A stretch of 64,000 nucleotides of DNA from Candidatus Parcubacteria bacterium (GTDB taxonomy: Bacteria > Patescibacteriota > Patescibacteriia > UBA1558 > GWA2-36-10). The stretch is from assembly GCA_018669975.1 (NCBI GenBank), contig JABHSK010000007.1, forward strand, positions 390-64,389, in the 5' to 3' direction. Shown in pieces: positions 1-64,000 of this stretch. Positions within the stretch are counted from its first letter, which is position 1. Each line of letters begins with the position of its first letter. The position numbers were made by a program, and so were the translations under genes. The notes under the pieces were generated by a model. That model saw only the letters and a program-made list of their open reading frames with translations. It was not told the origin of the DNA and did not search any database.

Positions 1-368
1 ATGATCGTTATATTAGAACTTTTTGTGCTCGTAATCGTAACAGCCGCTGGTCTAATAACACCTTGAGCTATGCTGAGCAACTCATAAAAAATGGGTTAAT
101 GATGCCTAATGGCATGAAGTATTATGAGCTAGGAAAACAAAAACCAACTCATGACCATGGTATCCCCAAAAATCCCAGAATGCCAAAAGATCTCAAAAAA
201 ACTCTAGAACAAAATAAGCTAGCTAAACAAACCTTTGATTCTATAATCCCTTCTAAAAAGAAAATGATTTATCGTTGGATTCTTAGGGGTAAACTAGCGT
301 CAACTAGGGAAAAAAGGATTTCCTTGGTAAATAAAGAAATGAAAGCCGGTAATAAAAATTTTATGTAA
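1..368 (+). CDS. YdeI/OmdA-family protein (bacteriocin-protection-like); frame is open to the window start, so probably 5'-truncated
   Basis: C-terminal motif ...IPSKKKMIYRWILRGKLASTREKRISLVNKEM matches the YdeI/OmdA consensus. There is no in-frame stop upstream of position 63. Confidence 0.5.
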   Translation, partial: DRYIRTFCARNRNSRWSNNTLSYAEQLIKNGLMMPNGMKYYELGKQKPTHDHGIPKNPRMPKDLKKTLEQNKLAKQTFDSIIPSKKKMIYRWILRGKLASTREKRISLVNKEMKAGNKNFM

Positions 369-415
369 ATAAGTTCTTATAAGAAGTGTCACGGCTGGTA
401 AATCTTAATTTGTCT

Positions 416-480
416 ATAATAAGTTATAATCTCGTTTACTAGGTCCCGCCATTTACTATCGCCATTTAGGCGATTTTTTG
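416..480 (+). repeat. 65-bp intergenic repeat, copy 1; ends in a terminator-like hairpin (tcgcc..ggcga + T-run)
   Basis: About 88% identical to 1271..1336. Contains tataat, ctaggtcc and a hairpin followed by TTTTTT. Confidence 0.6.
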
Positions 481-493
481 ATATAATTATTCT

Positions 494-1261
494 ATGAGAA
501 AGAGTAAATTTCTACAGGCAGCTATTAGGGCCGCTAAAAAATCCGAAAAAGTAATTTTGAAATACTATTCCAATAATAGTATTAAATTTAATACTAAGAA
601 AGATAATTCTCCAGTAACTATCGCTGACGTTAAAGCTGAAAAAATTATAATTGATGAAATAAAAAAGAATTTTCCTAACCACAGTTTCTTAGGTGAAGAA
701 TCAGGCCAATCTAAAAATAATTCAGAGTATCAGTGGATTATAGATCCCATAGATGGAACAACAAACTTTACTAGAGGTATTCCTTTCTTTTCTACAGAGA
801 TAGCTTTGATGAAAAATGGTAAATTTATACTGGGAGTTTCTAATGCGCCAGCCCTACAAGAAATGCTTTATGCTGAAAAAGGCAAGGGAGCATATAAGGA
901 TAGTCAAAAAATTAGTGTCTCTAATATAAAAAATATAAAAGAAGCTTATTCTAGTACTGGTAGTTTGAAATATTTTGTACGGAATAAACAAGATAAAAAT
1001 TTATCTCATTTGAATAATGATATACGCAGACATAGGATCTTCGGTGATTTCTGGAATTATCATCTGTTAGCCTGCGGTAAGGTGGATATTGTTATAGAGG
1101 CTAATACTAAAATTTGGGACATAGCTGCTTTGTTGGTTATTGTAGAAGAGTCTGGCGGTAAGGTTACTGATATTACAGGCAAATCTATAGATATTAATTC
1201 TACAGACATTATTGCCACAAATGGTAAATTACATAGTAAAGTATTAAGTTATTTTAAGTAA
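494..1261 (+). CDS. Inositol monophosphatase family protein (SuhB/ImpA/HisN-like)
   Basis: The WIIDPIDGTTNF metal-binding motif and overall IMPase fold signature. Confidence 0.8.
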   Translation: MRKSKFLQAAIRAAKKSEKVILKYYSNNSIKFNTKKDNSPVTIADVKAEKIIIDEIKKNFPNHSFLGEESGQSKNNSEYQWIIDPIDGTTNFTRGIPFFSTEIALMKNGKFILGVSNAPALQEMLYAEKGKGAYKDSQKISVSNIKNIKEAYSSTGSLKYFVRNKQDKNLSHLNNDIRRHRIFGDFWNYHLLACGKVDIVIEANTKIWDIAALLVIVEESGGKVTDITGKSIDINSTDIIATNGKLHSKVLSYFK

Positions 1262-1270
1262 ATTTATTTT

Positions 1271-1336
1271 ATAATAAGTTATAATTTCGTTTACTAGGTC
1301 CCTCCATTTTTTGTCGCTATTTTGGCGATTTTTTGT
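1271..1336 (+). repeat. 65-bp intergenic repeat, copy 2
   Basis: Near-identical to 416..480. The hairpin tcgc-tatttt-ggcga is followed by TTTTTTG. Confidence 0.6.
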
Positions 1337-1456
1337 TTGGATAATTTTTTTTATAAAAAAAAGAAGAGCTGGTCAGGCTCTTCATTGTTTTGTGACCATG
1401 GAGTGTTCTGTAGGGTTTCTTGTGAGGATTAACTCGACAACCGGACCCAGGAATGG

Positions 1457-1969
1457 TTACTGACGGATACAGCCAGCCTGTCCAAGGATCCAAACACCAT
1501 GTTCGGTCATCTGGTAGCGACCATCTCTATAACTCAGGACATTCCTGGCAACCAGGTTGTCCAAGTTGACGTGGTCGTCATGACCTTGTATGTGTTGACT
1601 TAAGCGCTGGAATTCTTCCCAGGCAAATGGCATCCAGGTATCAGGACTGAGCTGAAGACTAACAGCCACCACGTTGCTGAGGGCTTTTTCCAGTTGATTG
1701 CTCTGTAGTTCTGTGCCCCTGGGGGTACGACTGTCGATGCATCGGGGACCGATTACATCGGTACCGTGTTGCAATTGAGAGCCACCATCGGTCCAGCTCT
1801 GGGTCAGTGGGTCGGAATTGAATTCATAGGAAATTTGTACTGTGTCACCATGTTTTTCGACCAACAGGCCGATGGCTTCGGCAACGCTTTTGCCTTGAGC
1901 TGAAGTTGCAGTATCCTTGATGCGAGCTTCAAAACCGCCCGGCAACCTTGTTATGATCAGCTTGATCAT
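1457..1969 (-). CDS. Hypothetical protein in a GC-rich islet; the N-terminus resembles the HicB/UPF0150-like fold
   Basis: About 55% GC versus ~33% in the flanks. The N-terminus reads ...LPGGFEARIKD...AQGKSVAEAIGLLVE. Confidence 0.35.
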   Translation of the reverse strand: MIKLIITRLPGGFEARIKDTATSAQGKSVAEAIGLLVEKHGDTVQISYEFNSDPLTQSWTDGGSQLQHGTDVIGPRCIDSRTPRGTELQSNQLEKALSNVVAVSLQLSPDTWMPFAWEEFQRLSQHIQGHDDHVNLDNLVARNVLSYRDGRYQMTEHGVWILGQAGCIRQ

Positions 1970-2028
1970 AATTCGACTCCTTTCGTAGTCGGGAATTACA
2001 GGTTTTACAATTTTTTCAAATCATCTTC

Positions 2029-2277
2029 TCAGGCTAGGCCTCTACGACGGAGCTCCATGGCTCCGACTACAGCAGAAAAAGTCTCGTCTTCGCTCATCAA
2101 TGGACCACCTTGGCGTTCGACCTCGACTTGAATGTCTTCGATCATATCCTCGGGGTGGCCAACTAAGCGCAGGCGAGTATAGAATGATTCTGGTGTGACA
2201 CCGCGAAGGGTGTGTAGGGACCGTAGCATTGTAGCTGCACCCATTACCCGTAGGCTACGAGTAGCTTGATCAAGCAT
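2029..2277 (-). CDS. Hypothetical protein in the GC-rich islet
   Basis: A GC-rich ORF co-oriented with 1457..1969. No recognisable motif. Confidence 0.35.
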   Translation of the reverse strand: MLDQATRSLRVMGAATMLRSLHTLRGVTPESFYTRLRLVGHPEDMIEDIQVEVERQGGPLMSEDETFSAVVGAMELRRRGLA

Positions 2278-2314
2278 AATAACTGAATATCAAAAAAATC
2301 GAGTGGTTTATTAT

Positions 2315-2364
2315 GTCAGGTTTCCAACCTGAAGAGAGGGGTTCGATTCCCCTTACCCGCTCCA
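2315..2364 (+). other. 3' partial tRNA-Gly(TCC): anticodon arm, T-arm and acceptor 3' strand plus CCA, with no 5' half. Possible att-site remnant.
   Basis: Anticodon stem tcagg/cctga with loop tttccaa, T-arm aggggttcgattcccct and acceptor tacccgc-t-cca. No complementary 5' acceptor strand or D-arm upstream. Confidence 0.55.
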
Positions 2365-2437
2365 AAAAATTCGCCATGATTGGCGTTTTTTGTTATACTA
2401 TAAATATTAAATATTTTTAATAATTTATTATAAAATT

Positions 2438-3142
2438 ATGCTAGGTAAAATGCTAGGTGCTAAAATTATCAAGGATCAACTAGATCAAAATTTAACACCA
2501 GAACAAAAAAAAATATTGTCTGATCCAAATTTTGCTCCAGATGTTGTAGATAAGCTAGGGAAAGACGCAAAAATATCCTTAGTTAAGGCGTTAACTAAAA
2601 TGAAAAAAGGAGTTGAATGGATGGGGAAATTGAAGAATCCGAGAGATATGGCAATTGAATTTCAACAAGGTGAAGATAAAAGGAAATACGATGATCGACT
2701 TGACCATAAAAAGTCAGCATCATATAAAGAATATGCCGATGCTAGAGGAATAGAAATAGAAAAAGATAGCCCTATACATGAAATTATTTTACGAGTAAAA
2801 AGCATAATAGCACAGAGGATTACAGGAGGAGAATTAATTGAAGATCCAGAATTAGCAAAAATGAGAGATAATTATACAGAAGTTTTACGAAATATTATTT
2901 TACAACGTATTGAAGAAGAGGAGGAAGAATTGCCGAAGGATTTAAACGATATTATTGAAGAAAATTCCTGGGGAACAATAAATTCAGATTTTTATAATAA
3001 ATTGAATCCACAGGATGATAATAATGAAAGAAGTATAAATTTTCTCAAAGATGATGAAGGGTTTACACATAGGGCAGAGGCAATGATTGCTGCTTTAAAT
3101 AATCCTAATACGAATGAAGAATTACAAATTGACGAGGAATAA
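2438..3142 (+). CDS. Hypothetical protein (very AT-rich, acidic, coiled-coil-like)
   Basis: ORF with an AT-rich upstream region. No motif recognised. Confidence 0.4.
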   Translation: MLGKMLGAKIIKDQLDQNLTPEQKKILSDPNFAPDVVDKLGKDAKISLVKALTKMKKGVEWMGKLKNPRDMAIEFQQGEDKRKYDDRLDHKKSASYKEYADARGIEIEKDSPIHEIILRVKSIIAQRITGGELIEDPELAKMRDNYTEVLRNIILQRIEEEEEELPKDLNDIIEENSWGTINSDFYNKLNPQDDNNERSINFLKDDEGFTHRAEAMIAALNNPNTNEELQIDEE

Positions 3143-3147
3143 CAATT

Positions 3148-3423
3148 ATGACACACGAAGAACTAAAAATATATATTAAAACACTTACTCATTTAAAGGA
3201 ATCAAAAATTAAAAAATATTTAGAGCAAGTAGATGAGTTAAAAAAAGAAGATATCCCAAAGGTGTATACATACTTATTTAAAAAAACTGCAGATTATTAT
3301 GCAGATATTGGTGGTGTTATTAATAAAATTGAAAAAGAAATTGACGAGGAATTATATAAATATAAGATCGCTAAAGACAAAAAAAATTTAGATGTGGTTA
3401 GAAATCAAATAGATGATTTATAA
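3148..3423 (+). CDS. Hypothetical protein
   Basis: Small ORF tightly coupled to 2438..3142. Confidence 0.35.
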   Translation: MTHEELKIYIKTLTHLKESKIKKYLEQVDELKKEDIPKVYTYLFKKTADYYADIGGVINKIEKEIDEELYKYKIAKDKKNLDVVRNQIDDL

Positions 3424-3532
3424 GAATATAATTAAAAAGCCCGTGATGTCCGCGATAATAATTTTTTGCCATCTCTTAGTGTTTGTTTTTCATTAATTAT
3501 CAAGGCTTATGAAATATTTTATAACTCAGGTA

Positions 3533-3562
3533 TAAAAAACACCCAGAAGGGTGCTTTTTTGT
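3533..3562. terminator. Bidirectional rho-independent terminator
   Basis: The hairpin aaaaacaccc-agaa-gggtg is followed by cttttttg. Confidence 0.6.
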
Positions 3563-3597
3563 TTGTATTGATATTTGAATTTATTAGCAAGTGCATA

Positions 3598-4050
3598 CTA
3601 ATAGAATCTTTGATCTCCAAACCATTTTTTGTATAATTTTTTATATTCGCCGTTTTCTTTTAATTTTAAGATTATTCGATTGACTTGTTCACGTAAAGGA
3701 CTGTTTTCAGGAAAAGAAAAGCCATAAACCTGTTTTTTAAATAAATTATTTGCTAAAATAAATCTATCTGATTTATCTTCTTTGATATACTTATAGAGTA
3801 TGGGAGCATCAAATACAACTGCTTCTACAGTCTCTTTTTCCAACATTTTATAAGCTTCTTTGATAGTGTTGGTTTCTATTACATTAGCTCCTAGTTGCTG
3901 AAGAATTTTAACACTAGTTGTATTTCCTTTAGTGGCAACTTTTTTTGCTTTAAGATCATCCGGACTAGAAATATTTGATTTAGAGGAGTTTTCAATCCCA
4001 TGGTCGGAACATATGATTAATTTAAATAAAATTTTAAAGTAATATGTCAG
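3598..4050 (-). pseudogene. Amino-acid ABC transporter substrate-binding protein (SBP_bac_3), C-terminal fragment lacking a start codon and the N-terminal lobe
   Basis: ...KAKKVATKGNTTSV...AVVFDAPILYKYIKE...KKLYKKWFG is the lobe-2/C-terminal signature. The frame opens at a stop at 4051 with no ATG/GTG/TTG until 3846. GC content jumps at 4054. Confidence 0.45.
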
Positions 4051-4198
4051 TCACTAAGTTTCAAAAATCATGGCAAAATTATCGTGATCAGGAGCTGACC
4101 CAAAATTTCGAGTGACAGGCTTTTGCGGCGACTGACCTGTTCTTTGCAGAGAACGCAGGTATGCATCTTGGGAGGCATAATCATGCTCCTTTGTAGGT

Positions 4199-4762
4199 TT
4201 AACTGAGAAATCTCCACAGTAGAGTGATCCAGACGACGACTGTTGTTGCTGCTGCACCAGGATCGAGACGTTTTTGTCTGACGATATTTAGTCCGACTGT
4301 CGACAGAGTAACATGAGAACCAAGTAGTATGGTAATCCACTTGAGATCATGATGACTAATGTCGTCAGTTAAGAAGTAGAACAAAAATGTCAGACCAAGA
4401 TATCCAGCCATAAAGATTACATGGATTGATCCAGCAACCGTTAAAGATTTTTTGGCAACCAGGTTATGGTCTGATGGTTGGGTTTTAATCCAAAGGATAT
4501 GCATGGGAACAGATATGAGTAGTCCAATTAGCCAGGCTATCAGCAGACCTATAAAAGACCACTGAGTGTGATAGCTGAAAATTATTCCAGCTAGCCAGGG
4601 TAGAAGTAGTACATCTGCCCAAAGGGCGACATGAGATATACAGGAAAATCCTTCATGAAAGCCGTGGCGTTTCATTTGCTTGTCTGTTAGATCACCGCGT
4701 ATAGCGGAACTAATCCACATCGCTAATGCTAGCGCCAGAAAGGCTATGAATCCTAAGTTCAT
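4199..4762 (-). CDS. Hypothetical polytopic membrane protein
   Basis: Multiple hydrophobic segments. It is preceded by a promoter-leader cassette with the RBS aaggag. Confidence 0.5.
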   Translation of the reverse strand: MNLGFIAFLALALAMWISSAIRGDLTDKQMKRHGFHEGFSCISHVALWADVLLLPWLAGIIFSYHTQWSFIGLLIAWLIGLLISVPMHILWIKTQPSDHNLVAKKSLTVAGSIHVIFMAGYLGLTFLFYFLTDDISHHDLKWITILLGSHVTLSTVGLNIVRQKRLDPGAAATTVVVWITLLWRFLS

Positions 4763-4870
4763 TAGAAACTCCTTTGTAAAGGTTCGTGTACATAAAAATA
4801 CTTATAAATATAGCACAAAATAGCCTTTTTGTCAATAGATAAATAAAAAACCTGCCGAGGTGTACTCGAC
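4763..4870 (-). promoter_or_regulatory. Terminator-promoter-leader cassette, copy A (TTGACA-17-TATATT, ~45-nt leader, RBS)
   Basis: About 85% identical to 10046..10153. The minus-strand sequence is ttgacaaaaaggctattttgtgctatatt...aaaggag..ATG. Confidence 0.55.
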
Positions 4871-4883
4871 AGGCATAAATAAT

Positions 4884-6089
4884 TTATTCCAACCAAATAG
4901 GTGCTGACAGGCCTTTTCCTTTGCCTCTGTGTACGAGGAAGAAATTTTGCTGAGGAGGCTCGTAGCTAGCTTTGATATTCAGCGCATAGGCGTTGAAACC
5001 AATTAGTGAGCCGTTACAGACAAAATTGGCCATATTGTGGTATTGGTGGAAGTGAGCAAAAACATCGACATCAGCTCGACGAGCTTTGTTCCACTGTGCA
5101 ATGGCCTTGTTGACTGGAATGGTGATCCCACCAACGCCGCCACCGTAACGAATGGCATGACCATGATGGAAGCGCAACATGTAGCCGTAGACATCCATAT
5201 AGGTATGGTAGCCATCAGCAATAATGAACTCGACTCTTTTTTCACCGCGGAAATGAAGAGCCAGGTTGTAATACATATAGCGTTCCAGGGAATTGCCTTG
5301 TTCGGTGCTGTAGTGGACACGTTTGGTCATGCGACTGTGATTGCCGACATTGCAAACGATTACAAGATCACACTTGCTGTGATTGAGCAAAAAATTGATC
5401 CCAGAGATGAGCATGTTCTGCACAAACCAAATTGCCTCGGCTGGCAACATAGAGTTGTTTTCTTGCAACTCTTCATGGATAGTATTGGAGATGAAATCTC
5501 CGAGTAGAGCCATGACAATGGTTTTGATACGGGCATCACGCTGGGCATTACGGACCAGCTTAGTGCTATTACTGAAAAACTTTTTCCCTCTGGCAATAGC
5601 GATATCGGGATCAAACTCATTGAGCCCACTTACAGTGGCAGGGTTGACGGTTTCGTCTACGTGCCAGTCACTGGCTGAAATTACAGCTGTAGCTTCAGTA
5701 GTGCCAGCCTTACTGGGACGAATAGTCATAGTTTGCGGAGTTTGACGTAGTTGTACCACAGCATCAAGCTTGGCTTGCAGCTCTTCATAGTCAGCTGCCA
5801 GTCGTCTGTACTTTTTGGTGGTGGTACGTTTGTCTAAGCGAGCTCGGAAGATTTTTTGGTCTTGCGCAACTGTTGTGGCGAGTACCTCAGGATCAACACG
5901 ACCCAATTCCAGCTCTTCCATTTTGAGGATGACTGATTCTTTGGATCGACCCAAGGCTTTGGCCAGTTGTTCGTCTCCCATATGAACGTAATTTTCGGTT
6001 AGCCAAGCCACGTCGGCACGTGACCAGCGACCTTTTTTACGTCCCTTTTTAGCAACGGGAGTTTTCCCTCTGGTTTTCTTGGCGGCCAT
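4884..6089 (-). CDS. Calcineurin-like metallophosphoesterase with a basic, HTH-like N-terminal extension
   Basis: Phosphoesterase motifs D-x-H (SDWHVD), GD (LLGDFIS), GNH (VGNHSR) and GHxH (HHGHAIRYGG). The N-terminus reads MAAKKTRGK...GRWSRADVAWL. GC-rich. Confidence 0.6.
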   Translation of the reverse strand: MAAKKTRGKTPVAKKGRKKGRWSRADVAWLTENYVHMGDEQLAKALGRSKESVILKMEELELGRVDPEVLATTVAQDQKIFRARLDKRTTTKKYRRLAADYEELQAKLDAVVQLRQTPQTMTIRPSKAGTTEATAVISASDWHVDETVNPATVSGLNEFDPDIAIARGKKFFSNSTKLVRNAQRDARIKTIVMALLGDFISNTIHEELQENNSMLPAEAIWFVQNMLISGINFLLNHSKCDLVIVCNVGNHSRMTKRVHYSTEQGNSLERYMYYNLALHFRGEKRVEFIIADGYHTYMDVYGYMLRFHHGHAIRYGGGVGGITIPVNKAIAQWNKARRADVDVFAHFHQYHNMANFVCNGSLIGFNAYALNIKASYEPPQQNFFLVHRGKGKGLSAPIWLE

Positions 6090-6387
6090 GTTTTTACACT
6101 CCTTTAGTGTAGGGGTAATTGTTTGGGTTGGATTATTATTAAGGAACTATGCATAAAGCAGTTGATTTAGCTGATAATTAGTTATTACTGCCTCCTTTTA
6201 GGATTATCAACTGCGGAAAAAGACATTGGAGTATTTTAGTATTTTTAGTCATTTTTGTCAATAAGATTACTTTTTTGGTAAATATTAAGCATCCTTGCTT
6301 TTTTAATAATGTCAGCGTACAATGGAGAATGTTTAAATCGTTGTTTTAACAATTAAAACTTCCTAATAGAAGAAGGAGGGGTTCGAC

Positions 6388-8466
6388 ATGAGAGTAGTAT
6401 TAGGAGCAATGCTCCAAGTTATCCTTTGGTCTAGTTTTATGATAACCGTCAGAAGTATTTTGCATGAATTTGCCCGGCAATGTATTGCTGCTGGGGCAGT
6501 TCTTAGGGGCAGGAAAGTCCTCAACGTTGTCATTATTAAGTCATCTAGATATGACAGTGAAGATGGTTTTGTCTGGCGTAATTGGAAGGCAATTCTGCCT
6601 AGTAATACTCAGGCAACCATTTATAGTCTAGTTAAAGATATTCAAACAAATTGGCGTTTGGGTATGAAAACTGTGATTATCACACGAGAATATGATGAGA
6701 CTGTTCAGGATGTAAATCCGGCACGGATTACTCGTCTCTGTAATACGTTTTCCGCACAGACATTAGTTATGGTAGTAGGTGTTCAAACAAACGAGTTTGC
6801 TAGAGCTTCCGATGTTGCTTTGGATTTTCAAGCAAGAGGAATTCAGGCGATTATCGGTGGTTTTCATGTTTCGGGAGTACTTAAGGTATTTCCAAGAGAT
6901 GGAAGTGAACTTAGTTGCAGAGCGCACAGGGAAATGGGTCTAGATAGACTGACAGACAAAGGTGTTTCGCTTTTTGCTGGTGAAGCAGAGGGCAGGATGC
7001 TTAATTTGTTGTTGGACTTCATGAATAATCAGTTTCAGAGGGTGTACGATTATTTGTTAGATCCTCCGGATTTAACAAATGAAGCTGTGCCAGAGCCAGT
7101 CTGGTCCATTCGTCATCATTTTATCTTTCCTGGATCAAGTACTGTTGATACCTGTAGGGGTTGTCCCTTCAAGTGTACATATTGTACTATCAAAAATGTT
7201 CAGGGTAGGAAAATTCGTGCTCGAGGTGTTCCAGTGTACGTCGATGGGTTACGTCGTAATTGGCGACAAGGTATCAATGCTTATTTTGTCACTTCAGACA
7301 ATGAAGCTAGGGACCCTCTTTGGCCTGAGCGTTTTGAAGCTCAGATTGCTATGCGTGAGCAGGAGGGGATTGAAACCGGTTTTATGGTGCAGGTAGACAC
7401 ACAGTGTCATAAGATTCAAGGATTCATACCTCAAGCTGCCGCTGCAGGCTGCAATGCTGCTTTCATCGGTTTGGAGACTGTTAATCCTGACAATCTTCAA
7501 GCAGTAGACAAGAAGCAGAATCGTGTCAGTGAATATCATGACCTTAATGAAGCCTTGCGTAAGCACGGAATAGCTATACAGTATGGCTATATGATTGGTC
7601 TGCCCCATGACACTTTTGATTCTGTAGTGCGCGATGTTGACACTTTGATTGAGTTGGAACCCGACTTGACCACCTTCTTTATCGCTACACCTTTACCAGG
7701 AGCAGATGACCATCAGGGATTCTTCAAGGCTGGGATAGCTATGGATAGCGACCCCAATGCCTATGATTGTTTTTCCAGAGTTGTAATGGACCATCCTCTA
7801 ATGAGTAGGGAAGAGCTTTTGAGGGCGTATCAGTACGCCTGGCAAAAGATGTACTCAGTAGAGAATATGGTTCGTATCCTGAAAAACAATACTGGAGAGT
7901 ACTACTGGCGTAGATTCTGGAGTTTGACCTGGTATAAGTACGCTTTAGATGTAGCTGAGCGCCATCCGATGATTACGGGCTTTGTCCGTTTGCGCAGTCG
8001 TCACTCCCGACGAAAGACCTTTCCTCAAATGAGTTGGGGTAAATTTCAGCTTTACAACCTGATGGAAAATATCAGGATGTGGAGGAAAACCCTGAGGTTG
8101 GGAAAAACCATGATAGAGACATGGCTCCAATCTCGTCAGCGGAGTGAGATAGAGCAGAGGATTGGTAACTTGGTTGCCTCTCGCGGTGGTAAATGGGTGT
8201 CACTAAGAGTGATAGACCTAAAAGAAGTTTACCGAGCGCAAGGTCTAAAAGTTCCTAGTGTTTCTCAGCTCGTCAGTCAGATGATTACGGCCAGAACAAC
8301 TCGGCAAGACATCGAGGAGAATTGGACTGCCTTGAAGTATAAAATTTCCAGAGGTAAAGTCTGGGAGCTTCTCAGGCCCAATTCAATTCGTTTTGTACTG
8401 ACTGATATTTGTCTACACCTTCTCTTTATTAAAGAGCTCTTAACGGGCTCCCGTACAAACATCTAG
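6388..8466 (+). CDS. B12-binding domain radical SAM protein with a long C-terminal extension (DUF4070-like)
   Basis: The C-x3-C-x2-C motif CPFKCTYC follows an N-terminal cobalamin-binding-like domain. A strong RBS gaaggagggg precedes the ATG. Confidence 0.7.
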   Translation: MRVVLGAMLQVILWSSFMITVRSILHEFARQCIAAGAVLRGRKVLNVVIIKSSRYDSEDGFVWRNWKAILPSNTQATIYSLVKDIQTNWRLGMKTVIITREYDETVQDVNPARITRLCNTFSAQTLVMVVGVQTNEFARASDVALDFQARGIQAIIGGFHVSGVLKVFPRDGSELSCRAHREMGLDRLTDKGVSLFAGEAEGRMLNLLLDFMNNQFQRVYDYLLDPPDLTNEAVPEPVWSIRHHFIFPGSSTVDTCRGCPFKCTYCTIKNVQGRKIRARGVPVYVDGLRRNWRQGINAYFVTSDNEARDPLWPERFEAQIAMREQEGIETGFMVQVDTQCHKIQGFIPQAAAAGCNAAFIGLETVNPDNLQAVDKKQNRVSEYHDLNEALRKHGIAIQYGYMIGLPHDTFDSVVRDVDTLIELEPDLTTFFIATPLPGADDHQGFFKAGIAMDSDPNAYDCFSRVVMDHPLMSREELLRAYQYAWQKMYSVENMVRILKNNTGEYYWRRFWSLTWYKYALDVAERHPMITGFVRLRSRHSRRKTFPQMSWGKFQLYNLMENIRMWRKTLRLGKTMIETWLQSRQRSEIEQRIGNLVASRGGKWVSLRVIDLKEVYRAQGLKVPSVSQLVSQMITARTTRQDIEENWTALKYKISRGKVWELLRPNSIRFVLTDICLHLLFIKELLTGSRTNI

Positions 8467-8484
8467 GAGGTTTTGTTATTTGTG

Positions 8485-8527
8485 TCCCGCGGTTTTGTCA
8501 TGGTATGACAGGCCGCGGGTTTTTTAT
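8485..8527 (+). terminator. Rho-independent terminator
   Basis: The stem cccgcgg...ccgcggg is followed by ttttttatt. Confidence 0.55.
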
Positions 8528-8554
8528 TCATGCAGTTTTTGCTATAATATATAC

Positions 8555-8950
8555 ATGGTAGACAAAAAACAAAAAAAACAACTAATATTTTTTTCCTTAG
8601 CTGTTTTATGGGGGATGTTAATCTTTTATTTATCTTCTACACCAAATTTATCTAGTGGTCTACCTAGTACTTATGATTTGATTTTGAGGAAAACAGCCCA
8701 TGTGGTGGTATTTATGGTTTTGACTTACTTAATTGCTAGTAGTTTTGATAGTCATAATAGGCGCTATCTTTTATTTGTTATTGTAGTAGCTGTTGTCTAT
8801 GCTTTTATAGATGAATTACATCAGGTATTTGTAGTTACTAGATCGGGTAATCCAACAGATATTATTATTGATTCAGTGGGGGTGTACTTTGGTATATGGT
8901 TGTACAAACATCAACCTCCAAATAAACTATTTAAAAAATTTATAAAATAG
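8555..8950 (+). CDS. VanZ-like family membrane protein
   Basis: RKTAHVVVFMVLTYL...DELHQVFVVTRSGNPTDIIIDSVG is the VanZ signature. The start is at the MVDKKQ ATG. Confidence 0.65.
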   Translation: MVDKKQKKQLIFFSLAVLWGMLIFYLSSTPNLSSGLPSTYDLILRKTAHVVVFMVLTYLIASSFDSHNRRYLLFVIVVAVVYAFIDELHQVFVVTRSGNPTDIIIDSVGVYFGIWLYKHQPPNKLFKKFIK

Positions 8951-9019
8951 AAACAGGCCGCGTGAACGTTCACACGGCCTGTGCTTTTTTAGGGTGGAGG
9001 AGTTATGCGAACATAGGAG

Positions 9020-9397
9020 CTAGGCTTCTTGCGATTCGGGTTTTAAGTTTCTACGGACAGTCAGTAGGATAGCGATGGAGATGAGAATGCTCGTTATGAC
9101 AAACAAAACTCCAACGATGTCTCCGCTGAGGTTGAAGTAGTGCTCCAGGAAGTGTCCCTGGTATACTTCTTCATTTCCCAAAGCGCGTAGATGTTTTTCC
9201 AGTTGGGTAATAGGACAACCTTTAAAAATGCACTGAGCTATTGGTGTGACAATAATCCAGAGAAGTAAGAAGATATTGATAAAGATGGAGCGGTAGCCGT
9301 ATTTGATGGTAAATATAGCCCCTAGAAATGAGAGAGCTATCATCAAAGCGTGGCTAGCAGCTACTAGGTCAGCCAGGAGACTGTAAGGAATATCCAT
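9020..9397 (-). CDS. DUF2784-like small membrane protein (paralog 1)
   Basis: The motif CPITQLEKHLR is shared with 9659..10045. Confidence 0.45.
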   Translation of the reverse strand: MDIPYSLLADLVAASHALMIALSFLGAIFTIKYGYRSIFINIFLLLWIIVTPIAQCIFKGCPITQLEKHLRALGNEEVYQGHFLEHYFNLSGDIVGVLFVITSILISIAILLTVRRNLKPESQEA

Positions 9398-9675
9398 TAG
9401 TCACCTCCCATGGTAGAGTAGCGCATGAGAGCACCAACCAGTGTCCAGACAAAAAAGTATAGTTGCACACAGAGTGTGCCCCAGGCTTTTTGTCGCCAAC
9501 ATTCTATGGCAGCTCCAACTTGTCCGATCATCATGCAGGTGCAGAAGACCAAGTAGTGTTCGTCGCTGAGTTGACCAGCTTCTAGTTGGTGCCAAGCCCA
9601 AGCTATCATTTGGCAGGCGAGCATCAAATAGATGAACACCTGTCCCTGACTAGGGAGTTTAATTTCGCGTTCCAC
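9397..9675 (-). CDS. Small hypothetical membrane protein
   Basis: Hydrophobic ORF between two DUF2784-like paralogs. Confidence 0.35.
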   Translation of the reverse strand: MEREIKLPSQGQVFIYLMLACQMIAWAWHQLEAGQLSDEHYLVFCTCMMIGQVGAAIECWRQKAWGTLCVQLYFFVWTLVGALMRYSTMGGD

Positions 9676-10045
9676 TGGGCACCTCCTTTTTTTGGACTAG
9701 CTTGTAGATTATTCTCAGTGCCACCAGTATACTGATGGTCATTGATAGTCCTGTTACCAGGCTGGTACTCATACCAAAGTAGTGATAGAGAAAGCCCCCA
9801 TCATAGCCTGGGTGGCCAGATAACTTGATTAGGTGTTTTTCTAGTTGAGTCATCAGGCAGCCATCGATGGCGCGCCATTGGACAGGCACTAAAAATACAT
9901 AGGCGACACCGAGGGCAACACGAGATTTATGTTGTCTGAGAGGCTTGTTGTTCATAACAGGCCACAGAACCCAAATCATCAGGGCACCTAGTGATCCGTG
10001 TATAATAGCGATTAGATCGGCTAAAATGGCGTAAAAAGTAGCCAT
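9659..10045 (-). CDS. DUF2784-like small membrane protein (paralog 2)
   Basis: The motif CLMTQLEKHLIKL is present. It is preceded by promoter cassette copy B with the RBS aaggagg. Confidence 0.45.
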   Translation of the reverse strand: MATFYAILADLIAIIHGSLGALMIWVLWPVMNNKPLRQHKSRVALGVAYVFLVPVQWRAIDGCLMTQLEKHLIKLSGHPGYDGGFLYHYFGMSTSLVTGLSMTISILVALRIIYKLVQKKEVPSGTRN

Positions 10046-10153
10046 TGTTTTCCTCCTTGTTAAGGTTCGTAAACGTAAAAATACTTATAAATATAGCATA
10101 AAATAAGCATTTTGTCAATATGGGTTGATTTATAGATAAATAAAAAAACCACC
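10046..10153 (-). promoter_or_regulatory. Terminator-promoter-leader cassette, copy B (TTGACA-17-TATATT)
   Basis: The minus-strand sequence is ttgacaaaatgcttattttatgctatattt...aacaaggaggaaaacaATG. The hairpin ccaccct..agggtgg plus T-run is also the terminator for rplT. Confidence 0.55.
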
Positions 10154-10198
10154 CTTCGGTTAACGCCTAGGGTGGTTTTGAGTATTTTTAAATATAAC

Positions 10199-10543
10199 TT
10201 ATTTGAAGTCCGCAACAATTTTAGCAAAAGCTTTAGGATCATTTTCAGCAATTTGTGATAGTACCTTGCGATCTAATTCACAATTGTTTTTCTTCATAGC
10301 ATCGATAAAGGTAGAGTATTTCCAGTCTAATCCTCGAAGAGCAGCGTTTAACTTTGTCTGCCATAATCTGCGATTGACTCTTTTTTTCTTGCGTCTGTCA
10401 CGTAGAGAATGTTTACCAGCATGAAGAATAGCTTCTTTAGCTTGTTTGATCTTTTTCTTACGTCCCCAACCATAACCTTTTGTTTGTTTAAGGATGTTCT
10501 TTCTTCGTTTGACGTGTGTAGTACCTCTTTTTACTCTAGGCAT
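10199..10543 (-). CDS. rplT: 50S ribosomal protein L20
   Basis: MPRVKRGTTHVKRRKNILKQTKGY... is the classic L20 N-terminus. The order infC-rpmI-rplT also fits. Confidence 0.9.
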   Translation of the reverse strand: MPRVKRGTTHVKRRKNILKQTKGYGWGRKKKIKQAKEAILHAGKHSLRDRRKKKRVNRRLWQTKLNAALRGLDWKYSTFIDAMKKNNCELDRKVLSQIAENDPKAFAKIVADFK

Positions 10544-10562
10544 AATATTTCAAAAATTAAAA

Positions 10563-10757
10563 TTATAAATAAGGTAACAGTTTTTTGACTGTTTTGACAT
10601 TAGCGGTTGATATTTTTTTATCACGCTTTTTATTTCTCGTAACCTTGCCACTCTCTCTAGCATTAAAATGATTTTGTCCGCCACTGCGAATAACGATTTT
10701 TTTCTTTCCAGTCACCTTAATTCTTTTTCGGAGTGCTTTATTGGTCTTTAATTTCAT
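10563..10757 (-). CDS. rpmI: 50S ribosomal protein L35
   Basis: A 64-aa basic protein with the L35 pattern ...RIKVTGKKKIVIRSGG..H, in its usual operon position. Confidence 0.85.
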   Translation of the reverse strand: MKLKTNKALRKRIKVTGKKKIVIRSGGQNHFNARESGKVTRNKKRDKKISTANVKTVKKLLPYL

Positions 10758-10761
10758 ATCT

Positions 10762-11292
10762 TTAATTATTTTTACTGATGGTAACAGATAAGGTAGGTCC
10801 TTGTGCTTGGATGTCCTTGTCCATTTTGTATTCTATTCCTAATGATTCTAAAAATTGTTTAATTTTTTCTCTAGCCTTTGGTTTAAAAGCGCGTTCTCTA
10901 CCTTTGAGTCTCAATTCTACTTTAACATTGTGTCCTTGATCCAAAAATTTAGTAACTTGTTTTTTCTTGACTAGTAGATCGTGCTCACCAATTTTAAACG
11001 ACAGACGTACACCCTTGGTCTCAACTTTCTTAGCTTTTTGTTGAGTTCTATTTTGTTTATACTGAAATTTACCGTAGTCCATGATTCTACAGACAGGAGG
11101 CTTAGCAACAGGGGATACTTCGACAAGATCAAAGCCACGCTCTTGAGCCATGGTTAATGCTTGCGAGGTCTCCAAAACACCCAACTGTTCACCTTTTTCA
11201 TCTATGACCATTACTTCTGGTACACGGATCCAGTTGTTGATTCGGAATCGTTTAGTTTGAATTTTCGCTTTATTGCGTCTTTTGGTTCTAAT
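10762..11292 (-). CDS. infC: Translation initiation factor IF-3, probably starting at a non-ATG (ATT) codon
   Basis: The IF-3 N- and C-domains are present (VIDEKGEQLGVLETSQAL...). The open frame upstream encodes TKRRNKAKIQTKRFRINNWIRVPEV with an in-frame ATT at 11290-11292. Confidence 0.75.
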   Translation of the reverse strand: MRTKRRNKAKIQTKRFRINNWIRVPEVMVIDEKGEQLGVLETSQALTMAQERGFDLVEVSPVAKPPVCRIMDYGKFQYKQNRTQQKAKKVETKGVRLSFKIGEHDLLVKKKQVTKFLDQGHNVKVELRLKGRERAFKPKAREKIKQFLESLGIEYKMDKDIQAQGPTLSVTISKNN

Positions 11293-11380
11293 AAGTTTAT
11301 TTTAATTTTTTAGTAGCCTTCTTGATCCTTTAGGGATTTTGAAAACATATTGATAAAACAATGATGATAAGTATAATTTT

Positions 11381-11764
11381 TGGTGGAGATGAGGGGTATC
11401 ACACCCCTGTCTATCATAAGTCCTAATATACATCTACAAGCTTAGTTAATTTTGTATTTAAACTATTGGCTAAAAAATCAACAAAAAACCAATAATCGAT
11501 TCAGTTTGGGGGTTCGGAATATTCATACTGAAGCTAAATATGTCCTAGCCTGATGAAATGACGTCCCTAATTAACCTCAGGCAAATTAGTTTAGAGACGG
11601 TCGAAGCAAATTTATGCTAAGACTGGTGAAAGTTGTGGGACTTGAAACAAGTCTTTAACTTTCGCAAATGTATTTTTTACACTTATTTTAGTCGATTTTT
11701 AATGAGATCGGGAACTCAACATGCAGTATATTATTTCAAATGACATCGAATAAAAAACATCCCC
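11381..11764 (-). ncRNA. ssrA: tmRNA (ssrA)
   Basis: The 5' end GGGGAUG pairs with the 3' end CAUCUCC-A-CCA, including a G3:U70 wobble. The T-arm is aggggtgtgataccccT. A plausible tag frame GCGAAAGUUAAA...GUCUUAGCAUAA encodes ...PVLA*. It lies immediately downstream of smpB. Confidence 0.7.
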
Positions 11765-11768
11765 ATAA

Positions 11769-12221
11769 TTAAAAACTCTGTATTTTACTTATGATTCTAC
11801 GTTTGATATCTCTTTTCTTGATGTCTTGTCGTTTGTCAAATTTCCTTTTTCCTTTAACCAAGGCTATTTTTACCTTAATTAGTCTGCGCGTAGTATACAC
11901 TGAAAGGGGGATCATTGTCAAGCCCTTTTCATTGGTTTTGCCTTGTAAATAGTGGATTTCCTTCTTGCTTAGGAGTAACTTACGATCCCGTTCTGGATTG
12001 TAGTCTTTAAGACTGGAAAAAGAAGCTTTTTGATACGGAGAAATATACATTTTCTTTATCCAGGCCTGATTATCCTTGATAGAAACAAAGGAACCCTTGA
12101 GGCTTAAATGGCTTTGTTTTACAGATTTGACCTCATGGCCAGTCAATACTAAACCAGCTACAAATTCTTCAACGATTTTGTACTCATAGCCTGCTCGTTT
12201 ATTTTTGGCCAAAATTGACAT
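11769..12221 (-). CDS. smpB: SsrA-binding protein SmpB
   Basis: ...GYEYKIVEEFVAGLVLTGHEVKS... is the SmpB signature. Confidence 0.85.
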   Translation of the reverse strand: MSILAKNKRAGYEYKIVEEFVAGLVLTGHEVKSVKQSHLSLKGSFVSIKDNQAWIKKMYISPYQKASFSSLKDYNPERDRKLLLSKKEIHYLQGKTNEKGLTMIPLSVYTTRRLIKVKIALVKGKRKFDKRQDIKKRDIKRRIISKIQSF

Positions 12222-12640
12222 GACACTTCTAAAATGATATAAAAATTTAATAGCTAATTTGCTATTCGCTTTAAAGATAGCACATTTTAGGGTTCTTTTA
12301 AAGATAAGTAGTCGTTTGGACTATGATAGAAATTAATAACATTATAACCCTGCTAATGATGGGGTTTTTACTTGACATAATGCATGTTTTATGTTTAGAT
12401 AAGACATCTTGAAGATAAAGATTGCTGGTGGTTTGTAAGCTATCTTGTCAGTGCTAAGTTTATTCACGCCCCTCCTTGTGTATAAATTTAGTTTTATAAA
12501 GGATATAGATCTTTATGATTTAAACCCTTTATACTGGCAAATAGCTTAAAGATCGTCAGTATTGCCTCAAATATTATTTTGGGGTTTTTATTTTGGGCAA
12601 TTTGTAATATAATAGAGTTATAAGTATTAATGATTATCCA

Positions 12641-12862
12641 ATGTTAGGATTAATTTTTGTGATCGTTGGAATTTTAATGTTACTGGAAAGAATGGATGTG
12701 ATCTCAGGTGGATTTTGGGAATATCTATGGCCAGTAGTATTAATAGTTTTTGGTTTTAGTCTCATAGACAAACACAAATCAAATTTATGTGGTTGTTTCG
12801 GTGGATCTAAACAACACGGGAAGAAAAAACATGAAGGCCGCAAGATCGTAGACGAGCAATAA
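12641..12862 (+). CDS. Small hypothetical membrane protein
   Basis: A 73-aa ORF with two hydrophobic segments. Confidence 0.3.
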   Translation: MLGLIFVIVGILMLLERMDVISGGFWEYLWPVVLIVFGFSLIDKHKSNLCGCFGGSKQHGKKKHEGRKIVDEQ

Positions 12863-13269
12863 TGTTTAATATAAAAGGGGAAAAGCAAAGTCAGGTGGAA
12901 ATTAAAAAGTCCAAGTTTTTAGGCTTTGTTTTTTGTGTAGATAGTATTGAAGCAGCTAAAAGTCATTTAGATAAACTAAAAAAAGACTATAAGGATGCAC
13001 GGCATGTGGTTTATGCTTATCGCCTAGAAGAGTCTGGTGTGCTACGAGAAAAATTTGACAACAACAAAGAGCCTGGAGGATCAGCTGGTCAGCCATTATT
13101 ATATCTACTTCAGAAAAAAGATATTATTAATTGTTTAATAGTAGTAGTGCGATATTTTGGGGGTACCAAATTAGGAGTGGGTGGATTAATGCGTGCTTAC
13201 ACAAAGGCTGGTCAGGGAACATTGCTAGATAATTTAAAAGAAAATGGAGGAGAGGAGCATAAAAATTGA
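12862..13269 (+). CDS. IMPACT/YigZ family protein (UPF0029 domain)
   Basis: HVVYAYRL...EPGGSAGQPLL...VVVRYFGGTKLGVGGLMRAY. The gene ends in a TGA stop. Confidence 0.7.
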   Translation: MFNIKGEKQSQVEIKKSKFLGFVFCVDSIEAAKSHLDKLKKDYKDARHVVYAYRLEESGVLREKFDNNKEPGGSAGQPLLYLLQKKDIINCLIVVVRYFGGTKLGVGGLMRAYTKAGQGTLLDNLKENGGEEHKN

Positions 13270-13801
13270 CGGACAAGAGTATAGTTATAAATTGCGTCGT
13301 AAAAAACGGGTCAAATATATTCGTTTGATGATTGAGAGTGACGGCTCTTTGGTGGTTAGTGCACCTAAGACTTACCCGGTTTTTTTGATTAAGCAGTTTA
13401 TTTCTAGTCGTTGGGATTGGGTGGTTGTTAATTTGGCCAAAATGAAGAGTAATCCTAGTATTTTGCATGTGCAGCATTCACCAAGTCAGATTAAGAAATA
13501 TAAAGAAATAACCAGAGAATTAACGCAGCGACGTTTAAAATATTTTAATCAGTACTATCAGTTGTCTTATCGGCGTATTTCTATCCGTAATCAGAAAACT
13601 AGATGGGGTAGCTGTTCATCAGATAATAATTTGAACTTTAATTATCGTTTGTGTCTGCTACCGTCAGAAATCGCTGATTATATTATTGTTCATGAGCTCT
13701 GTCATTTGGCAGAAATGAATCATTCTGTCAAATTTTGGCGGGTGGTTGAAAAGACAATTCCTGACTATAAATTTTTAGAAAAGAGATTAAAGAAAATTTA
13801 G
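13244..13801 (+). CDS. M48/YgjP-like (DUF45) metal-dependent hydrolase
   Basis: ...RWGSCSSDNNLNFNYRL...DYIIVHELCHLAEMNHSVKFW (HExxH). Confidence 0.7.
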   Translation: MEERSIKIDGQEYSYKLRRKKRVKYIRLMIESDGSLVVSAPKTYPVFLIKQFISSRWDWVVVNLAKMKSNPSILHVQHSPSQIKKYKEITRELTQRRLKYFNQYYQLSYRRISIRNQKTRWGSCSSDNNLNFNYRLCLLPSEIADYIIVHELCHLAEMNHSVKFWRVVEKTIPDYKFLEKRLKKI

Positions 13802-13932
13802 CTAACATTAGCTAAATTTTTTAGTTGATAAAAGGCAGGACTTTTGGTAAAATTAGTAAACAAGAATACGATAATATACCTTGTTTTTTTACGACATCGT
13901 AAAAAAATATTTAAAAATATAAGATCAATATT

Positions 13933-14451
13933 ATGGCAGAAAAAAAACATCAGCGCCCGTCATGGGACGAATATTTCATGGATATAGCTAGAGCTGTGGC
14001 TACTAGGGGTACTTGTGATCGGGGACGCAGTGGTTGTGTCATTGTTAAAGATAAGCAAATTTTAGTGACCGGTTATGTCGGTTCACCGGTTGGTTTGGCT
14101 CATTGTGATGATGTTGAACATTTGATGCATAAAGAAATCAATGATGATGAGAGTATTAGTAATCATTGCGTGAGAACTATTCATGCTGAGCAAAATGCGA
14201 TTGTGCAGGCTGCTAAACGTGGGATTGCTTTAGATGGGTCGGCAGTTTATTGTAAGATGACTCCTTGTCGAGTTTGTGCCATGATGATTATTAATTGTGG
14301 CATCGAGAGGGTGATTTGTGAAAAAAGATATCATGCCGGCGGATTGTCCGAGGAGATGTTCAAAGAGGCGGGTGTTAAAATGGAGTTTATTGACGAGAGC
14401 CTAGAGGAATATGAGGGTATGACTGAGCCAGCTCCAAATAAAAAGAAATAA
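13933..14451 (+). CDS. dCMP deaminase (ComEB-like cytidine/deoxycytidylate deaminase)
   Basis: HAEQNAI and PCRVCA zinc-binding motifs. Confidence 0.8.
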   Translation: MAEKKHQRPSWDEYFMDIARAVATRGTCDRGRSGCVIVKDKQILVTGYVGSPVGLAHCDDVEHLMHKEINDDESISNHCVRTIHAEQNAIVQAAKRGIALDGSAVYCKMTPCRVCAMMIINCGIERVICEKRYHAGGLSEEMFKEAGVKMEFIDESLEEYEGMTEPAPNKKK

Positions 14452-14453
14452 TT

Positions 14454-14999
14454 ATGGAAGATAAAATAATTTTAGGGTTTACAGGTCTGATGGCCTGCGG
14501 TAAAGGTACAGCGGCAAAATATTTGGCAGAAAAATATAATGCCGATACTTTTCGTTTTTCTACTATGTTGAGAGATGTTTTAGATCGTCTTTATTTACCT
14601 AAATCTAGAAAAAACTTTCAAATCATATCACCATTACTCAGGGAAACATTTGGTCAGGATTTGATGGCCAAGGTAATGGCTAAAGATGTGGAGAATGCTG
14701 ATAGTAGGATTATTGCTATAGATGGCATGAGGCGTCCAGCAGATATAGAATATTTAAAAAAAATGTCAGGCTTTAGAATGGTAGCCATAGATGTGGAGGC
14801 TAAAATACGTTATGAAAGATTAAAGGATAGAGCAGAAAATTCAGGTGATCAAGAAAAAACTTGGGAACAATTTCAGAAAGAGCACGAGGCAGAAACTGAA
14901 ATTTATATTCCAGAGTTAATGAAACAGGCCGACGTGACTGTTAATAACGACGGTACCCTGGAAGAGCTCTATAAACAATTAGATAAATTAATAACTTAG
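14454..14999 (+). CDS. P-loop nucleotide kinase, possibly a (deoxy)nucleoside monophosphate kinase
   Basis: Walker A motif GLMACGKGT. It sits inside a nucleotide-metabolism operon. Confidence 0.45.
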   Translation: MEDKIILGFTGLMACGKGTAAKYLAEKYNADTFRFSTMLRDVLDRLYLPKSRKNFQIISPLLRETFGQDLMAKVMAKDVENADSRIIAIDGMRRPADIEYLKKMSGFRMVAIDVEAKIRYERLKDRAENSGDQEKTWEQFQKEHEAETEIYIPELMKQADVTVNNDGTLEELYKQLDKLIT

Positions 15000-15006
15000 T
15001 ATATTT

Positions 15007-16359
15007 ATGTCTATTGAATCACTCAAGCATACAGTCAAAGAATTAAATGGCGGGGGCATGGTCATGATATTGGATACCGGTGCGGTTATTGGTCCAGAAT
15101 CACAGGCTATGATACAAGCACTTCATTCTCGTTCAACTGGTGGTGTTAAGCATCACTTAGAAATATTGGCTAAAAAAGGTGCAGAAAACTTTATGGCCAA
15201 TTTTTATGTTGGATATGGTCATAAGTCAATTGGTGATTGCGGTACCATTACTTTATTCATAGAAGGTATTTCTATGTTAGCTGCTAAGGCTATTCAGGAT
15301 TGGGCATTATATAGTGGGCAAGAGGCATCCACTCGTTATGTGGATTTTTCTAAACAAGCTTTTATTGATCCAGTCGGAAGTAAAGAATCAAATGAAATTT
15401 TAGAAAATTGGCGCCAGTTTTATTTAGATTCCAGAGCACCAGTAGAAGCGCATCTCAAAGAACAGTTTCCTATTCAAGAAGGGGAAACAGAAAAAATTTA
15501 TGATAAGGCTATTAGTGCCCGAGGTTTTGATATCTTACGTGGATTCTTACCAGCTGGTGCTTCCACTAATATTGCCTGGCATAGTAATATGAGGCAGGTG
15601 GCTGATAAACTGGCCTTGTTACGGCATCATCCGTTGGAAGAGGTTAAACATATTGCTGATAAAATACAGGAGGCTTTGTTGGAGTCTTATCCTAGCTCTT
15701 TTAGTCATGAAATATTTGAAACAACTGAAAATTATAATCATCAATGGATGAACGAGGATTACTATTTTACTCATGAAGCTTATCCAAAGACTAGTATATT
15801 ATATAATGGTATTGATACAGAGTTATTAAAAACTCATAAAAAAGTTTTGGAAGCCAGGCCATTCAAAACAGAAATTCCCAAATTTGTGGCTCAAACTGGA
15901 ATGGTTCAATTTGGCTTTATGTTAGATTTTGGTTCATTTCGTGATATTCAGAGGCATCGAGCCGTGACTCAACGTATGCCACTTTTAACTACCGAACATG
16001 GTTTGGAGCAATTCTATTTAGATTCACTGCCAGAGGATGTTAGGAAAAAGGCAGGAGAGATAGTTGCTTCACAAGAAGAAAAAATAAAAAAACTTAAGTT
16101 AGAGCCGGAAACTGCACAGTATTATACAGCTATGGGTTATAATTTACCGAATAGAATTGCAGGAGACTTACCAGCTTTGGTTTATTTGGTAGAGTTGCGT
16201 GCTACTAGATTTGTTCATCCAACTTTACAAAAACGAGCTATTGAAATGGCTAATATTTTGGAAAAAGAATTCGGTAGTTACGGTTTAAAACTTTATCTAG
16301 ATGAAGATCCTGGTCGTTTTGATGTTAAGCGTGGTGAGCATGATATTGTTATGAAATAA
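15007..16359 (+). CDS. ThyX-like (Thy1 family) protein with two tandem ThyX-like repeats
   Basis: The second half carries the RHR motif (FRDIQRHRAVTQ). The first half has a degenerate ThyX-like H.S..G..TF.IEG.S pattern. Neighbouring genes fit a thymidylate pathway. Confidence 0.45.
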   Translation: MSIESLKHTVKELNGGGMVMILDTGAVIGPESQAMIQALHSRSTGGVKHHLEILAKKGAENFMANFYVGYGHKSIGDCGTITLFIEGISMLAAKAIQDWALYSGQEASTRYVDFSKQAFIDPVGSKESNEILENWRQFYLDSRAPVEAHLKEQFPIQEGETEKIYDKAISARGFDILRGFLPAGASTNIAWHSNMRQVADKLALLRHHPLEEVKHIADKIQEALLESYPSSFSHEIFETTENYNHQWMNEDYYFTHEAYPKTSILYNGIDTELLKTHKKVLEARPFKTEIPKFVAQTGMVQFGFMLDFGSFRDIQRHRAVTQRMPLLTTEHGLEQFYLDSLPEDVRKKAGEIVASQEEKIKKLKLEPETAQYYTAMGYNLPNRIAGDLPALVYLVELRATRFVHPTLQKRAIEMANILEKEFGSYGLKLYLDEDPGRFDVKRGEHDIVMK

Positions 16360-16838
16360 TGACAGTTGGTATTATTGCGGTTATAGATAGAAATTTGGGC
16401 ATTGGCAAAGATGGAAAGATGTTGGCTGATTTACCACCAGATCTAAAGTATTTTAAAAAAATTACTTTGAATCACATGGTTATTATGGGCAGGAAGACTC
16501 ACCAGTCCATAGCTAAAATTTTATCAGATAGAACTAACATTGTTTTAAGTAAGAATTCAGAGTTTAAAGTAAAAGGTTGTCTAGTTTTGTCTTCAATTAA
16601 AGAAGCCATTGAATATGCTAAGCAGGCTAAGGAAACAGAAGTATTTATTATTGGCGGAGGAGATATTTATGATCAGGCTATAAAGTATGCCGATAAATTG
16701 TATCTGACTTTAGTAGATGCTGAGTGGTCAGCTGATACATTTTTTCCAAAGTATAAAGAATTTAAAAATTTGATTTCGGAATCAGAAGAGCAAGAGTATA
16801 AAGGTTTAAAATTTAAATATATTGAATTAAGTAAATAA
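16359..16838 (+). CDS. folA: Dihydrofolate reductase
   Basis: IIAV...LGIGKDGKM...LP.DLKYFKKIT...VIMGRKTHQSI. Confidence 0.8.
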   Translation: MTVGIIAVIDRNLGIGKDGKMLADLPPDLKYFKKITLNHMVIMGRKTHQSIAKILSDRTNIVLSKNSEFKVKGCLVLSSIKEAIEYAKQAKETEVFIIGGGDIYDQAIKYADKLYLTLVDAEWSADTFFPKYKEFKNLISESEEQEYKGLKFKYIELSK

Positions 16839-17261
16839 ATGGAAATAAAGACTAAAAAACTTCATCCAGATTCTCAGCTACCTCAGATGATGAGGGAAGG
16901 CGATGCCGCTATGGATTTTTATGCTTATAAAGATTATTTGATTGAGTCAGGAGTTAAGGTGGTGGTAGAAACTGGCGTGGCTATTGCTATACCGCGTGGT
17001 TATTGGGGCAATGTTCGTGATCGCAGTGGTTTGGCTGGTAAGCACAATATTCATACTATGGCCGGTGTCATGGATTCTAATTATCGTGGTGAAGTACAGA
17101 TAGTAATGATAAATTTAGGTAAAGAAGAATATCAGATAAAGAAGGGTGACCGTATTTGTCAGATGATAATATCTAGACATGAAGATTTGGAAGTCATGGA
17201 AGTAGATGAGTTAGATGAGACTAACCGTGGAGACAGCCGTTTTGCCTCCAGTGGTTATTAA
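16839..17261 (+). CDS. dut: dUTP diphosphatase
   Basis: ...GDAAMDF...RSGLAGKHNIH..GVMDSNYRGEVQIVMINLG...GDRICQMI. Confidence 0.85.
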   Translation: MEIKTKKLHPDSQLPQMMREGDAAMDFYAYKDYLIESGVKVVVETGVAIAIPRGYWGNVRDRSGLAGKHNIHTMAGVMDSNYRGEVQIVMINLGKEEYQIKKGDRICQMIISRHEDLEVMEVDELDETNRGDSRFASSGY

Positions 17262-17319
17262 TTTTATTAAGATCTTTTTTAAATAATGCAATCAACACAA
17301 GCAAAGAAAGGAGGAAGTC

Positions 17320-17919
17320 ATGCAGATTTTTCTTGATGGTGCTTTAGAGATGTACCGTGGTGGCTTCATTTATGTAATAACGGGTTCGATGTTTTCTGGT
17401 AAAACTGGTAAGTTGATAAGAAACTTACGTCGGGTGGAGATCCGCAACAAGTACGCAGAAGACAAAAAGAAAATTGTTTTGTTCAAACCTCAGAAGGACG
17501 ATCGTCATCAGACTAGCGAAGTGGTTTCTCACAACGATTACAAGTTTGAAGCAGTGGTGGTGCCAGATGTGGTAGCTATTGCAGCTTGGGTGGAGGAACA
17601 TCAACCAGATATCATCGCTATCGATGAAGTCCAATTTTTTGATGTGCTAGAGCTCTTAGCTTTGTTGATCAAGCTAGCCGATCAAGGCAAGGCAATTATT
17701 TTGACAGTTCTAGATCAAGATTTTGCCTGCCGGCCTTTTGATGGTGTTGCTGAGCTTTTTGCTGAAGCAGAAATCTTGGAAAAATTGCATCCTATTTGTG
17801 AGGGTTGTGGCAAACGTGCTTCACGTAGTTTTCGTTTGTCTGACTCAGACAAGGTTATCCAGGTGGGTGGTAAGGAAGCTTATATTCCTTTGTGCCGTGC
17901 TTGTCGCAATGAACACTAA
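17320..17919 (+). CDS. tdk: Thymidine kinase
   Basis: VITGSMFSGKT P-loop, IDEVQFFD, and C-terminal zinc ribbon CEGCG...CRACR. A strong RBS precedes the ATG. GC content is elevated. Confidence 0.85.
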   Translation: MQIFLDGALEMYRGGFIYVITGSMFSGKTGKLIRNLRRVEIRNKYAEDKKKIVLFKPQKDDRHQTSEVVSHNDYKFEAVVVPDVVAIAAWVEEHQPDIIAIDEVQFFDVLELLALLIKLADQGKAIILTVLDQDFACRPFDGVAELFAEAEILEKLHPICEGCGKRASRSFRLSDSDKVIQVGGKEAYIPLCRACRNEH

Positions 17920-17977
17920 TAATATTACCCCTTTGCTTGCAGAGGGGCTTTTTTTATCAAACAGATTGTGATATATT

Positions 17978-18661
17978 ATGACTATGAAAAAAGGAAAATT
18001 TATTGTAATTGACGGAACCGACGGTTCAGGTAAAGCAACTCAAGTTGGTATTTTAGAAGAGCGTCTAAAGAAAGAGGGTTACGATGTGGCTGTGATTGAT
18101 TTTCCTCGTTATGGGCATCCAGCAGCATATTTTGTAGAAAAGTATCTTAACGGTGAGTATGGTGGAGTGGAGGAAGTTGGCCCTAAAATGGGTTCAACCT
18201 TTTATGCTTTAGATCGTTTTGATGCCAAGCCTGAGACTAAAAAATTTCTTGAGCAAGGAAAAATAGTTTTAGCTAATCGTTATGTATCAGCTAGTATGGG
18301 CCACCAGGGTTCAAAAATTTCTGACCTTAACAAAAGAAAAGACTTCCTAGATTGGTTATACGAATTGGAGTACGATATTTTGCAAATACCAAAGCCAGAG
18401 GCAAATATCATTTTGCATGTTACAGCTGATATTAGCCAGAAATTAGTAGATAAAAAAGGTCATCGTGATTATGTGGGCGGTGAAAAGAGGGATTTGCATG
18501 AGGGCAACCTGGAGCATTTAAAAGCTGCGGAAGCTACTTATTTGCAAATTGCCAAAGATTATCCAGACTTTGATTTAATTGAATGTGTTAAAGATGGAGA
18601 AATTATGACTCGAGAAGATATACACGAGCTTATTTGGGCAAAAGTTAAAGAATTGCTATAA
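17978..18661 (+). CDS. tmk: Thymidylate kinase
   Basis: GKFIVIDGTDGSGKATQ P-loop and the dTMP kinase fold pattern. Confidence 0.8.
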   Translation: MTMKKGKFIVIDGTDGSGKATQVGILEERLKKEGYDVAVIDFPRYGHPAAYFVEKYLNGEYGGVEEVGPKMGSTFYALDRFDAKPETKKFLEQGKIVLANRYVSASMGHQGSKISDLNKRKDFLDWLYELEYDILQIPKPEANIILHVTADISQKLVDKKGHRDYVGGEKRDLHEGNLEHLKAAEATYLQIAKDYPDFDLIECVKDGEIMTREDIHELIWAKVKELL

Positions 18662-18669
18662 TAAAAACA

Positions 18670-20175
18670 ATGACAAAATACGAGACAATAATTGGTTTAG
18701 AGATTCACTTACAGCTTAAGACTAAGACTAAGATGTTTTGTAATTGTTCTAATGATGGAGAGAATCAAAAACCCAATAGTGTGGTTTGTCCGATTTGCTT
18801 AGGGCACCCTGGAACATTGCCAACTGTTAATAAAGAGGCGGTTAAACAGGGCATGGCTATGGCTCTAGCATTAAGTTGCAAAATAAATACTCAATCAAAA
18901 TTTGATAGAAAGAATTATTTTTATCCAGACCTGCCCAAGGGTTATCAAATATCACAATTTGATGAACCGTTGGCGCATGATGGACATCTGGTGATAGAGT
19001 TGGGAGATAAGAATTGGAAGATAGGTATTGAGCGTCTGCATTTAGAAGAGGATGCTGCTAAAAATATTCATAGCACTGGTCAGACCCTAGTTGATTTTAA
19101 TAGAGGTGGAACACCACTGGCTGAGATTGTTACTAAGCCTGATTTTCGTTATCCAGAACAAGCTAAGGTATTTTTACAGGAGTTAAGGTTAATGGCTCGA
19201 TATTTGGGGGTTAGTGATGCTGATATGGAAAAAGGGCATATGCGTTGTGATGCCAATATATCTCTTAGACCACAGGGTGAAGATAAGCTTTATGAAAAGA
19301 TTGAGGTTAAAAATCTTAATTCTTTCAAGGCTGTAGAAAAAGCTTTATTTTTTGAAGAAGCTAGGCAGACCAAGTTGTGGGATAAGAAAAAACAACCTGA
19401 GAAGACTGAAACTCGTGGTTGGGATGAAGCTAAGCAAGAAACTGTTTTGCAGAGGACCAAAGAGGGCTTTGCAGACTATAGGTATTTTCCAGAGCCAGAT
19501 TTACCGCCCTTGATAATTAGTGAAAAATTATTGATTGAAGTTAAAGCCTCTATTCCTGAATTGCCCGCGGCTAAGAAGAATCGTTTAAGTAAGGAGTATG
19601 GACTCATTGCTGATGATGCTAGGATTCTAGTAGCCCAAAGACATTGGGCTGATTATTACGAGGGTATAATGTCAGATCTTAGAGCTTGGCTATTTAAGAC
19701 AAAGGGTGTGGCAGAGGATACAGATAAGGCTGCTGAGTTGTGGGTTGAGCATCGAGGTAAGTTGGCCAAGTTAACTTTTAATTGGCTAACTAGTGAGTTA
19801 TTTGGTTTAACGGGTACTAATTTTAAATTTGAGGATCTGAAAATCAGTGCTGAAAATATGGCTGAATTACTCAAGATGATTTATAGACAAAAGATTAACT
19901 CTTCAGCTGCTCAGACAGTTCTCAAGGAAATGTACGAAACTGGCGGTGATCCTTCAGCTATTGCCGAGGACAAGGATTTAGCGCAAATAGATGATGATAG
20001 TACTATAGAAGACTTGGTAATCAAGGTAATTATGACCAATACAGCCCAGGTAGAGGAGTACAAGGCTGGCAAGGAGGCAGTGCTCAAATATTTAGTTGGT
20101 ATGGTCATGAAAGAGAGTAAGGGTAGTGCTAATCCGCAGAAAGTAGAACAGATTTTAAAGCAAAAATTGCAATAA
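18670..20175 (+). CDS. gatB: Asp-tRNA(Asn)/Glu-tRNA(Gln) amidotransferase subunit B
   Basis: YETIIGLEIHLQL...FCNC...CPICLGHPGTLP. Confidence 0.85.
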   Translation: MTKYETIIGLEIHLQLKTKTKMFCNCSNDGENQKPNSVVCPICLGHPGTLPTVNKEAVKQGMAMALALSCKINTQSKFDRKNYFYPDLPKGYQISQFDEPLAHDGHLVIELGDKNWKIGIERLHLEEDAAKNIHSTGQTLVDFNRGGTPLAEIVTKPDFRYPEQAKVFLQELRLMARYLGVSDADMEKGHMRCDANISLRPQGEDKLYEKIEVKNLNSFKAVEKALFFEEARQTKLWDKKKQPEKTETRGWDEAKQETVLQRTKEGFADYRYFPEPDLPPLIISEKLLIEVKASIPELPAAKKNRLSKEYGLIADDARILVAQRHWADYYEGIMSDLRAWLFKTKGVAEDTDKAAELWVEHRGKLAKLTFNWLTSELFGLTGTNFKFEDLKISAENMAELLKMIYRQKINSSAAQTVLKEMYETGGDPSAIAEDKDLAQIDDDSTIEDLVIKVIMTNTAQVEEYKAGKEAVLKYLVGMVMKESKGSANPQKVEQILKQKLQ

Positions 20176-20233
20176 ATAGACTATTTAAAGGTAAAAATAA
20201 AGAAAACCCCCATTTTATGGGGGTTTTAAGGTA

Positions 20234-20262
20234 TTGACAAAAATTAAAAAGTATGTTATGAT
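20234..20262 (+). promoter_or_regulatory. Sigma70 promoter (TTGACA-17-TATGAT) driving the GC-rich genes downstream
   Basis: Exact -35/-10 hexamers with a 17-nt spacer, followed by a ~100-nt leader before the ATG at 20372. Confidence 0.55.
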
Positions 20263-20371
20263 GTTCTATCAACTGCGGACTCCGTTATCTAATTAGAGAG
20301 ACGGACAAGCCGGGTTGATGTAAGAACCTTTCAAAACTTTTTCATCACACACTCTTCTCAGGAGGAAGAAC

Positions 20372-20656
20372 ATGCACAACGTGATCAATCACTGCGAATT
20401 GTACCGGGAAGTCCAGGGCAGCATGGATACCGCTGATTTCCAGGAGGCCGTCATGACCCGTGCCGGCGAGATCGTCGAAGCGGCCAAGAACGGCCAGACC
20501 AGTGATCCGCACAACCTGCGCGGCGTCGAGATCGTTGCCTGGTCCGTGGCACAGCATGTGCTCAACGAAGGTGCCCGTCAGATCGCCAGCGACCTCGGTG
20601 TCGAGATCGATCGGCTCAAGCGCCAGGCGTCCAGCCAGCACATCTCGTCCTGCTAG
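20372..20656 (+). CDS. Hypothetical protein (~60% GC)
   Basis: A GC-rich ORF with the RBS aggagg. No motif recognised. Confidence 0.35.
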   Translation: MHNVINHCELYREVQGSMDTADFQEAVMTRAGEIVEAAKNGQTSDPHNLRGVEIVAWSVAQHVLNEGARQIASDLGVEIDRLKRQASSQHISSC

Positions 20657-20753
20657 TCCGGATTCGTCCGGGTATCACATCCTGAGTTAGACATCAAGTC
20701 CGTGGGGACGGCGATCTCTCGCCGTCCTCTTTTTTTTCAAGGAGGCGCAGACA

Positions 20754-21398
20754 TTGTTTTTTGAAAACAGGACTGATGCTGGTAAGCACCTTGCTCGAAC
20801 TGTACTTGACTCCGGACGTGATTTTTCCGGATTCGAAGTGGTCGGTTTGGCTCGAGGTGGCGTGCCAGTGGCTGAGCCTATTGCTCAGGCTCTGAGCTTG
20901 CCGCTCAAGGCCATGTGTATCGATGATCTTCTGGTCGACGGTTCCAAGTTGGTTTGCACGACCTCTGGTCATGGCTTGCTTTACAAGTTGAGTCGTCCGG
21001 TCGAAGGTACGCAAAAAGTCGATATGGCTCCGCGTTGGATCGAGGACAGTAGTCAGCTGGAATTGACGGGCTTGTCCGAGTTCCTGAGCGAGTTGCAACG
21101 TCGTGAACTGATGTACAACAATGGCCAGGCTTTCCAGCCTGGCATTAAGGTGCTCTTGGTCGACGACGGACTCGTTAGTGGTACAACCATCAAGGTGGCA
21201 GTTCAGGCTCTGCGTCAGCAGGGCGTCGAAGAGATCGTAGTAGCGATACCTGTGGTCCTGCCCTGGACTCAGAACGCTAAGCTCGATTTCGAGTTGATCA
21301 CCTGGAGAGTGTCCACGATGAAGAATGCCGCAACTGGCATGTTTTACTTTGAGTTCGGGGATACACCCGATCAGCAGGTTATGGCCGCCACGGCCTAA
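20754..21398 (+). CDS. Phosphoribosyltransferase-family protein (type I PRTase fold); TTG start
   Basis: VLLVDDGLVSGTT PRPP-binding motif and an N-terminal ...LARGGVPVAEPIA region. GC-rich. Confidence 0.6.
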   Translation: MFFENRTDAGKHLARTVLDSGRDFSGFEVVGLARGGVPVAEPIAQALSLPLKAMCIDDLLVDGSKLVCTTSGHGLLYKLSRPVEGTQKVDMAPRWIEDSSQLELTGLSEFLSELQRRELMYNNGQAFQPGIKVLLVDDGLVSGTTIKVAVQALRQQGVEEIVVAIPVVLPWTQNAKLDFELITWRVSTMKNAATGMFYFEFGDTPDQQVMAATA

Positions 21399-21441
21399 AC
21401 CTCACAAAGTAAAGAGCACCCACTCCGGTGGGTGCTCATTT

Positions 21442-23466
21442 TTATTTGTTCAAAAATTGTTTTAGTAACTTGTTGGCCGTAGCTGGTCCTTTATTCCAAT
21501 GAATTTTGACCCCTTGTTTTTCCATGCGTCGGAACCAGGTTAGTTGCCGTTTAGCATAGTGCCTAGTATTTTGCTTGATTTTATCAATGGCTTTTTCTAG
21601 GTTTATTTTTTTATCTAAATACTCTATGATTTCCCGATAACCAATACCTGATAGGGCAGGTAGTTTTTTGTTGGGGTATTTTTTGTAGATTTTTTTAACT
21701 TCATCAATTGATCCGTCATCTACCATGCGTTCGACTCTGGTGTTTATTTTTTTGTATAATTTTTCTCGATTTGGATCAATGCCAAAGACGATAAAGTCGT
21801 ATGGACATTCTCTGAGCTGAGGATTCGTCGGGTGTAGGTCATAGTTTTGTATAATTGAACAAATATATAGACCAGTGCCACCAGCGATGATTGGTAGCTT
21901 GCCCTTTATTACAATTTTTTCAATAGTTTTAAAAGCGGTTTGTTGCCAGTTATAGAGATTAAATTCTTGATTAGGTCTAACGATATCAAGTAGATGATGG
22001 GGGATGCCCTGCATTTCTTGTTTAGTAATTTTGTTGCTGGCAATATCCATACCCTTATATATTTGGCGGGAGTCTGAAGAAAGTATTTCGCCGTTAAATT
22101 TTTTAGCTAACTCTACGGCTAAGTCAGACTTACCCGCTGCGGTTGGTCCTAGTACTACGGCTATCTTCGGTTTTTTGTACAATTCAGCTTTATATCCCCA
22201 GTGCATGGTTTTTATTAATTTTACTTTATAAAACTCACCAACTTTCAGAGGCTGTTTAGTTTTTGTATGAGCAGCTATATAATTTGATAGTTTGCCGATG
22301 TTGAGGTAACCGCCCTCTGTTTTTTTGACAACATCTATTAACACTTCTCTGGTTTGTCCTAATAATTTTTTATTGAAGGCTGCAGATTGTTTTGATAGCA
22401 ACGAATCTAGTTTTTGCCAGCGTAGTTTTTTTTCAGCTTTAGTGACGTCATCTTTATATAGTTTGGTTGCAGCTGTGCCAGTTCGAGCAGAGTATTGTGA
22501 AATATAAGCCATGTTATATTTTATGTCAGTAAATAATTTAGCCGTAGCTTGAAAGTCTTTTTTGGTTTCAGAACAGAAGCCAACTATAATATCAGTAGAT
22601 ATAGTAATATCTGGCATGGCTTGGCGTATTTTTTTTATTAGCTTTTTGTAATGAGCTACAGTATAATGGCGGTTCATTTTTTTAAGAATCTTGTTTGATC
22701 CAGCTTGAACAGGCAAGTGTAGATAATCATTTAGATTTTTACATTCGCTCATAACTTTTATTAGCTTGTCGGACATATCGTAGGGGTGGCTGGTTAAAAA
22801 TTTTAGCCAAAAGTTGTCACCTAAAGTATCAATTTTTTTTAATAGATCAGGAAAATTAATTTCACCTTTGATATCTCTTCCATAGCTATTTACATTTTGT
22901 CCCAACAAAACAATTTCTTTATAACCCTGTTGGAGTAAACCTTCTACTTCTTTGATTATATGTTTAGCAGGTCGTGAAGTTTCTCGTCCACGAGTATAAG
23001 GGACAACACAGTAGGAGCAAAATTTATTACAGCCAGTCATAATTGGTACATAGGCTCTATAGTTTGACTGGTAATCAGGTTGAATATCAAAAAAATCTGG
23101 TAGAGCTAGTTTTTGTTGCGGTTTTATGTTCTGTAGATCGTCTGCTAGATTGTGCAGTTGCTTGATGTCTATAAATAAATCAAATTTATCTTGCAATTTT
23201 TTCTTATCTCTATCTAAAACACAACCTGATAGCAAGGTTATTAGAGGTCGCTTTTCTTTGACTAGTTGCCAGTTGCGTAATTTGCCGTACATGCGGTCAG
23301 CAGCAGCTTGTCGCACAGAGCAGGCTATGACACCGATTAGGTCAGCTTGGGATTCGTCATCGGTTTCTTGGTAGCCGAGCTGTTTGAGAACAGCGGCTAG
23401 TCTTTCAGCATCAGAATAGTTCATCTGGCAGCCAAATATAATCAAATGGAATTTCTTGGTTTTCAT
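21442..23466 (-). CDS. Fused tRNA methylthiotransferase MiaB (N-terminal) and tRNA dimethylallyltransferase MiaA (C-terminal)
   Basis: The N-terminal MTTase domain is followed by the radical SAM motif CNKFCSYC and a TRAM domain. The sequence then continues in frame into KIAVVLGPTAAGKSDLAVELAKKFNGEILSSDSRQIYKGMDIASNK...RQLTWFRR, the MiaA signature. Confidence 0.75.
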   Translation of the reverse strand: MKTKKFHLIIFGCQMNYSDAERLAAVLKQLGYQETDDESQADLIGVIACSVRQAAADRMYGKLRNWQLVKEKRPLITLLSGCVLDRDKKKLQDKFDLFIDIKQLHNLADDLQNIKPQQKLALPDFFDIQPDYQSNYRAYVPIMTGCNKFCSYCVVPYTRGRETSRPAKHIIKEVEGLLQQGYKEIVLLGQNVNSYGRDIKGEINFPDLLKKIDTLGDNFWLKFLTSHPYDMSDKLIKVMSECKNLNDYLHLPVQAGSNKILKKMNRHYTVAHYKKLIKKIRQAMPDITISTDIIVGFCSETKKDFQATAKLFTDIKYNMAYISQYSARTGTAATKLYKDDVTKAEKKLRWQKLDSLLSKQSAAFNKKLLGQTREVLIDVVKKTEGGYLNIGKLSNYIAAHTKTKQPLKVGEFYKVKLIKTMHWGYKAELYKKPKIAVVLGPTAAGKSDLAVELAKKFNGEILSSDSRQIYKGMDIASNKITKQEMQGIPHHLLDIVRPNQEFNLYNWQQTAFKTIEKIVIKGKLPIIAGGTGLYICSIIQNYDLHPTNPQLRECPYDFIVFGIDPNREKLYKKINTRVERMVDDGSIDEVKKIYKKYPNKKLPALSGIGYREIIEYLDKKINLEKAIDKIKQNTRHYAKRQLTWFRRMEKQGVKIHWNKGPATANKLLKQFLNK

Positions 23467-23543
23467 AGATAATATTGTAGCTATTTTTTAGCAGATAGTA
23501 AAGCGCGCGCCCGTAGTACGGGCGCGCGCATGTATATTTTTTA

Positions 23544-24773
23544 TTAACGATTAAAATCGCGCTGTTGTTGTGGTGTTAAGCTTGGGCTAGGTGCAGGAGG
23601 AGTAACATCTGTTCTCCTGTCTCTAATTTCTTTTAGCATAACAGGGTCGGTTCTAAATGAGTTTTCTAAACTACGTAATTTTTGTACATCGGTAGTAGCT
23701 TGTATTTTTGCTCTGACACCCTGACTTTGCTCTTCTAGTAAAGTCTTTACCTTGCCTTTAAGATTGTCAGGCACCTCTATTGTTTGTAAAAATCTCATGT
23801 ATTCTGGATGAGTCCTAGTGTCAAATTCGTTTAAAAATTTTCTTTTTCCTTCATCACTTAAGTTTTCGAATCTTTGTCGTAATCTTTCACTGTAGCTCTG
23901 CGCAACATTGGAAATAGTATTTTTTACATTGCTGGGTAATTTTTCAGTTTCTTGTAATGTGTTAACAAATTTTTGTTTAACAACTGGGGCTAAATTAATT
24001 TTTTCAATGTATTGTTCTACTTTGGCGGCATCTTCTGGTTTAGCATTTTTTAGTTTTTCAGCTAACCGTGCTCGAGCAGCATCTTTAACAGACTCTAGGT
24101 TGGCTTTAACATCTTCTGGTACCACGTCTTCTAGTTCAGCTACGGTAGCTAAATTTTTAAATTGTTGTAATTTGCTGCCAGTATTTTTTTGTTCAATAAC
24201 TTTTTCCAATCTAGCAGCTATTTGTTCTTTGTTGCTATTGTACCAACGTAGGGCGTTTTCCTTTCTAATGTTTTCTAATTTTTCTGCTACGTCAGTTGGA
24301 ACCTTATCAGACACTTCACGGAGTAATTGTAAATGGTCAAATTCGGTCTGGTCTACTTTTTCCATGATTGTGTTGCGCACCTCGGCGTTATTCTGTATAC
24401 GGTTAGATAGTTTTTCTTTTATTTTTTTATAACGCTCTAGAGTTTTATTTAAGTGTTCAGTGGCATTGGGATTTTTGTTGATGATTTGTTTGGCCTCTAA
24501 TAATAATTGGCTAGAGTATTTTTGTTCTTTGGTGGCTTTTTTGACATCGTCAAAAGTGAAAAACAAATCAACATTTCTTTTTACATTTTGCCACCAATAA
24601 CCACCGTCACCTTCAGTGGTGCTAGGCTCTTCTACGTTTAATTTCATAGCAGTTATTTCATCAACTGCTAGTTCCTGACTAACTACACTTTCATCCTGAG
24701 CTTGAGCTAGAGGAGTTGCTATAAAAAACAAGCCCAATATAGCAGTTAGACTAATTAGTTTAAAAGTTATCAT
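23544..24773 (-). CDS. Secreted hypothetical protein (signal peptide, coiled-coil-rich)
   Basis: N-terminal signal MITFKLISLTAILGLFFIATPLAQA with a K/E-rich helical body. Confidence 0.5.
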   Translation of the reverse strand: MITFKLISLTAILGLFFIATPLAQAQDESVVSQELAVDEITAMKLNVEEPSTTEGDGGYWWQNVKRNVDLFFTFDDVKKATKEQKYSSQLLLEAKQIINKNPNATEHLNKTLERYKKIKEKLSNRIQNNAEVRNTIMEKVDQTEFDHLQLLREVSDKVPTDVAEKLENIRKENALRWYNSNKEQIAARLEKVIEQKNTGSKLQQFKNLATVAELEDVVPEDVKANLESVKDAARARLAEKLKNAKPEDAAKVEQYIEKINLAPVVKQKFVNTLQETEKLPSNVKNTISNVAQSYSERLRQRFENLSDEGKRKFLNEFDTRTHPEYMRFLQTIEVPDNLKGKVKTLLEEQSQGVRAKIQATTDVQKLRSLENSFRTDPVMLKEIRDRRTDVTPPAPSPSLTPQQQRDFNR

Positions 24774-24834
24774 ATGTTTACTTTAATTATTATTTAGTAG
24801 TTTACTAAAATAAATTATAGCATTTTTTGAGTTT

Positions 24835-26253
24835 TTATAAAACTTCGTTGTCGTGAGAGTTAGACTCTCTAATGCCTGAATTAGTGATACGAATAAATTC
24901 AGCATTTTTACGTAGCTCTTCTAGGTTACGAGCATTACCATAGCTCATACCAGAGCGTAGACCACCAATATATTGATTGATAATATTTTGTACTGGGCCA
25001 CGATAGGGGACGCGAGCCTCTACGCCCTCGGGGGTTATCTCAGCTAACTTTTCTTTAGCATCAGGTCTAGATAGTGCAGCGGTGAGTGAGGCCATGCCAC
25101 GAGAAATTTTGTGTTGTCTACCTCGATAAGTAATTACTGGGCCAGGTGTTTCTTTGGTTCCAGAAAATTGACCGCCCATCATAACAGTGTCTGCACCAGC
25201 AGCCAATGCTTTGACTAGATCTCCTGGTTGTTTGACACCACCGTCAGCATTCACTGGTATTTGATGTTTTTGGCAGACACGTGAAACATTGAATATGGCA
25301 GTTAGTTGAGGAATGCCAAAGCCGGTAGTTGTCCTGGTAGTGCAAATAGAACCAGGGCCAATGCCAACCTTAACAGCATCTACACCAGCTTTGATAAGGT
25401 CGCTAGCTGCTTTGGCGGTAGCTATATTGCCACCAATCAATTCAACACTTGGGTAGCGAGTCTTTATTTTAGCGATAGCATCCAATTCGTTATCTGAGTG
25501 TCCATGGGCAATGTCCAGTACCAGTACATCAGCTTCGGCTCTAATCAAAGATTCTGCCCTAGTCATAAAATCATCACGTACACCAATGGCCGCACCAACC
25601 AAAAGTCGGCCTTTGCTATCTTTGCTAGCATTAACATTATTATAGTTTTTGACAATATCAGTAGCAGTAATTAATCCTTTGATTTTGAATTCGTCGTCAA
25701 CTAAAGGTAATTTTTCCACTTTATTATTATTCATTAGTTCACGAGCTTTTTCAGGGCCGATATTGTATGGTGCAGTGATTAATTGACTCTTTGGGGTCAT
25801 TAATTCCCGAACCAATGTTTTGTCATCTTTGGCAAAGATAGTGTCGCGATGTGTCAAAATACCTAAAAGAACCTGGCTATTATCAGTCACTAAAAAACTT
25901 TTGCAGTTGAATTCTTTTATTTTTTCTTTGACTTCAGTTAAAGTATTTTGCGGGCTGACGATAAAAGGATTGTCAATTACAATATTTTGTTTTCGTTTTA
26001 CTTTAGCTACCTCCTTAGCTTGGTCGTCAATACTACAAAAGCGATGAATAATACCAATGCCGCCAGCTAGTGACATAGCGATGGCCATTTGACTTTCCGT
26101 GACAGTGTCCATATTTGCACTGACCAGAGGTATTTTAAGATTAATGTTACGAGATAATTTGCAGGCGGTATCCACTTCACGTCGTGATTGGATACTAGAT
26201 TTTTTGGGCACTAACAAAACATCATCGTAGGTTAGAGCTGTTTTGATGGTCAT
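24835..26253 (-). CDS. guaB: IMP dehydrogenase
   Basis: [10 protein letters not shown]...ANMDTVTE...GGIGIIH, with a CBS pair and the catalytic [11 protein letters not shown]. Confidence 0.9.
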
Positions 26254-26270
26254 AGTTTTTTCAATATTAA

Positions 26271-28037
26271 TTACAAGAGTTCTAATTCACGATTTTGGAT
26301 GTTTGTTTTTATTTTTGAGATAAATTCTTTTTTATCTATATTTAATAAGTCTTGTTTACCACGCACTCTGACAGCCAATTGATCAGATCCCATTTCTTTA
26401 TCACCAATGACTAGTGTGTAAGGCATTTTTTCTTTAGCTGATTTACGTATTTTATTGCCGACTGTTTCAGCTGAGTCATCTACTTCAACACGAATGCTTT
26501 GTGTTTGAAATTCTTCAGCTAATTTTTTGGAAAATTTTATATGACCTTCGCCAACAGTGATTATCTTGACCTGGGTAGGGGATAACCATAGGGGCATATT
26601 GCCAGAGTAATGTTCGATAAGAAACGCTATAACCCTTTCTAGGGCGCCGACGGATGATCTGTGAATAACAATAGCCTTTTTTTCTTTGTTATTTTTGTCA
26701 GTATAGATTAGGTTGAATCTTTCTGGCATGACAAAGTCATATTGGACGGTAAAAGCTGTATCTTCTTTGCCCATGACATTTTTCATTTGAATATCTATTT
26801 TAGGACCATAGAAAGATGCTTCATCTGGTGCTTCCACAAAGTCGCGTTTCATATTTTTGAGAACTTGTCGTAAAACATCTTCGGCCTGATCCCACGCCTT
26901 GTCATCTTTATAATATTTTTTATCATCTTGACGATTACCCAAAGACAGGCGGTAGCTGAAATCCTGACCAAATTTTAGACCAAAAGTATCAGAGATATAC
27001 TCGATTAGGTCCAAAGCGCCGGCAACCTCTTGTTTTGCTTGTTCAACATCTGCACAAATAATATGCGCGTCAGCCAAACAAAAGCTACGAACCCTCATTA
27101 ATCCAGACAATTCTCCAGATTGTTCATAGCGGTATAATTTTGCTAGTTCGGCAATACGCATCGGTAGATCTCGGTAGCTTTTTGGTTTGCTTGAATATAG
27201 TTCAAAGTGGTGTGGGCATGACATTGGTCGGAGCATGAATTCCTCGTCATCAATTTTTATAGGAGCGTACATAGAATCTTTGTAGTATGGATAGTGCCCT
27301 GATTTTTTGTATAAATCAATCTTGGCAATATCAGGAGTGTAGACATGTTGATAGCCACGTTTTATTTCTTCGTCGACTATAAAATTTTCTAGTTCTCTAC
27401 GGATAGTCGCACCCTTGGCAGTCCATAGAGGAAGGCCTTTGCCGACTACATCAGAAAAAGTAAACAGGTCTAGCTCTTTTCCTATTTTGCGATGGTCTCT
27501 TAGTTTGGCCTGCTCCAACATCTCTAGATGTGCTTCTAATTCTTCTTTATTTTCAAAGGCTACACCATAGATACGAGTAAGCATGGGATTTTTTTCGTCA
27601 CCACGCCAATAGGCCCCAGCTACATGAGTTAGCTTGAAGGCATGGGGATTTATTTCAGATGTGTCTTTGACATGTGGTCCAGCACAGAGGTCAGAGAAAT
27701 CACCAGACTCATAAAAACTAATTTCTTCAGCTGCTGGTAAATCGTTTATAAGTTCAACTTTGAAATCTTCATCCTTAACTTTGTCTAGGGCTTGTTTTTT
27801 GTCCATGACAGTTTTGGTAAAGGCAGTTTTTTGTTGGATGATTTTCTTCATTTGCTTTTCCAACCTTGGTAAGTCTGTATCAGATAGTTTGTCTGGTAAA
27901 AGAAAATCATAATAAAAGCCATTATCAATAGTTGGTCCAATACCTAGTTTGGTATCAGGAAATTTTTTGAGTACAGCCATAGCCATAATATGTGACAGTG
28001 AATGGCGTATAGCATCAATTTTTTCTTGTTTTGGCAT
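26271..28037 (-). CDS. thrS: Threonyl-tRNA synthetase (short N-terminus)
   Basis: Class II motifs, the anticodon-binding domain and RHSLSHIMAMAV in the second additional domain. Confidence 0.9.
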   Translation of the reverse strand: MPKQEKIDAIRHSLSHIMAMAVLKKFPDTKLGIGPTIDNGFYYDFLLPDKLSDTDLPRLEKQMKKIIQQKTAFTKTVMDKKQALDKVKDEDFKVELINDLPAAEEISFYESGDFSDLCAGPHVKDTSEINPHAFKLTHVAGAYWRGDEKNPMLTRIYGVAFENKEELEAHLEMLEQAKLRDHRKIGKELDLFTFSDVVGKGLPLWTAKGATIRRELENFIVDEEIKRGYQHVYTPDIAKIDLYKKSGHYPYYKDSMYAPIKIDDEEFMLRPMSCPHHFELYSSKPKSYRDLPMRIAELAKLYRYEQSGELSGLMRVRSFCLADAHIICADVEQAKQEVAGALDLIEYISDTFGLKFGQDFSYRLSLGNRQDDKKYYKDDKAWDQAEDVLRQVLKNMKRDFVEAPDEASFYGPKIDIQMKNVMGKEDTAFTVQYDFVMPERFNLIYTDKNNKEKKAIVIHRSSVGALERVIAFLIEHYSGNMPLWLSPTQVKIITVGEGHIKFSKKLAEEFQTQSIRVEVDDSAETVGNKIRKSAKEKMPYTLVIGDKEMGSDQLAVRVRGKQDLLNIDKKEFISKIKTNIQNRELELL

Positions 28038-28232
28038 ATTGTTGTTTAAATTGGGATAAAAAAACCCCAGACTACTTAAGTCTCGGGACCCAGTTTACAC
28101 CAGGCGGTTCCACCCAAGTTGTCCAAATATTACAAAAACTTGGACCACTTTTTTATTCAATTGACTTTAAATTTAGCTCTTTAGAGTCCCAATGGGGAGG
28201 ATAGTTGGTGGCCATCCCAATCATTTAAAGCA
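28038..28232 (-). promoter_or_regulatory. T-box riboswitch leader of thrS (promoter TTGACA-16-TATAAT, stem I with ACC specifier, T-box sequence, terminator)
   Basis: The minus-strand sequence cuugGGUGGAACCGCcugg matches the T-box consensus AGGGUGGNACCGCG. It is followed by a hairpin plus UUUUUUU 20 nt before the ATG. ccACCAac sits in the upstream stem. Confidence 0.55.
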
Positions 28233-28301
28233 TTTATTATTATAGCTTTTTTACAGAAAATGTCAAAGTTTTAAAAACTCCCGGCTAGCCGGGAGTTTTG
28301 T

Positions 28302-29429
28302 TTATTCTATAATAATGTGATCTTTTATTTTAGGCGCTGTAGTTATCCAGTTGGGAAAGAAGTTGACTTGTACATCTTCTACACCAAGTTGCTGGAGGTA
28401 ATCTTTTATGCCAGCCTCATTTAGTCCAATAATTTTTTCTTTGTCTATGTCCCAATAGCGCCCGTCGGAATTGATAGTAGCATTGATTGAGGCCTCAATA
28501 ACCGCGGATTCTTTTTCTAAGTCTATTTCTATAATTTTATAAACAAAATTTTCAGCATCAAGCTTGATTACTGACTGTGATTCTTTAAGTTCTTTGCCAA
28601 ACTTTTCTTGTGAAATTTTATTCAAATCATCAGGAGAAAAAACCACACCGTAGGCTGATACTTTTTGAGTTAGACTTACTTCTTTAGTCTCAGTGCCCAG
28701 TGGAGTAAATTCAATAGTTTCGTATTCTAAAAATAATTGTTCATCTTGAATTTTAAGATTATCAGATAAAATATCATTTACAACTTTGAGTCCTTGCTCC
28801 CTAGCCTGTGTTTCTAGATTTTGTTTAACAGTGTCCAAATTTTCTTGGGTAACTAAGTATTTTGGTACACTTTGTAGTTTCATTCCATCCTTGCTTTCAG
28901 CGTAGACCATTTCCTGTAAACCTTCCCAAAGACCAGGAATGATAAATGTTGTAGCTTCGATTACAAATTGTTCTCCTTCTTGATCAGCTTCAGCCCAAAC
29001 TTCTGCTTGTCCACCAACTGGAATCTCAACTCTGTCAGCGATGCGGTATAGTTTGTTATCAGAAGTTAATAGGCGAGTAGTAGCTATTAGAACTTGGTCG
29101 CGGGAATAATTATTGTAAATAGTGACATAACCACCAGCTTTAGTGCTAGGCACTTCTTCTTGGTTGCTAGCCGTGGTGGTATTTAATTCAAATTCAACAG
29201 AAATTATTTTCCCTAATAGTATATCTGAAGACATTTCTTCAGTATTTTCAGATTGCATTTCTACTAGCACACTAGCTTGTTTTTCTTCTAGTACACTGTT
29301 TATGGTGATGGTTACTTTGGATAAAGCAAAATGTAGAATAACAAAAATGGCAACGATAGTTAGGAATAGAAAAAACCCGACTATTTTTACATATACATTA
29401 CCTTTGTTTGGTTTAGTTCTTTTTGTCAT
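28302..29429 (-). CDS. Hypothetical membrane-anchored protein
   Basis: N-terminal TM helix. No motif recognised. Confidence 0.4.
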   Translation of the reverse strand: MTKRTKPNKGNVYVKIVGFFLFLTIVAIFVILHFALSKVTITINSVLEEKQASVLVEMQSENTEEMSSDILLGKIISVEFELNTTTASNQEEVPSTKAGGYVTIYNNYSRDQVLIATTRLLTSDNKLYRIADRVEIPVGGQAEVWAEADQEGEQFVIEATTFIIPGLWEGLQEMVYAESKDGMKLQSVPKYLVTQENLDTVKQNLETQAREQGLKVVNDILSDNLKIQDEQLFLEYETIEFTPLGTETKEVSLTQKVSAYGVVFSPDDLNKISQEKFGKELKESQSVIKLDAENFVYKIIEIDLEKESAVIEASINATINSDGRYWDIDKEKIIGLNEAGIKDYLQQLGVEDVQVNFFPNWITTAPKIKDHIIIE

Positions 29430-29476
29430 GATATTTTTTAATACTATTATATTATACCAAAAATATTTAAGCAGCG

Positions 29477-32400
29477 CTATTTATTTTCTAGGCGCCAGGC
29501 TGATTGATCAAGGAATTCAACTATTTCTTCCTGGAGTTGTTGATCTGGTAATACTTTTAGATTTGTTTTTATTTTTCTAACTTTGCCGTTATGTATTTCT
29601 AAGTAAACAGAAGTCTTTCCTGGTTTGTTCTCTAGAATTTTTTTTAGATCATCCATCTTATCTTTGGTAAAGCTTCCTGGTAGGATAATCCAAAGTTTTT
29701 TGTTGGAGTGCTTTCCAGCTTTGATATTTTTAATATATTCCTCGGTTATAATTGTAGCCGTTTCAGTTAATATTTTTGGTTGGCCATCTTTTTCAGAGAC
29801 TTTACCCTGCACCATAACCTTGCTCTCATCTTGCCAGATACCAAAGGTTGTTTCTAGTGTTTTAGGGAATACTAGAAGCTCGACACTACCTATAGAGTCA
29901 TCAATGGTAACAAAGAGCATGGCCTTGCCTTTGTGGGTAATTATCTTTTGGATATGGGTAATGGTGCCGGCTACTTTGACGCTAGTGCCTTCTTTATTTT
30001 TTAATCTATTCAAAGGAGTGACTTTGTCTTTTAATAATTGTAAGCACTCCTTAAAAGGGTGACTACTTAAGTATAGACCGATTAACTCTTTTTCCCAGGA
30101 AAGTTTTTGTTCGGACGCTATATCTGGATATTCGTCCAGTTTAAGTGAGAGAACAGCACCAGCCAAAGGTAAGTCAGCAAATAGGTTGTTTTGACCGCTT
30201 TTATGGTCATTTTGTATTTTTTTATTATATTCAATAATAGTGTTGATATTACCCAGTGCCTGACCACGTGATAAGAATGAATCAAAAGCACCAGATTTAA
30301 TCAAACTCTCTAATGATTTTTTATTGAGATCTTTATCTTTAATACGATTGAGGAAATCCTCTAGTGTTTTATAAGGTCCATTATCCTTTCTTTCTTGGAT
30401 AATAACTTTAGCTATATTTTGACCAACATTTTTGATGGCTATCAAGCCGAAGCGTATTTTACCAAGATTTTTAGAATCTTCATTTTCTACTACAGCAAAT
30501 TTACTAAAACTCTCATTTACATCTGGCTGTAGTACCTGGATGCCCATTTTATGGCACTCATTTATTTCAATGGTAATACGATCAATATTATTTTGATCAG
30601 CGCTCATCAATGCTGCCATGAAAGCTTCTGGATAATTAGCTTTGAGGTAAGCAGTTTGATAGGCAATCATAGCGTAGCAAGCAGCGTGGGAACGATTGAA
30701 TCCATAGCGCGCAAAAGGAATGATAAACTGCCAAATTTTTTGGGCTGTTCTTTTGTCTATGCCGTTGTTGACCATACCAGTAACCATGGTTTCTTCTTGC
30801 TCGTTGAGTAATTTTTGTATTTTTTTACCCACAGCTTTACGTAGTACATCAGCTTGTCCATAGGTAAAGCCAGCTAGATCACGGGCAATTCTCATGATTT
30901 GTTCTTGGTAGATAGCGATACCGTAGGTGTTCTTAAGGATCGGCTCTAGCTTGGGGTGTAAATAAGTAACCTGTTTAGTTCCATGTTTACCACCAATAAA
31001 ATCAGGTATAAATTCCATTGGACCAGGACGGTAGAGAGCTACCATAGCAATAATATCTTCTAGTTCGGTTGGTTTAAGTTGTTTGAGATATCTTTTCATA
31101 CCGCCAGACTCTAGCTGAAATACACCAGTAGTGTCTCCTTGTTGGAGCAAATCAAACGTTGCCTTGTCTTCTAAAGGAATGTTATCAAGATCTATTTTTA
31201 CATCTTTGCTAGCCTCAATAATTTTAATAGCTTGTTCCAGGATGGTTAAATTTTTTAAGCCTAAAAAGTCCATTTTGAGCAAGCCTAAATCTTCAACAGG
31301 ATGTAGTGAATATTGGGAGATAATAGTTTTGTCATCACCGCTGGCATATTGCAATGGCGTGTAGTTTGTCAAAGGTTCTTTGGTGATCAATACACCGCAG
31401 GCATGAGTAGAGGAGTGACGAGCTAATCCTTCTAATTTTTTAGACATGTTTAATAATCTTTGTGCCTCAGGATCTTCGTTGTAAACTTTTTTTAATTCTT
31501 CAACAGTTTCTAATGCTTCTCCAAGAGAAGTGAACATAGGAATCAACTTGGCTAGCTGATCACAGTACCCATAGCTATATCCTAATACGCGTCCGACATC
31601 TCTGACGGCAGCTCTAGCGGCCATGGTACCAAAAGTGATAATTTGAGCCACGTGGTCTTTGCCGTACTTATTTTCTACATAGTGTATAACCTCCTCACGG
31701 CGGGTATCAGCAAAATCCAGATCAATATCAGGCATTGATACACGTTCGGGATTGAGAAATCTCTCAAAAAGTAATTCATAGTGGAGAGGGTCGAGGTTGG
31801 TGATGCCAATTAGATAAGATATTAAACTGCCAGCAGCAGAACCACGACCTGGTCCTACTACAATGCCCTGTTCTTTGGCCCAATTAACAAAGTCCTGCAC
31901 AATTAAAAAATAAGCCGCGTAACCAGTTTTTTGAATTACCGATAATTCATAATCTAGGCGTTCACGGATTTCATCGGTCATGTCAACCTCTTCATAGCCA
32001 AATCTTTTTTTAACCCCCTCAATACTTAGTTGATGTAGCTGTTCATCGGCAGTTAGATTATTAGGTAGGTCATAGTCAGGTAATTGAATGACACCTAATT
32101 CAATTTCTACGTTACAGCGGTCAGCTAATTTTTGGGTGTTATCGATAGCTTCTGGGCAGTCAGAAAATAATTGGCGCAACTTCTCCTCACTGTACATAGA
32201 ATAATCTTCACCTAGATAACTCATGCGATCTTTGTCCGTCTGTTTCCGTTTTATTTGAATACAAAGTAATACATCGTGAGCCTGATCATCTTCTGTGTCT
32301 ACATAATGGAGATCGTTGGTAGCTATTAATGGTAGATTAAATTCCTTGGCTAGTTTTTTCATGCCCTCGTTGACTATAGCTTGCTCAGGCATATTTCTAT

Positions 32401-32917
32401 TTTGTAGTTCCAAATAAACATTATCCTTACCAAAGGTGTCCAACATAATTTGGAGGTTGTCTTCAGCAGTTTTAGTTTGATTGGCTTTGATATGTCTAGC
32501 AATTGGTCCAGCGAGACAGGCGGTAGTAGCAATTAGTCCCTCGCTATATTTTTTTAATGTTGGCCAGTCTAGTCTTGGTTTATAATAAAAACCCTCCAAG
32601 TGAGCAATGCTGGTTAACTTGAGAAGGTTTTTGTAGCCAATATTATTTTTGGCTAATAACATTAAGTGATATGGTTTTTCTTTAGGATTTTTATCTTTTA
32701 GAGATCCCTTAGCCACATAAGCTTCAACGCCGATGATTGGTTTGAGACCTGCTTTTTTACATTTTTGATAAAATTCAATTGCACCGTACATAACACCATG
32801 GTCAGTCAATGCTAAAGCAGTAGCTCCTTGTTCTTTGGCGCGGTCTATTAGTTGATCGACGGTTCCTAGGCCATCTAGTAGGCTGTAATGTGAGTGATTA
32901 TGTAGGTGGGCAAACAT
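29477..32917 (-). CDS. dnaE: DNA polymerase III alpha subunit
   Basis: PHP domain MFAHLHNHSHYSLLDG, polymerase core and OB domains. Length 1146 aa. Confidence 0.92.
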   Translation of the reverse strand: MFAHLHNHSHYSLLDGLGTVDQLIDRAKEQGATALALTDHGVMYGAIEFYQKCKKAGLKPIIGVEAYVAKGSLKDKNPKEKPYHLMLLAKNNIGYKNLLKLTSIAHLEGFYYKPRLDWPTLKKYSEGLIATTACLAGPIARHIKANQTKTAEDNLQIMLDTFGKDNVYLELQNRNMPEQAIVNEGMKKLAKEFNLPLIATNDLHYVDTEDDQAHDVLLCIQIKRKQTDKDRMSYLGEDYSMYSEEKLRQLFSDCPEAIDNTQKLADRCNVEIELGVIQLPDYDLPNNLTADEQLHQLSIEGVKKRFGYEEVDMTDEIRERLDYELSVIQKTGYAAYFLIVQDFVNWAKEQGIVVGPGRGSAAGSLISYLIGITNLDPLHYELLFERFLNPERVSMPDIDLDFADTRREEVIHYVENKYGKDHVAQIITFGTMAARAAVRDVGRVLGYSYGYCDQLAKLIPMFTSLGEALETVEELKKVYNEDPEAQRLLNMSKKLEGLARHSSTHACGVLITKEPLTNYTPLQYASGDDKTIISQYSLHPVEDLGLLKMDFLGLKNLTILEQAIKIIEASKDVKIDLDNIPLEDKATFDLLQQGDTTGVFQLESGGMKRYLKQLKPTELEDIIAMVALYRPGPMEFIPDFIGGKHGTKQVTYLHPKLEPILKNTYGIAIYQEQIMRIARDLAGFTYGQADVLRKAVGKKIQKLLNEQEETMVTGMVNNGIDKRTAQKIWQFIIPFARYGFNRSHAACYAMIAYQTAYLKANYPEAFMAALMSADQNNIDRITIEINECHKMGIQVLQPDVNESFSKFAVVENEDSKNLGKIRFGLIAIKNVGQNIAKVIIQERKDNGPYKTLEDFLNRIKDKDLNKKSLESLIKSGAFDSFLSRGQALGNINTIIEYNKKIQNDHKSGQNNLFADLPLAGAVLSLKLDEYPDIASEQKLSWEKELIGLYLSSHPFKECLQLLKDKVTPLNRLKNKEGTSVKVAGTITHIQKIITHKGKAMLFVTIDDSIGSVELLVFPKTLETTFGIWQDESKVMVQGKVSEKDGQPKILTETATIITEEYIKNIKAGKHSNKKLWIILPGSFTKDKMDDLKKILENKPGKTSVYLEIHNGKVRKIKTNLKVLPDQQLQEEIVEFLDQSAWRLENK

Positions 32918-33018
32918 ATTTTTTTAAGATAATAAAACCCGATAACCTTTGACAATTAAAATAGATGTATCGGGACCAGACCCGTTAAGTGCGATTTTTT
33001 AACAGGCTTTTTTTGTTT

Positions 33019-33327
33019 TTATTTTTCCTCGTTGGTCTTAGTCGTTTTTTTACGGCTAGCAGACCTTTTTTTTTGTACTTTTTTGGTGAATTCTTGTCCA
33101 GCTTTAGTCAATACAGTTAGAAAAGCAGCCGCATTGCCAGCTTTACTTTTGAAAGTAGATATTCCTTCGTTTACATTATCAGCGATATTTTTTACAATAC
33201 TAATAGTGTCATTAACTCCCTTGAGTGTTCGGCCAACTTGGTATAAGATCCAAGAAAACCATAAAGCCACCCATAATACAGAAAAGCCTATTAGTAGGTT
33301 TAAAACATCTTTAGAAGTTTCTAACAT
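33019..33327 (-). CDS. Small membrane protein (DUF948-like architecture)
   Basis: One TM segment followed by a coiled-coil and a lysine-rich tail. Confidence 0.35.
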   Translation of the reverse strand: MLETSKDVLNLLIGFSVLWVALWFSWILYQVGRTLKGVNDTISIVKNIADNVNEGISTFKSKAGNAAAFLTVLTKAGQEFTKKVQKKRSASRKKTTKTNEEK

Positions 33328-33428
33328 TTATTTTTGTTTTAATGTTTAAGTTGCTCTAATTATAACACAATGATCTTTGTCTTGCCAAATATTGGATTTA
33401 TTGTGCTAATTATTGTATAATATAATAT

Positions 33429-34325
33429 ATGAATGATTATAAACCACTTACAACGAAAGAATTAGAAAGAGGATATTTCTTCCTAACGCATAAAGGTGCT
33501 CTTAGAAAAATGTTATTCGGAGCTGGTATTTTTGTGGTAGTGATTGTTTATATTATTTTATTGATCAATGCAATTGGCTTTGTTCAAAAGGCTGGTTGGC
33601 AACATATGGCCATGGGGATAGGACAAGGTTCTAATTGGGCAGCTAGACATGCTCAGGGAGCGCCTATGCCGATTTTGACAAAGAACGTGCAGGCGTTGTC
33701 ATTGGGCGATAGGCGTTATGCTTTAGTGGCTTTTATAGAGAATCCAAATGAGGATTGGGCAGCTCGCAGTTTTAAATATAGATTTGTAGTAGATGGTCAG
33801 GCATTGCCTGAAGAGGAGGCGTTTATGAATCCATCTGTAAATCCCCTAAAGAAAGAGGAGCGGATGCTAATCAAATTTGGCTATGAATCATCTAGGCCAC
33901 CATCTGATGTACGTTTGGATGTGGATGCTTTTCAATGGCGTCGTTATGAAAACGATTCACCAGTGATTAATTGGGATGTTTTAGATATAAGATATTATGC
34001 AGCTAGTCGAGAATCCCTAAATGGCAATGATGTTATAGTGGATCCCCATGTTGATTGGTGGGCACAAAACCTATCACTGTATGATTTATGGGAGGCAAAA
34101 TTTCAAATAGCGTTATTTAATGGAGATAGATTGGTGGGAGTCAATGAAATTTTATCTAAAGATTTTATATCTTTACAAAAAAAAGAATTGGAGGTAATCT
34201 GGTTAAACGACCTGTCGAGGGTTACAACGACTAAAGTTTATCCCGTAGTCAATTGGCTGGATTATGACAATTTCAAAGCTTTGGAATATCAGCCAAGAGG
34301 CGGCGGTTCTAGAGTAGAATTATGA
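33429..34325 (+). CDS. Hypothetical membrane-anchored protein
   Basis: N-terminal TM segment. Overlaps and is coupled to the ftsW-like gene. Confidence 0.4.
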   Translation: MNDYKPLTTKELERGYFFLTHKGALRKMLFGAGIFVVVIVYIILLINAIGFVQKAGWQHMAMGIGQGSNWAARHAQGAPMPILTKNVQALSLGDRRYALVAFIENPNEDWAARSFKYRFVVDGQALPEEEAFMNPSVNPLKKEERMLIKFGYESSRPPSDVRLDVDAFQWRRYENDSPVINWDVLDIRYYAASRESLNGNDVIVDPHVDWWAQNLSLYDLWEAKFQIALFNGDRLVGVNEILSKDFISLQKKELEVIWLNDLSRVTTTKVYPVVNWLDYDNFKALEYQPRGGGSRVEL

Positions 34326-35416
34326 AAAGTTTTTTAATTAAATGGCGAAACATAGATTGGTTGTTATTTTTTGCTATCATAATTCTCTTAGTTTTGAGTA
34401 TCAGTATTTTGTATAGCTTGAGCCTTAATTCCGATAGTACTAATTTTTTAGTAGTTAAAAAACAAATAATTTTTTCTATAGTTGGATTAGCTTTATTTTT
34501 TCTAATGTCTAGTATCAATTATAGTATTTGGTCAACTTATAGTAAGTTGATTTTTGTTTTGTTTGTGATTATTTTATTGGGGGTCTTGTTTTTTGGGTCA
34601 GAAGTTAGAGGAACAACAGGTTGGATTGATCTCGGGTTTTTTAGTGTACAACCAGTAGAATTTGCCAAAATTGGTTTGGTTATTTGGTTGGCTAGATATT
34701 TTTCTGATCACGCGGGTGAATTTAGGAACTTTAAACACATTTTGATATCTGGATTTTTTACTTTGGTATTAGTGGGCTTGGTGATGAAACAACCAGACCT
34801 TGGCTCAGCTCTAGTTCTTATGGGAACTTGGATTGTAGTTCTACTTTTTACAGGGATACAAAAAAAACACTTTTTATGGCTATTGGGCACTTTTTTATTA
34901 GTAATTACCTTGAGTTGGTTCTTTGTACTGCAACCCTATCAGCAATCTAGAATATCTATGTTTTTTAATCCTAGTTCAGATCCTCAGGGTGAGGGGTACA
35001 ATGTTATTCAATCAATGGTAGCAGTGGGTTCTGGACAATTTATGGGGCGAGGTTTATCCCTAGGCTCACAGAGTAGTTTGAGGTTTTTACCAGAACCGGG
35101 TACAGATTTTATTTTTGCTGTGATTGCTGAAGATTTAGGTTTGTTAGGTGCTACTTTATTGTTAGGGCTGTTTATGTTTATTTTCTATCGTTTATTTATG
35201 ATTATGCGTAAAAGCCAGGATGACTTTGGTTCGTATTTAATATTAGGGATTGCGGGAATGCTGTTGGTGCAGTTGTTTATAAATATTGGTATGAATATGG
35301 GCATTTCGCCAGTGACTGGCATCCCCTTACCTTTGGTTAGTGCTGGTGGCAGTTCACTTTTAGCAGTAATGATTGCTTTAGGCATAGCTCAGAGTGTGCA
35401 TATTAAAAATAATTGA
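34322..35416 (+). CDS. FtsW/RodA/SpoVE (SEDS) family protein
   Basis: ...GWIDLGFFSVQPVEFAKIGLVIWLARYF... and a polytopic membrane topology. Confidence 0.8.
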   Translation: MKSFLIKWRNIDWLLFFAIIILLVLSISILYSLSLNSDSTNFLVVKKQIIFSIVGLALFFLMSSINYSIWSTYSKLIFVLFVIILLGVLFFGSEVRGTTGWIDLGFFSVQPVEFAKIGLVIWLARYFSDHAGEFRNFKHILISGFFTLVLVGLVMKQPDLGSALVLMGTWIVVLLFTGIQKKHFLWLLGTFLLVITLSWFFVLQPYQQSRISMFFNPSSDPQGEGYNVIQSMVAVGSGQFMGRGLSLGSQSSLRFLPEPGTDFIFAVIAEDLGLLGATLLLGLFMFIFYRLFMIMRKSQDDFGSYLILGIAGMLLVQLFINIGMNMGISPVTGIPLPLVSAGGSSLLAVMIALGIAQSVHIKNN

Positions 35417-35527
35417 GTCGTGTATTTATAAAAGTTTATTTAGACCTTTTTATGTTTAAGCAGACTTGACTTCTTTGTTATTTTATGATTAAATAGACCT
35501 TGACTTTTTAAATTAATTATCAAAAAT

Positions 35528-36247
35528 ATGTCAGAATTTGTATTAGAAGCAAATCAACGTAAAGTTGACCAACAGAGTAGGTTGACTGAGTTGAGAAACA
35601 ACAGCCGTGTGCCGGGTGTTATTTATGGTTTTGGTAAAGATCAAATAGTGATTGATGTTGAATACAATGCTCTATTAAAGATATTAACTGAGGCCAGCAC
35701 TAGTAATTTGATTAAAATCAAAGTAGGCGGTAAAGAAATCGAAGTTATTGTTCGAGAATATCAACAGGATCCAGTTACTGATAAATTGGTACATGTTGAT
35801 TTTATGGCAACAGATCCTAAACGTGAATTGAACACTGTTGTGTCATTAGAGTTTGTCGGTGTTTCTAAGGCTGTACGTGAGCAAGGTGCTAAACTTGATG
35901 TAAAGAATGAAAAAGTAAATGTCACTTGTTTACCACAAGATTTGCCAGCGAAGATTAGCTTAGATACTAGCGGTTTAAATGAGATTGGTCAGAAGTTACT
36001 CATTTCAGATTTGCAAGTTAGTGATAAGATTAAAATTACCAATGATCCAAATGCGCCGGTAGTCAGTGTTATTATGCCTAAGAAGATTAAGTTAGCTCCT
36101 ATAGTTGAAGCAGGTGTTGAAGGTGCTGAAGGTGCTGAAGGTGTTGAAGGTGTTGAAGGTGTTGAAGGTGCTGAAGGTGCTGAAGGTGTTGAAGGTGTTG
36201 AAGGTGAAGCTAAGCCAGCTGAAGGTGAAGCAAAAAAGGCAGAATAA
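35528..36247 (+). CDS. rplY: 50S ribosomal protein L25/general stress protein Ctc with a repetitive (EGA/EGV)n C-terminal tail
   Basis: N-terminal L25 domain (...RLTELRNNSRVPGVIYG...). The C-terminus is encoded by a 9-bp tandem repeat. Confidence 0.75.
   Translation: MSEFVLEANQRKVDQQSRLTELRNNSRVPGVIYGFGKDQIVIDVEYNALLKILTEASTSNLIKIKVGGKEIEVIVREYQQDPVTDKLVHVDFMATDPKRELNTVVSLEFVGVSKAVREQGAKLDVKNEKVNVTCLPQDLPAKISLDTSGLNEIGQKLLISDLQVSDKIKITNDPNAPVVSVIMPKKIKLAPIVEAGVEGAEGAEGVEGVEGVEGAEGAEGVEGVEGEAKPAEGEAKKAE
36110..36215 (+). repeat. In-frame 9-bp tandem repeat (gaaggtgyt, about 11 units) encoding (EGA/EGV)n
   Basis: Direct reading of the sequence gaaggtgctgaaggtgctgaaggtgttgaaggtgtt.... Confidence 0.85.
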
Positions 36248-36259
36248 TTTTTTATTCAC

Positions 36260-37298
36260 AATGTTAACCCATAAATCAAAAATATATTTAGCAATAACTG
36301 TCATTTTTATGGCAGTTATTTTGCTAGCGTTTGGTTTGTTTAATATGTTTAAAGTTGATTTAGGTGCTGACCAGATAGTTGATGATGTGGTTCAACTGGA
36401 TGGTAATCAGCCACGTCATCCTTTGAATGGGCGTGTGTTGATTGATGGTGATGGGGATTTTTTCCCGATAGCAATAATGATAGATAATTCTTATGATATC
36501 AGACCACAACAGGGTCTAGATAAGGCAGATGTAATTTATGAAGCATTGGCCGAAGGAAATATTACTAGATTGATGGCTGTTTTTGATAGTCGTCAGGATG
36601 TTAATAAGATTGGGCCAGTTCGTTCAGCTAGAAAATATTATATGGATTGGGCAGAGGAGTATGGCGGTGTTTATATGCATGTTGGTGGTAGCCCACAGGC
36701 TTTGCAAATTGTCGATACCTATGATTTTGTTAATATAGATCAGATTGGTATTGGAGAGATATATTTTTGGAGAGATAAGGATTTATGGGCACCTCACAAT
36801 GTCTTTACCTCTGATTCTAATTGGTTGAGAGTAGGGGAGATTAAGGAAGTGGATAATATAGATAGTAATGTTATTTGGAATTTTATAACTGTTGATGATG
36901 CCGATATTTCAGATGACAAACCTAAACTTGATTTTAGTCTGAATTTTTCAGGTGCTTACAAGGTAGGTTGGAAATTTAATGACAGATTATTTGTTTATCA
37001 ACGTTGGCAAACTGATGATAAGTTTTTGTATGGTACTGGTGAGCAAGCTATAGCAGATAATATAATTGTTCAAGTCGCGTCAGCACGCATAGTGGATAAC
37101 AAGGAGAGGCGTGACATGGATAATAAGACAAATGGACAAGCTTTTATCTTTAATAAATTAGGCATGACAGAGGGACGGTGGATATATGAGGATAACCGTA
37201 CTAGATTTTTTGATGCCGATGATCAGGAATTTGAATTAGTGCCAGGTAAGACTTGGGTAGAGGTTATTCCTGATTTGCAAGATTTAATTTTAGAATAA
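36260..37298 (+). CDS. DUF3048 domain protein (YerB-like lipoprotein)
   Basis: GLDKADVIYEALAEGNITRLMAVF is the DUF3048 signature. The start is placed at MLTHKS. The track's upstream MKQVLKV... is a frame artefact of the repeat. Confidence 0.6.
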
Positions 37299-37324
37299 AA
37301 ATAAAACTCCGTTAAACGGAGTTT

Positions 37325-38173
37325 TTAGTTTGTAATTTTCACTATTCGTATATGTCCAGCTAGATCTTTGAGTAATTTTATTTTAGCTTTTGGCAATTTG
37401 GCCTTGATGGTTTCTTGGATTAATTCTTTTTGGGATGGATCGATTTCTAATAAGATAATATATTTTTTACTAAGATGTTCAGTGAGTTGTTCTAAAAGTT
37501 TTCTGTAATAGCTTAAGCCATCTGAGCCAGCCAAGAGAGCCACACGAGGCTCTTTTTTGATACTAGGCTCCTTTAATTGTTGAGGTGTTAAATATGGTAA
37601 GTTAGCTATAACAATATCGAATGTTTGGTCTTTTAATTTTTTTAATAGATTTGATTTTATAAATTTAACTTTGTTTTTTAGTCCCAGTTTGCGAGCATTG
37701 GTTTTAGCTATGCGCAGTGCTTTGATTGAGATGTCTACGGCAGTATATTGTGCTTCAGCGTAATTTTTAGCAATAGACAGAATTAAACAGCCACTGCCAG
37801 TACCGACATCTAAAATATTTGCTCGTTTTATTTTAGATTGTTTTAAATACTTTAGAGTTTCTTCAATTATTAACTCACTTTCTGGACGAGGTATTAGTGT
37901 GTGTGGGCTTACTAGAAATTTATAGCCAAAGAATTCTTTATAGCCTTTAAGATATGCTAGAGACCAACCGGCTAAACGTTTTACTACCAAGCTATTAAAT
38001 GTTTTAGCAGTGGAAACAGATATCTTAAATTCCGGATGTTTGTAAATGTATTCAATATTTTTATGCCAAGCCAAAGACAACAACTGGTCTAATTCTGCAG
38101 CTGGTAATTTGCCCGAATACTTTGATAGTAGTTCGCGGGCGTTTATTTTTGTTGAGTTTTGGCGGCTTGCCAT
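37325..38173 (-). CDS. prmC: Release factor glutamine N5-methyltransferase PrmC/HemK
   Basis: SAM motif [11 protein letters not shown] and catalytic tetrapeptide IANLPY (NLPY instead of the canonical NPPY). It is adjacent to prfA. Confidence 0.65.
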
Positions 38174-39219
38174 AATCCTTTGATGACGGGTATTAATTCG
38201 CCATCCATTATGTTATTCAAATTATGTAATGTTAGTTTGATGCGGTGATCGGTTAGACGATCTTGCGGATAATTGTAGGTACGAATTTTTTCACTACGGT
38301 CACCACTGCCAATTTGACTTTTTCTATCAGCAGCGTTTTTAGCATGTTTTTCCTCTTCCAATTTGGCTAGTATACGGGAACGCAAAATGGCCATAGCTTT
38401 TTCTTTATTTTGTCCTTGTGATTTTTCATCTTGGCAGGATACTACAGTATCTGTAGGTAGGTGAGTGATACGTACAGCTGAATAAGTGGTGTTGACCGAT
38501 TGACCACCATGTCCAGAAGCACAAAAAGTATCAATACGAAGATCTTTTGCTTCAATCTGTAAATCTATTTCTTCAGCCTCTGGCATGACAGCTACTGAAG
38601 CAGCACTAGTATGAACTCGGCCAGATTTTTCTGTTTCAGGTACACGTTGCACTCTATGTACGCCGCTTTCATATTTAAAATATTTATAAACATTTTCGCC
38701 AGTAATTTCAGCGATGATTTCCTTGAAGCCATCAATTTCTGTTTTATTGGCAGATAATATTTTTAGTTTAAAGTTTTGGTTTTCAGCAAAACGAGAATAC
38801 ATACGGAAAAGGTCAGCAGCAAATAAAGCTGATTCATCACCGCCAGTTCCAGCTCTGATCTCTAGGATAATATCTTTTTTGTCATTGGGGTCAGCTGGAT
38901 TTACTAGTTCTTCTAATTTTTCTTCATCGTCACGGATTTTTTCTTGCAGAATTAGGACCTCTTCTTCGGTGAGGATAATCATCTCCTCATCAGTTTCAGT
39001 ATTCATTAATTCTCTGAGATGTAATACTTCTTTTTCATTGGTAGTTATAGATTCGGCTAAATCAAAAGCAGACTTGGCATCGTTATACTCCCTACCAAGC
39101 TTTGACATCTTTTTGTTGTCAGAAACTACATCTGGTTTTTGCATCTCAGTTTCTAGTTCGCTGACCTTTTGTTTTAATTTTTGTAAATCAATTTCCATAT
39201 TATTATTTGAATGACACAT
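38143..39219 (-). CDS. prfA: Peptide chain release factor 1
   Basis: GGQ motif ([11 protein letters not shown]) and RVQRVPETE (PxT tripeptide region). Confidence 0.85.
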
Positions 39220-39280
39220 TCATTATAACAAAAAAACTCCCATTAATACTAATAAGAGTTTTTTGAAAGTTTAAGTATAG

Positions 39281-39658
39281 TTATTTTTTAGCAGCTTTGG
39301 CTTTTTTTGGAGCAGCCTTTTTAGCTGGAGCCTTAGTTTTTGGTTTGCTATTTTCTGCAATCTCTTTCTTGATTTTTTCTTTTTCTTTTTCAATTTTTCT
39401 CTCTGCAGATTTAGCTTTTTTAACAGCCTTACCTTTTCTAGTTTGGCTAGTTTTCTTTTGTAGTTCTTGTATTTTCTTAAATCTATCAACTCTACCGGCA
39501 GTATCGATTAATTTTTCTTTACCAGTATAAAAAGGATGACAGGCTGAACAAATTTCAACTTGTATTTCTTTAATAGTTGAGCCAACAGTCATGGTATTGC
39601 CACAGGCACAGATGATCTTGGCTTCTTTATGATATTCTGGATGTATGTCTTTTTTCAT
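39281..39658 (-). CDS. rpmE: 50S ribosomal protein L31 with a long K/A-rich C-terminal extension
   Basis: [10 protein letters not shown]...CACGNT...[10 protein letters not shown] is the L31 zinc ribbon. It is followed by ~55 aa of KKAK repeats. Confidence 0.8.
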
Positions 39659-39755
39659 ATTTTCTTAAATTATTACCCCCACAGAGTAGCAAATTTGCCT
39701 ATTTTAGTCAAGGGTATATAAAAAGCCACCGAATTTCTTCGGGGGCTTTAGCGCA

Positions 39756-40562
39756 TCAATCTCCTTGCCAGGAGAAGCGTAGGCGCTGTGTTTTCATGAA
39801 ATAAGAGGACTCTTCCGCAAATAGCAGGGTAACCCGCTGTTTGGAGATAGTGACTGATACTGCCGAGACTCCAGAGAATCCCTGATTATCAGCCATAACC
39901 ATATGCTGCCTTTTGTCATCTTCGATCATGACGATGGTCACTTGGCTACTGCCAGGGAGCATTTGAGGTCGGAAGTTATCCGGAATATAGGGGCAAATTG
40001 GGGTTAGACCCATGCAATCACCAGCTTGGACATCAAGAATGATGCCACCCGCAGAGCGGTTGTAAGCCGTAGATCCGCCAGGAGTACAGATGATGATTCC
40101 GTCGCCAGAATAAAAGTCGTACTTGTGACCAACCATGATATCGTGGCCATCAATCAGGATTTGATGCTTGGCACCTTGTCCGCGGGTATTGATGGTTTTG
40201 GTCCAGATATCATTGAAAGCCAGCACGTCTTGAACTTTACCATCAAAAAAGCTTACAGCAGCTTTGAGTAGAGGAAATTCAGTGTGAACACTTCGTTCCA
40301 CGGCTGCTCGGATATCATTTTCATCATCCGCATGGTCGTTGAGCAGGAAACCCACGGTGCCACGGTTGATGCCGTAGATAGGAATGCCTAGGTGAGCATA
40401 CTCTCTGGCAGCCCAGGACATAGTACCGTCACCACCGACAGCTAGTAATACTTCAGCATCCCCAGGATGCTCAACTACTGTGAACTGACGGCGAAGTTTT
40501 TCGGTGATAGCTCCAGTTAATTCATAGCGAGGTTTATCACCCAGTAGAATAGCAGCTTTCAT
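39756..40562 (-). CDS. nadK: NAD kinase
   Basis: GGDGT and GINRGTVGFL motifs. The start is placed at MKAAILLG. About 52% GC. Confidence 0.8.
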   Translation of the reverse strand: MKAAILLGDKPRYELTGAITEKLRRQFTVVEHPGDAEVLLAVGGDGTMSWAAREYAHLGIPIYGINRGTVGFLLNDHADDENDIRAAVERSVHTEFPLLKAAVSFFDGKVQDVLAFNDIWTKTINTRGQGAKHQILIDGHDIMVGHKYDFYSGDGIIICTPGGSTAYNRSAGGIILDVQAGDCMGLTPICPYIPDNFRPQMLPGSSQVTIVMIEDDKRQHMVMADNQGFSGVSAVSVTISKQRVTLLFAEESSYFMKTQRLRFSWQGD

Positions 40563-40563
40563 T

Positions 40564-41685
40564 TTATCGCCCCTTAATTTTTTCCAGTAGCTTGAAAGCT
40601 CTGGCGAGCATTTTTGACTGCTGGAAAGCAAGTTGCGTTTTGAGTGCTTCTTCGACTGGGATCAGTCGAACATTTTCTAGGTCAGAATCTGACCGCAAGT
40701 GATATTCCAGTGAATCGACGGAACCTTCATAGATGGTCATAAAGACCAGGCTACTGCCACCCTGAGTGCCGGCCATGTCTTGGTTGGGACTACCGAACTT
40801 CCCTACAAAGTGTAGGTGGCTCAGCGTGTTTTTGCCGATAATGATTTGGGTGGGTAGTATATGAGGCTCGCTGACTCGCAGTGGAATACCAGTTTCTTCT
40901 TCAGCTTCGAATAGAGCGGCATTGATGGGACTTTCGTAGTCCTCGATAGCGCCACCGGGTGTAGCTAGAAAACCAGCAAAGTCTCGACTACTGTCACCAC
41001 GGCGGTTACCGAGCACTACGTGCCAGCGGAAACCGTCATTGACAAACATCAGTAGGTCGACGCATTGTCGTCCCAGTTCAAAATCAGTCTCTCTGCCGAG
41101 TACGGCATCGGTGATTCCATAGAAGTCACCAGACTGAGCAATAAACATTTTAGTGCCAGCAGCAGCAAACTCTTCCCAGACAGCGATGTCGTTGTCTCGG
41201 ATGGCTGCCCGTAGTCGGGTGGCACTGATGTCGATTGCTTCGGTGATGATGTCGCGGGAAAAGCATTCCAGCTTACTGGTGATGCCTTCACCGAGAGCTT
41301 CCATAACTCGAGGGTTGTCTGAAGCAATGCCGGTGATTAAATTGAAATGCGGCATGCCAGAAATAAAGGCGCGCCATTTGTCGTCGTCGTGAAAGTCTGG
41401 GATAGGCACGAAGACAAAGTCTTTCTTCGGAATTCCTTCCAATTGTAGTGACAGGGCCAGCATAGCTTGCACCTGGAACACCTGAATTGGATTGTTGCTG
41501 TTGATGGTATAACAGGATCCATTGGCGATGACTAACTTGTTGCCTTTTTCCCAAAGAGTTTTGAGAAAGGCAATATGACCTACGTGGGGCAGCTTGGCGC
41601 GGCCAACCCACAAGGCAATTTTGTCGCCAGCCTTTGACCATTCTTGGATGCAATCGAAACTGGGTAGAACTCGGTTGTCAATCAT
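40564..41685 (-). CDS. Bifunctional NMN adenylyltransferase / Nudix hydrolase (NadM-Nudix type)
   Basis: The N-terminal nucleotidyltransferase motif GRAKLPHVGH is a (T/H)xGH variant. The C-terminal Nudix box is GGAIEDYESPINAALFEAEEETGI. Confidence 0.65.
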   Translation of the reverse strand: MIDNRVLPSFDCIQEWSKAGDKIALWVGRAKLPHVGHIAFLKTLWEKGNKLVIANGSCYTINSNNPIQVFQVQAMLALSLQLEGIPKKDFVFVPIPDFHDDDKWRAFISGMPHFNLITGIASDNPRVMEALGEGITSKLECFSRDIITEAIDISATRLRAAIRDNDIAVWEEFAAAGTKMFIAQSGDFYGITDAVLGRETDFELGRQCVDLLMFVNDGFRWHVVLGNRRGDSSRDFAGFLATPGGAIEDYESPINAALFEAEEETGIPLRVSEPHILPTQIIIGKNTLSHLHFVGKFGSPNQDMAGTQGGSSLVFMTIYEGSVDSLEYHLRSDSDLENVRLIPVEEALKTQLAFQQSKMLARAFKLLEKIKGR

Positions 41686-41957
41686 GTTTACTCCTTCTTA
41701 TTTCAAGGTTTTTTGAGTTTTGAAAGGTTCTAAGCGAAAAGACTAAGAAAATTAACATATTTTTAGCTTTTTGTCAATATTTATAGGTTTTAATGGGTAT
41801 ACCCTTGCTTTTTTGATAATTTTGTGTTAGAGTATTCGTGCTTAGGTTTTCTTAAACCTATTTTTAATTAACACAAGCACTTTAGTTGTTTAGTAAACAA
41901 CCTTCCCCAACTTGGGGCGTTTGCTAACAAAAGTGTGGGTAAGAAAGGAAAAAAACA

Positions 41958-42638
41958 ATGAATTTACCAAGTTTAGAAGACTTGCTAAAGCAGGGTGTTC
42001 ATTTTGGTCATAAGACTTCAAAAAGATATCCTAAAGCAAGTACTTACATTCACACAAAACGCAACGGTATTCACATTATTGATCTACAGAAAACAGTTGA
42101 AGCTTTGGAAAAAGCTTTACCTTTTGTAGAGAAGGTGACTAAAGCCGGGGGCGTTATTTTATTTATTGGTTCTAAGAAACAAGCTAAACAGATTGTTTTG
42201 GATGCAGCTAATAATTGTAGTATGCCATACATCATCGGTCGTTGGTTGGGTGGAACTTTTACCAACTTTGAAAACATAGTCAAATTGACTAGAAAGCTAG
42301 AGAAAATGGAAAAAGACGAAGAAGATGGTGCCTGGGAAATTTATAACAAAAAAGAACAGGTCACTTTTAAAAAAGAAATGGCCAAATTGCAAGAAACAGT
42401 TGGTGGTATCAAAAAGATGAAAAAATTACCACAAGCAGTTTTTGTAGTTGATATCAAAAAGGAAAGAACAGCTGTGAACGAGGCTAGAAAAATGAATATC
42501 CCAGTAATTGCCATGACTGACACTAACGTTAATCCAGAAATGGTAGATTATCCAATTCCTGCTAATGATGATGCTATTAAATCTATAAGTGTTATCACTA
42601 ATTTGATATCAGAAGCAATTGCTGACGCTAGAAAATAA
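41958..42638 (+). CDS. rpsB: 30S ribosomal protein S2
   Basis: LLKQGVHFGHKTSKRYPK... is the S2 N-terminus. Confidence 0.9.
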   Translation: MNLPSLEDLLKQGVHFGHKTSKRYPKASTYIHTKRNGIHIIDLQKTVEALEKALPFVEKVTKAGGVILFIGSKKQAKQIVLDAANNCSMPYIIGRWLGGTFTNFENIVKLTRKLEKMEKDEEDGAWEIYNKKEQVTFKKEMAKLQETVGGIKKMKKLPQAVFVVDIKKERTAVNEARKMNIPVIAMTDTNVNPEMVDYPIPANDDAIKSISVITNLISEAIADARK

Positions 42639-42661
42639 AAATAATTAATAAATTATCTATT

Positions 42662-43435
42662 ATGTCCCTAGAACTTATCAAAGATGTTAGACAGATCACA
42701 GGTGCTGGAATGTCCGATGTAAAAAAAGCCCTAGATGAGGCTGGTGGCGACAAGGACAAGGCTATTGAAATACTAAGAAAAGCCGGTCAGAAGATTGCCG
42801 CTAAAAAATCTGCTAGAGAAATCAAAGAGGGTGTTATTGCCTTAGCTAAAGGTGATGGTAAGATTGCTATCGTTAGTCTTGGTTGTGAAACAGATTTTGT
42901 TGCTCGTAATGAAGACTTTATCAAAACAGTTGATGAGCTAGCTGGTAAACTTTTAGAGCTTGGCAAGGATAAGTTTGAATCATGGGCCACTGAATATATT
43001 CAAAATGAACTGATTGTAAAGATTGGCGAAAATCTACAATTGATTCAATTTGATGTTTTAGAAGGCAATGCTATTGGTACTTATTTGCATTCTAATAAAA
43101 AGATTGCCTCAATTGTAGTTTTATCTGAAGGTAGCGAGGACACTGCTAAGGAAGTTGCTATGCATGCCGCTGCTATGGCACCAAAATATCTTAAGCCAGA
43201 AGAAGTTAACACTGATGAATTAGAAAAAGAGAAAGAAATTTATCGTGAACAGCTTAAGAAAGAAGGTAAGCCAGAAAATATGCTCGACAAGATTCTGGAA
43301 GGAAAAATTCAAAAATATTATACTGAAGTTTGCTTGCTGAAACAGACATTTGTCAAAGATGACAAAAAGACTATTGAACAGTTTATAGAAGAAAATAAAG
43401 CTGTAATTGATACTTTTGGATATTATTCACTATAA
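42662..43435 (+). CDS. tsf: Elongation factor Ts
   Basis: IKDVRQITGAGMSDVKKALDEAGGD is the UBA-like N-terminus of EF-Ts. Downstream of rpsB. Confidence 0.88.
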   Translation: MSLELIKDVRQITGAGMSDVKKALDEAGGDKDKAIEILRKAGQKIAAKKSAREIKEGVIALAKGDGKIAIVSLGCETDFVARNEDFIKTVDELAGKLLELGKDKFESWATEYIQNELIVKIGENLQLIQFDVLEGNAIGTYLHSNKKIASIVVLSEGSEDTAKEVAMHAAAMAPKYLKPEEVNTDELEKEKEIYREQLKKEGKPENMLDKILEGKIQKYYTEVCLLKQTFVKDDKKTIEQFIEENKAVIDTFGYYSL

Positions 43436-43533
43436 AATATTTAAAACGCGCCGCCCATTTGGGCGGCGCGTTTTTTATAAGCTTGCTATTATTAAGCTGA
43501 TTTGGCATAATGGATATAAGTTTACAAAAAAAT

Positions 43534-44262
43534 ATGGCAAAAATAAAATTTAAAAAACGTATAGTTATCAAAACATCCGGTGAAGTAATGGGTGATCCAA
43601 ATTCTGAATCAAATTTGGATTTTGTTAAAATTAAAAAATTGGCGCAAAGTCTAAAAAAATTAACAAGCTCAGGTTATCAGGTGGCTATTGTTGTTGGGGC
43701 AGGTAATATTTTTCGTGGTCGAATGGCCAAAGATGCTCAAATAGAGAGAGTTACTGCTGATCATATGGGAATGATAGCTACTCACATTAATGCTTTGGCG
43801 CTGCAGTCCATGTTGGAAAAGAATGGACAGGAAGCAGTGGTGATGTCACCATTTTATATGCCCAAGGCATTAGTACCATATAATCACCACAAGGCCATTA
43901 AACATCTAGAGTCGGGTAAAATAGTGATTTTGGCTGGCGGTACTGGCAGTCCATACTTTACTACGGATACCAATATGGTGCTTAGAGCCCTAGAAATACA
44001 GGCTGATCACATGTTTAAGGCTACTAATGTAGCTGGGGTCTATGATGCTGATCCAGATAAAAACCCTAAAGCTAAATTGTATAAAGAGTTGACATATTCT
44101 CAGGCTCTTGATAAAAATTTAAAAGTCATGGATACAGCTGCTTTTGCACTGGCTCGTGATAATAATCTAAAATTGACCGTATTTGAGTATAGTCCAGCTA
44201 ATTTAATCAAGGTTGTCAAACAGGATAATATTGGTACTAAAGTTTTTAATGAAAGTCATTAA
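43534..44262 (+). CDS. pyrH: UMP kinase
   Basis: KRIVIKTSGEVM...VVGAGNIFRG... is the amino-acid kinase fold. The start is placed at MAKIKFKKR. Confidence 0.85.
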   Translation: MAKIKFKKRIVIKTSGEVMGDPNSESNLDFVKIKKLAQSLKKLTSSGYQVAIVVGAGNIFRGRMAKDAQIERVTADHMGMIATHINALALQSMLEKNGQEAVVMSPFYMPKALVPYNHHKAIKHLESGKIVILAGGTGSPYFTTDTNMVLRALEIQADHMFKATNVAGVYDADPDKNPKAKLYKELTYSQALDKNLKVMDTAAFALARDNNLKLTVFEYSPANLIKVVKQDNIGTKVFNESH

Positions 44263-45139
44263 AGTACAATTTAATAAAATAGATAAGGAATATTTTTTCT
44301 TGCCCGAGTTTTCTGCTAAGCCCGATGATAACATAAAAATCGGTGATTGGGTTATTGTTGAAACTATTTTAGGTCAGGATTTGGGAATTATCACTGGCTG
44401 GGCTGATTTTCAGTCAAAAGAGACAGAAGTAGGCGGTGGTGATAAGATCGCCGGAATCATACAACAGGATAAAATTTTTGATATTAAGCCGATGTTACGT
44501 AAAGTGACTAAGGATGATTTAGTTAAATATAAAAGCCAAAAAGATAATTACAAAAAATATCTTCTTAAGTGTAAAGATCTTTGTGTTAAACATGAGCTCA
44601 AAGGAATGAAGTTGATTGATGTTTGTGAATCTTTTGATGGTAATCGATTAACTTTTTATTTTATTTCAGACACTAGGGTTGATTTTAGAGAGTTGGTAAA
44701 AGATTTGGTAAAATCTTTCCGTAAGAAGATTCGTTTACAGCAAATTGGTGTGCGTGATGCCGCCAAGGCTTGTGGCGATTTTGGATCCTGTGGTATGCCA
44801 CTCTGTTGTCGATCTTGGTTGAGTGTTATTGGCAATGTTAGTCCAGACTATATCAAGGATCAATCATTGAGTCATCGAGGTGCAGATAGATTAACAGGAG
44901 TTTGTGGTAGATTAAAATGTTGTCTAAGATATGAAGAGGAGGCCTATCGCTATAGTTTAGATAGGCTACCAAAAGTTGGTGATATTATCAAAACGGGTGC
45001 TGGCAACGGAGAGGTTAGGGTAGTACATGCACTCAAGAGTACAGTAAGCCTTAAGATAGGTGATGCCATGGTAGAATATCCTTACTTAGACGGTAAATTA
45101 TGCCAAGGCACGGAAAAAGATTGTAAAAAAAATAAATAA
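44249..45139 (+). CDS. PSP1 C-terminal domain protein (RicT/YaaT-like)
   Basis: ...GCGMPLCCRSWLSVIGNVSPDYIKDQSL...CGRLKCCLRYEEEAY is the PSP1 cysteine pattern. Confidence 0.65.
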   Translation: MKVIKVQFNKIDKEYFFLPEFSAKPDDNIKIGDWVIVETILGQDLGIITGWADFQSKETEVGGGDKIAGIIQQDKIFDIKPMLRKVTKDDLVKYKSQKDNYKKYLLKCKDLCVKHELKGMKLIDVCESFDGNRLTFYFISDTRVDFRELVKDLVKSFRKKIRLQQIGVRDAAKACGDFGSCGMPLCCRSWLSVIGNVSPDYIKDQSLSHRGADRLTGVCGRLKCCLRYEEEAYRYSLDRLPKVGDIIKTGAGNGEVRVVHALKSTVSLKIGDAMVEYPYLDGKLCQGTEKDCKKNK

Positions 45140-45213
45140 TACTTATATAAAATCGATTAGCTACTAATCGGTTTTTTTGTTATAATAATATAGTTAAAAT
45201 TAAATAAAAAAAT

Positions 45214-46224
45214 ATGGCAAAAGGAAAAATAAAAGTAGCTATTAATGGCTTCGGTCGTATTGGTAGAGCAGCTTTCAAAATATTGTTGGATAGTAAAAAA
45301 TATGAAGTAGTCGGTGTCAATGACTTAGCTCCAGCAGAGAGTTTAGCGTATTTACTTAAATACGATACGGTTTATGGTGTTTATCCAAAAAAAGTGATTC
45401 ACAAAGGGCAAGATATTTTTGTAGGCAGCAAGAAGTATCACATTATTGCTGAGCCAGATCCAAAAAAATTACCCTGGAAAAAACTTAAAGTGGACGTAGT
45501 GCTGGAATGTACAGGAAGATTTGTTAAAAATGGAGCAGCGGCAGCACATGTAAAAGCAGGCGCCAAGGCGGTCATTATTTCAGCCCCAGCCAAAGGTGGT
45601 GGTGATGTAGAAACATTTTTATTGGGAGTCAACGAGGAAGGTTATAAAAATCAAAAAGTTGTTTCTAATGCATCTTGTACAACTAATTGTGTTGCACCAG
45701 TGGCTCAGGTTTTGGTGTCCAAGTTTGGAGTAGAGAAGGCGATGATGACTACCATTCATTCATATACTGCTGATCAGGGATTGGTAGATGGACCACACAA
45801 AAAAGATCCACGTCGTGGTCGTAGCGCTGCTCAAAACATAATACCGACTAGCACAGGTGCAGCAGTAGCTACAGCTCAGGTTATTCCCGAGTTAGAGGGC
45901 TTGTTTGATGGTTTAGCAGTTAGAGTGCCAACTGTAGTGTGCTCTTTATCTGATTTTACTTTTGTACTTAAGAAAGACGTCACAGTTAAACAAATAAATA
46001 ATGCCTTAACTACTGCTAGTAAGCAACTGAAATATAAAGGAATTTTAGGTGTAACAACTGATCCAGTAGTTTCTTCAGATTTTATTGGTGATTCCAGGTC
46101 TTCCATAGTAGACTTGTCTTTAACAAAGGTGGTTGGAGGTAATATGGTTAAGATTATTGCTTGGTATGATAATGAATGGGGTTATTCAAATAGACTGGTA
46201 GAAATGATTGATCAAATGAAATAA
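45214..46224 (+). CDS. gap: Glyceraldehyde-3-phosphate dehydrogenase (type I)
   Basis: KVAINGFGRIGR and the SCTTNC active site. Confidence 0.9.
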   Translation: MAKGKIKVAINGFGRIGRAAFKILLDSKKYEVVGVNDLAPAESLAYLLKYDTVYGVYPKKVIHKGQDIFVGSKKYHIIAEPDPKKLPWKKLKVDVVLECTGRFVKNGAAAAHVKAGAKAVIISAPAKGGGDVETFLLGVNEEGYKNQKVVSNASCTTNCVAPVAQVLVSKFGVEKAMMTTIHSYTADQGLVDGPHKKDPRRGRSAAQNIIPTSTGAAVATAQVIPELEGLFDGLAVRVPTVVCSLSDFTFVLKKDVTVKQINNALTTASKQLKYKGILGVTTDPVVSSDFIGDSRSSIVDLSLTKVVGGNMVKIIAWYDNEWGYSNRLVEMIDQMK

Positions 46225-46315
46225 TTATATACTTTTATAAAAACCCTGTCTTTGGCGGGGTTTTTTGTATAGACAAAATATGTTTTTGTGCTAAACTAAA
46301 TTTACAGTCTATTTT

Positions 46316-47698
46316 ATGAAAATTGAGTTATACAATAGTTTAAGTAAGAAAAAGGAAGAGTTTGTACCCATTCAAAAGAATAAGGTGGGTATGTATACTT
46401 GTGGTCCAACAGTTTATGACTATCCGCACATTGGTAATTTGCTAGCTTATACTATCTGGGATGTATTGAAGAAATTTTTGTTATCCCAAGGTTATAAGGT
46501 GACTCATATTATGAATTTTACTGATGTTGGTCATTTAACTAGTGATGCTGATGAAGGAGAGGATAAACTAGAGAAAGCAGGGAGGAGCACTGGTCGTTCA
46601 GCTTGGGAGATTGCAGAGTTTTTTATTAAAGTTTTTAAAAATAATCTTTACCAACTTAATATTGCAGAACCAACGAAATTTTTGCGAGCTACCGATACTG
46701 TTGAAGAGCAAATTGCTTTTACAAAGATTTTGTGGGACAAGGGATTTTTATATAAGACCAAGGATGGTCTTTATTTTGATACTTCAAAAATAGACAACTA
46801 CGGCAAGTTAGCCAATTTAGATAAAGTAGAGCAACAAGAAGGAGCTAGGGTAACTAAAAACCCAGAAAAGAAAAATTTAACTGATTTTGCAGTTTGGAAA
46901 TATTCTCCAGAAGACAAGAAGCGTGACATGGAGTGGGACTCTCCCTGGGGCTTGGGTTTCCCGGGTTGGCATTTAGAGTGTTCCGTTATGAGTCAAATGA
47001 CTTTAGGAGATACTTTTGATATACACACTGGTGGTATGGATTTAATGACAGTGCATCATCCAAACGAGATGGCAGGTTCAGAGGCAGTTACTGGTAAACA
47101 GCAGGCAAATTATTGGATGCATAATGCCTATGTAAAATTGGATGGTGGTAAAATGTCCAAATCTAAAGGTACCTATGTAAAATTGGAAGATATTAAAGAA
47201 AAAGGATTTTCTACCAAAGCTTTTAGATTGTTGGTTTTGCAAAATCATTATCGTAAGTCACTTAATTTTTCTTGGCAATCTATTGAGGCGGCCAACAAGG
47301 CTTTGCATAATATAGTCAGAGAAATTTCATTTTATGAAAAGCCCAAGGGAAATTGTGATAAGTTTTCTGACGAATTCTATAGCGCTTTAGCCGATGATCT
47401 TAACACCGCTAAAGCATTGGCAGTTATTCAAAAGATATTGGATGCAGATTGTTCTGATAGCGCCAAACTTAATACTATATTTAAAATAGATGAAATCTTG
47501 GGACTAGATCTAGAGAGCTTGCGTGATAGAGCATTAGAATTATCAAGTGAAATAAAAATTATTTTAGATAAAAGAGTTGAGGCTAGAAAGGCGAAAGATT
47601 GGAAGGAGTCCGATCGTTTACGTGATAAATTAACAGCCCTAGGTGTAGAGGTTCAAGATACGTCAGAAGGGCAGAGGGCAGTACAAGTAAAATTATAA
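46316..47698 (+). CDS. cysS: Cysteinyl-tRNA synthetase
   Basis: HIGN (HIGH) and KMSKS motifs. YTCGPTVYDYPHIGN. Confidence 0.9.
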   Translation: MKIELYNSLSKKKEEFVPIQKNKVGMYTCGPTVYDYPHIGNLLAYTIWDVLKKFLLSQGYKVTHIMNFTDVGHLTSDADEGEDKLEKAGRSTGRSAWEIAEFFIKVFKNNLYQLNIAEPTKFLRATDTVEEQIAFTKILWDKGFLYKTKDGLYFDTSKIDNYGKLANLDKVEQQEGARVTKNPEKKNLTDFAVWKYSPEDKKRDMEWDSPWGLGFPGWHLECSVMSQMTLGDTFDIHTGGMDLMTVHHPNEMAGSEAVTGKQQANYWMHNAYVKLDGGKMSKSKGTYVKLEDIKEKGFSTKAFRLLVLQNHYRKSLNFSWQSIEAANKALHNIVREISFYEKPKGNCDKFSDEFYSALADDLNTAKALAVIQKILDADCSDSAKLNTIFKIDEILGLDLESLRDRALELSSEIKIILDKRVEARKAKDWKESDRLRDKLTALGVEVQDTSEGQRAVQVKL

Positions 47699-47854
47699 AA
47701 TATAAATAAAAGGCTCGTCTAAAAGGCGAGTTTTTTAATATTGACGAATTTTTTGTTTCATTATAAGATAATTTTTGCGCATATGTTGTGCATTGTGGTT
47801 TATCCCACATAAGACAGGTAGAAAATAATTACCATCAAGCTTAAGGAGGAAATT

Positions 47855-48145
47855 ATGACTATCGGCAAGGTGACTCATGTTTTTACGAACAAGCGCTGCG
47901 TAGCTATTCGTATCAAAGAGGGTCAGCTAAATCAGGGCGATTTATTGAAGTTCACCAAAGGGGACGCAAGTACTGGTATGCCCGGTGTACACGACAGTCT
48001 GCATAAGGCTGGTTCGATTGAGATTGACAACGAGTCAGTTGTATCAGTTGAGGTCGGACAGGAGTGTGCGGTGCATATTGGCAGCGGTGAGTTGCCACCT
48101 AACAACTGTGACGTTATGGTGGTGATGATTCCGGAGCGCTGTTGA
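47855..48145 (+). CDS. Hypothetical small protein (GC-rich, beta-barrel-like)
   Basis: A strong RBS aaggagg and an upstream promoter. No motif recognised. Confidence 0.4.
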   Translation: MTIGKVTHVFTNKRCVAIRIKEGQLNQGDLLKFTKGDASTGMPGVHDSLHKAGSIEIDNESVVSVEVGQECAVHIGSGELPPNNCDVMVVMIPERC

Positions 48146-48192
48146 CAAGTTTTAATATCTGTCATAAGATGCTCTTTGTGTGAATTTTAAAT

Positions 48193-48293
48193 GGGCAGGT
48201 AGTTTAACTTATTCCCAGGGCCCGGGAAGACCAAGTTAAAGCACCGACTGACCAGGTCGGAGATTGGGAGTTCGAATCTCTCTCTGCCCACCA
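48193..48293 (+). tRNA. tRNA-like gene (101 nt) with a ~25-nt extension of the D region; identity unclear
   Basis: Acceptor gggcagg/tctgccc-a-CCA, T-arm gggag-ttcgaat-ctctc and anticodon-like arm ccgac-tgaccag-gtcgg (G at position 33). The D region is a 41-nt extended hairpin (tttaactt...aagttaaa). Confidence 0.4.
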
Positions 48294-48306
48294 TTTTTCC
48301 CAGGCA

Positions 48307-48381
48307 AGGGGTGTAGCTCAGCAGGATAGAGCGTCTCGTTTCGGCGAGAGGTCGAAGGTTCGATTCCTTCCACCCCTGCCA
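48307..48381 (+). tRNA. tRNA-Arg (anticodon most likely UCG)
   Basis: Acceptor aggggtg/cacccct-g-CCA, D-arm gctcagcaggatagagc and T-arm gaagg-ttcgatt-ccttc. As read, the anticodon stem tctcg/cgaga encloses a 6-nt loop tttcgg. Confidence 0.6.
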
Positions 48382-48412
48382 ATAGTTCTTTATTATATTC
48401 ATCTCAGATGGA

Positions 48413-48487
48413 GTCCACGTACCTCAGGGGTAGAGGGCTTGTGTGTTAAGCAAGTTGTCACTGGTTCAAATCCAGTCGTGGACTCCA
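48413..48487 (+). tRNA. tRNA-Asn (GTT)
   Basis: Acceptor gtccacg/cgtggac-t-CCA, anticodon stem cttgt/gcaag with loop gtGTTaa, and T-arm actgg-ttcaaat-ccagt. Confidence 0.8.
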
Positions 48488-48493
48488 TAAGGA

Positions 48494-48597
48494 GCGGGCA
48501 TAGCTCAGCTGGCAGAGCATCTTTGGGACTTGGTAGTACCGCAGGGTAACTACCACGAAAAAGACGGTCGGGAGTTCGAGTCTCTCTGCCCGCTCCA
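48494..48597 (+). tRNA. tRNA-like gene (104 nt) with a ~28-nt insertion in the anticodon loop; identity unclear
   Basis: Canonical acceptor gcgggca/tgcccgc-t-CCA, D-arm gctcagctggcagagc and T-arm gggag-ttcgagt-ctctc. The anticodon stem tcttt/aaaga encloses 35 nt, including the hairpin tggtagt..actacca. Confidence 0.4.
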
Positions 48598-48718
48598 CTT
48601 ATTACCCCGTCGACATTGTTCGGCGGGTCTTCTTTTTAGTAATATTGACATAAAAGATCTTTTGTATTATGGTATAGTATGTTTTATGGTAATGTAAATT
48701 ATTTTTTTAGATATTTAT

Positions 48719-49717
48719 ATGAAAAAACTAGATCAAGTATACGATCACGTAACATCTTTAGGCATAGGATTAACCTCATTATGTAACCTTAAGTGCTCCC
48801 ATTGCTACTCAAAAAATTTAAGTAAGAAGACCCTAACTCTAGCAGAAATGGAAGGGATTTTTGAGTATTTTCCTAATTTACAGAAAGTAAATTTTGGCAC
48901 TGGCGAGAGCATACTAAATCCTGATTTTTTAAAAATTGTTGATTTTTTTCATGCCAAAAAGATAAAAATTGCAGTTACATCAAATGGTACTACTATTGCT
49001 CAGATGTCTGATGAGCATCTAAAGAAACTGGATGAGGTAGATATTTCTCTAGATTTTGCCAACGCTAAAGAACATGATGAGTGGAGGGGTTATCCTGGTT
49101 TGTTTGATAGAGCCATTGAGTCTATAGAGAGGTGTAAAAAATTAGGCATTGAAATATCCATTGCTACAGTATTGATGAATTCTAACTATAAAGTTTTTGG
49201 AGAGTTTAAAAAGATATTAGATAAATATGATATTCATCTGAGAGTAAACTTATGTAAACCAGTAGATACTGATGAATTTCAGATGAGCTATGAAGAGTTT
49301 TGGGAATCAATGAAAATAATTGCTGATAATTTCACTTTAGTAGCTAGCTCAGAGCCTGTGTTAGCTATTGTTACTGATATTAATGATCATTTGTGTGGAT
49401 CTCCTTGCGGTGATTCAGTTAGGCTACATCCAGATTTTAGTGTTAGTCCTTGTGTTTATGTGGATGGTAATAAGATTTCAACAGAGAAGTTTATAGAAAT
49501 GAAAAAACAAATCCCGAAATTTTGTCAGGATTGTGATTTTGTTGATAAATGCCGAGGTGGCTGTATGAGTAGAAGAATTTTTAATGATAATGTTGATAAG
49601 CCAGATGAGTATTGTCCAATTTATCGTGGAGATAAAATTCCAGAGATAAATTTCAAAACATTAGTAGGAAAAGAGTTTATACATAGTAATTATTTGTGTA
49701 CATTTATTTTAAAATAA
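48719..49717 (+). CDS. Radical SAM / SPASM-domain protein
   Basis: N-terminal CNLKCSHC and a C-terminal cysteine-rich SPASM region (CGSPCGDS...CQDCDFVDKCRGGC...YCP). A promoter TTGACA-17-TATGGT lies upstream. Confidence 0.7.
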   Translation: MKKLDQVYDHVTSLGIGLTSLCNLKCSHCYSKNLSKKTLTLAEMEGIFEYFPNLQKVNFGTGESILNPDFLKIVDFFHAKKIKIAVTSNGTTIAQMSDEHLKKLDEVDISLDFANAKEHDEWRGYPGLFDRAIESIERCKKLGIEISIATVLMNSNYKVFGEFKKILDKYDIHLRVNLCKPVDTDEFQMSYEEFWESMKIIADNFTLVASSEPVLAIVTDINDHLCGSPCGDSVRLHPDFSVSPCVYVDGNKISTEKFIEMKKQIPKFCQDCDFVDKCRGGCMSRRIFNDNVDKPDEYCPIYRGDKIPEINFKTLVGKEFIHSNYLCTFILK

Positions 49718-49747
49718 TAGTGTAAGAAAAAACCACAAGACATGTAA

Positions 49748-50863
49748 ATGAAAGGGGTAGCGATGTTGCTGGATGTCAGTAAGTACGCTGACCAAATTGA
49801 GCGTCGGCGAGCAAGGCGAAGCCTAGCTGCCCAACTTAGCCCCAATGCAAATGTACCGATATGTTTTTATTTCAACGGTGCATTTTATTGTGAGCTACTG
49901 GGCGTTGATGTCGAGGAATATTATCGGGAACCAGAATTACAGGTTGAGGTTCAGCTTAAGGGCTGGCAGTGGCAAATGGAGCATTTGCGTGCAGATTCTT
50001 CCACCTGTGATTGGATTGGTTTTGAGACGGGCCCGATTGGCGAAGCGGTTGCCTTTGGTACACCAATATTCACCAGTCAAAATAGTCCGCCTGTCAGTCA
50101 GTCGATTGAAAATGATCTATCCGAGATTCTCAAATTGCAAGTTATTCCACCGGATAGAAATAGACTGTGGCAGAGCTTACAGGCTAAGGCAGAACGTTTT
50201 GCTGCTCGAGCCAGTAAGTTGGGAACCAACATTCCCGTTGCTAAGTTTAGGCCACCGGCCATTCATTTGCCTTTGACGGCAACATGTTTATTGGCTGATG
50301 CTACTCAAGTAATGCTAGCAGTGGGGGGTCGAACTCCTGAGTTAGATAAGGTACTGTGGCATATGTGTCATGCTTTAATTGAGTGGAATGCTTATTTTTA
50401 TGGCAATGGTGAAATGTGGTTGTGTGACGATTATATCTGTTTCATTTCCGAGGCAGATTTTCGGGCATGCTTAACTAAGCATTATCAGTTTTTAAACACT
50501 GTCTATTCTGATAGGCGCTTGTGTTTTCATGCTGATGGTCCTTTAGATCAGCACTTTGCTCATTTGCTGGATTTTGTATCAGCTAAAAAGGTAGATATCG
50601 GCGGCTTCAGCTCTTTAGTAGAAGAACGACGTCATCTACAGGGTAGAGTGTTGTTTTCCGGAGGCTTGAATAACAAGGATTTCGACAAACACGGTTTGCA
50701 TCAAACGACTATCAAGAAGGCTCTTCAAGCAATTGAAGATTCTAAAGCCGAAGGAGGCTTTGAACTTTCTATTGGTGGTCAGTGCTACGTGGGTGTTAAT
50801 CCTGACAGCCTTTGTCAGTTGGTAGAAATAGTCCGATCGGAGTATAATTACGCTATAGAGTGA
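49748..50863 (+). CDS. Hypothetical protein (~48% GC); possible URO-D/MtaA-like TIM-barrel. Alternative start at 49763.
   Basis: ORF with an internal RBS-like aaagggg before the second ATG. Weak pattern resemblance only. Confidence 0.35.
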   Translation: MKGVAMLLDVSKYADQIERRRARRSLAAQLSPNANVPICFYFNGAFYCELLGVDVEEYYREPELQVEVQLKGWQWQMEHLRADSSTCDWIGFETGPIGEAVAFGTPIFTSQNSPPVSQSIENDLSEILKLQVIPPDRNRLWQSLQAKAERFAARASKLGTNIPVAKFRPPAIHLPLTATCLLADATQVMLAVGGRTPELDKVLWHMCHALIEWNAYFYGNGEMWLCDDYICFISEADFRACLTKHYQFLNTVYSDRRLCFHADGPLDQHFAHLLDFVSAKKVDIGGFSSLVEERRHLQGRVLFSGGLNNKDFDKHGLHQTTIKKALQAIEDSKAEGGFELSIGGQCYVGVNPDSLCQLVEIVRSEYNYAIE

Positions 50864-50924
50864 CATTGAGCCGCAAAGCGGCTCAATGTCACGTATTTAT
50901 TCAGACTACTTTTAAAAAAAATAT

Positions 50925-51593
50925 ATGAATAAAAACAAAACAAACATTAATTGGGATAGTCTTTGGGAAAAAAGAAAAGATTTAGATTGGTGGCGTACAC
51001 CAGCTAAAGACTTTGTTAAAATTCTAGAGTCACTAGATTTTTCTGGTCAGGAAAAGTTTTATGATTTGGGAGCAGGCATCGGCAGGCACACTGTTTTGCT
51101 GGCTAAGGCTGGCTTTGATGTTTATGCTTCTGATGATTCACAAGCAGCCATTGATCAAATAGAGGAGTGGTTAGCCAAAGAAAAAGTATCAGCCAAGACT
51201 TATTTATGTGATATGGCTGAAGGGCCATTTGAAAAAGATTTTTTTGATTTTGTAGTATCTTATAACGTAATCTATCATGGGCAGCAGGAAAGAATGCAGC
51301 AGGCGATAGATCATGTCTATGATATTTTGAAGCCGAACGGATATTTTTATTTTACTTGTCCAAGTATTAAAGATGGACGTTGTGGTTCTGGCACTGAAGT
51401 TGGGTATCAGGCTTGGCGTTGTGAAAATGCTCTAGACAAAGGAGAAGTGCATTGTTTTACGACCAGGGAAGATTTAGATAAATATTTAGAAAAATTTGAA
51501 ATAGTATCTGTTAATTTGAATGAAGGTAGTTTTGTCCACGAAGGCAAGGATAGATTTTATTCAGACTGGCAGGGGTTAGTAAAGAAAAAATAA
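50925..51593 (+). CDS. Class I SAM-dependent methyltransferase
   Basis: Motif I YDLGAGIGRHTVLLAKAGFDVYASD. Confidence 0.65.
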   Translation: MNKNKTNINWDSLWEKRKDLDWWRTPAKDFVKILESLDFSGQEKFYDLGAGIGRHTVLLAKAGFDVYASDDSQAAIDQIEEWLAKEKVSAKTYLCDMAEGPFEKDFFDFVVSYNVIYHGQQERMQQAIDHVYDILKPNGYFYFTCPSIKDGRCGSGTEVGYQAWRCENALDKGEVHCFTTREDLDKYLEKFEIVSVNLNEGSFVHEGKDRFYSDWQGLVKKK

Positions 51594-52474
51594 AAGATTT
51601 AGACAAAAACATTTCCGTAGTTTTAAGACTAACCAAGTATTGCAACTTAAGTTGTGAGCATTGTTATTATGCTGCTTCACCAGACAATAAGCATAGTATG
51701 TCAGAGTATAAGGTAAAACAAGCTTTGGAAGATTTGGCATCTTTAGAAAAAGAAGGATTTAAAATAAACGAAATCAGGTTGACTGGCGGTGAAGTGACAG
51801 CCTTGCCGTATATAGCAGCTCTAACTAAAGATATTAAAACTAGGTGGCCAAAAGCTACTTTGCAGTTGGAGAGTAATGGTATTAAGTTGATGGCCAATGA
51901 AGAATCACGGCAGATGCTTGAGTGGATTGACAGGCTACACATTAGCATTGACACTTGGCATGACAATGTAGACATTGAGGGGAATTCAAAGATTTTAGAT
52001 TTTTTATTGAAGCGTAGAAAAAAATATAAATTTGGAGTATTGGTGCACTGGGCTACCAATCAAGACGATGAAGAATTAATGCAGAAGTTTTTAACTAAGT
52101 ATGAGCCGCAACAAATTGATTTTCATATCAGTGAGGTGTCACCAGCTGGGCGGGGAGGAAATTTAAATGAAAGGTTTTTAGCTAAACATCATTCACAACG
52201 TACAGTTTGTAGTTTTGCCAATTATATACTTCTAGATGTTGATGAACACTGGTATAGCTGCAGGGTAATGGCTGATTATAGTCGCATTGGTAAAATTGCT
52301 TGTAAAGATTTTGTAAATAAGATAAATAAAGCCAAAAAAATAAGGCAGGAGCTAGCTATTGACAAAATTGGCATTCCGTTATTTAATAGAGAACTTGATA
52401 AGGCTAAGGTTTGTAAGCAAATCAAGCAAAACAAAGGAATAATATGTGATCTTTGTAAAAAGGTCAATTTATAA
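51590..52474 (+). CDS. Radical SAM protein; 5' end uncertain because the CxxxCxxC motif lies upstream of the first ATG at 51698
   Basis: The open frame from 51554 encodes ...NISVVLRLTKYCNLSCEHCYY before the first ATG. Candidate starts are ATA at 51590 (overlapping the upstream TAA), ATT at 51611, or a -1 frameshift from the upstream methyltransferase gene. Confidence 0.5.
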   Translation: MKDLDKNISVVLRLTKYCNLSCEHCYYAASPDNKHSMSEYKVKQALEDLASLEKEGFKINEIRLTGGEVTALPYIAALTKDIKTRWPKATLQLESNGIKLMANEESRQMLEWIDRLHISIDTWHDNVDIEGNSKILDFLLKRRKKYKFGVLVHWATNQDDEELMQKFLTKYEPQQIDFHISEVSPAGRGGNLNERFLAKHHSQRTVCSFANYILLDVDEHWYSCRVMADYSRIGKIACKDFVNKINKAKKIRQELAIDKIGIPLFNRELDKAKVCKQIKQNKGIICDLCKKVNL

Positions 52475-52517
52475 TAGATAAAGCACCTTAAAATTCTAGC
52501 AGCGAGGGGAGTGTACC

Positions 52518-53117
52518 GTGAGTGGTAAATTTGTGGCTCTTGTTGGCCCTTCAGGGGTAGGCAAGACTACCATCATCACTGCTCTGATGAGCTCTTCAAC
52601 TGATTTTGTCAGGATGTTGCCGCATACAAGTCGGCCACCTCGACCCTATGAAGTTGAAGGAGAAGATTATTGGTTTGTGTCTCGCGATGAGATACAAGCG
52701 ATGTTGGCAGCCGATCCTAGGCTCAAAGAAACTTTGGTTGAGTTTGACGGACACCAGTTCGTTATTGACTACAATCGGATTGAGCAAATGTTGGCTGACG
52801 GTAAAGTAATATTGATGGACCTCTATATTAACTGGGTTCAGCAGTTTAAAGAAAGGTATGACCAGCAGATGGCTGCCGTACTTTTGCTGCCGGATGACCT
52901 GGATGTATTGGTCGATCAGCTAAGTCGCTCGAGGAAACATGATCCCGAATTTGTGGATAAACGCATGGCCCAGACTGCTCGGGAGATGAACATCTTCCAA
53001 AACAAGATGAAGCCTTATTTTAATAAGGTAATTGTCTTGCCGCGGTCTTTGGATATGGCAGTGGCCCAGGTTCGGAGAACTATTACCCTATTAACAGATG
53101 GGGTTGGGGGGCGCTAG
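52518..53117 (+). CDS. gmk: Guanylate kinase (GTG start)
   Basis: ALVGPSGVGKTT P-loop and HTSRPPRPYEVEGEDYWFVSRDE. About 50% GC. Confidence 0.7.
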   Translation: MSGKFVALVGPSGVGKTTIITALMSSSTDFVRMLPHTSRPPRPYEVEGEDYWFVSRDEIQAMLAADPRLKETLVEFDGHQFVIDYNRIEQMLADGKVILMDLYINWVQQFKERYDQQMAAVLLLPDDLDVLVDQLSRSRKHDPEFVDKRMAQTAREMNIFQNKMKPYFNKVIVLPRSLDMAVAQVRRTITLLTDGVGGR

Positions 53118-53150
53118 CTACGGCTTCGGCCTCCCCCCTTTTTATTTTTT
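53105..53150 (+). terminator. Rho-independent terminator (G/C-run stem plus T-run)
   Basis: ggggttggggggcg...ggcctcccccc followed by tttttatttttttt. Confidence 0.5.
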
Positions 53151-53157
53151 TAAAATT

Positions 53158-54672
53158 ATGAATATAAATAACAAAAAATTAAAAAATTCAGATTACTGTT
53201 CTATTTTTAGTAATAAAGATGGTCAGTATGCTGTTTATCATTCACTGACTTGTGATATTGTATATGGTGGCGAACTATTGAATAAATTGTTTGCACATTT
53301 TTCAGACTATAATACTTATCAAGAGCTTGATAAGGAGGATGAAAAAACCAAACAGTTATTAACTACCTTGTACCAAGGTGGTTTTTTAGTTGCTAATGAT
53401 AAGCAAGATCAGAAATTATTGGATAGCATGCAGAAACAAGTTAAAGCCAAACAATTTATCAAGACATTGTATTTGAGTATTACCTATAAATGTAATTTAC
53501 GTTGTAAATATTGTATCAGTAATAATGACGTTGCTTTAGATGGAGACAAAAAACTTTCTTTTATGGACATGGATAAAGATACTGCTAAACAGGTAGTTGA
53601 TTATTATTTGCAGCATGTGGTAGATGAGGGTGATAAGGAGGTTGTTCTCTATGGCGGTGAACCATTAGTTAATTATGAAGTTTTGAAATTCATGGTTGAA
53701 TATATAGAGGAAAAAGAATCAGCTAAAATAAAAAAGAATAAAGATTATAAGAGGAGTCGTTTTATTTTGTGTACCAACGGCACTTTAATTAATAAGGAAA
53801 AAGCAGCCTATCTAAAAGAGCACAGGATTTATCCAGCAGTTACTTTTGATGGAGATCAACTGGCTCATGATAATGTTCGGGTTTATGCCAACGGGCAAGG
53901 AACATTTGAGGATGTAGTCAAAGCTTATAGAAATTTACAGGAGCTAGATTTTCCAATTGGTGTGACATTGACTTTAGGTAGTCACAATGTAGACAAGGTG
54001 GCAGATTTTGTAGAGTTGTTTGCTAAAAAGCTACAACCTCATACTATGGCTACTAATATTATGATTGATTACGATGATGGTGGTAATCCCTATGTCTGTG
54101 AAGGTAATACTCTAGCAGATAATTTAATTAAAGCTTTTGAAGTTGCTAGAAAACATGGCATGTATTTGGTTAAGTATGTTATGGATAATCGTATTAAACC
54201 TTTTGTAGAAAAACAGCCAAGACTTAAAGGATGCACGGGCACTGGATCAAGGATTATGGTTTTGCCGGATGGTTCTCTGTCAGCTTGTATGGCTTATGCT
54301 AATAATTCATCAGTCAAAGTAAAAGATAATCCAAAGGTAGAGGAATTTTTGCCAACGGGTATAAAAACCTATTCACCATTTCTCAAACAACAATGTCGCT
54401 ATTGTCCAGCTATTTCTTGCTGCGGTGGCGGTTGCCCTAAGAGCGCGGAGGTTAAACATGGTACCTTATTCTCATTGGACGACGATTACTGTATTCAGAG
54501 TAAGAGATTTTTAGAATGGTTAATTTGGGATTTATACAATTTTATTGATCAGAAGCAACTGGTCAAAGATGGTTTTGTAATTCCCAGCGATGAAGAACGC
54601 CATAAGATATATGGAAAAATAGAAGTGCGTCGCAGTCCATTAGATTTTCAATATACACCTAACGCTAATTAA
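53158..54672 (+). CDS. Radical SAM / SPASM-domain protein with a ~115-aa N-terminal extension (possible peptide-recognition domain)
   Basis: ITYKCNLRCKYC and the SPASM region CTGTGSRIM...SAC...CRYCPAISCCGGGCP. The start is placed after the terminator, at MNINNKK. Confidence 0.7.
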   Translation: MNINNKKLKNSDYCSIFSNKDGQYAVYHSLTCDIVYGGELLNKLFAHFSDYNTYQELDKEDEKTKQLLTTLYQGGFLVANDKQDQKLLDSMQKQVKAKQFIKTLYLSITYKCNLRCKYCISNNDVALDGDKKLSFMDMDKDTAKQVVDYYLQHVVDEGDKEVVLYGGEPLVNYEVLKFMVEYIEEKESAKIKKNKDYKRSRFILCTNGTLINKEKAAYLKEHRIYPAVTFDGDQLAHDNVRVYANGQGTFEDVVKAYRNLQELDFPIGVTLTLGSHNVDKVADFVELFAKKLQPHTMATNIMIDYDDGGNPYVCEGNTLADNLIKAFEVARKHGMYLVKYVMDNRIKPFVEKQPRLKGCTGTGSRIMVLPDGSLSACMAYANNSSVKVKDNPKVEEFLPTGIKTYSPFLKQQCRYCPAISCCGGGCPKSAEVKHGTLFSLDDDYCIQSKRFLEWLIWDLYNFIDQKQLVKDGFVIPSDEERHKIYGKIEVRRSPLDFQYTPNAN

Positions 54673-54673
54673 T

Positions 54674-56089
54674 ATGGGAGAATTGAATCCACAAATTAAA
54701 GATCAATTATCAAAGTATGTACGAGTATTTGATTTTGGTGAACATCTATGTTTACTGAATGGCTTGTCTTTAGATAAAGTTTTCATTAAAGCGGATGCAG
54801 ATAATCAGGAGACCAAAGATGTTTTGCAAAAGTATAATTTGCTTAAAGATTTTGATGTAAAGGCTGAGAAATTTGTGAGTGGTTGTCAGAGTAAGTTTGA
54901 TCCTAGTTTTAGGCAATTGTATCTGGTGGTGACGGAAGCTTGTAATTTTGATTGTAAATATTGTCGGCAAGTAACACACGACGTCAAGGGTAATCGTAGT
55001 ATGACTCGAGACGAGGCTAGATTGATTGTTGATAATTTTTTTAATTTGGCGGAGGACAAACCACGTGGCGTAGTTTTTTATGGTGGTGAGCCATTGGTGA
55101 ATAAAGAGGTTATGTTGGATGCAGTTAAATATATTCGGCAGAAAGAAAGTAAATTAAAATTGGATAGGCCGATTGATATGACTATCATTACCAATGGTAC
55201 TTTAGTAGATCATGATAGCGCACAGGTACTCAAGGATAATGATGTTTATATTATTATGTCTATTGATGGTCGCGCTCAAGAGCATGACAAGTTTAGAGTT
55301 TATGCAAATGGTAAAGGAACCTTTGACGATGTTATCAAGGGTTATAAAATATACCAGCAAGCTGGTTGTAGAGTAGGTATATCTTGTACAATTGGTTCAC
55401 ATAATTACGACAATCTAGAGGACATTTTTGATTATTTTGCTAATGATTTGCAACCAATTAATGTTGGTATCAACCTACCACATGACGATCACGACAATCC
55501 ATTAAATGATGATTTAGATTTTGGAAAATTCTGTCAACGTATGTTCAAAATTTTTGAACAGTCAACAGATAACAATTTATATATAGAGCATATTATCAGA
55601 AAGTTGAAACTTTTATTTAGACACGAGATTAAAATTAATGACTGTGCAGCCTGTGGTGGTAGATTGGTTGCTTTACCTGGGCAAAGATATGGAGTTTGTG
55701 AAGGAGCGATTGGTATGGATGAGTTTTTCTTTACAGACATAAAGAGGGTTGCTGAGATGTCCGCAGAATGGTATGGAACTTCTCCGCTTTTTGATGACCA
55801 TTGTAGTAATTGTGCTGCTGTCGGAGTCTGTGGTGGTGGTTGTCCTTTTGATGGATATTTAGAAGCCAAGCAGGTTGGACACCGTGATAGTCGTCGTTGT
55901 CTATTTATGAATAAGATTGTCGAGTGGGGATTAGAAAATTTTTATAAAATACACAAAAATAAATTGCAAGGCAAGAAATACTATATTCCGAATTTGAGTG
56001 ATCAACATGATTTTTTGAAAGAGATTAAAGCTATTAATGATAGTTTACCCTTGCGTAGTTCTGCTAGTTTTAGTAATACCAAATTATGA
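54674..56089 (+). CDS. Radical SAM / SPASM-domain protein, paralog of 53158..54672
   Basis: VTEACNFDCKYC and the SPASM region CAACGGRLVALPGQRYGVC...CSNCAAVGVCGGGCP. The two genes share VYANG(K/Q)GTF(D/E)DV. Confidence 0.7.
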   Translation: MGELNPQIKDQLSKYVRVFDFGEHLCLLNGLSLDKVFIKADADNQETKDVLQKYNLLKDFDVKAEKFVSGCQSKFDPSFRQLYLVVTEACNFDCKYCRQVTHDVKGNRSMTRDEARLIVDNFFNLAEDKPRGVVFYGGEPLVNKEVMLDAVKYIRQKESKLKLDRPIDMTIITNGTLVDHDSAQVLKDNDVYIIMSIDGRAQEHDKFRVYANGKGTFDDVIKGYKIYQQAGCRVGISCTIGSHNYDNLEDIFDYFANDLQPINVGINLPHDDHDNPLNDDLDFGKFCQRMFKIFEQSTDNNLYIEHIIRKLKLLFRHEIKINDCAACGGRLVALPGQRYGVCEGAIGMDEFFFTDIKRVAEMSAEWYGTSPLFDDHCSNCAAVGVCGGGCPFDGYLEAKQVGHRDSRRCLFMNKIVEWGLENFYKIHKNKLQGKKYYIPNLSDQHDFLKEIKAINDSLPLRSSASFSNTKL

Positions 56090-57558
56090 AAGTCGTAATA
56101 CTAGATATTCCAACTACAGAGATTTTTTCTACACCTGAATTTAACAGGTTGTCTTCAGAGGTCAAAAAATATCGTCTACATGATCAAAAAGTTAAATTGG
56201 AAGATAAATACAATATTCGTTTTTCACCACCGCATACTTACAACCGTGGACTTTTATTCGTGGCAGCGGTACTAGAAGAAAAGGGTGTTGAGGTTGATTA
56301 TTTTAATGGAGACTATGACAAAGATTTTTGGCAGAAATGTCAGGATAAAATAAAGGAAGCAGATGTATTGATGGCTTCAGTAAAAACCAATAATTATCCA
56401 GTTATTTTAGAGTATTTTGTTCAAGCCAGAGAAATAAAACCAGGGATTACAACTATGATTGGTGGTTCACATGCTACGGCTATGCCTGAACAATGTTTAG
56501 AAAACGATTTGATAGATTTTGTAGTGATAGGTGAAGGTGAGATTACTTTGGCAGAATGGCTAGATGTTTATCAATCTACTGGTGATGATTATAGTCAGAT
56601 TTTAGGCTTGGGTTACAAACAAGGCAAAGAAGTTAAAGTGAACTCTTTACGTCCTTTGATAGAGGCTCTAGATGCTTTGCCGATGCCTGCTTATCATTTG
56701 TTGCCAGGTGGCCTTAAAGAATATCATCCTTATATTGATACTTCCCGTGGTTGTATGTATCAATGTGGTTTTTGTAGCGGGCCAAACTTTTGGCGCCGTA
56801 AAATGCGCACCAGATCATTTGCTAATTTTTATAAAGAATTAGAATTGATTAAATCATTGATGGGGGATTATAACTTTATTCATATTTCAGATCCAATGCT
56901 GGGAGTGACTCCACAGCAGTTGGAAATATTGAACCAGTTAAAAGAAAAAGAAATTGATTTATATTTTTCTTGTGATGTTAAAGCTAATTATATTCGTCCA
57001 GATTTAATTCAATTGATGAAAGACAGCGGAATTATTATTTTTTCCATTGGCATTGAAACCCTAAATGATAAAGCGCTGACTTTACTAAAAAAGAATTGTA
57101 CAGCTGAACTAGAAATTGAAGCTTGTCGAGCCATTAAAAAGTTTGATGGTATTTATGTAAAATCATATTGGATTGTTGGTTTGCCAGGCGAGGATAAGGA
57201 ATCACTGCAATATAACAACGAGCAAATTTATAATTTATTGAAGACAGAAGCAGTTGATCAAGTTTGTAATCATATTTTAGTTCCATATCCAGGTACAGAG
57301 TTTTTTCATGATCCAAAACAGTTTGGTATCAATATTATGCATGATGATTGGATACACTATGAGGGCAGATCATATCCTTTAATTTATAAACTAGACAATC
57401 TGTCTGGTGATGAAATATACAAATATTTTTTAGAAGCTCACGAATATGAGCTCAAATATTATAAGGAAGCATATCCAAGTATAGCTTTTACTGATGAACC
57501 TGGTAAGCAAGATCAAGATAACATGAGTTTTGGTAAGTACAAAGGAAGGCTACTTTAA
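56086..57558 (+). CDS. B12-binding domain radical SAM protein (class B-like)
   Basis: N-terminal cobalamin-binding-like domain followed by TSRGCMYQCGFCSGP (C-x3-C-x2-C). Confidence 0.7.
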   Translation: MKVVILDIPTTEIFSTPEFNRLSSEVKKYRLHDQKVKLEDKYNIRFSPPHTYNRGLLFVAAVLEEKGVEVDYFNGDYDKDFWQKCQDKIKEADVLMASVKTNNYPVILEYFVQAREIKPGITTMIGGSHATAMPEQCLENDLIDFVVIGEGEITLAEWLDVYQSTGDDYSQILGLGYKQGKEVKVNSLRPLIEALDALPMPAYHLLPGGLKEYHPYIDTSRGCMYQCGFCSGPNFWRRKMRTRSFANFYKELELIKSLMGDYNFIHISDPMLGVTPQQLEILNQLKEKEIDLYFSCDVKANYIRPDLIQLMKDSGIIIFSIGIETLNDKALTLLKKNCTAELEIEACRAIKKFDGIYVKSYWIVGLPGEDKESLQYNNEQIYNLLKTEAVDQVCNHILVPYPGTEFFHDPKQFGINIMHDDWIHYEGRSYPLIYKLDNLSGDEIYKYFLEAHEYELKYYKEAYPSIAFTDEPGKQDQDNMSFGKYKGRLL

Positions 57559-57664
57559 AAGCTTGTTTATTGACAAAATTATATAAATATATAAGATTGG
57601 AGTATGAATGCAGAATTTTACTACTGCCAATAAATGAACCTTGTTAATAGAATAGGAGAACACA

Positions 57665-58927
57665 ATGAAACCGTTCTACGGTCTTGATTTTGGAACTAGC
57701 AATCTGTCGATTGCTATCCAGAATGGGGAAGGCACACAAGTCTTGCCTATTGATGGTCAAAATAAAACGATGCCGACGGTATTATATTTTGGACCAAGTG
57801 GAGGGGAACCAATTGTTGGTCAGAGTGCTATGTTGCGCTATGTTGCCGATGGGATGAGTGGACGCTTTATGCAGTCACTCAAGTCAGTTTTACCTAATTC
57901 CGGGTTTACTGGCACCTATCTAGATAGGCTTGGCTTTGCCGATATTGAAGACTTGATTGCTTATATCCTTAGGGATGTTAGGCAGCGAGCCAACGAACAA
58001 GTCGGCATGGACATTGATCGGGCTGTTTTTGGGCGGCCAGCAGAATTTTCCAAGGATCCGGAAGAAGAAACTATGGCCATCGAGCGCCTGATGAAGGCTG
58101 CCAAGCTGGCAGGTTTTAATGAAGTTGAACTTCAGTTGGAGCCAATTGCGGCCGCTTTTCACTACGAAATGTCTTTAGATAGAGAAGAGGTTGTATTGGT
58201 TGCAGACCTGGGTGGAGGTACCACTGACTTTACGGTCACCAGGTTGTCTCCAAAAAGAAGGAGAAAACGAGATCGCTCCAAGGACATCTTGTCTACTGGT
58301 GGTGTCTACATCGGTGGCGATAAGTTTGACTCAGCTGTAATGGAGATGAAATTGCTTAAGTACTTTGGTCAAGATGCCGAGTACAACAGTTGGGAAAAAT
58401 GGATGCGTTTTCCATCGTACCTTGTTCGTGGCATTATGCAATGGCAAGAAATTGCCTTCCTCAAAGATACTCGCACTATGCGTGTGCTCAATGATCTAGT
58501 ACGTTATGCTAGGACAAAAGAAGACAAAGAGTGTGCTATACGCTTACTTACTCTAATAGATGAGAACCTGGGCTTTTCCTTGTTTCAAACTATTGAGACC
58601 GCTAAGCGTGGTTTGTCTACTTATGATAGTGACTGTATTTACTTTAATCAGTCAGCTATTAAGATTGTCGAGCCAATCTTTCGAAATGAGTTTGATGAAA
58701 TCATTGCCTTTGCACTAGAGGAGTACGAACAATGCGTAGATCAGGTTTTGGCTGATGCCGGAGTTTCTAATGGTAGAATTGACTCGGTCTTTCTAACAGG
58801 AGGATCTTCACTGGTGCCTTGCGTCCAATCGGCTTTTGCCAATCGTTTTGGTGAAGACAAATTGAGACGTGGCGACACCTTCATTAGTGTTGCTTCAGGA
58901 CTGGCTTCTAGCCAGTTGCTTTCCTAA
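57665..58927 (+). CDS. Hsp70-family ATPase, nucleotide-binding domain only (YegD-like)
   Basis: Phosphate-1 GLDFGTSN, phosphate-2 ADLGGGTTDFTV and a C-terminal ...FLTGGSS.VP. About 52% GC. Confidence 0.65.
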   Translation: MKPFYGLDFGTSNLSIAIQNGEGTQVLPIDGQNKTMPTVLYFGPSGGEPIVGQSAMLRYVADGMSGRFMQSLKSVLPNSGFTGTYLDRLGFADIEDLIAYILRDVRQRANEQVGMDIDRAVFGRPAEFSKDPEEETMAIERLMKAAKLAGFNEVELQLEPIAAAFHYEMSLDREEVVLVADLGGGTTDFTVTRLSPKRRRKRDRSKDILSTGGVYIGGDKFDSAVMEMKLLKYFGQDAEYNSWEKWMRFPSYLVRGIMQWQEIAFLKDTRTMRVLNDLVRYARTKEDKECAIRLLTLIDENLGFSLFQTIETAKRGLSTYDSDCIYFNQSAIKIVEPIFRNEFDEIIAFALEEYEQCVDQVLADAGVSNGRIDSVFLTGGSSLVPCVQSAFANRFGEDKLRRGDTFISVASGLASSQLLS

Positions 58928-59016
58928 GCAGAGAGGTTCTAATTGAGCCTCTTTTTTTATTTGGCTTGACAGGATGTTTTATCTGTGTTAATGTGTTAGT
59001 ATACTAATACAGAGAT

Positions 59017-59340
59017 ATGCAAGAATTTAAATTTAATAAAAAAAGTGACGATTTATTTAAGATTATTCTAAAGCTTAAAAACATTAAAGAAGCTGAGGCT
59101 TTTTTTCGTGATTTGTGTACTATTTCTGAATTGCAGGAAATGGTTGATCGCTGGAGAATAGTTAGATTATTGTCAGAAAATAAATCATATCGTGATATTG
59201 CCAAAGAACTTAAAACTAGTACTACCACAGTATCTAGGGTAGCTTCTTGGTTAAAAAATGGAAAAGGTGGTTATTCATTAGCACTCAAGCGCTCAGGTAG
59301 TCATCATAGTAACTCTTCCTCTGGGAAAGGGTTGCGTTGA
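59017..59340 (+). CDS. TrpR-like YerC/YecD family protein
   Basis: ...DRWRIVRLLSENKSYRDIAKELKTSTTTVSRVASWLKNG is the YerC/TrpR-related HTH signature. Confidence 0.65.
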   Translation: MQEFKFNKKSDDLFKIILKLKNIKEAEAFFRDLCTISELQEMVDRWRIVRLLSENKSYRDIAKELKTSTTTVSRVASWLKNGKGGYSLALKRSGSHHSNSSSGKGLR

Positions 59341-59438
59341 TATTTTGTGATATAAACTTAGCCCCTTCCCGTCGGGAAGGGGCTTTTTGTTTTGTGCAAA
59401 AGGCTGACGCTCTTTTCATTGTAATAGGAGGTAATAAC

Positions 59439-60368
59439 ATGCAACGAGTCGTGGATTATTTTGTGAATAGGGATTTTAGTAATATTGTCCCTGGAGCATC
59501 AGTTGGTGCCGAAATCGAGACCTCTTTGGTAGAAAGACAAGGCGGTCGTCCGATTTCTCTGCAGACTTCTCAGATGATTATGCAACAACTGATTGATAGT
59601 GGGCAGTGGAATCTTCAGGAGAGTAAGGGAGGTTTGATTTCTGCCCTGATGGACAAGCAGGGTAATCGGATTTGTTATGAGTTGGGTCGGCAAAATTTTG
59701 AGGTCGTCACAGTACCCAGTCAGGTAGATTCCTTGTTGGTAAAGACCAGGGGCTTGCTTGGGCAATTGTATTTGGCGGCTGAAAAATATGGGGCTGAACC
59801 ATTCTTTGGGCCAGTTTTACACACTGAGGAGAATCTGCTGATTATTCCTGATGCGCGTGATGCTACCTGGTTGCAAGTGGATGGTAAGCGGGCACTGGAA
59901 TTTTTGTCCCGTATTTCAGCAGTGCAATTTACGATAGCCGTAGAAAAGAATAGGGCTATCAGCTGCCTTAATCAACTGGCGGGTAAGCTGGATATCTTCC
60001 TGGATTATTATCCACAGCATGTTAATTGGTTGGCATACATCGCTGGCTCCAATGCAGGTTATGCTCACAGTCGTTATGGTGGGCCACTGTATTTTGAGAG
60101 TATTGCCGATTATGCTAGGCAATTGACTGGTCATGGTGTGATTACCGAAAGTGTTAGGCCTTCACTCCGTGAGCCGTGCACTGGTAATTTGCGACCACTC
60201 AGTGAGGTGGTTGATCTGGATATTCCCATGTACCTGCGGTCTGTCTGGTGGCACTTTCGGCTCAAGGTTTATGGTGACTGCCTCTGTATTGAAGTTAGAC
60301 CGATTGGTCGTCGTAATGATGACCAGCTGGAAGAGCAGCTTGATTTAGTGATGAGTTGCTTTAGCTGA
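59439..60368 (+). CDS. Putative carboxylate-amine ligase (glutamate-cysteine-ligase family 2-like); low confidence
   Basis: N-terminal ...GASVGAEIETSLVER resembles the GCS2/YbdK start. RBS aggagg. About 50% GC. Confidence 0.3.
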   Translation: MQRVVDYFVNRDFSNIVPGASVGAEIETSLVERQGGRPISLQTSQMIMQQLIDSGQWNLQESKGGLISALMDKQGNRICYELGRQNFEVVTVPSQVDSLLVKTRGLLGQLYLAAEKYGAEPFFGPVLHTEENLLIIPDARDATWLQVDGKRALEFLSRISAVQFTIAVEKNRAISCLNQLAGKLDIFLDYYPQHVNWLAYIAGSNAGYAHSRYGGPLYFESIADYARQLTGHGVITESVRPSLREPCTGNLRPLSEVVDLDIPMYLRSVWWHFRLKVYGDCLCIEVRPIGRRNDDQLEEQLDLVMSCFS

Positions 60369-60453
60369 CATTTATGGGAGGAAGAAATTCCTCCCTTTTA
60401 CCCGGTAATTTATAAAATAGATTATCGAGTAGAAGATTATTAATAATAAAATT

Positions 60454-60927
60454 ATGTCTATTTATGTATTTGGCTACGGATCATTAATGAATGCTGGTAG
60501 CTTGCAGCGAACTTTGCCTGGAAAAAAAATTATGGCTAAAGCTAGCTTGTTGGGCTATCGACGTAAAATTAATGCACCAGTAGATGGTTATCTCTATCTA
60601 AATATTGTACCAAAAAAGAAATGGAAAGTAGGTGGAGTAATAATTAAAATATCGGAGCAGGATTTAGAATTTTTAAAACAAAGAGAAATTGGTTATAATT
60701 GCTTAGATGTCAGTGATAGGATGACACAGAAATTTGATGGCCGGGTATTTACTTTTGTCGCTCCAAATAAAGAATATCCAAAATTTAAAATTCCCTGGAG
60801 CTATATCAATACCTGTTTATCTACTGTGTCATACGATAAGCGTGATTTGTGGCTAGACGAAACTATAATAGTTAATGATATTGAGTACGATATTGATCAG
60901 CCGGTCTATTCTTTAGTGGCTAAATAA
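60454..60927 (+). CDS. Gamma-glutamyl cyclotransferase-like (AIG2/GGCT fold) protein
   Basis: N-terminal YVFGYGSLM motif. Confidence 0.55.
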   Translation: MSIYVFGYGSLMNAGSLQRTLPGKKIMAKASLLGYRRKINAPVDGYLYLNIVPKKKWKVGGVIIKISEQDLEFLKQREIGYNCLDVSDRMTQKFDGRVFTFVAPNKEYPKFKIPWSYINTCLSTVSYDKRDLWLDETIIVNDIEYDIDQPVYSLVAK

Positions 60928-61001
60928 GCCTAGGTTTTCTTGACAATCGAGTCTTATATCTCTATAGTTAAAAAGAAATTTGATAAAATTATTTTTAATT
61001 T

Positions 61002-62180
61002 ATGAAGGTTGATAAAGATAAAATTGAAGAACTATTAACTAGGGGTGTAGACGAAGTTATAGACCTCGATAGTTTAAGGAAAAAGCTGCAGGCAGGTAAA
61101 AAATTACGTGTTAAATTAGGGATTGATCCGACTAGCTCTAATATCCACCTAGGTCGTATGGTGCCGTTATTGAAGTTGCGTGATTTCCAAGAATTGGGGC
61201 ATCAGATTGTATTTATAGTTGGAGATTTTACAGGTACTATTGGTGATACCAGTGACAAGGAAGCGGAAAGGCCAGCTATTAGTAAAAAAATGATAGAAGA
61301 TAATCTGCGTACTTATATAGATCAAGTGGCTAGGGTGATAGATATCGATAAAGTAGAGGTGCATTACAATTCTGAATGGCTAGCTAAACTCAAGTATGAA
61401 GATATAGGCGAGCAGGCTAATCAATTTTCTTTAGCAGAATTTATATCTAGAAAAAATATCAAGGATCGTCTAGATAAAGGTAATAGAGTTTCACTTAAAG
61501 AATTGTTGTATCCGCTGATGCAGGGTTATGACTCGGTGATGGTTAAGGCAGATGTAGAATTAGGCGGTACTGACCAAAGATTTAATCTATTGGCTGGTAG
61601 GAATATGCAGGAACATTATAAACAGCCAGCGCAAGATATTTTAATGACTAATTTAATTGAAGGATTAGATGGTCGTAAGATGAGTTCCAGTTGGGGTAAT
61701 ACAATTAATTTTAATGATCCAGCAGTGGAAATGTTTGGTAAGGTAATGAAAATGACTGATGAGATGATCGTTGTTTTTTATGAGCACTGCACTAGAGTGC
61801 CAATGACTGAAGTTAAACAATATGAGACAGACATGAGGGCTGATAAAGTTAATCCACGAGACATCAAGATGAAATTGGCTAGAGAGATTACCAGTTTTTT
61901 CTGGGGAGTCAAAGAGGCTGAGCAGGCAGAGGATAGTTTTGTGTCTATGATTCAAAACAAAGAAGTGCCCGATGATATGCCAGAGTTGTCACCTAAATCA
62001 AATAATATTGTTGATGTTTTAATAGAGGCCAAGTTAGCCAAGAGTAAAAGTGACGCTAGACGCTTAATTGATGGCGGAGGTGTTAAGGTTAACGATGATA
62101 AGGTAGGAGATTATGAGATTGAGTTGAAATCAGGGGATATAGTTAAGAAGGGAAAGCGTTTCTTTGTTAAAATAAAGTAA
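61002..62180 (+). CDS. tyrS: Tyrosyl-tRNA synthetase
   Basis: The HIGH-like region GIDPTSSNIHLGRMVPL, a KMSSS loop and a C-terminal S4 domain. Confidence 0.8.
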   Translation: MKVDKDKIEELLTRGVDEVIDLDSLRKKLQAGKKLRVKLGIDPTSSNIHLGRMVPLLKLRDFQELGHQIVFIVGDFTGTIGDTSDKEAERPAISKKMIEDNLRTYIDQVARVIDIDKVEVHYNSEWLAKLKYEDIGEQANQFSLAEFISRKNIKDRLDKGNRVSLKELLYPLMQGYDSVMVKADVELGGTDQRFNLLAGRNMQEHYKQPAQDILMTNLIEGLDGRKMSSSWGNTINFNDPAVEMFGKVMKMTDEMIVVFYEHCTRVPMTEVKQYETDMRADKVNPRDIKMKLAREITSFFWGVKEAEQAEDSFVSMIQNKEVPDDMPELSPKSNNIVDVLIEAKLAKSKSDARRLIDGGGVKVNDDKVGDYEIELKSGDIVKKGKRFFVKIK

Positions 62181-62301
62181 AATAATTTATAAAATAGAAA
62201 ATCCGTACTTTAGTGCGGGTTTTTTGTTTACCTTGACAAAAAAGCCTACTATCACTATATTTAATAACGACGGCTATCTATTTTAGACGGCTAAAATAAA
62301 T

Positions 62302-63696
62302 ATGTATATGAGTTTAGCAACCTTAACTTTAGTATTTGTCTTTGCAGTTAACATTATTTTGTTATTTTTAATTTTGCTTAGCAAGAATAAGCAAAGACGT
62401 TGGCCAATATTTACGATGGTTTTATTGTTGGCTTTTTGGCAGAGCATAGAATTACTCGATGTTACTATTTTTATTGATAAGGGCATTTTGTTGCTACAGG
62501 CAGAGCGTTTTGGTCTATTGCCAATATTATTTTTAGCACCGGCTTGGATGTGGCTGGTTTTTTCTTTATTTGATAAATGGGCAGAGATCAAGATATATAA
62601 AAAGTTTTTATATTATTTGCCAGGTATTGCTATGATTCCGTTTGTGTTTACGGATTATAACCTTAAAGACGTAGTAGTCAACAATGGTCTGATATCATAT
62701 ACTCCGGGCGCCCTGTATTATTTTTTTAGTATATATTTTGTGGGACTGGTTGGCTACGGACTTTATGTATTGATTAGGCATAGAAATGAATCTGACCTGG
62801 TAGTTAAAAAGCAGATTGACTATATTTTTACAGCTACAGCTCTGACGGTTATTGCTAGCGTGCTATTTAGTGTGATTTTACCCTTGGTAGGTGTTAGTGA
62901 TTTTTATTATATTGGCGTCAATAGTTCAGTTTTGTTTACTTTGATTGTTACCTATGCCTTATTCAGGCATAGGTTTTTTAATGTAAAAATATTTTTTTAT
63001 AGAATAGTTATAAATCTGTTGAGATTATTTATCGTTGGCTTTGTTTTTCATATATTCTATATGATCTTAAGTCAAGTGGTAGGAATTAGTTTTTCTGATA
63101 GTAAAAGTATTATTTTCTTTTTGATATTTTTGGGTGTGACAGCGCCATTTTTATTTGACTTGGTAAATAAGTTGGTCACTTCTTTCTTGATTAATCCAAG
63201 CGATGACGTTAAAAACGCAGAAAATAGTATTGCTGACATTTTGCGTTCCAGTCAGGATATGAATTTATTATATTCTAAATTGGTAAAAGAAATTAGTAAG
63301 GTAGTAGATTACCAGGAAATATTTATTTATCTTTCCAAAAAAGATAGTCCAAACTCTTTTTATCAGGTTTTTCCAGTAGGCGAGCGCTTGATTAATGTCA
63401 AAGATAGTCACATGCTAGAGTTTTTGCAACGATATCATAAAGCCGCCAATCAAGCTGAGATAGGATATTTTAAGACAGATAAAAAATTAGCTAAGGAAAT
63501 GAAAGATAAGCAGATTGACATTGCTTTGCCTATATTCTACAATCAGCAGTTGCTTGGAGTAATGATTATAGATAATGGTGACCAACTATTATCTACCCAA
63601 CAATTACATTTTTTGCATAAGGTTAATAAATATTTAGATATAGCAGTAGGTAGCTTGTTGTTACACCAACAGGCTATGTCTGATAAGTGTAGGTAA
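62302..63696 (+). CDS. 7TM sensor-domain membrane protein with a C-terminal GAF-like domain and no obvious output domain
   Basis: Seven hydrophobic helices in the N-terminal half. The C-terminus has a GAF-like ending ...LLGVMIIDNGDQLLSTQQLHFL. Confidence 0.45.
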   Translation: MYMSLATLTLVFVFAVNIILLFLILLSKNKQRRWPIFTMVLLLAFWQSIELLDVTIFIDKGILLLQAERFGLLPILFLAPAWMWLVFSLFDKWAEIKIYKKFLYYLPGIAMIPFVFTDYNLKDVVVNNGLISYTPGALYYFFSIYFVGLVGYGLYVLIRHRNESDLVVKKQIDYIFTATALTVIASVLFSVILPLVGVSDFYYIGVNSSVLFTLIVTYALFRHRFFNVKIFFYRIVINLLRLFIVGFVFHIFYMILSQVVGISFSDSKSIIFFLIFLGVTAPFLFDLVNKLVTSFLINPSDDVKNAENSIADILRSSQDMNLLYSKLVKEISKVVDYQEIFIYLSKKDSPNSFYQVFPVGERLINVKDSHMLEFLQRYHKAANQAEIGYFKTDKKLAKEMKDKQIDIALPIFYNQQLLGVMIIDNGDQLLSTQQLHFLHKVNKYLDIAVGSLLLHQQAMSDKCR

Positions 63697-63707
63697 TTTG
63701 TAAAAAT

Positions 63708-64000
63708 ATGAATATACAAAATACTGTTTTACTGGCTTCGGGCATTATCAATCTGATAATGAGTGTTTATATTTTATCGCGAGGTTGGAAGAATAAGGTT
63801 AATCTGTATTTTAGCTTGTTAACCTTTTTTAATTCTATGTGGGCTGCGGGATTAATAGTAATAAATGCAGGCGTAAGTCATGAGATGACAAGATTTTTTG
63901 CTAGCTTTATTTATCCAGTGGCATTAATGATAATAGTTAGTTTATTTTATTTTATTATTTATTTTCCTTACAAAACTTTTGAATTGTCAAAATTATATCG
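63708..64000 (+). CDS. Second 7TM sensor-domain membrane protein, 3'-truncated by the window end
   Basis: The ATG at 63708 opens MNIQNTVLLASGIINLIMSVYILSRGWKNK..., typical of the HisKA_7TM-type N-terminus and similar to the upstream gene. Confidence 0.4.
   Translation, partial: MNIQNTVLLASGIINLIMSVYILSRGWKNKVNLYFSLLTFFNSMWAAGLIVINAGVSHEMTRFFASFIYPVALMIIVSLFYFIIYFPYKTFELSKLY

What the first reader, a model, noticed from the sequence alone, without database searches (positions are those of the whole stretch)
51550..51700. Radical SAM catalytic motif lies upstream of the first ATG at a methyltransferase/rSAM junction, suggesting a -1 frameshift or non-canonical start
The frame containing ...NISVVLRLTKYCNLSCEHCYY (CxxxCxxC) is open from 51554, but its first ATG is at 51698, downstream of the catalytic cysteines. 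The upstream methyltransferase ends ...GTA AAG AAA AAA TAA at 51591-93. The rSAM frame is -1 relative to it, and the junction is an A-rich slippery run (AAAGAAAAAATAAAAG). Three readings are possible: a programmed -1 frameshift at AAA-AAA-TAA giving a MTase-rSAM fusion, initiation at ATA (51590, ATAA overlap) or ATT (51611), or a sequencing indel in the A-run. An AGGGG RBS-like element sits 14 nt upstream of the ATA.
Basis: seen in the sequence. Interest (0 to 1): 0.55.

Follow-up and report, generated by a model that had tools for sequence, protein, structure and literature searches.

The report
Radical SAM gene lacking a normal start codon
A radical SAM enzyme gene in an uncultured Parcubacteria genome has no ATG/GTG/TTG ahead of its catalytic cysteines, most likely because one base change turned an overlapping stop/start signal ATGA into ATAA, so it is probably an ordinary separate gene using a weak start codon, not a frameshift fusion.

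Summary
The frame is open from 51554. The CxxxCxxC motif (51641-51664) lies upstream of the first ATG (51698), with no ATG/GTG/TTG before it. The methyltransferase (MTase) ends at TAA 51591-93, and the radical SAM (rSAM) frame is -1 to it.

A sequencing indel is excluded. Nine assemblies from several runs carry the identical A6 run, and the window is a second genotype (SNP 51574).

A programmed frameshift is not supported:
- Both other lineages with the MTase-rSAM pair have separate genes with ATG starts, in different frame relations.
- No MTase-rSAM fusion appears among the relatives.
- No structure follows the A-run.
- A6 runs are common (107 in the window).

Best reading: a separate cistron whose start has decayed to a near-cognate codon.
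- ATA 51590 aligns without gaps with an in-frame ATG in the only close ortholog.
- ATAA is one G>A change from the ATGA stop/start overlap used at 56086 in the same operon.
- ATT 51611 is a viable alternative start, and recent silencing cannot be excluded.

GenBank already models the gene from a non-ATG start (MBT6691406.1, 306 aa). The protein itself looks like an intact EpeE/YydG-like rSAM enzyme. Low interest overall. The odd tRNA-like genes nearby may merit more attention.

The parts
50925..51593 (+). Class I SAM-dependent methyltransferase gene (222 aa), ending in TAA at 51591-93
   Evidence: ORF list. Pfam Methyltransf_25/11 at E 1e-16. Orthologous MTases sit directly upstream of the rSAM in L001 and L016.
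51571..51575 (+). SD-like pentamer AGGGG (AGGTG in all nine other assemblies), 14 nt upstream of ATA 51590
   Evidence: SD-led genes in this window have 6-10 nt spacing, so 14 nt is out of range. SD-like pentamers occur at 4.6 per kb.
51574..51574 (+). The only polymorphism near the junction: G in the window, T in L002-L010. It changes MTase Gly to Val and is synonymous in the rSAM frame.
51585..51590 (+). A6 run at the MTase C-terminus (AAA AAA = Lys Lys), the proposed slippery site
   Evidence: Identical in nine assemblies. One of 107 A6+ runs on this strand.
51590..51593 (+). ATAA junction: ATA (favoured near-cognate start, or vestige of one) overlapping the MTase stop TAA. One G>A transition away from the ATGA overlap.
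   Evidence: ATA aligns without gaps with the in-frame ATG 1734 of L001. ATGA overlaps occur at 56086-89 in the same operon and at 34322-25.
51590..52474 (+). Most likely rSAM coding sequence (294 codons plus stop), an EpeE/YydG-like radical SAM enzyme
   Evidence: Pfam. Alignment with 12 relatives. AlphaFold2 model with pLDDT 87.9 and beta1 at residues 7-13. Best PDB fold match is EpeE 8ai1, TM 0.72.
51554..51556 (+). ATT, first codon of the open frame, used as the start by NCBI for MBT6691406.1 (306 aa)
   Evidence: It would give a 29-residue N-terminal lead, longer than in any of the 12 relatives.
51566..51568 (+). In-frame CTG, a minor alternative near-cognate start
   Evidence: Read from the sequence. 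No supporting evidence.
51611..51613 (+). In-frame ATT, the alternative near-cognate start
   Evidence: It aligns with the initiator Met of P0009, P0012, P0013 and P0014. It is an internal Ile codon in L001.
51641..51664 (+). CxxxCxxC [4Fe-4S]/SAM-binding motif (CNLSCEHC)
   Evidence: The cysteines are invariant in 13 family members.
51698..51700 (+). First canonical start (ATG). It is used by JGI, ENA and Logan gene calls and gives a 258-aa product without the cluster motif.
56086..56089 (+). Intact ATGA stop/start overlap between the SPASM rSAM and the B12 rSAM in the same operon (comparator)

Best explanation
The MTase and the rSAM are two separate cistrons of one tightly packed operon. The rSAM has lost its canonical initiation codon. 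Most likely its start once overlapped the MTase stop as ATGA, and a G>A transition at 51592 made it ATAA. That change kept the MTase stop (TGA to TAA) but degraded the rSAM start (ATG to ATA). The rSAM would then be made at a low level from the near-cognate AUA at 51590, or less likely AUU at 51611. The ribosomes involved would have just terminated at the overlapping UAA, or would load on the unstructured A-rich leader. Shown: the missing canonical start; that the N-terminal segment is coding and conserved; that orthologs are separate ATG-started genes; the positional homology of ATA with an ortholog ATG; and the use of ATGA overlaps in the same operon. Inferred: the ancestral ATGA state, and that AUA or AUU is actually used for initiation today.
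For: (1) Nine assemblies plus the window's own genotype share the junction exactly. (2) In L001 (44% identical ortholog with a syntenic cluster) the rSAM is a separate gene with in-frame ATGs at 1734 and 1746, around the MTase stop at 1739-41. In L016 a 22-nt spacer separates the MTase stop from the ATG. (3) Gap-free codon alignment puts window ATA 51590 opposite L001 ATG 1734. (4) ATGA overlaps occur at 56086-89 in the same operon and at 34322-25, in the same context (ATGAAAG versus ATAAAAG). (5) All 12 relatives begin with Met 0-9 residues before strand beta1, and none has an N-terminal MTase. (6) The segment upstream of ATG 51698 is under purifying selection, pN 0.14 versus pS 0.77. (7) The region 51581-51617 is predicted unpaired and A-rich, like the SD-less leaders of the other operon genes. 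(8) infC in the same window also lacks a canonical start ahead of its IF3_N domain, so near-cognate initiation is used in this organism. (9) In E. coli, AUA, AUU, AUC and CUG initiate at about 0.02-3% of AUG (bioRxiv 10.1101/063800). Termination-reinitiation at 4-nt overlaps is established (PMC6728339). (10) NCBI already models the gene from a non-ATG start.
Against: There is no direct evidence of translation or of the protein's N-terminus. AUA is a very weak initiator in E. coli. No SD lies at a useful distance (AGGGG is 14 nt away, against 6-10 nt in this genome). The ancestral ATGA is inferred from one ortholog, whose gene caller preferred the second ATG (1746), which aligns with GAC in the window. 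The four codons after ATA are not conserved, so they could be untranslated. All available genomes of this organism are 99.9% identical or more, so ongoing selection on the gene cannot be tested.
Confidence: 0.58

Rival explanations
1. Start-loss pseudogene or silenced gene. The G>A change, or whatever removed the ATG, abolished useful translation. The rSAM ORF is still intact only because the loss is recent. Only trace product, or the inactive 258-aa product from ATG 51698, is made.
For: No canonical start exists, and near-cognate codons give 3% of AUG or less in E. coli. No SD lies at a proper distance. All available genomes are clonal, so the mutation could be young.
Against: The 294-codon frame is fully open in a 37.6% GC genome. 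All invariant family residues, including seven cysteines, are kept. The model folds confidently. The rest of the operon is intact. Two genotypes, from several samples, share the allele.
Confidence: 0.22
2. Programmed -1 ribosomal frameshift. tRNA-Lys on AAA (51588-90) slips back one base while the UAA stop waits in the A site, possibly helped by the upstream SD-like AGGGG/AGGTG. This would give an MTase-rSAM fusion (...GLVKKK-IKDLDKNISVV...).
For: The rSAM frame is -1 and open across the junction. An A AAA tetramer precedes a stop codon. An SD-like pentamer lies 8 nt before G AAA AAA and 12 nt before the P-site codon, a layout that, from my own knowledge of dnaX, resembles that site. No canonical start is available.
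Against: The zero-frame heptamer is G AAA AAA, not X XXY YYZ. No hairpin or pseudoknot follows the A-run (z-scores +0.2 to +0.45; the first 27 nt after the stop are unpaired). In L001 the rSAM is in the +1 frame with ATG starts, and a -1 slip on its A7 run would, on my reading of the sequence, hit TGA at once. L016 has a 22-nt spacer. No MTase-rSAM fusion appears among the best-scoring relatives that were checked, out of 1255 hits; the 535 and 565-aa proteins have non-MTase N-terminal extensions. A6+ runs (107) and SD-like pentamers (4.6 per kb) are common.
Confidence: 0.07
3. Initiation further upstream inside the MTase gene, at ATT 51554 (the NCBI model, 306 aa) or CTG 51566. The product would carry an extra 8-12 residue N-terminal extension.
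For: The frame is open from 51554. AAGGA (51546-50) lies 3 nt before ATT 51554. PGAP chose this start.
Against: The N-terminal lead would be longer than in all 12 relatives. The extra residues are fixed by the conserved MTase C-terminus in the other frame (RFYSDWQ) and have no counterpart in L001, where the frame is closed by TAG 12 nt before ATG 1734 (my reading of the sequence). The 3-nt SD spacing is shorter than the 6-10 nt seen in this genome. PGAP appears simply to have taken the first codon of the open frame.
Confidence: 0.08
4. Sequencing or assembly indel in the A-run, so that the true genome has a different frame relation.
For: Homopolymer runs are error-prone on some platforms.
Against: The junction is identical in nine assemblies made with different assemblers from at least three runs, and in a second genotype, the window. 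Correcting the A-run length would fuse the frames but still supply no start codon. The run is only 6 nt.
Confidence: 0.01

Closest known systems
Near-cognate (AUU/AUA) initiation codons in bacteria, for example infC and pcnB of E. coli
   Same: A conserved protein domain extends upstream of the first ATG/GTG/TTG. An in-frame AUA or AUU sits where relatives have their Met. The infC gene of this same window shows the classical case.
   Different: infC's AUU is conserved and serves IF3 autoregulation (established knowledge). Here the non-canonical start is lineage-specific, since the two other lineages have ATG. It looks like decay rather than a conserved regulatory device, and no experimental N-terminus exists.
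ATGA stop/start overlaps with termination-reinitiation coupling (Huber et al. 2019, PMC6728339)
   Same: A 4-nt overlap of the upstream stop with the downstream first codon, inside a tightly packed operon that uses a true ATGA overlap two genes downstream.
   Different: The shared tetranucleotide is ATAA, so the restart codon is near-cognate. Whether reinitiation tolerates AUA was not tested here or, as far as I read, in that paper.
dnaX-type programmed -1 frameshifting (SD-like element, A AAA AAG, downstream hairpin)
   Same: An A-rich run, an SD-like pentamer about 8-12 nt upstream, and a downstream ORF in the -1 frame.
   Different: The heptamer is out of register (G AAA AAA). There is no downstream structure, no conservation in orthologs and no fused homologs. 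The slip would have to occur at the stop codon itself.
EpeE/YydG radical SAM peptide epimerase of Bacillus subtilis (PDB 8AI1-8AI6)
   Same: Best sequence match in the PDB (E 7e-5) and best fold match (TM 0.72 over the full length). Both have a short N-terminal lead before CxxxCxxC, and the window family has additional conserved cysteines (C207, C224, C286, C289).
   Different: Only 18% identity. The protein scores 44.7 bits against a 300-bit cut-off for TIGR04078. No YydF-like precursor peptide was identified, and the gene neighbourhood is different.

Membership tests
Programmed -1 ribosomal frameshift site (dnaX type) | Slippery heptamer X XXY YYZ in the zero frame | tested here: not met
   Zero-frame codons are AAG AAA AAA TAA, so the heptamer is G AAA AAA. 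Only the tetramer A AAA allows single-tRNA slippage.
Programmed -1 ribosomal frameshift site (dnaX type) | Stimulatory hairpin or pseudoknot 5-9 nt downstream | tested here: not met
   The first 27 nt after the stop are unpaired. MFE z-scores are +0.21 and +0.45 against shuffles.
Programmed -1 ribosomal frameshift site (dnaX type) | Upstream SD-like stimulator about 10-14 nt before the shift site | tested here: inconclusive
   AGGGG (AGGTG in other strains) lies 8 nt before the heptamer and 12 nt before the P-site codon. Such pentamers occur at 4.6 per kb by chance.
Programmed -1 ribosomal frameshift site (dnaX type) | Shift site and frame relation conserved in orthologs, or fused orthologs exist | tested here: not met
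   L001: +1 frame with ATG starts. L016: 22-nt spacer and an ATG. No MTase-rSAM fusion among the best-scoring relatives that were checked.
Gene with a near-cognate initiation codon | Conserved, selected coding sequence upstream of the first ATG/GTG/TTG | tested here: met
   The Pfam domain starts 23 codons before the ATG. pN 0.14 versus pS 0.77 for KNISVV...ASP.
Gene with a near-cognate initiation codon | In-frame AUA/AUU/AUC/CUG at the position where relatives start | tested here: met
   ATA 51590 aligns with L001 ATG 1734. ATT 51611 aligns with the Met of P0009 and P0012-P0014.
Gene with a near-cognate initiation codon | Experimentally mapped N-terminus or initiation site | not testable with these tools
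   The organism is an uncultured Parcubacteria. No proteomic or ribosome-profiling data are available here.
ATGA-type overlap with termination-reinitiation coupling | 4-nt overlap of the upstream stop with the downstream start | tested here: met
   ATA (51590-92) and TAA (51591-93) share three bases and span the four bases 51590-93, the same geometry as ATGA at 56086-89 and 34322-25.
ATGA-type overlap with termination-reinitiation coupling | Canonical restart codon (ATG/GTG) | tested here: not met
   The codon is ATA.
Radical SAM superfamily (PF04055) | CxxxCxxC motif and a Pfam score above the gathering threshold | tested here: met
   CNLSCEHC at 51641-64. 50.4 bits against 29.5 when the ORF is read from 51554. 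The 258-aa ATG model has only a weak hit.
YydG/EpeE radical SAM epimerase family (TIGR04078) | Score above the NCBIfam equivalog cut-off | tested here: not met
   44.7 bits against a cut-off of 300, although the alignment covers 9-291 of the protein and 2-290 of 309 model positions.
YydG/EpeE radical SAM epimerase family (TIGR04078) | Fold similarity to the EpeE crystal structure | tested here: met
   Foldseek E 7e-12, TM 0.72/0.66 to 8ai1_B, from a model with pLDDT 87.9.

The most novel reading that the evidence does not exclude
The A-run and stop codon form a lineage-specific -1 frameshift site, with tRNA-Lys slipping at A AAA AAA UAA helped by the upstream SD-like element. A Parcubacteria cell would then make both free methyltransferase and an MTase-rSAM fusion from one message, replacing a lost start codon with recoding.
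Probability: 0.06. Interest if true: 0.55.

Novelty: new member of a known kind. Interest (0 to 1): 0.2.

Why it matters
The main consequence is for annotation. Prodigal-type gene calls (JGI, ENA, Logan) give a 258-aa protein that lacks the iron-sulfur/SAM motif, so it scores only weakly as radical SAM. The NCBI model over-extends to the first codon of the open frame. The likely true product is 294 aa, or 287 aa from ATT 51611.

Biologically, the locus is a tidy example of how an ATGA overlap can lose the downstream start while keeping the upstream stop. It raises a testable question: can termination-reinitiation rescue a near-cognate AUA restart codon? It does not reveal a new mechanism.

The enzyme sits in an unusual cluster for a reduced CPR genome, with five radical SAM genes. 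Whether this member is expressed therefore matters for any attempt to reconstruct that pathway.

Tried and rejected
- **Wider search for orthologous junctions.** The word-indexed protein search found only the gene itself and one ortholog. The genome and metagenome pattern scans found nothing closer than 30% identity. The exhaustive representative search gave about 10 relatives at E below 1e-30. Only L001 and L016 keep the MTase neighbour. L017, L018 and L020 have other neighbours.
- **Population-level dN/dS.** Not possible, because L002-L010 are 99.93-99.99% identical to the window.
- **Exact look-ups.** The window's MTase and the NCBI 306-aa protein were not on record. The MTase miss is consistent with the window being a separate genotype.
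- **N-terminally extended relatives as possible MTase fusions.** P0018 and P0024 were checked. Their extensions have no methyltransferase domain.
- **Origin of the samples.** A literature search on the sample and run identifiers found nothing.
- **Transcriptional slippage.** Rejected because the run is only six A's and such runs occur 107 times in the window.
- **Alternative genetic code.** Rejected because genes across the window close normally under table 11.
- **tRNA with a six-base anticodon loop (48307-48381).** Considered as a frameshift agent and rejected. Its loop is UUUCGG, which is unrelated to Lys codons.

Full report
**What is in the sequence**

The MTase ORF runs from 50925 to 51593 and ends GTA AAG AAA AAA TAA. 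The next ORF is closed by TAG at 51551-53 and open from 51554 to 52474. Its first ATG/GTG/TTG is ATG 51698. Read from 51554 it encodes ILFRLAGVSKEKIKDLDKNISVVLRLTKYCNLSCEHCYY... The Pfam Radical_SAM match (50.4 bits, cut-off 29.5) starts at residue 26, so the domain and its CxxxCxxC motif (51641-51664) lie upstream of the first canonical start. The rSAM frame is -1 relative to the MTase. AGGGG sits at 51571-75, 14 nt before ATA 51590. Among the stop-to-stop ORFs of at least 150 codons in the window, this 48-codon gap before the first canonical start is among the longest. Of the four ORFs with gaps of 30 codons or more whose domains were checked, only this gene and infC have a conserved domain reaching upstream of that start.

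**It is not an assembly artefact**

The 258-aa ATG-started product is on record from about 20 contigs. Nine of these, with DNA available (L002-L010), come from ENA, JGI and Logan assemblies of several runs. All carry exactly the same 221 bases around the junction, including the A6 run. The one difference is at 51574, G in the window and T elsewhere. Overall they are 99.93-99.99% identical to the window. The window's own MTase sequence is not on record, so it represents a second genotype with the same junction. NCBI holds the same gene as MBT6691406.1, 'radical SAM protein [Candidatus Parcubacteria bacterium]'. That model is 306 aa, which means it starts at ATT 51554 translated as Met. An annotation pipeline has therefore already treated the gene as starting at a non-ATG codon.

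**Comparative evidence**

The family is rare:
- One ortholog at 44% identity (P0002, locus L001) was found by the indexed search.
- Nothing closer than 30% identity turned up in 185,579 species genomes or in the metagenome scan.
- About ten relatives with E below 1e-30 came from the exhaustive search of 1.8 billion representatives.

L001 is syntenic: URO-D-like gene, MTase, rSAM, guanylate-kinase-like gene, SPASM rSAM. There the MTase stops at TAG 1739-41. The rSAM has in-frame ATGs at 1734 and 1746, in the +1 frame relative to the MTase. In L016 (P0003) a class I MTase again lies directly upstream, with stop TAA at 726-728, a 22-nt spacer and ATG at 751. The MTase-rSAM adjacency is thus conserved in three lineages. 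In the other two the genes are separate, ATG-started and in different frame relations.

All 12 aligned relatives begin with Met between 0 and 9 residues before strand beta1. None has an N-terminal MTase. The two relatives with about 230-residue N-terminal extensions carry no methyltransferase domain. The two of about 690 aa are extended at the C-terminus by a second rSAM or APH-kinase module.

**Where the start is**

Gap-free codon alignment of the window against L001 gives:
- ATA 51590 opposite ATG 1734;
- GAC 51602 opposite ATG 1746;
- KNISVVLRLT.YCNL.C.HCY..ASP conserved thereafter, with saturated synonymous change (pS 0.77) and pN 0.14.

The segment upstream of ATG 51698 is therefore translated sequence under purifying selection, at least on the timescale that separates the two lineages. 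ATA 51590 overlaps the MTase stop as ATAA. Genuine ATGA overlaps occur at 56086-89, between two downstream rSAM genes of the same operon, and at 34322-25. Their context is nearly the same: AATTATGAAAG against AAAAATAAAAG. A single G>A transition at 51592 would convert ATGA to ATAA, keeping the upstream stop (TGA to TAA) and degrading the downstream start (ATG to ATA). I take this as the most economical history.

ATT 51611 is a real alternative. It aligns exactly with the initiator Met of four relatives. In the AlphaFold2 model (pLDDT 87.9), beta1 spans residues 7-13, so a protein starting there would still be complete. The conserved Lys-Asn just upstream of ATT, with a synonymous AAC/AAT difference, weakly favours a start further 5'. 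ATT 51554, the NCBI choice, and CTG 51566 would give N-terminal leads longer than in any relative. Those extra residues are dictated by the conserved MTase C-terminus in the other frame.

**Initiation signals**

Some genes in this window have clear SD motifs, with 6-10 nt spacing. All the operon genes instead have A/T-rich leaders without an SD. The stretch 51581-51617 is predicted unpaired, like those leaders. AGGGG/AGGTG, 14 nt from ATA, is outside the spacing this genome uses. infC in the same window (10762-11301, minus strand) has its IF3_N domain beginning 10 codons upstream of its first ATG, with only ATT or ATC available before that. The organism therefore uses near-cognate initiation in the textbook case. 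In E. coli, AUA, AUU, AUC and CUG initiate at roughly 0.02-3% of AUG (10.1101/063800). Termination-reinitiation at 4-nt overlaps is experimentally established (PMC6728339). That a terminating ribosome restarts on AUA here is my inference and has not been shown.

**The frameshift hypothesis**

It is mechanistically conceivable. tRNA-Lys on AAA 51588-90 could re-pair with AAA 51587-89 while UAA waits in the A site. An SD-like pentamer lies 12 nt upstream of that codon, a layout that, from my own knowledge of dnaX, resembles that site. The defining features, however, are mostly absent:
- The zero-frame heptamer is G AAA AAA.
- No structure follows the run (z-scores +0.21 and +0.45).
- The geometry is not conserved. 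L001 would need a +1 shift, and a -1 slip on its own A7 run would, on my reading of the sequence, meet TGA immediately.
- No fused homolog was found.
- A6+ runs occur 107 times on this strand and 17 times in the operon. SD-like pentamers occur at 4.6 per kb.

I put this reading at about 7%.

**What cannot be settled**

It is unclear whether the gene is still expressed at a useful level or was recently silenced. The ORF is intact, keeps all invariant residues of the family (C18, C22, H24, C25, the TGGE motif, N96-G97, H124, G187-R188, C207 and C224), and folds confidently. But all available genomes are clonal, so current selection cannot be measured. I give silencing about 22%.

**What the protein is**

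Its best sequence match in the PDB is YydG/EpeE (E 7e-5). Its best fold match is EpeE 8ai1 (TM 0.72 over the full length). It is far below the YydG equivalog cut-off (44.7 bits against 300). It is therefore an EpeE-like radical SAM enzyme of a small, unnamed family, not a YydG ortholog. Its function in the cluster is unknown. The cluster comprises an rSAM, a URO-D-like gene, the MTase, this rSAM, a guanylate-kinase-like gene, two SPASM peptide-maturase-like rSAMs and a B12 rSAM.

**Verdict**

The headline interpretation, a frameshift, is unlikely. The sequencing-error reading is refuted. The non-canonical-start reading is supported, with ATA in a decayed ATGA overlap as the best candidate. This is a new instance of a known phenomenon and chiefly an annotation issue, so interest is low.

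Noticed in passing
window 48193-48594 (+): Cluster of four tRNA-like genes between the CysRS gene and the rSAM operon. Only tRNA-Asn(GTT) at 48413-48487 is normal. The gene at 48307-48381 scores 57.8 bits and encodes CCA, but its anticodon stem encloses only 6 nt (UUUCGG, foldable as a UUCG tetraloop). The gene at 48494-48594 (101 nt, discriminator U, CCA) has about 28 extra nt forming a hairpin where the anticodon loop should be. The gene at 48193-48290 (98 nt) has about 26 extra nt in the D-arm. ARAGORN misses the two long ones. All are present in the independent assembly L002. A literature search found no description of such tRNAs in CPR bacteria.
   Followed up: partly
window 10762-11301 (-): infC (IF3): the IF3_N domain starts at codon 21 of the open frame, but the first ATG is at codon 31, inside the domain. 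Only ATT (codons 4 and 14) or ATC (codon 21) are available as starts. This is the classical non-canonical infC start, and a gene caller restricted to ATG/GTG/TTG starts would truncate it.
   Followed up: yes
window 48719-57558 (+): Operon-like cluster with five radical SAM genes: one MoaA/NirJ-like, the EpeE-like one studied here, two SPASM peptide-maturase-like (best match FibroRumin/PapB models) and one B12-binding. It also holds a URO-D-like protein, a class I MTase and a guanylate-kinase-like P-loop protein, in a Candidatus Parcubacteria genome. It is syntenic in L001. No precursor peptide was identified.
   Followed up: partly
L020 5791-10170; P0006, P0010: Relatives of the EpeE-like rSAM recur with the same kinds of partner. 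In L020 the order is a truncated CysRS-like paralog (373 aa, catalytic domain only), an rSAM, this family's rSAM, a B12 rSAM and an APH kinase, with a full CysRS further downstream. In P0006 and P0010 the family rSAM is fused at its C-terminus to a second rSAM or APH module. The window cluster also lies just downstream of CysRS and the tRNA-like genes.
   Followed up: partly
window 50860-50892 (+): Perfect 15-bp hairpin (9 G-C pairs, 3-nt loop) that overlaps the stop of the URO-D-like gene and lies 32 nt upstream of the MTase start. It has no clear T-tract. It could be an intra-operon attenuator or an RNA-stability element.
   Followed up: no
window 51574: G in the window and T in all nine other assemblies. 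The change converts MTase Gly to Val (the ortholog has Ile), is synonymous in the overlapping rSAM frame, and turns AGGGG into AGGTG, which is also SD-like.
   Followed up: yes
window 3598-4050 (-): A 150-codon open frame with only a C-terminal fragment of a solute-binding-protein domain (SBP_bac_3 profile positions 88-131 of 132). Its first ATG is 68 codons in. It may be a gene remnant or another mis-started gene.
   Followed up: no
window 52518-53117 and 53098-54672 (+): Start positions of the guanylate-kinase-like gene and the first SPASM rSAM differ between gene callers (199 versus 194 aa, and 524 versus 504 aa). The longer models overlap by 20 nt.
   Followed up: no
window 2295-2354 (+): Weak, truncated tRNA match (31.4 bits, model positions 7-64) that ARAGORN does not call.
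   Followed up: no
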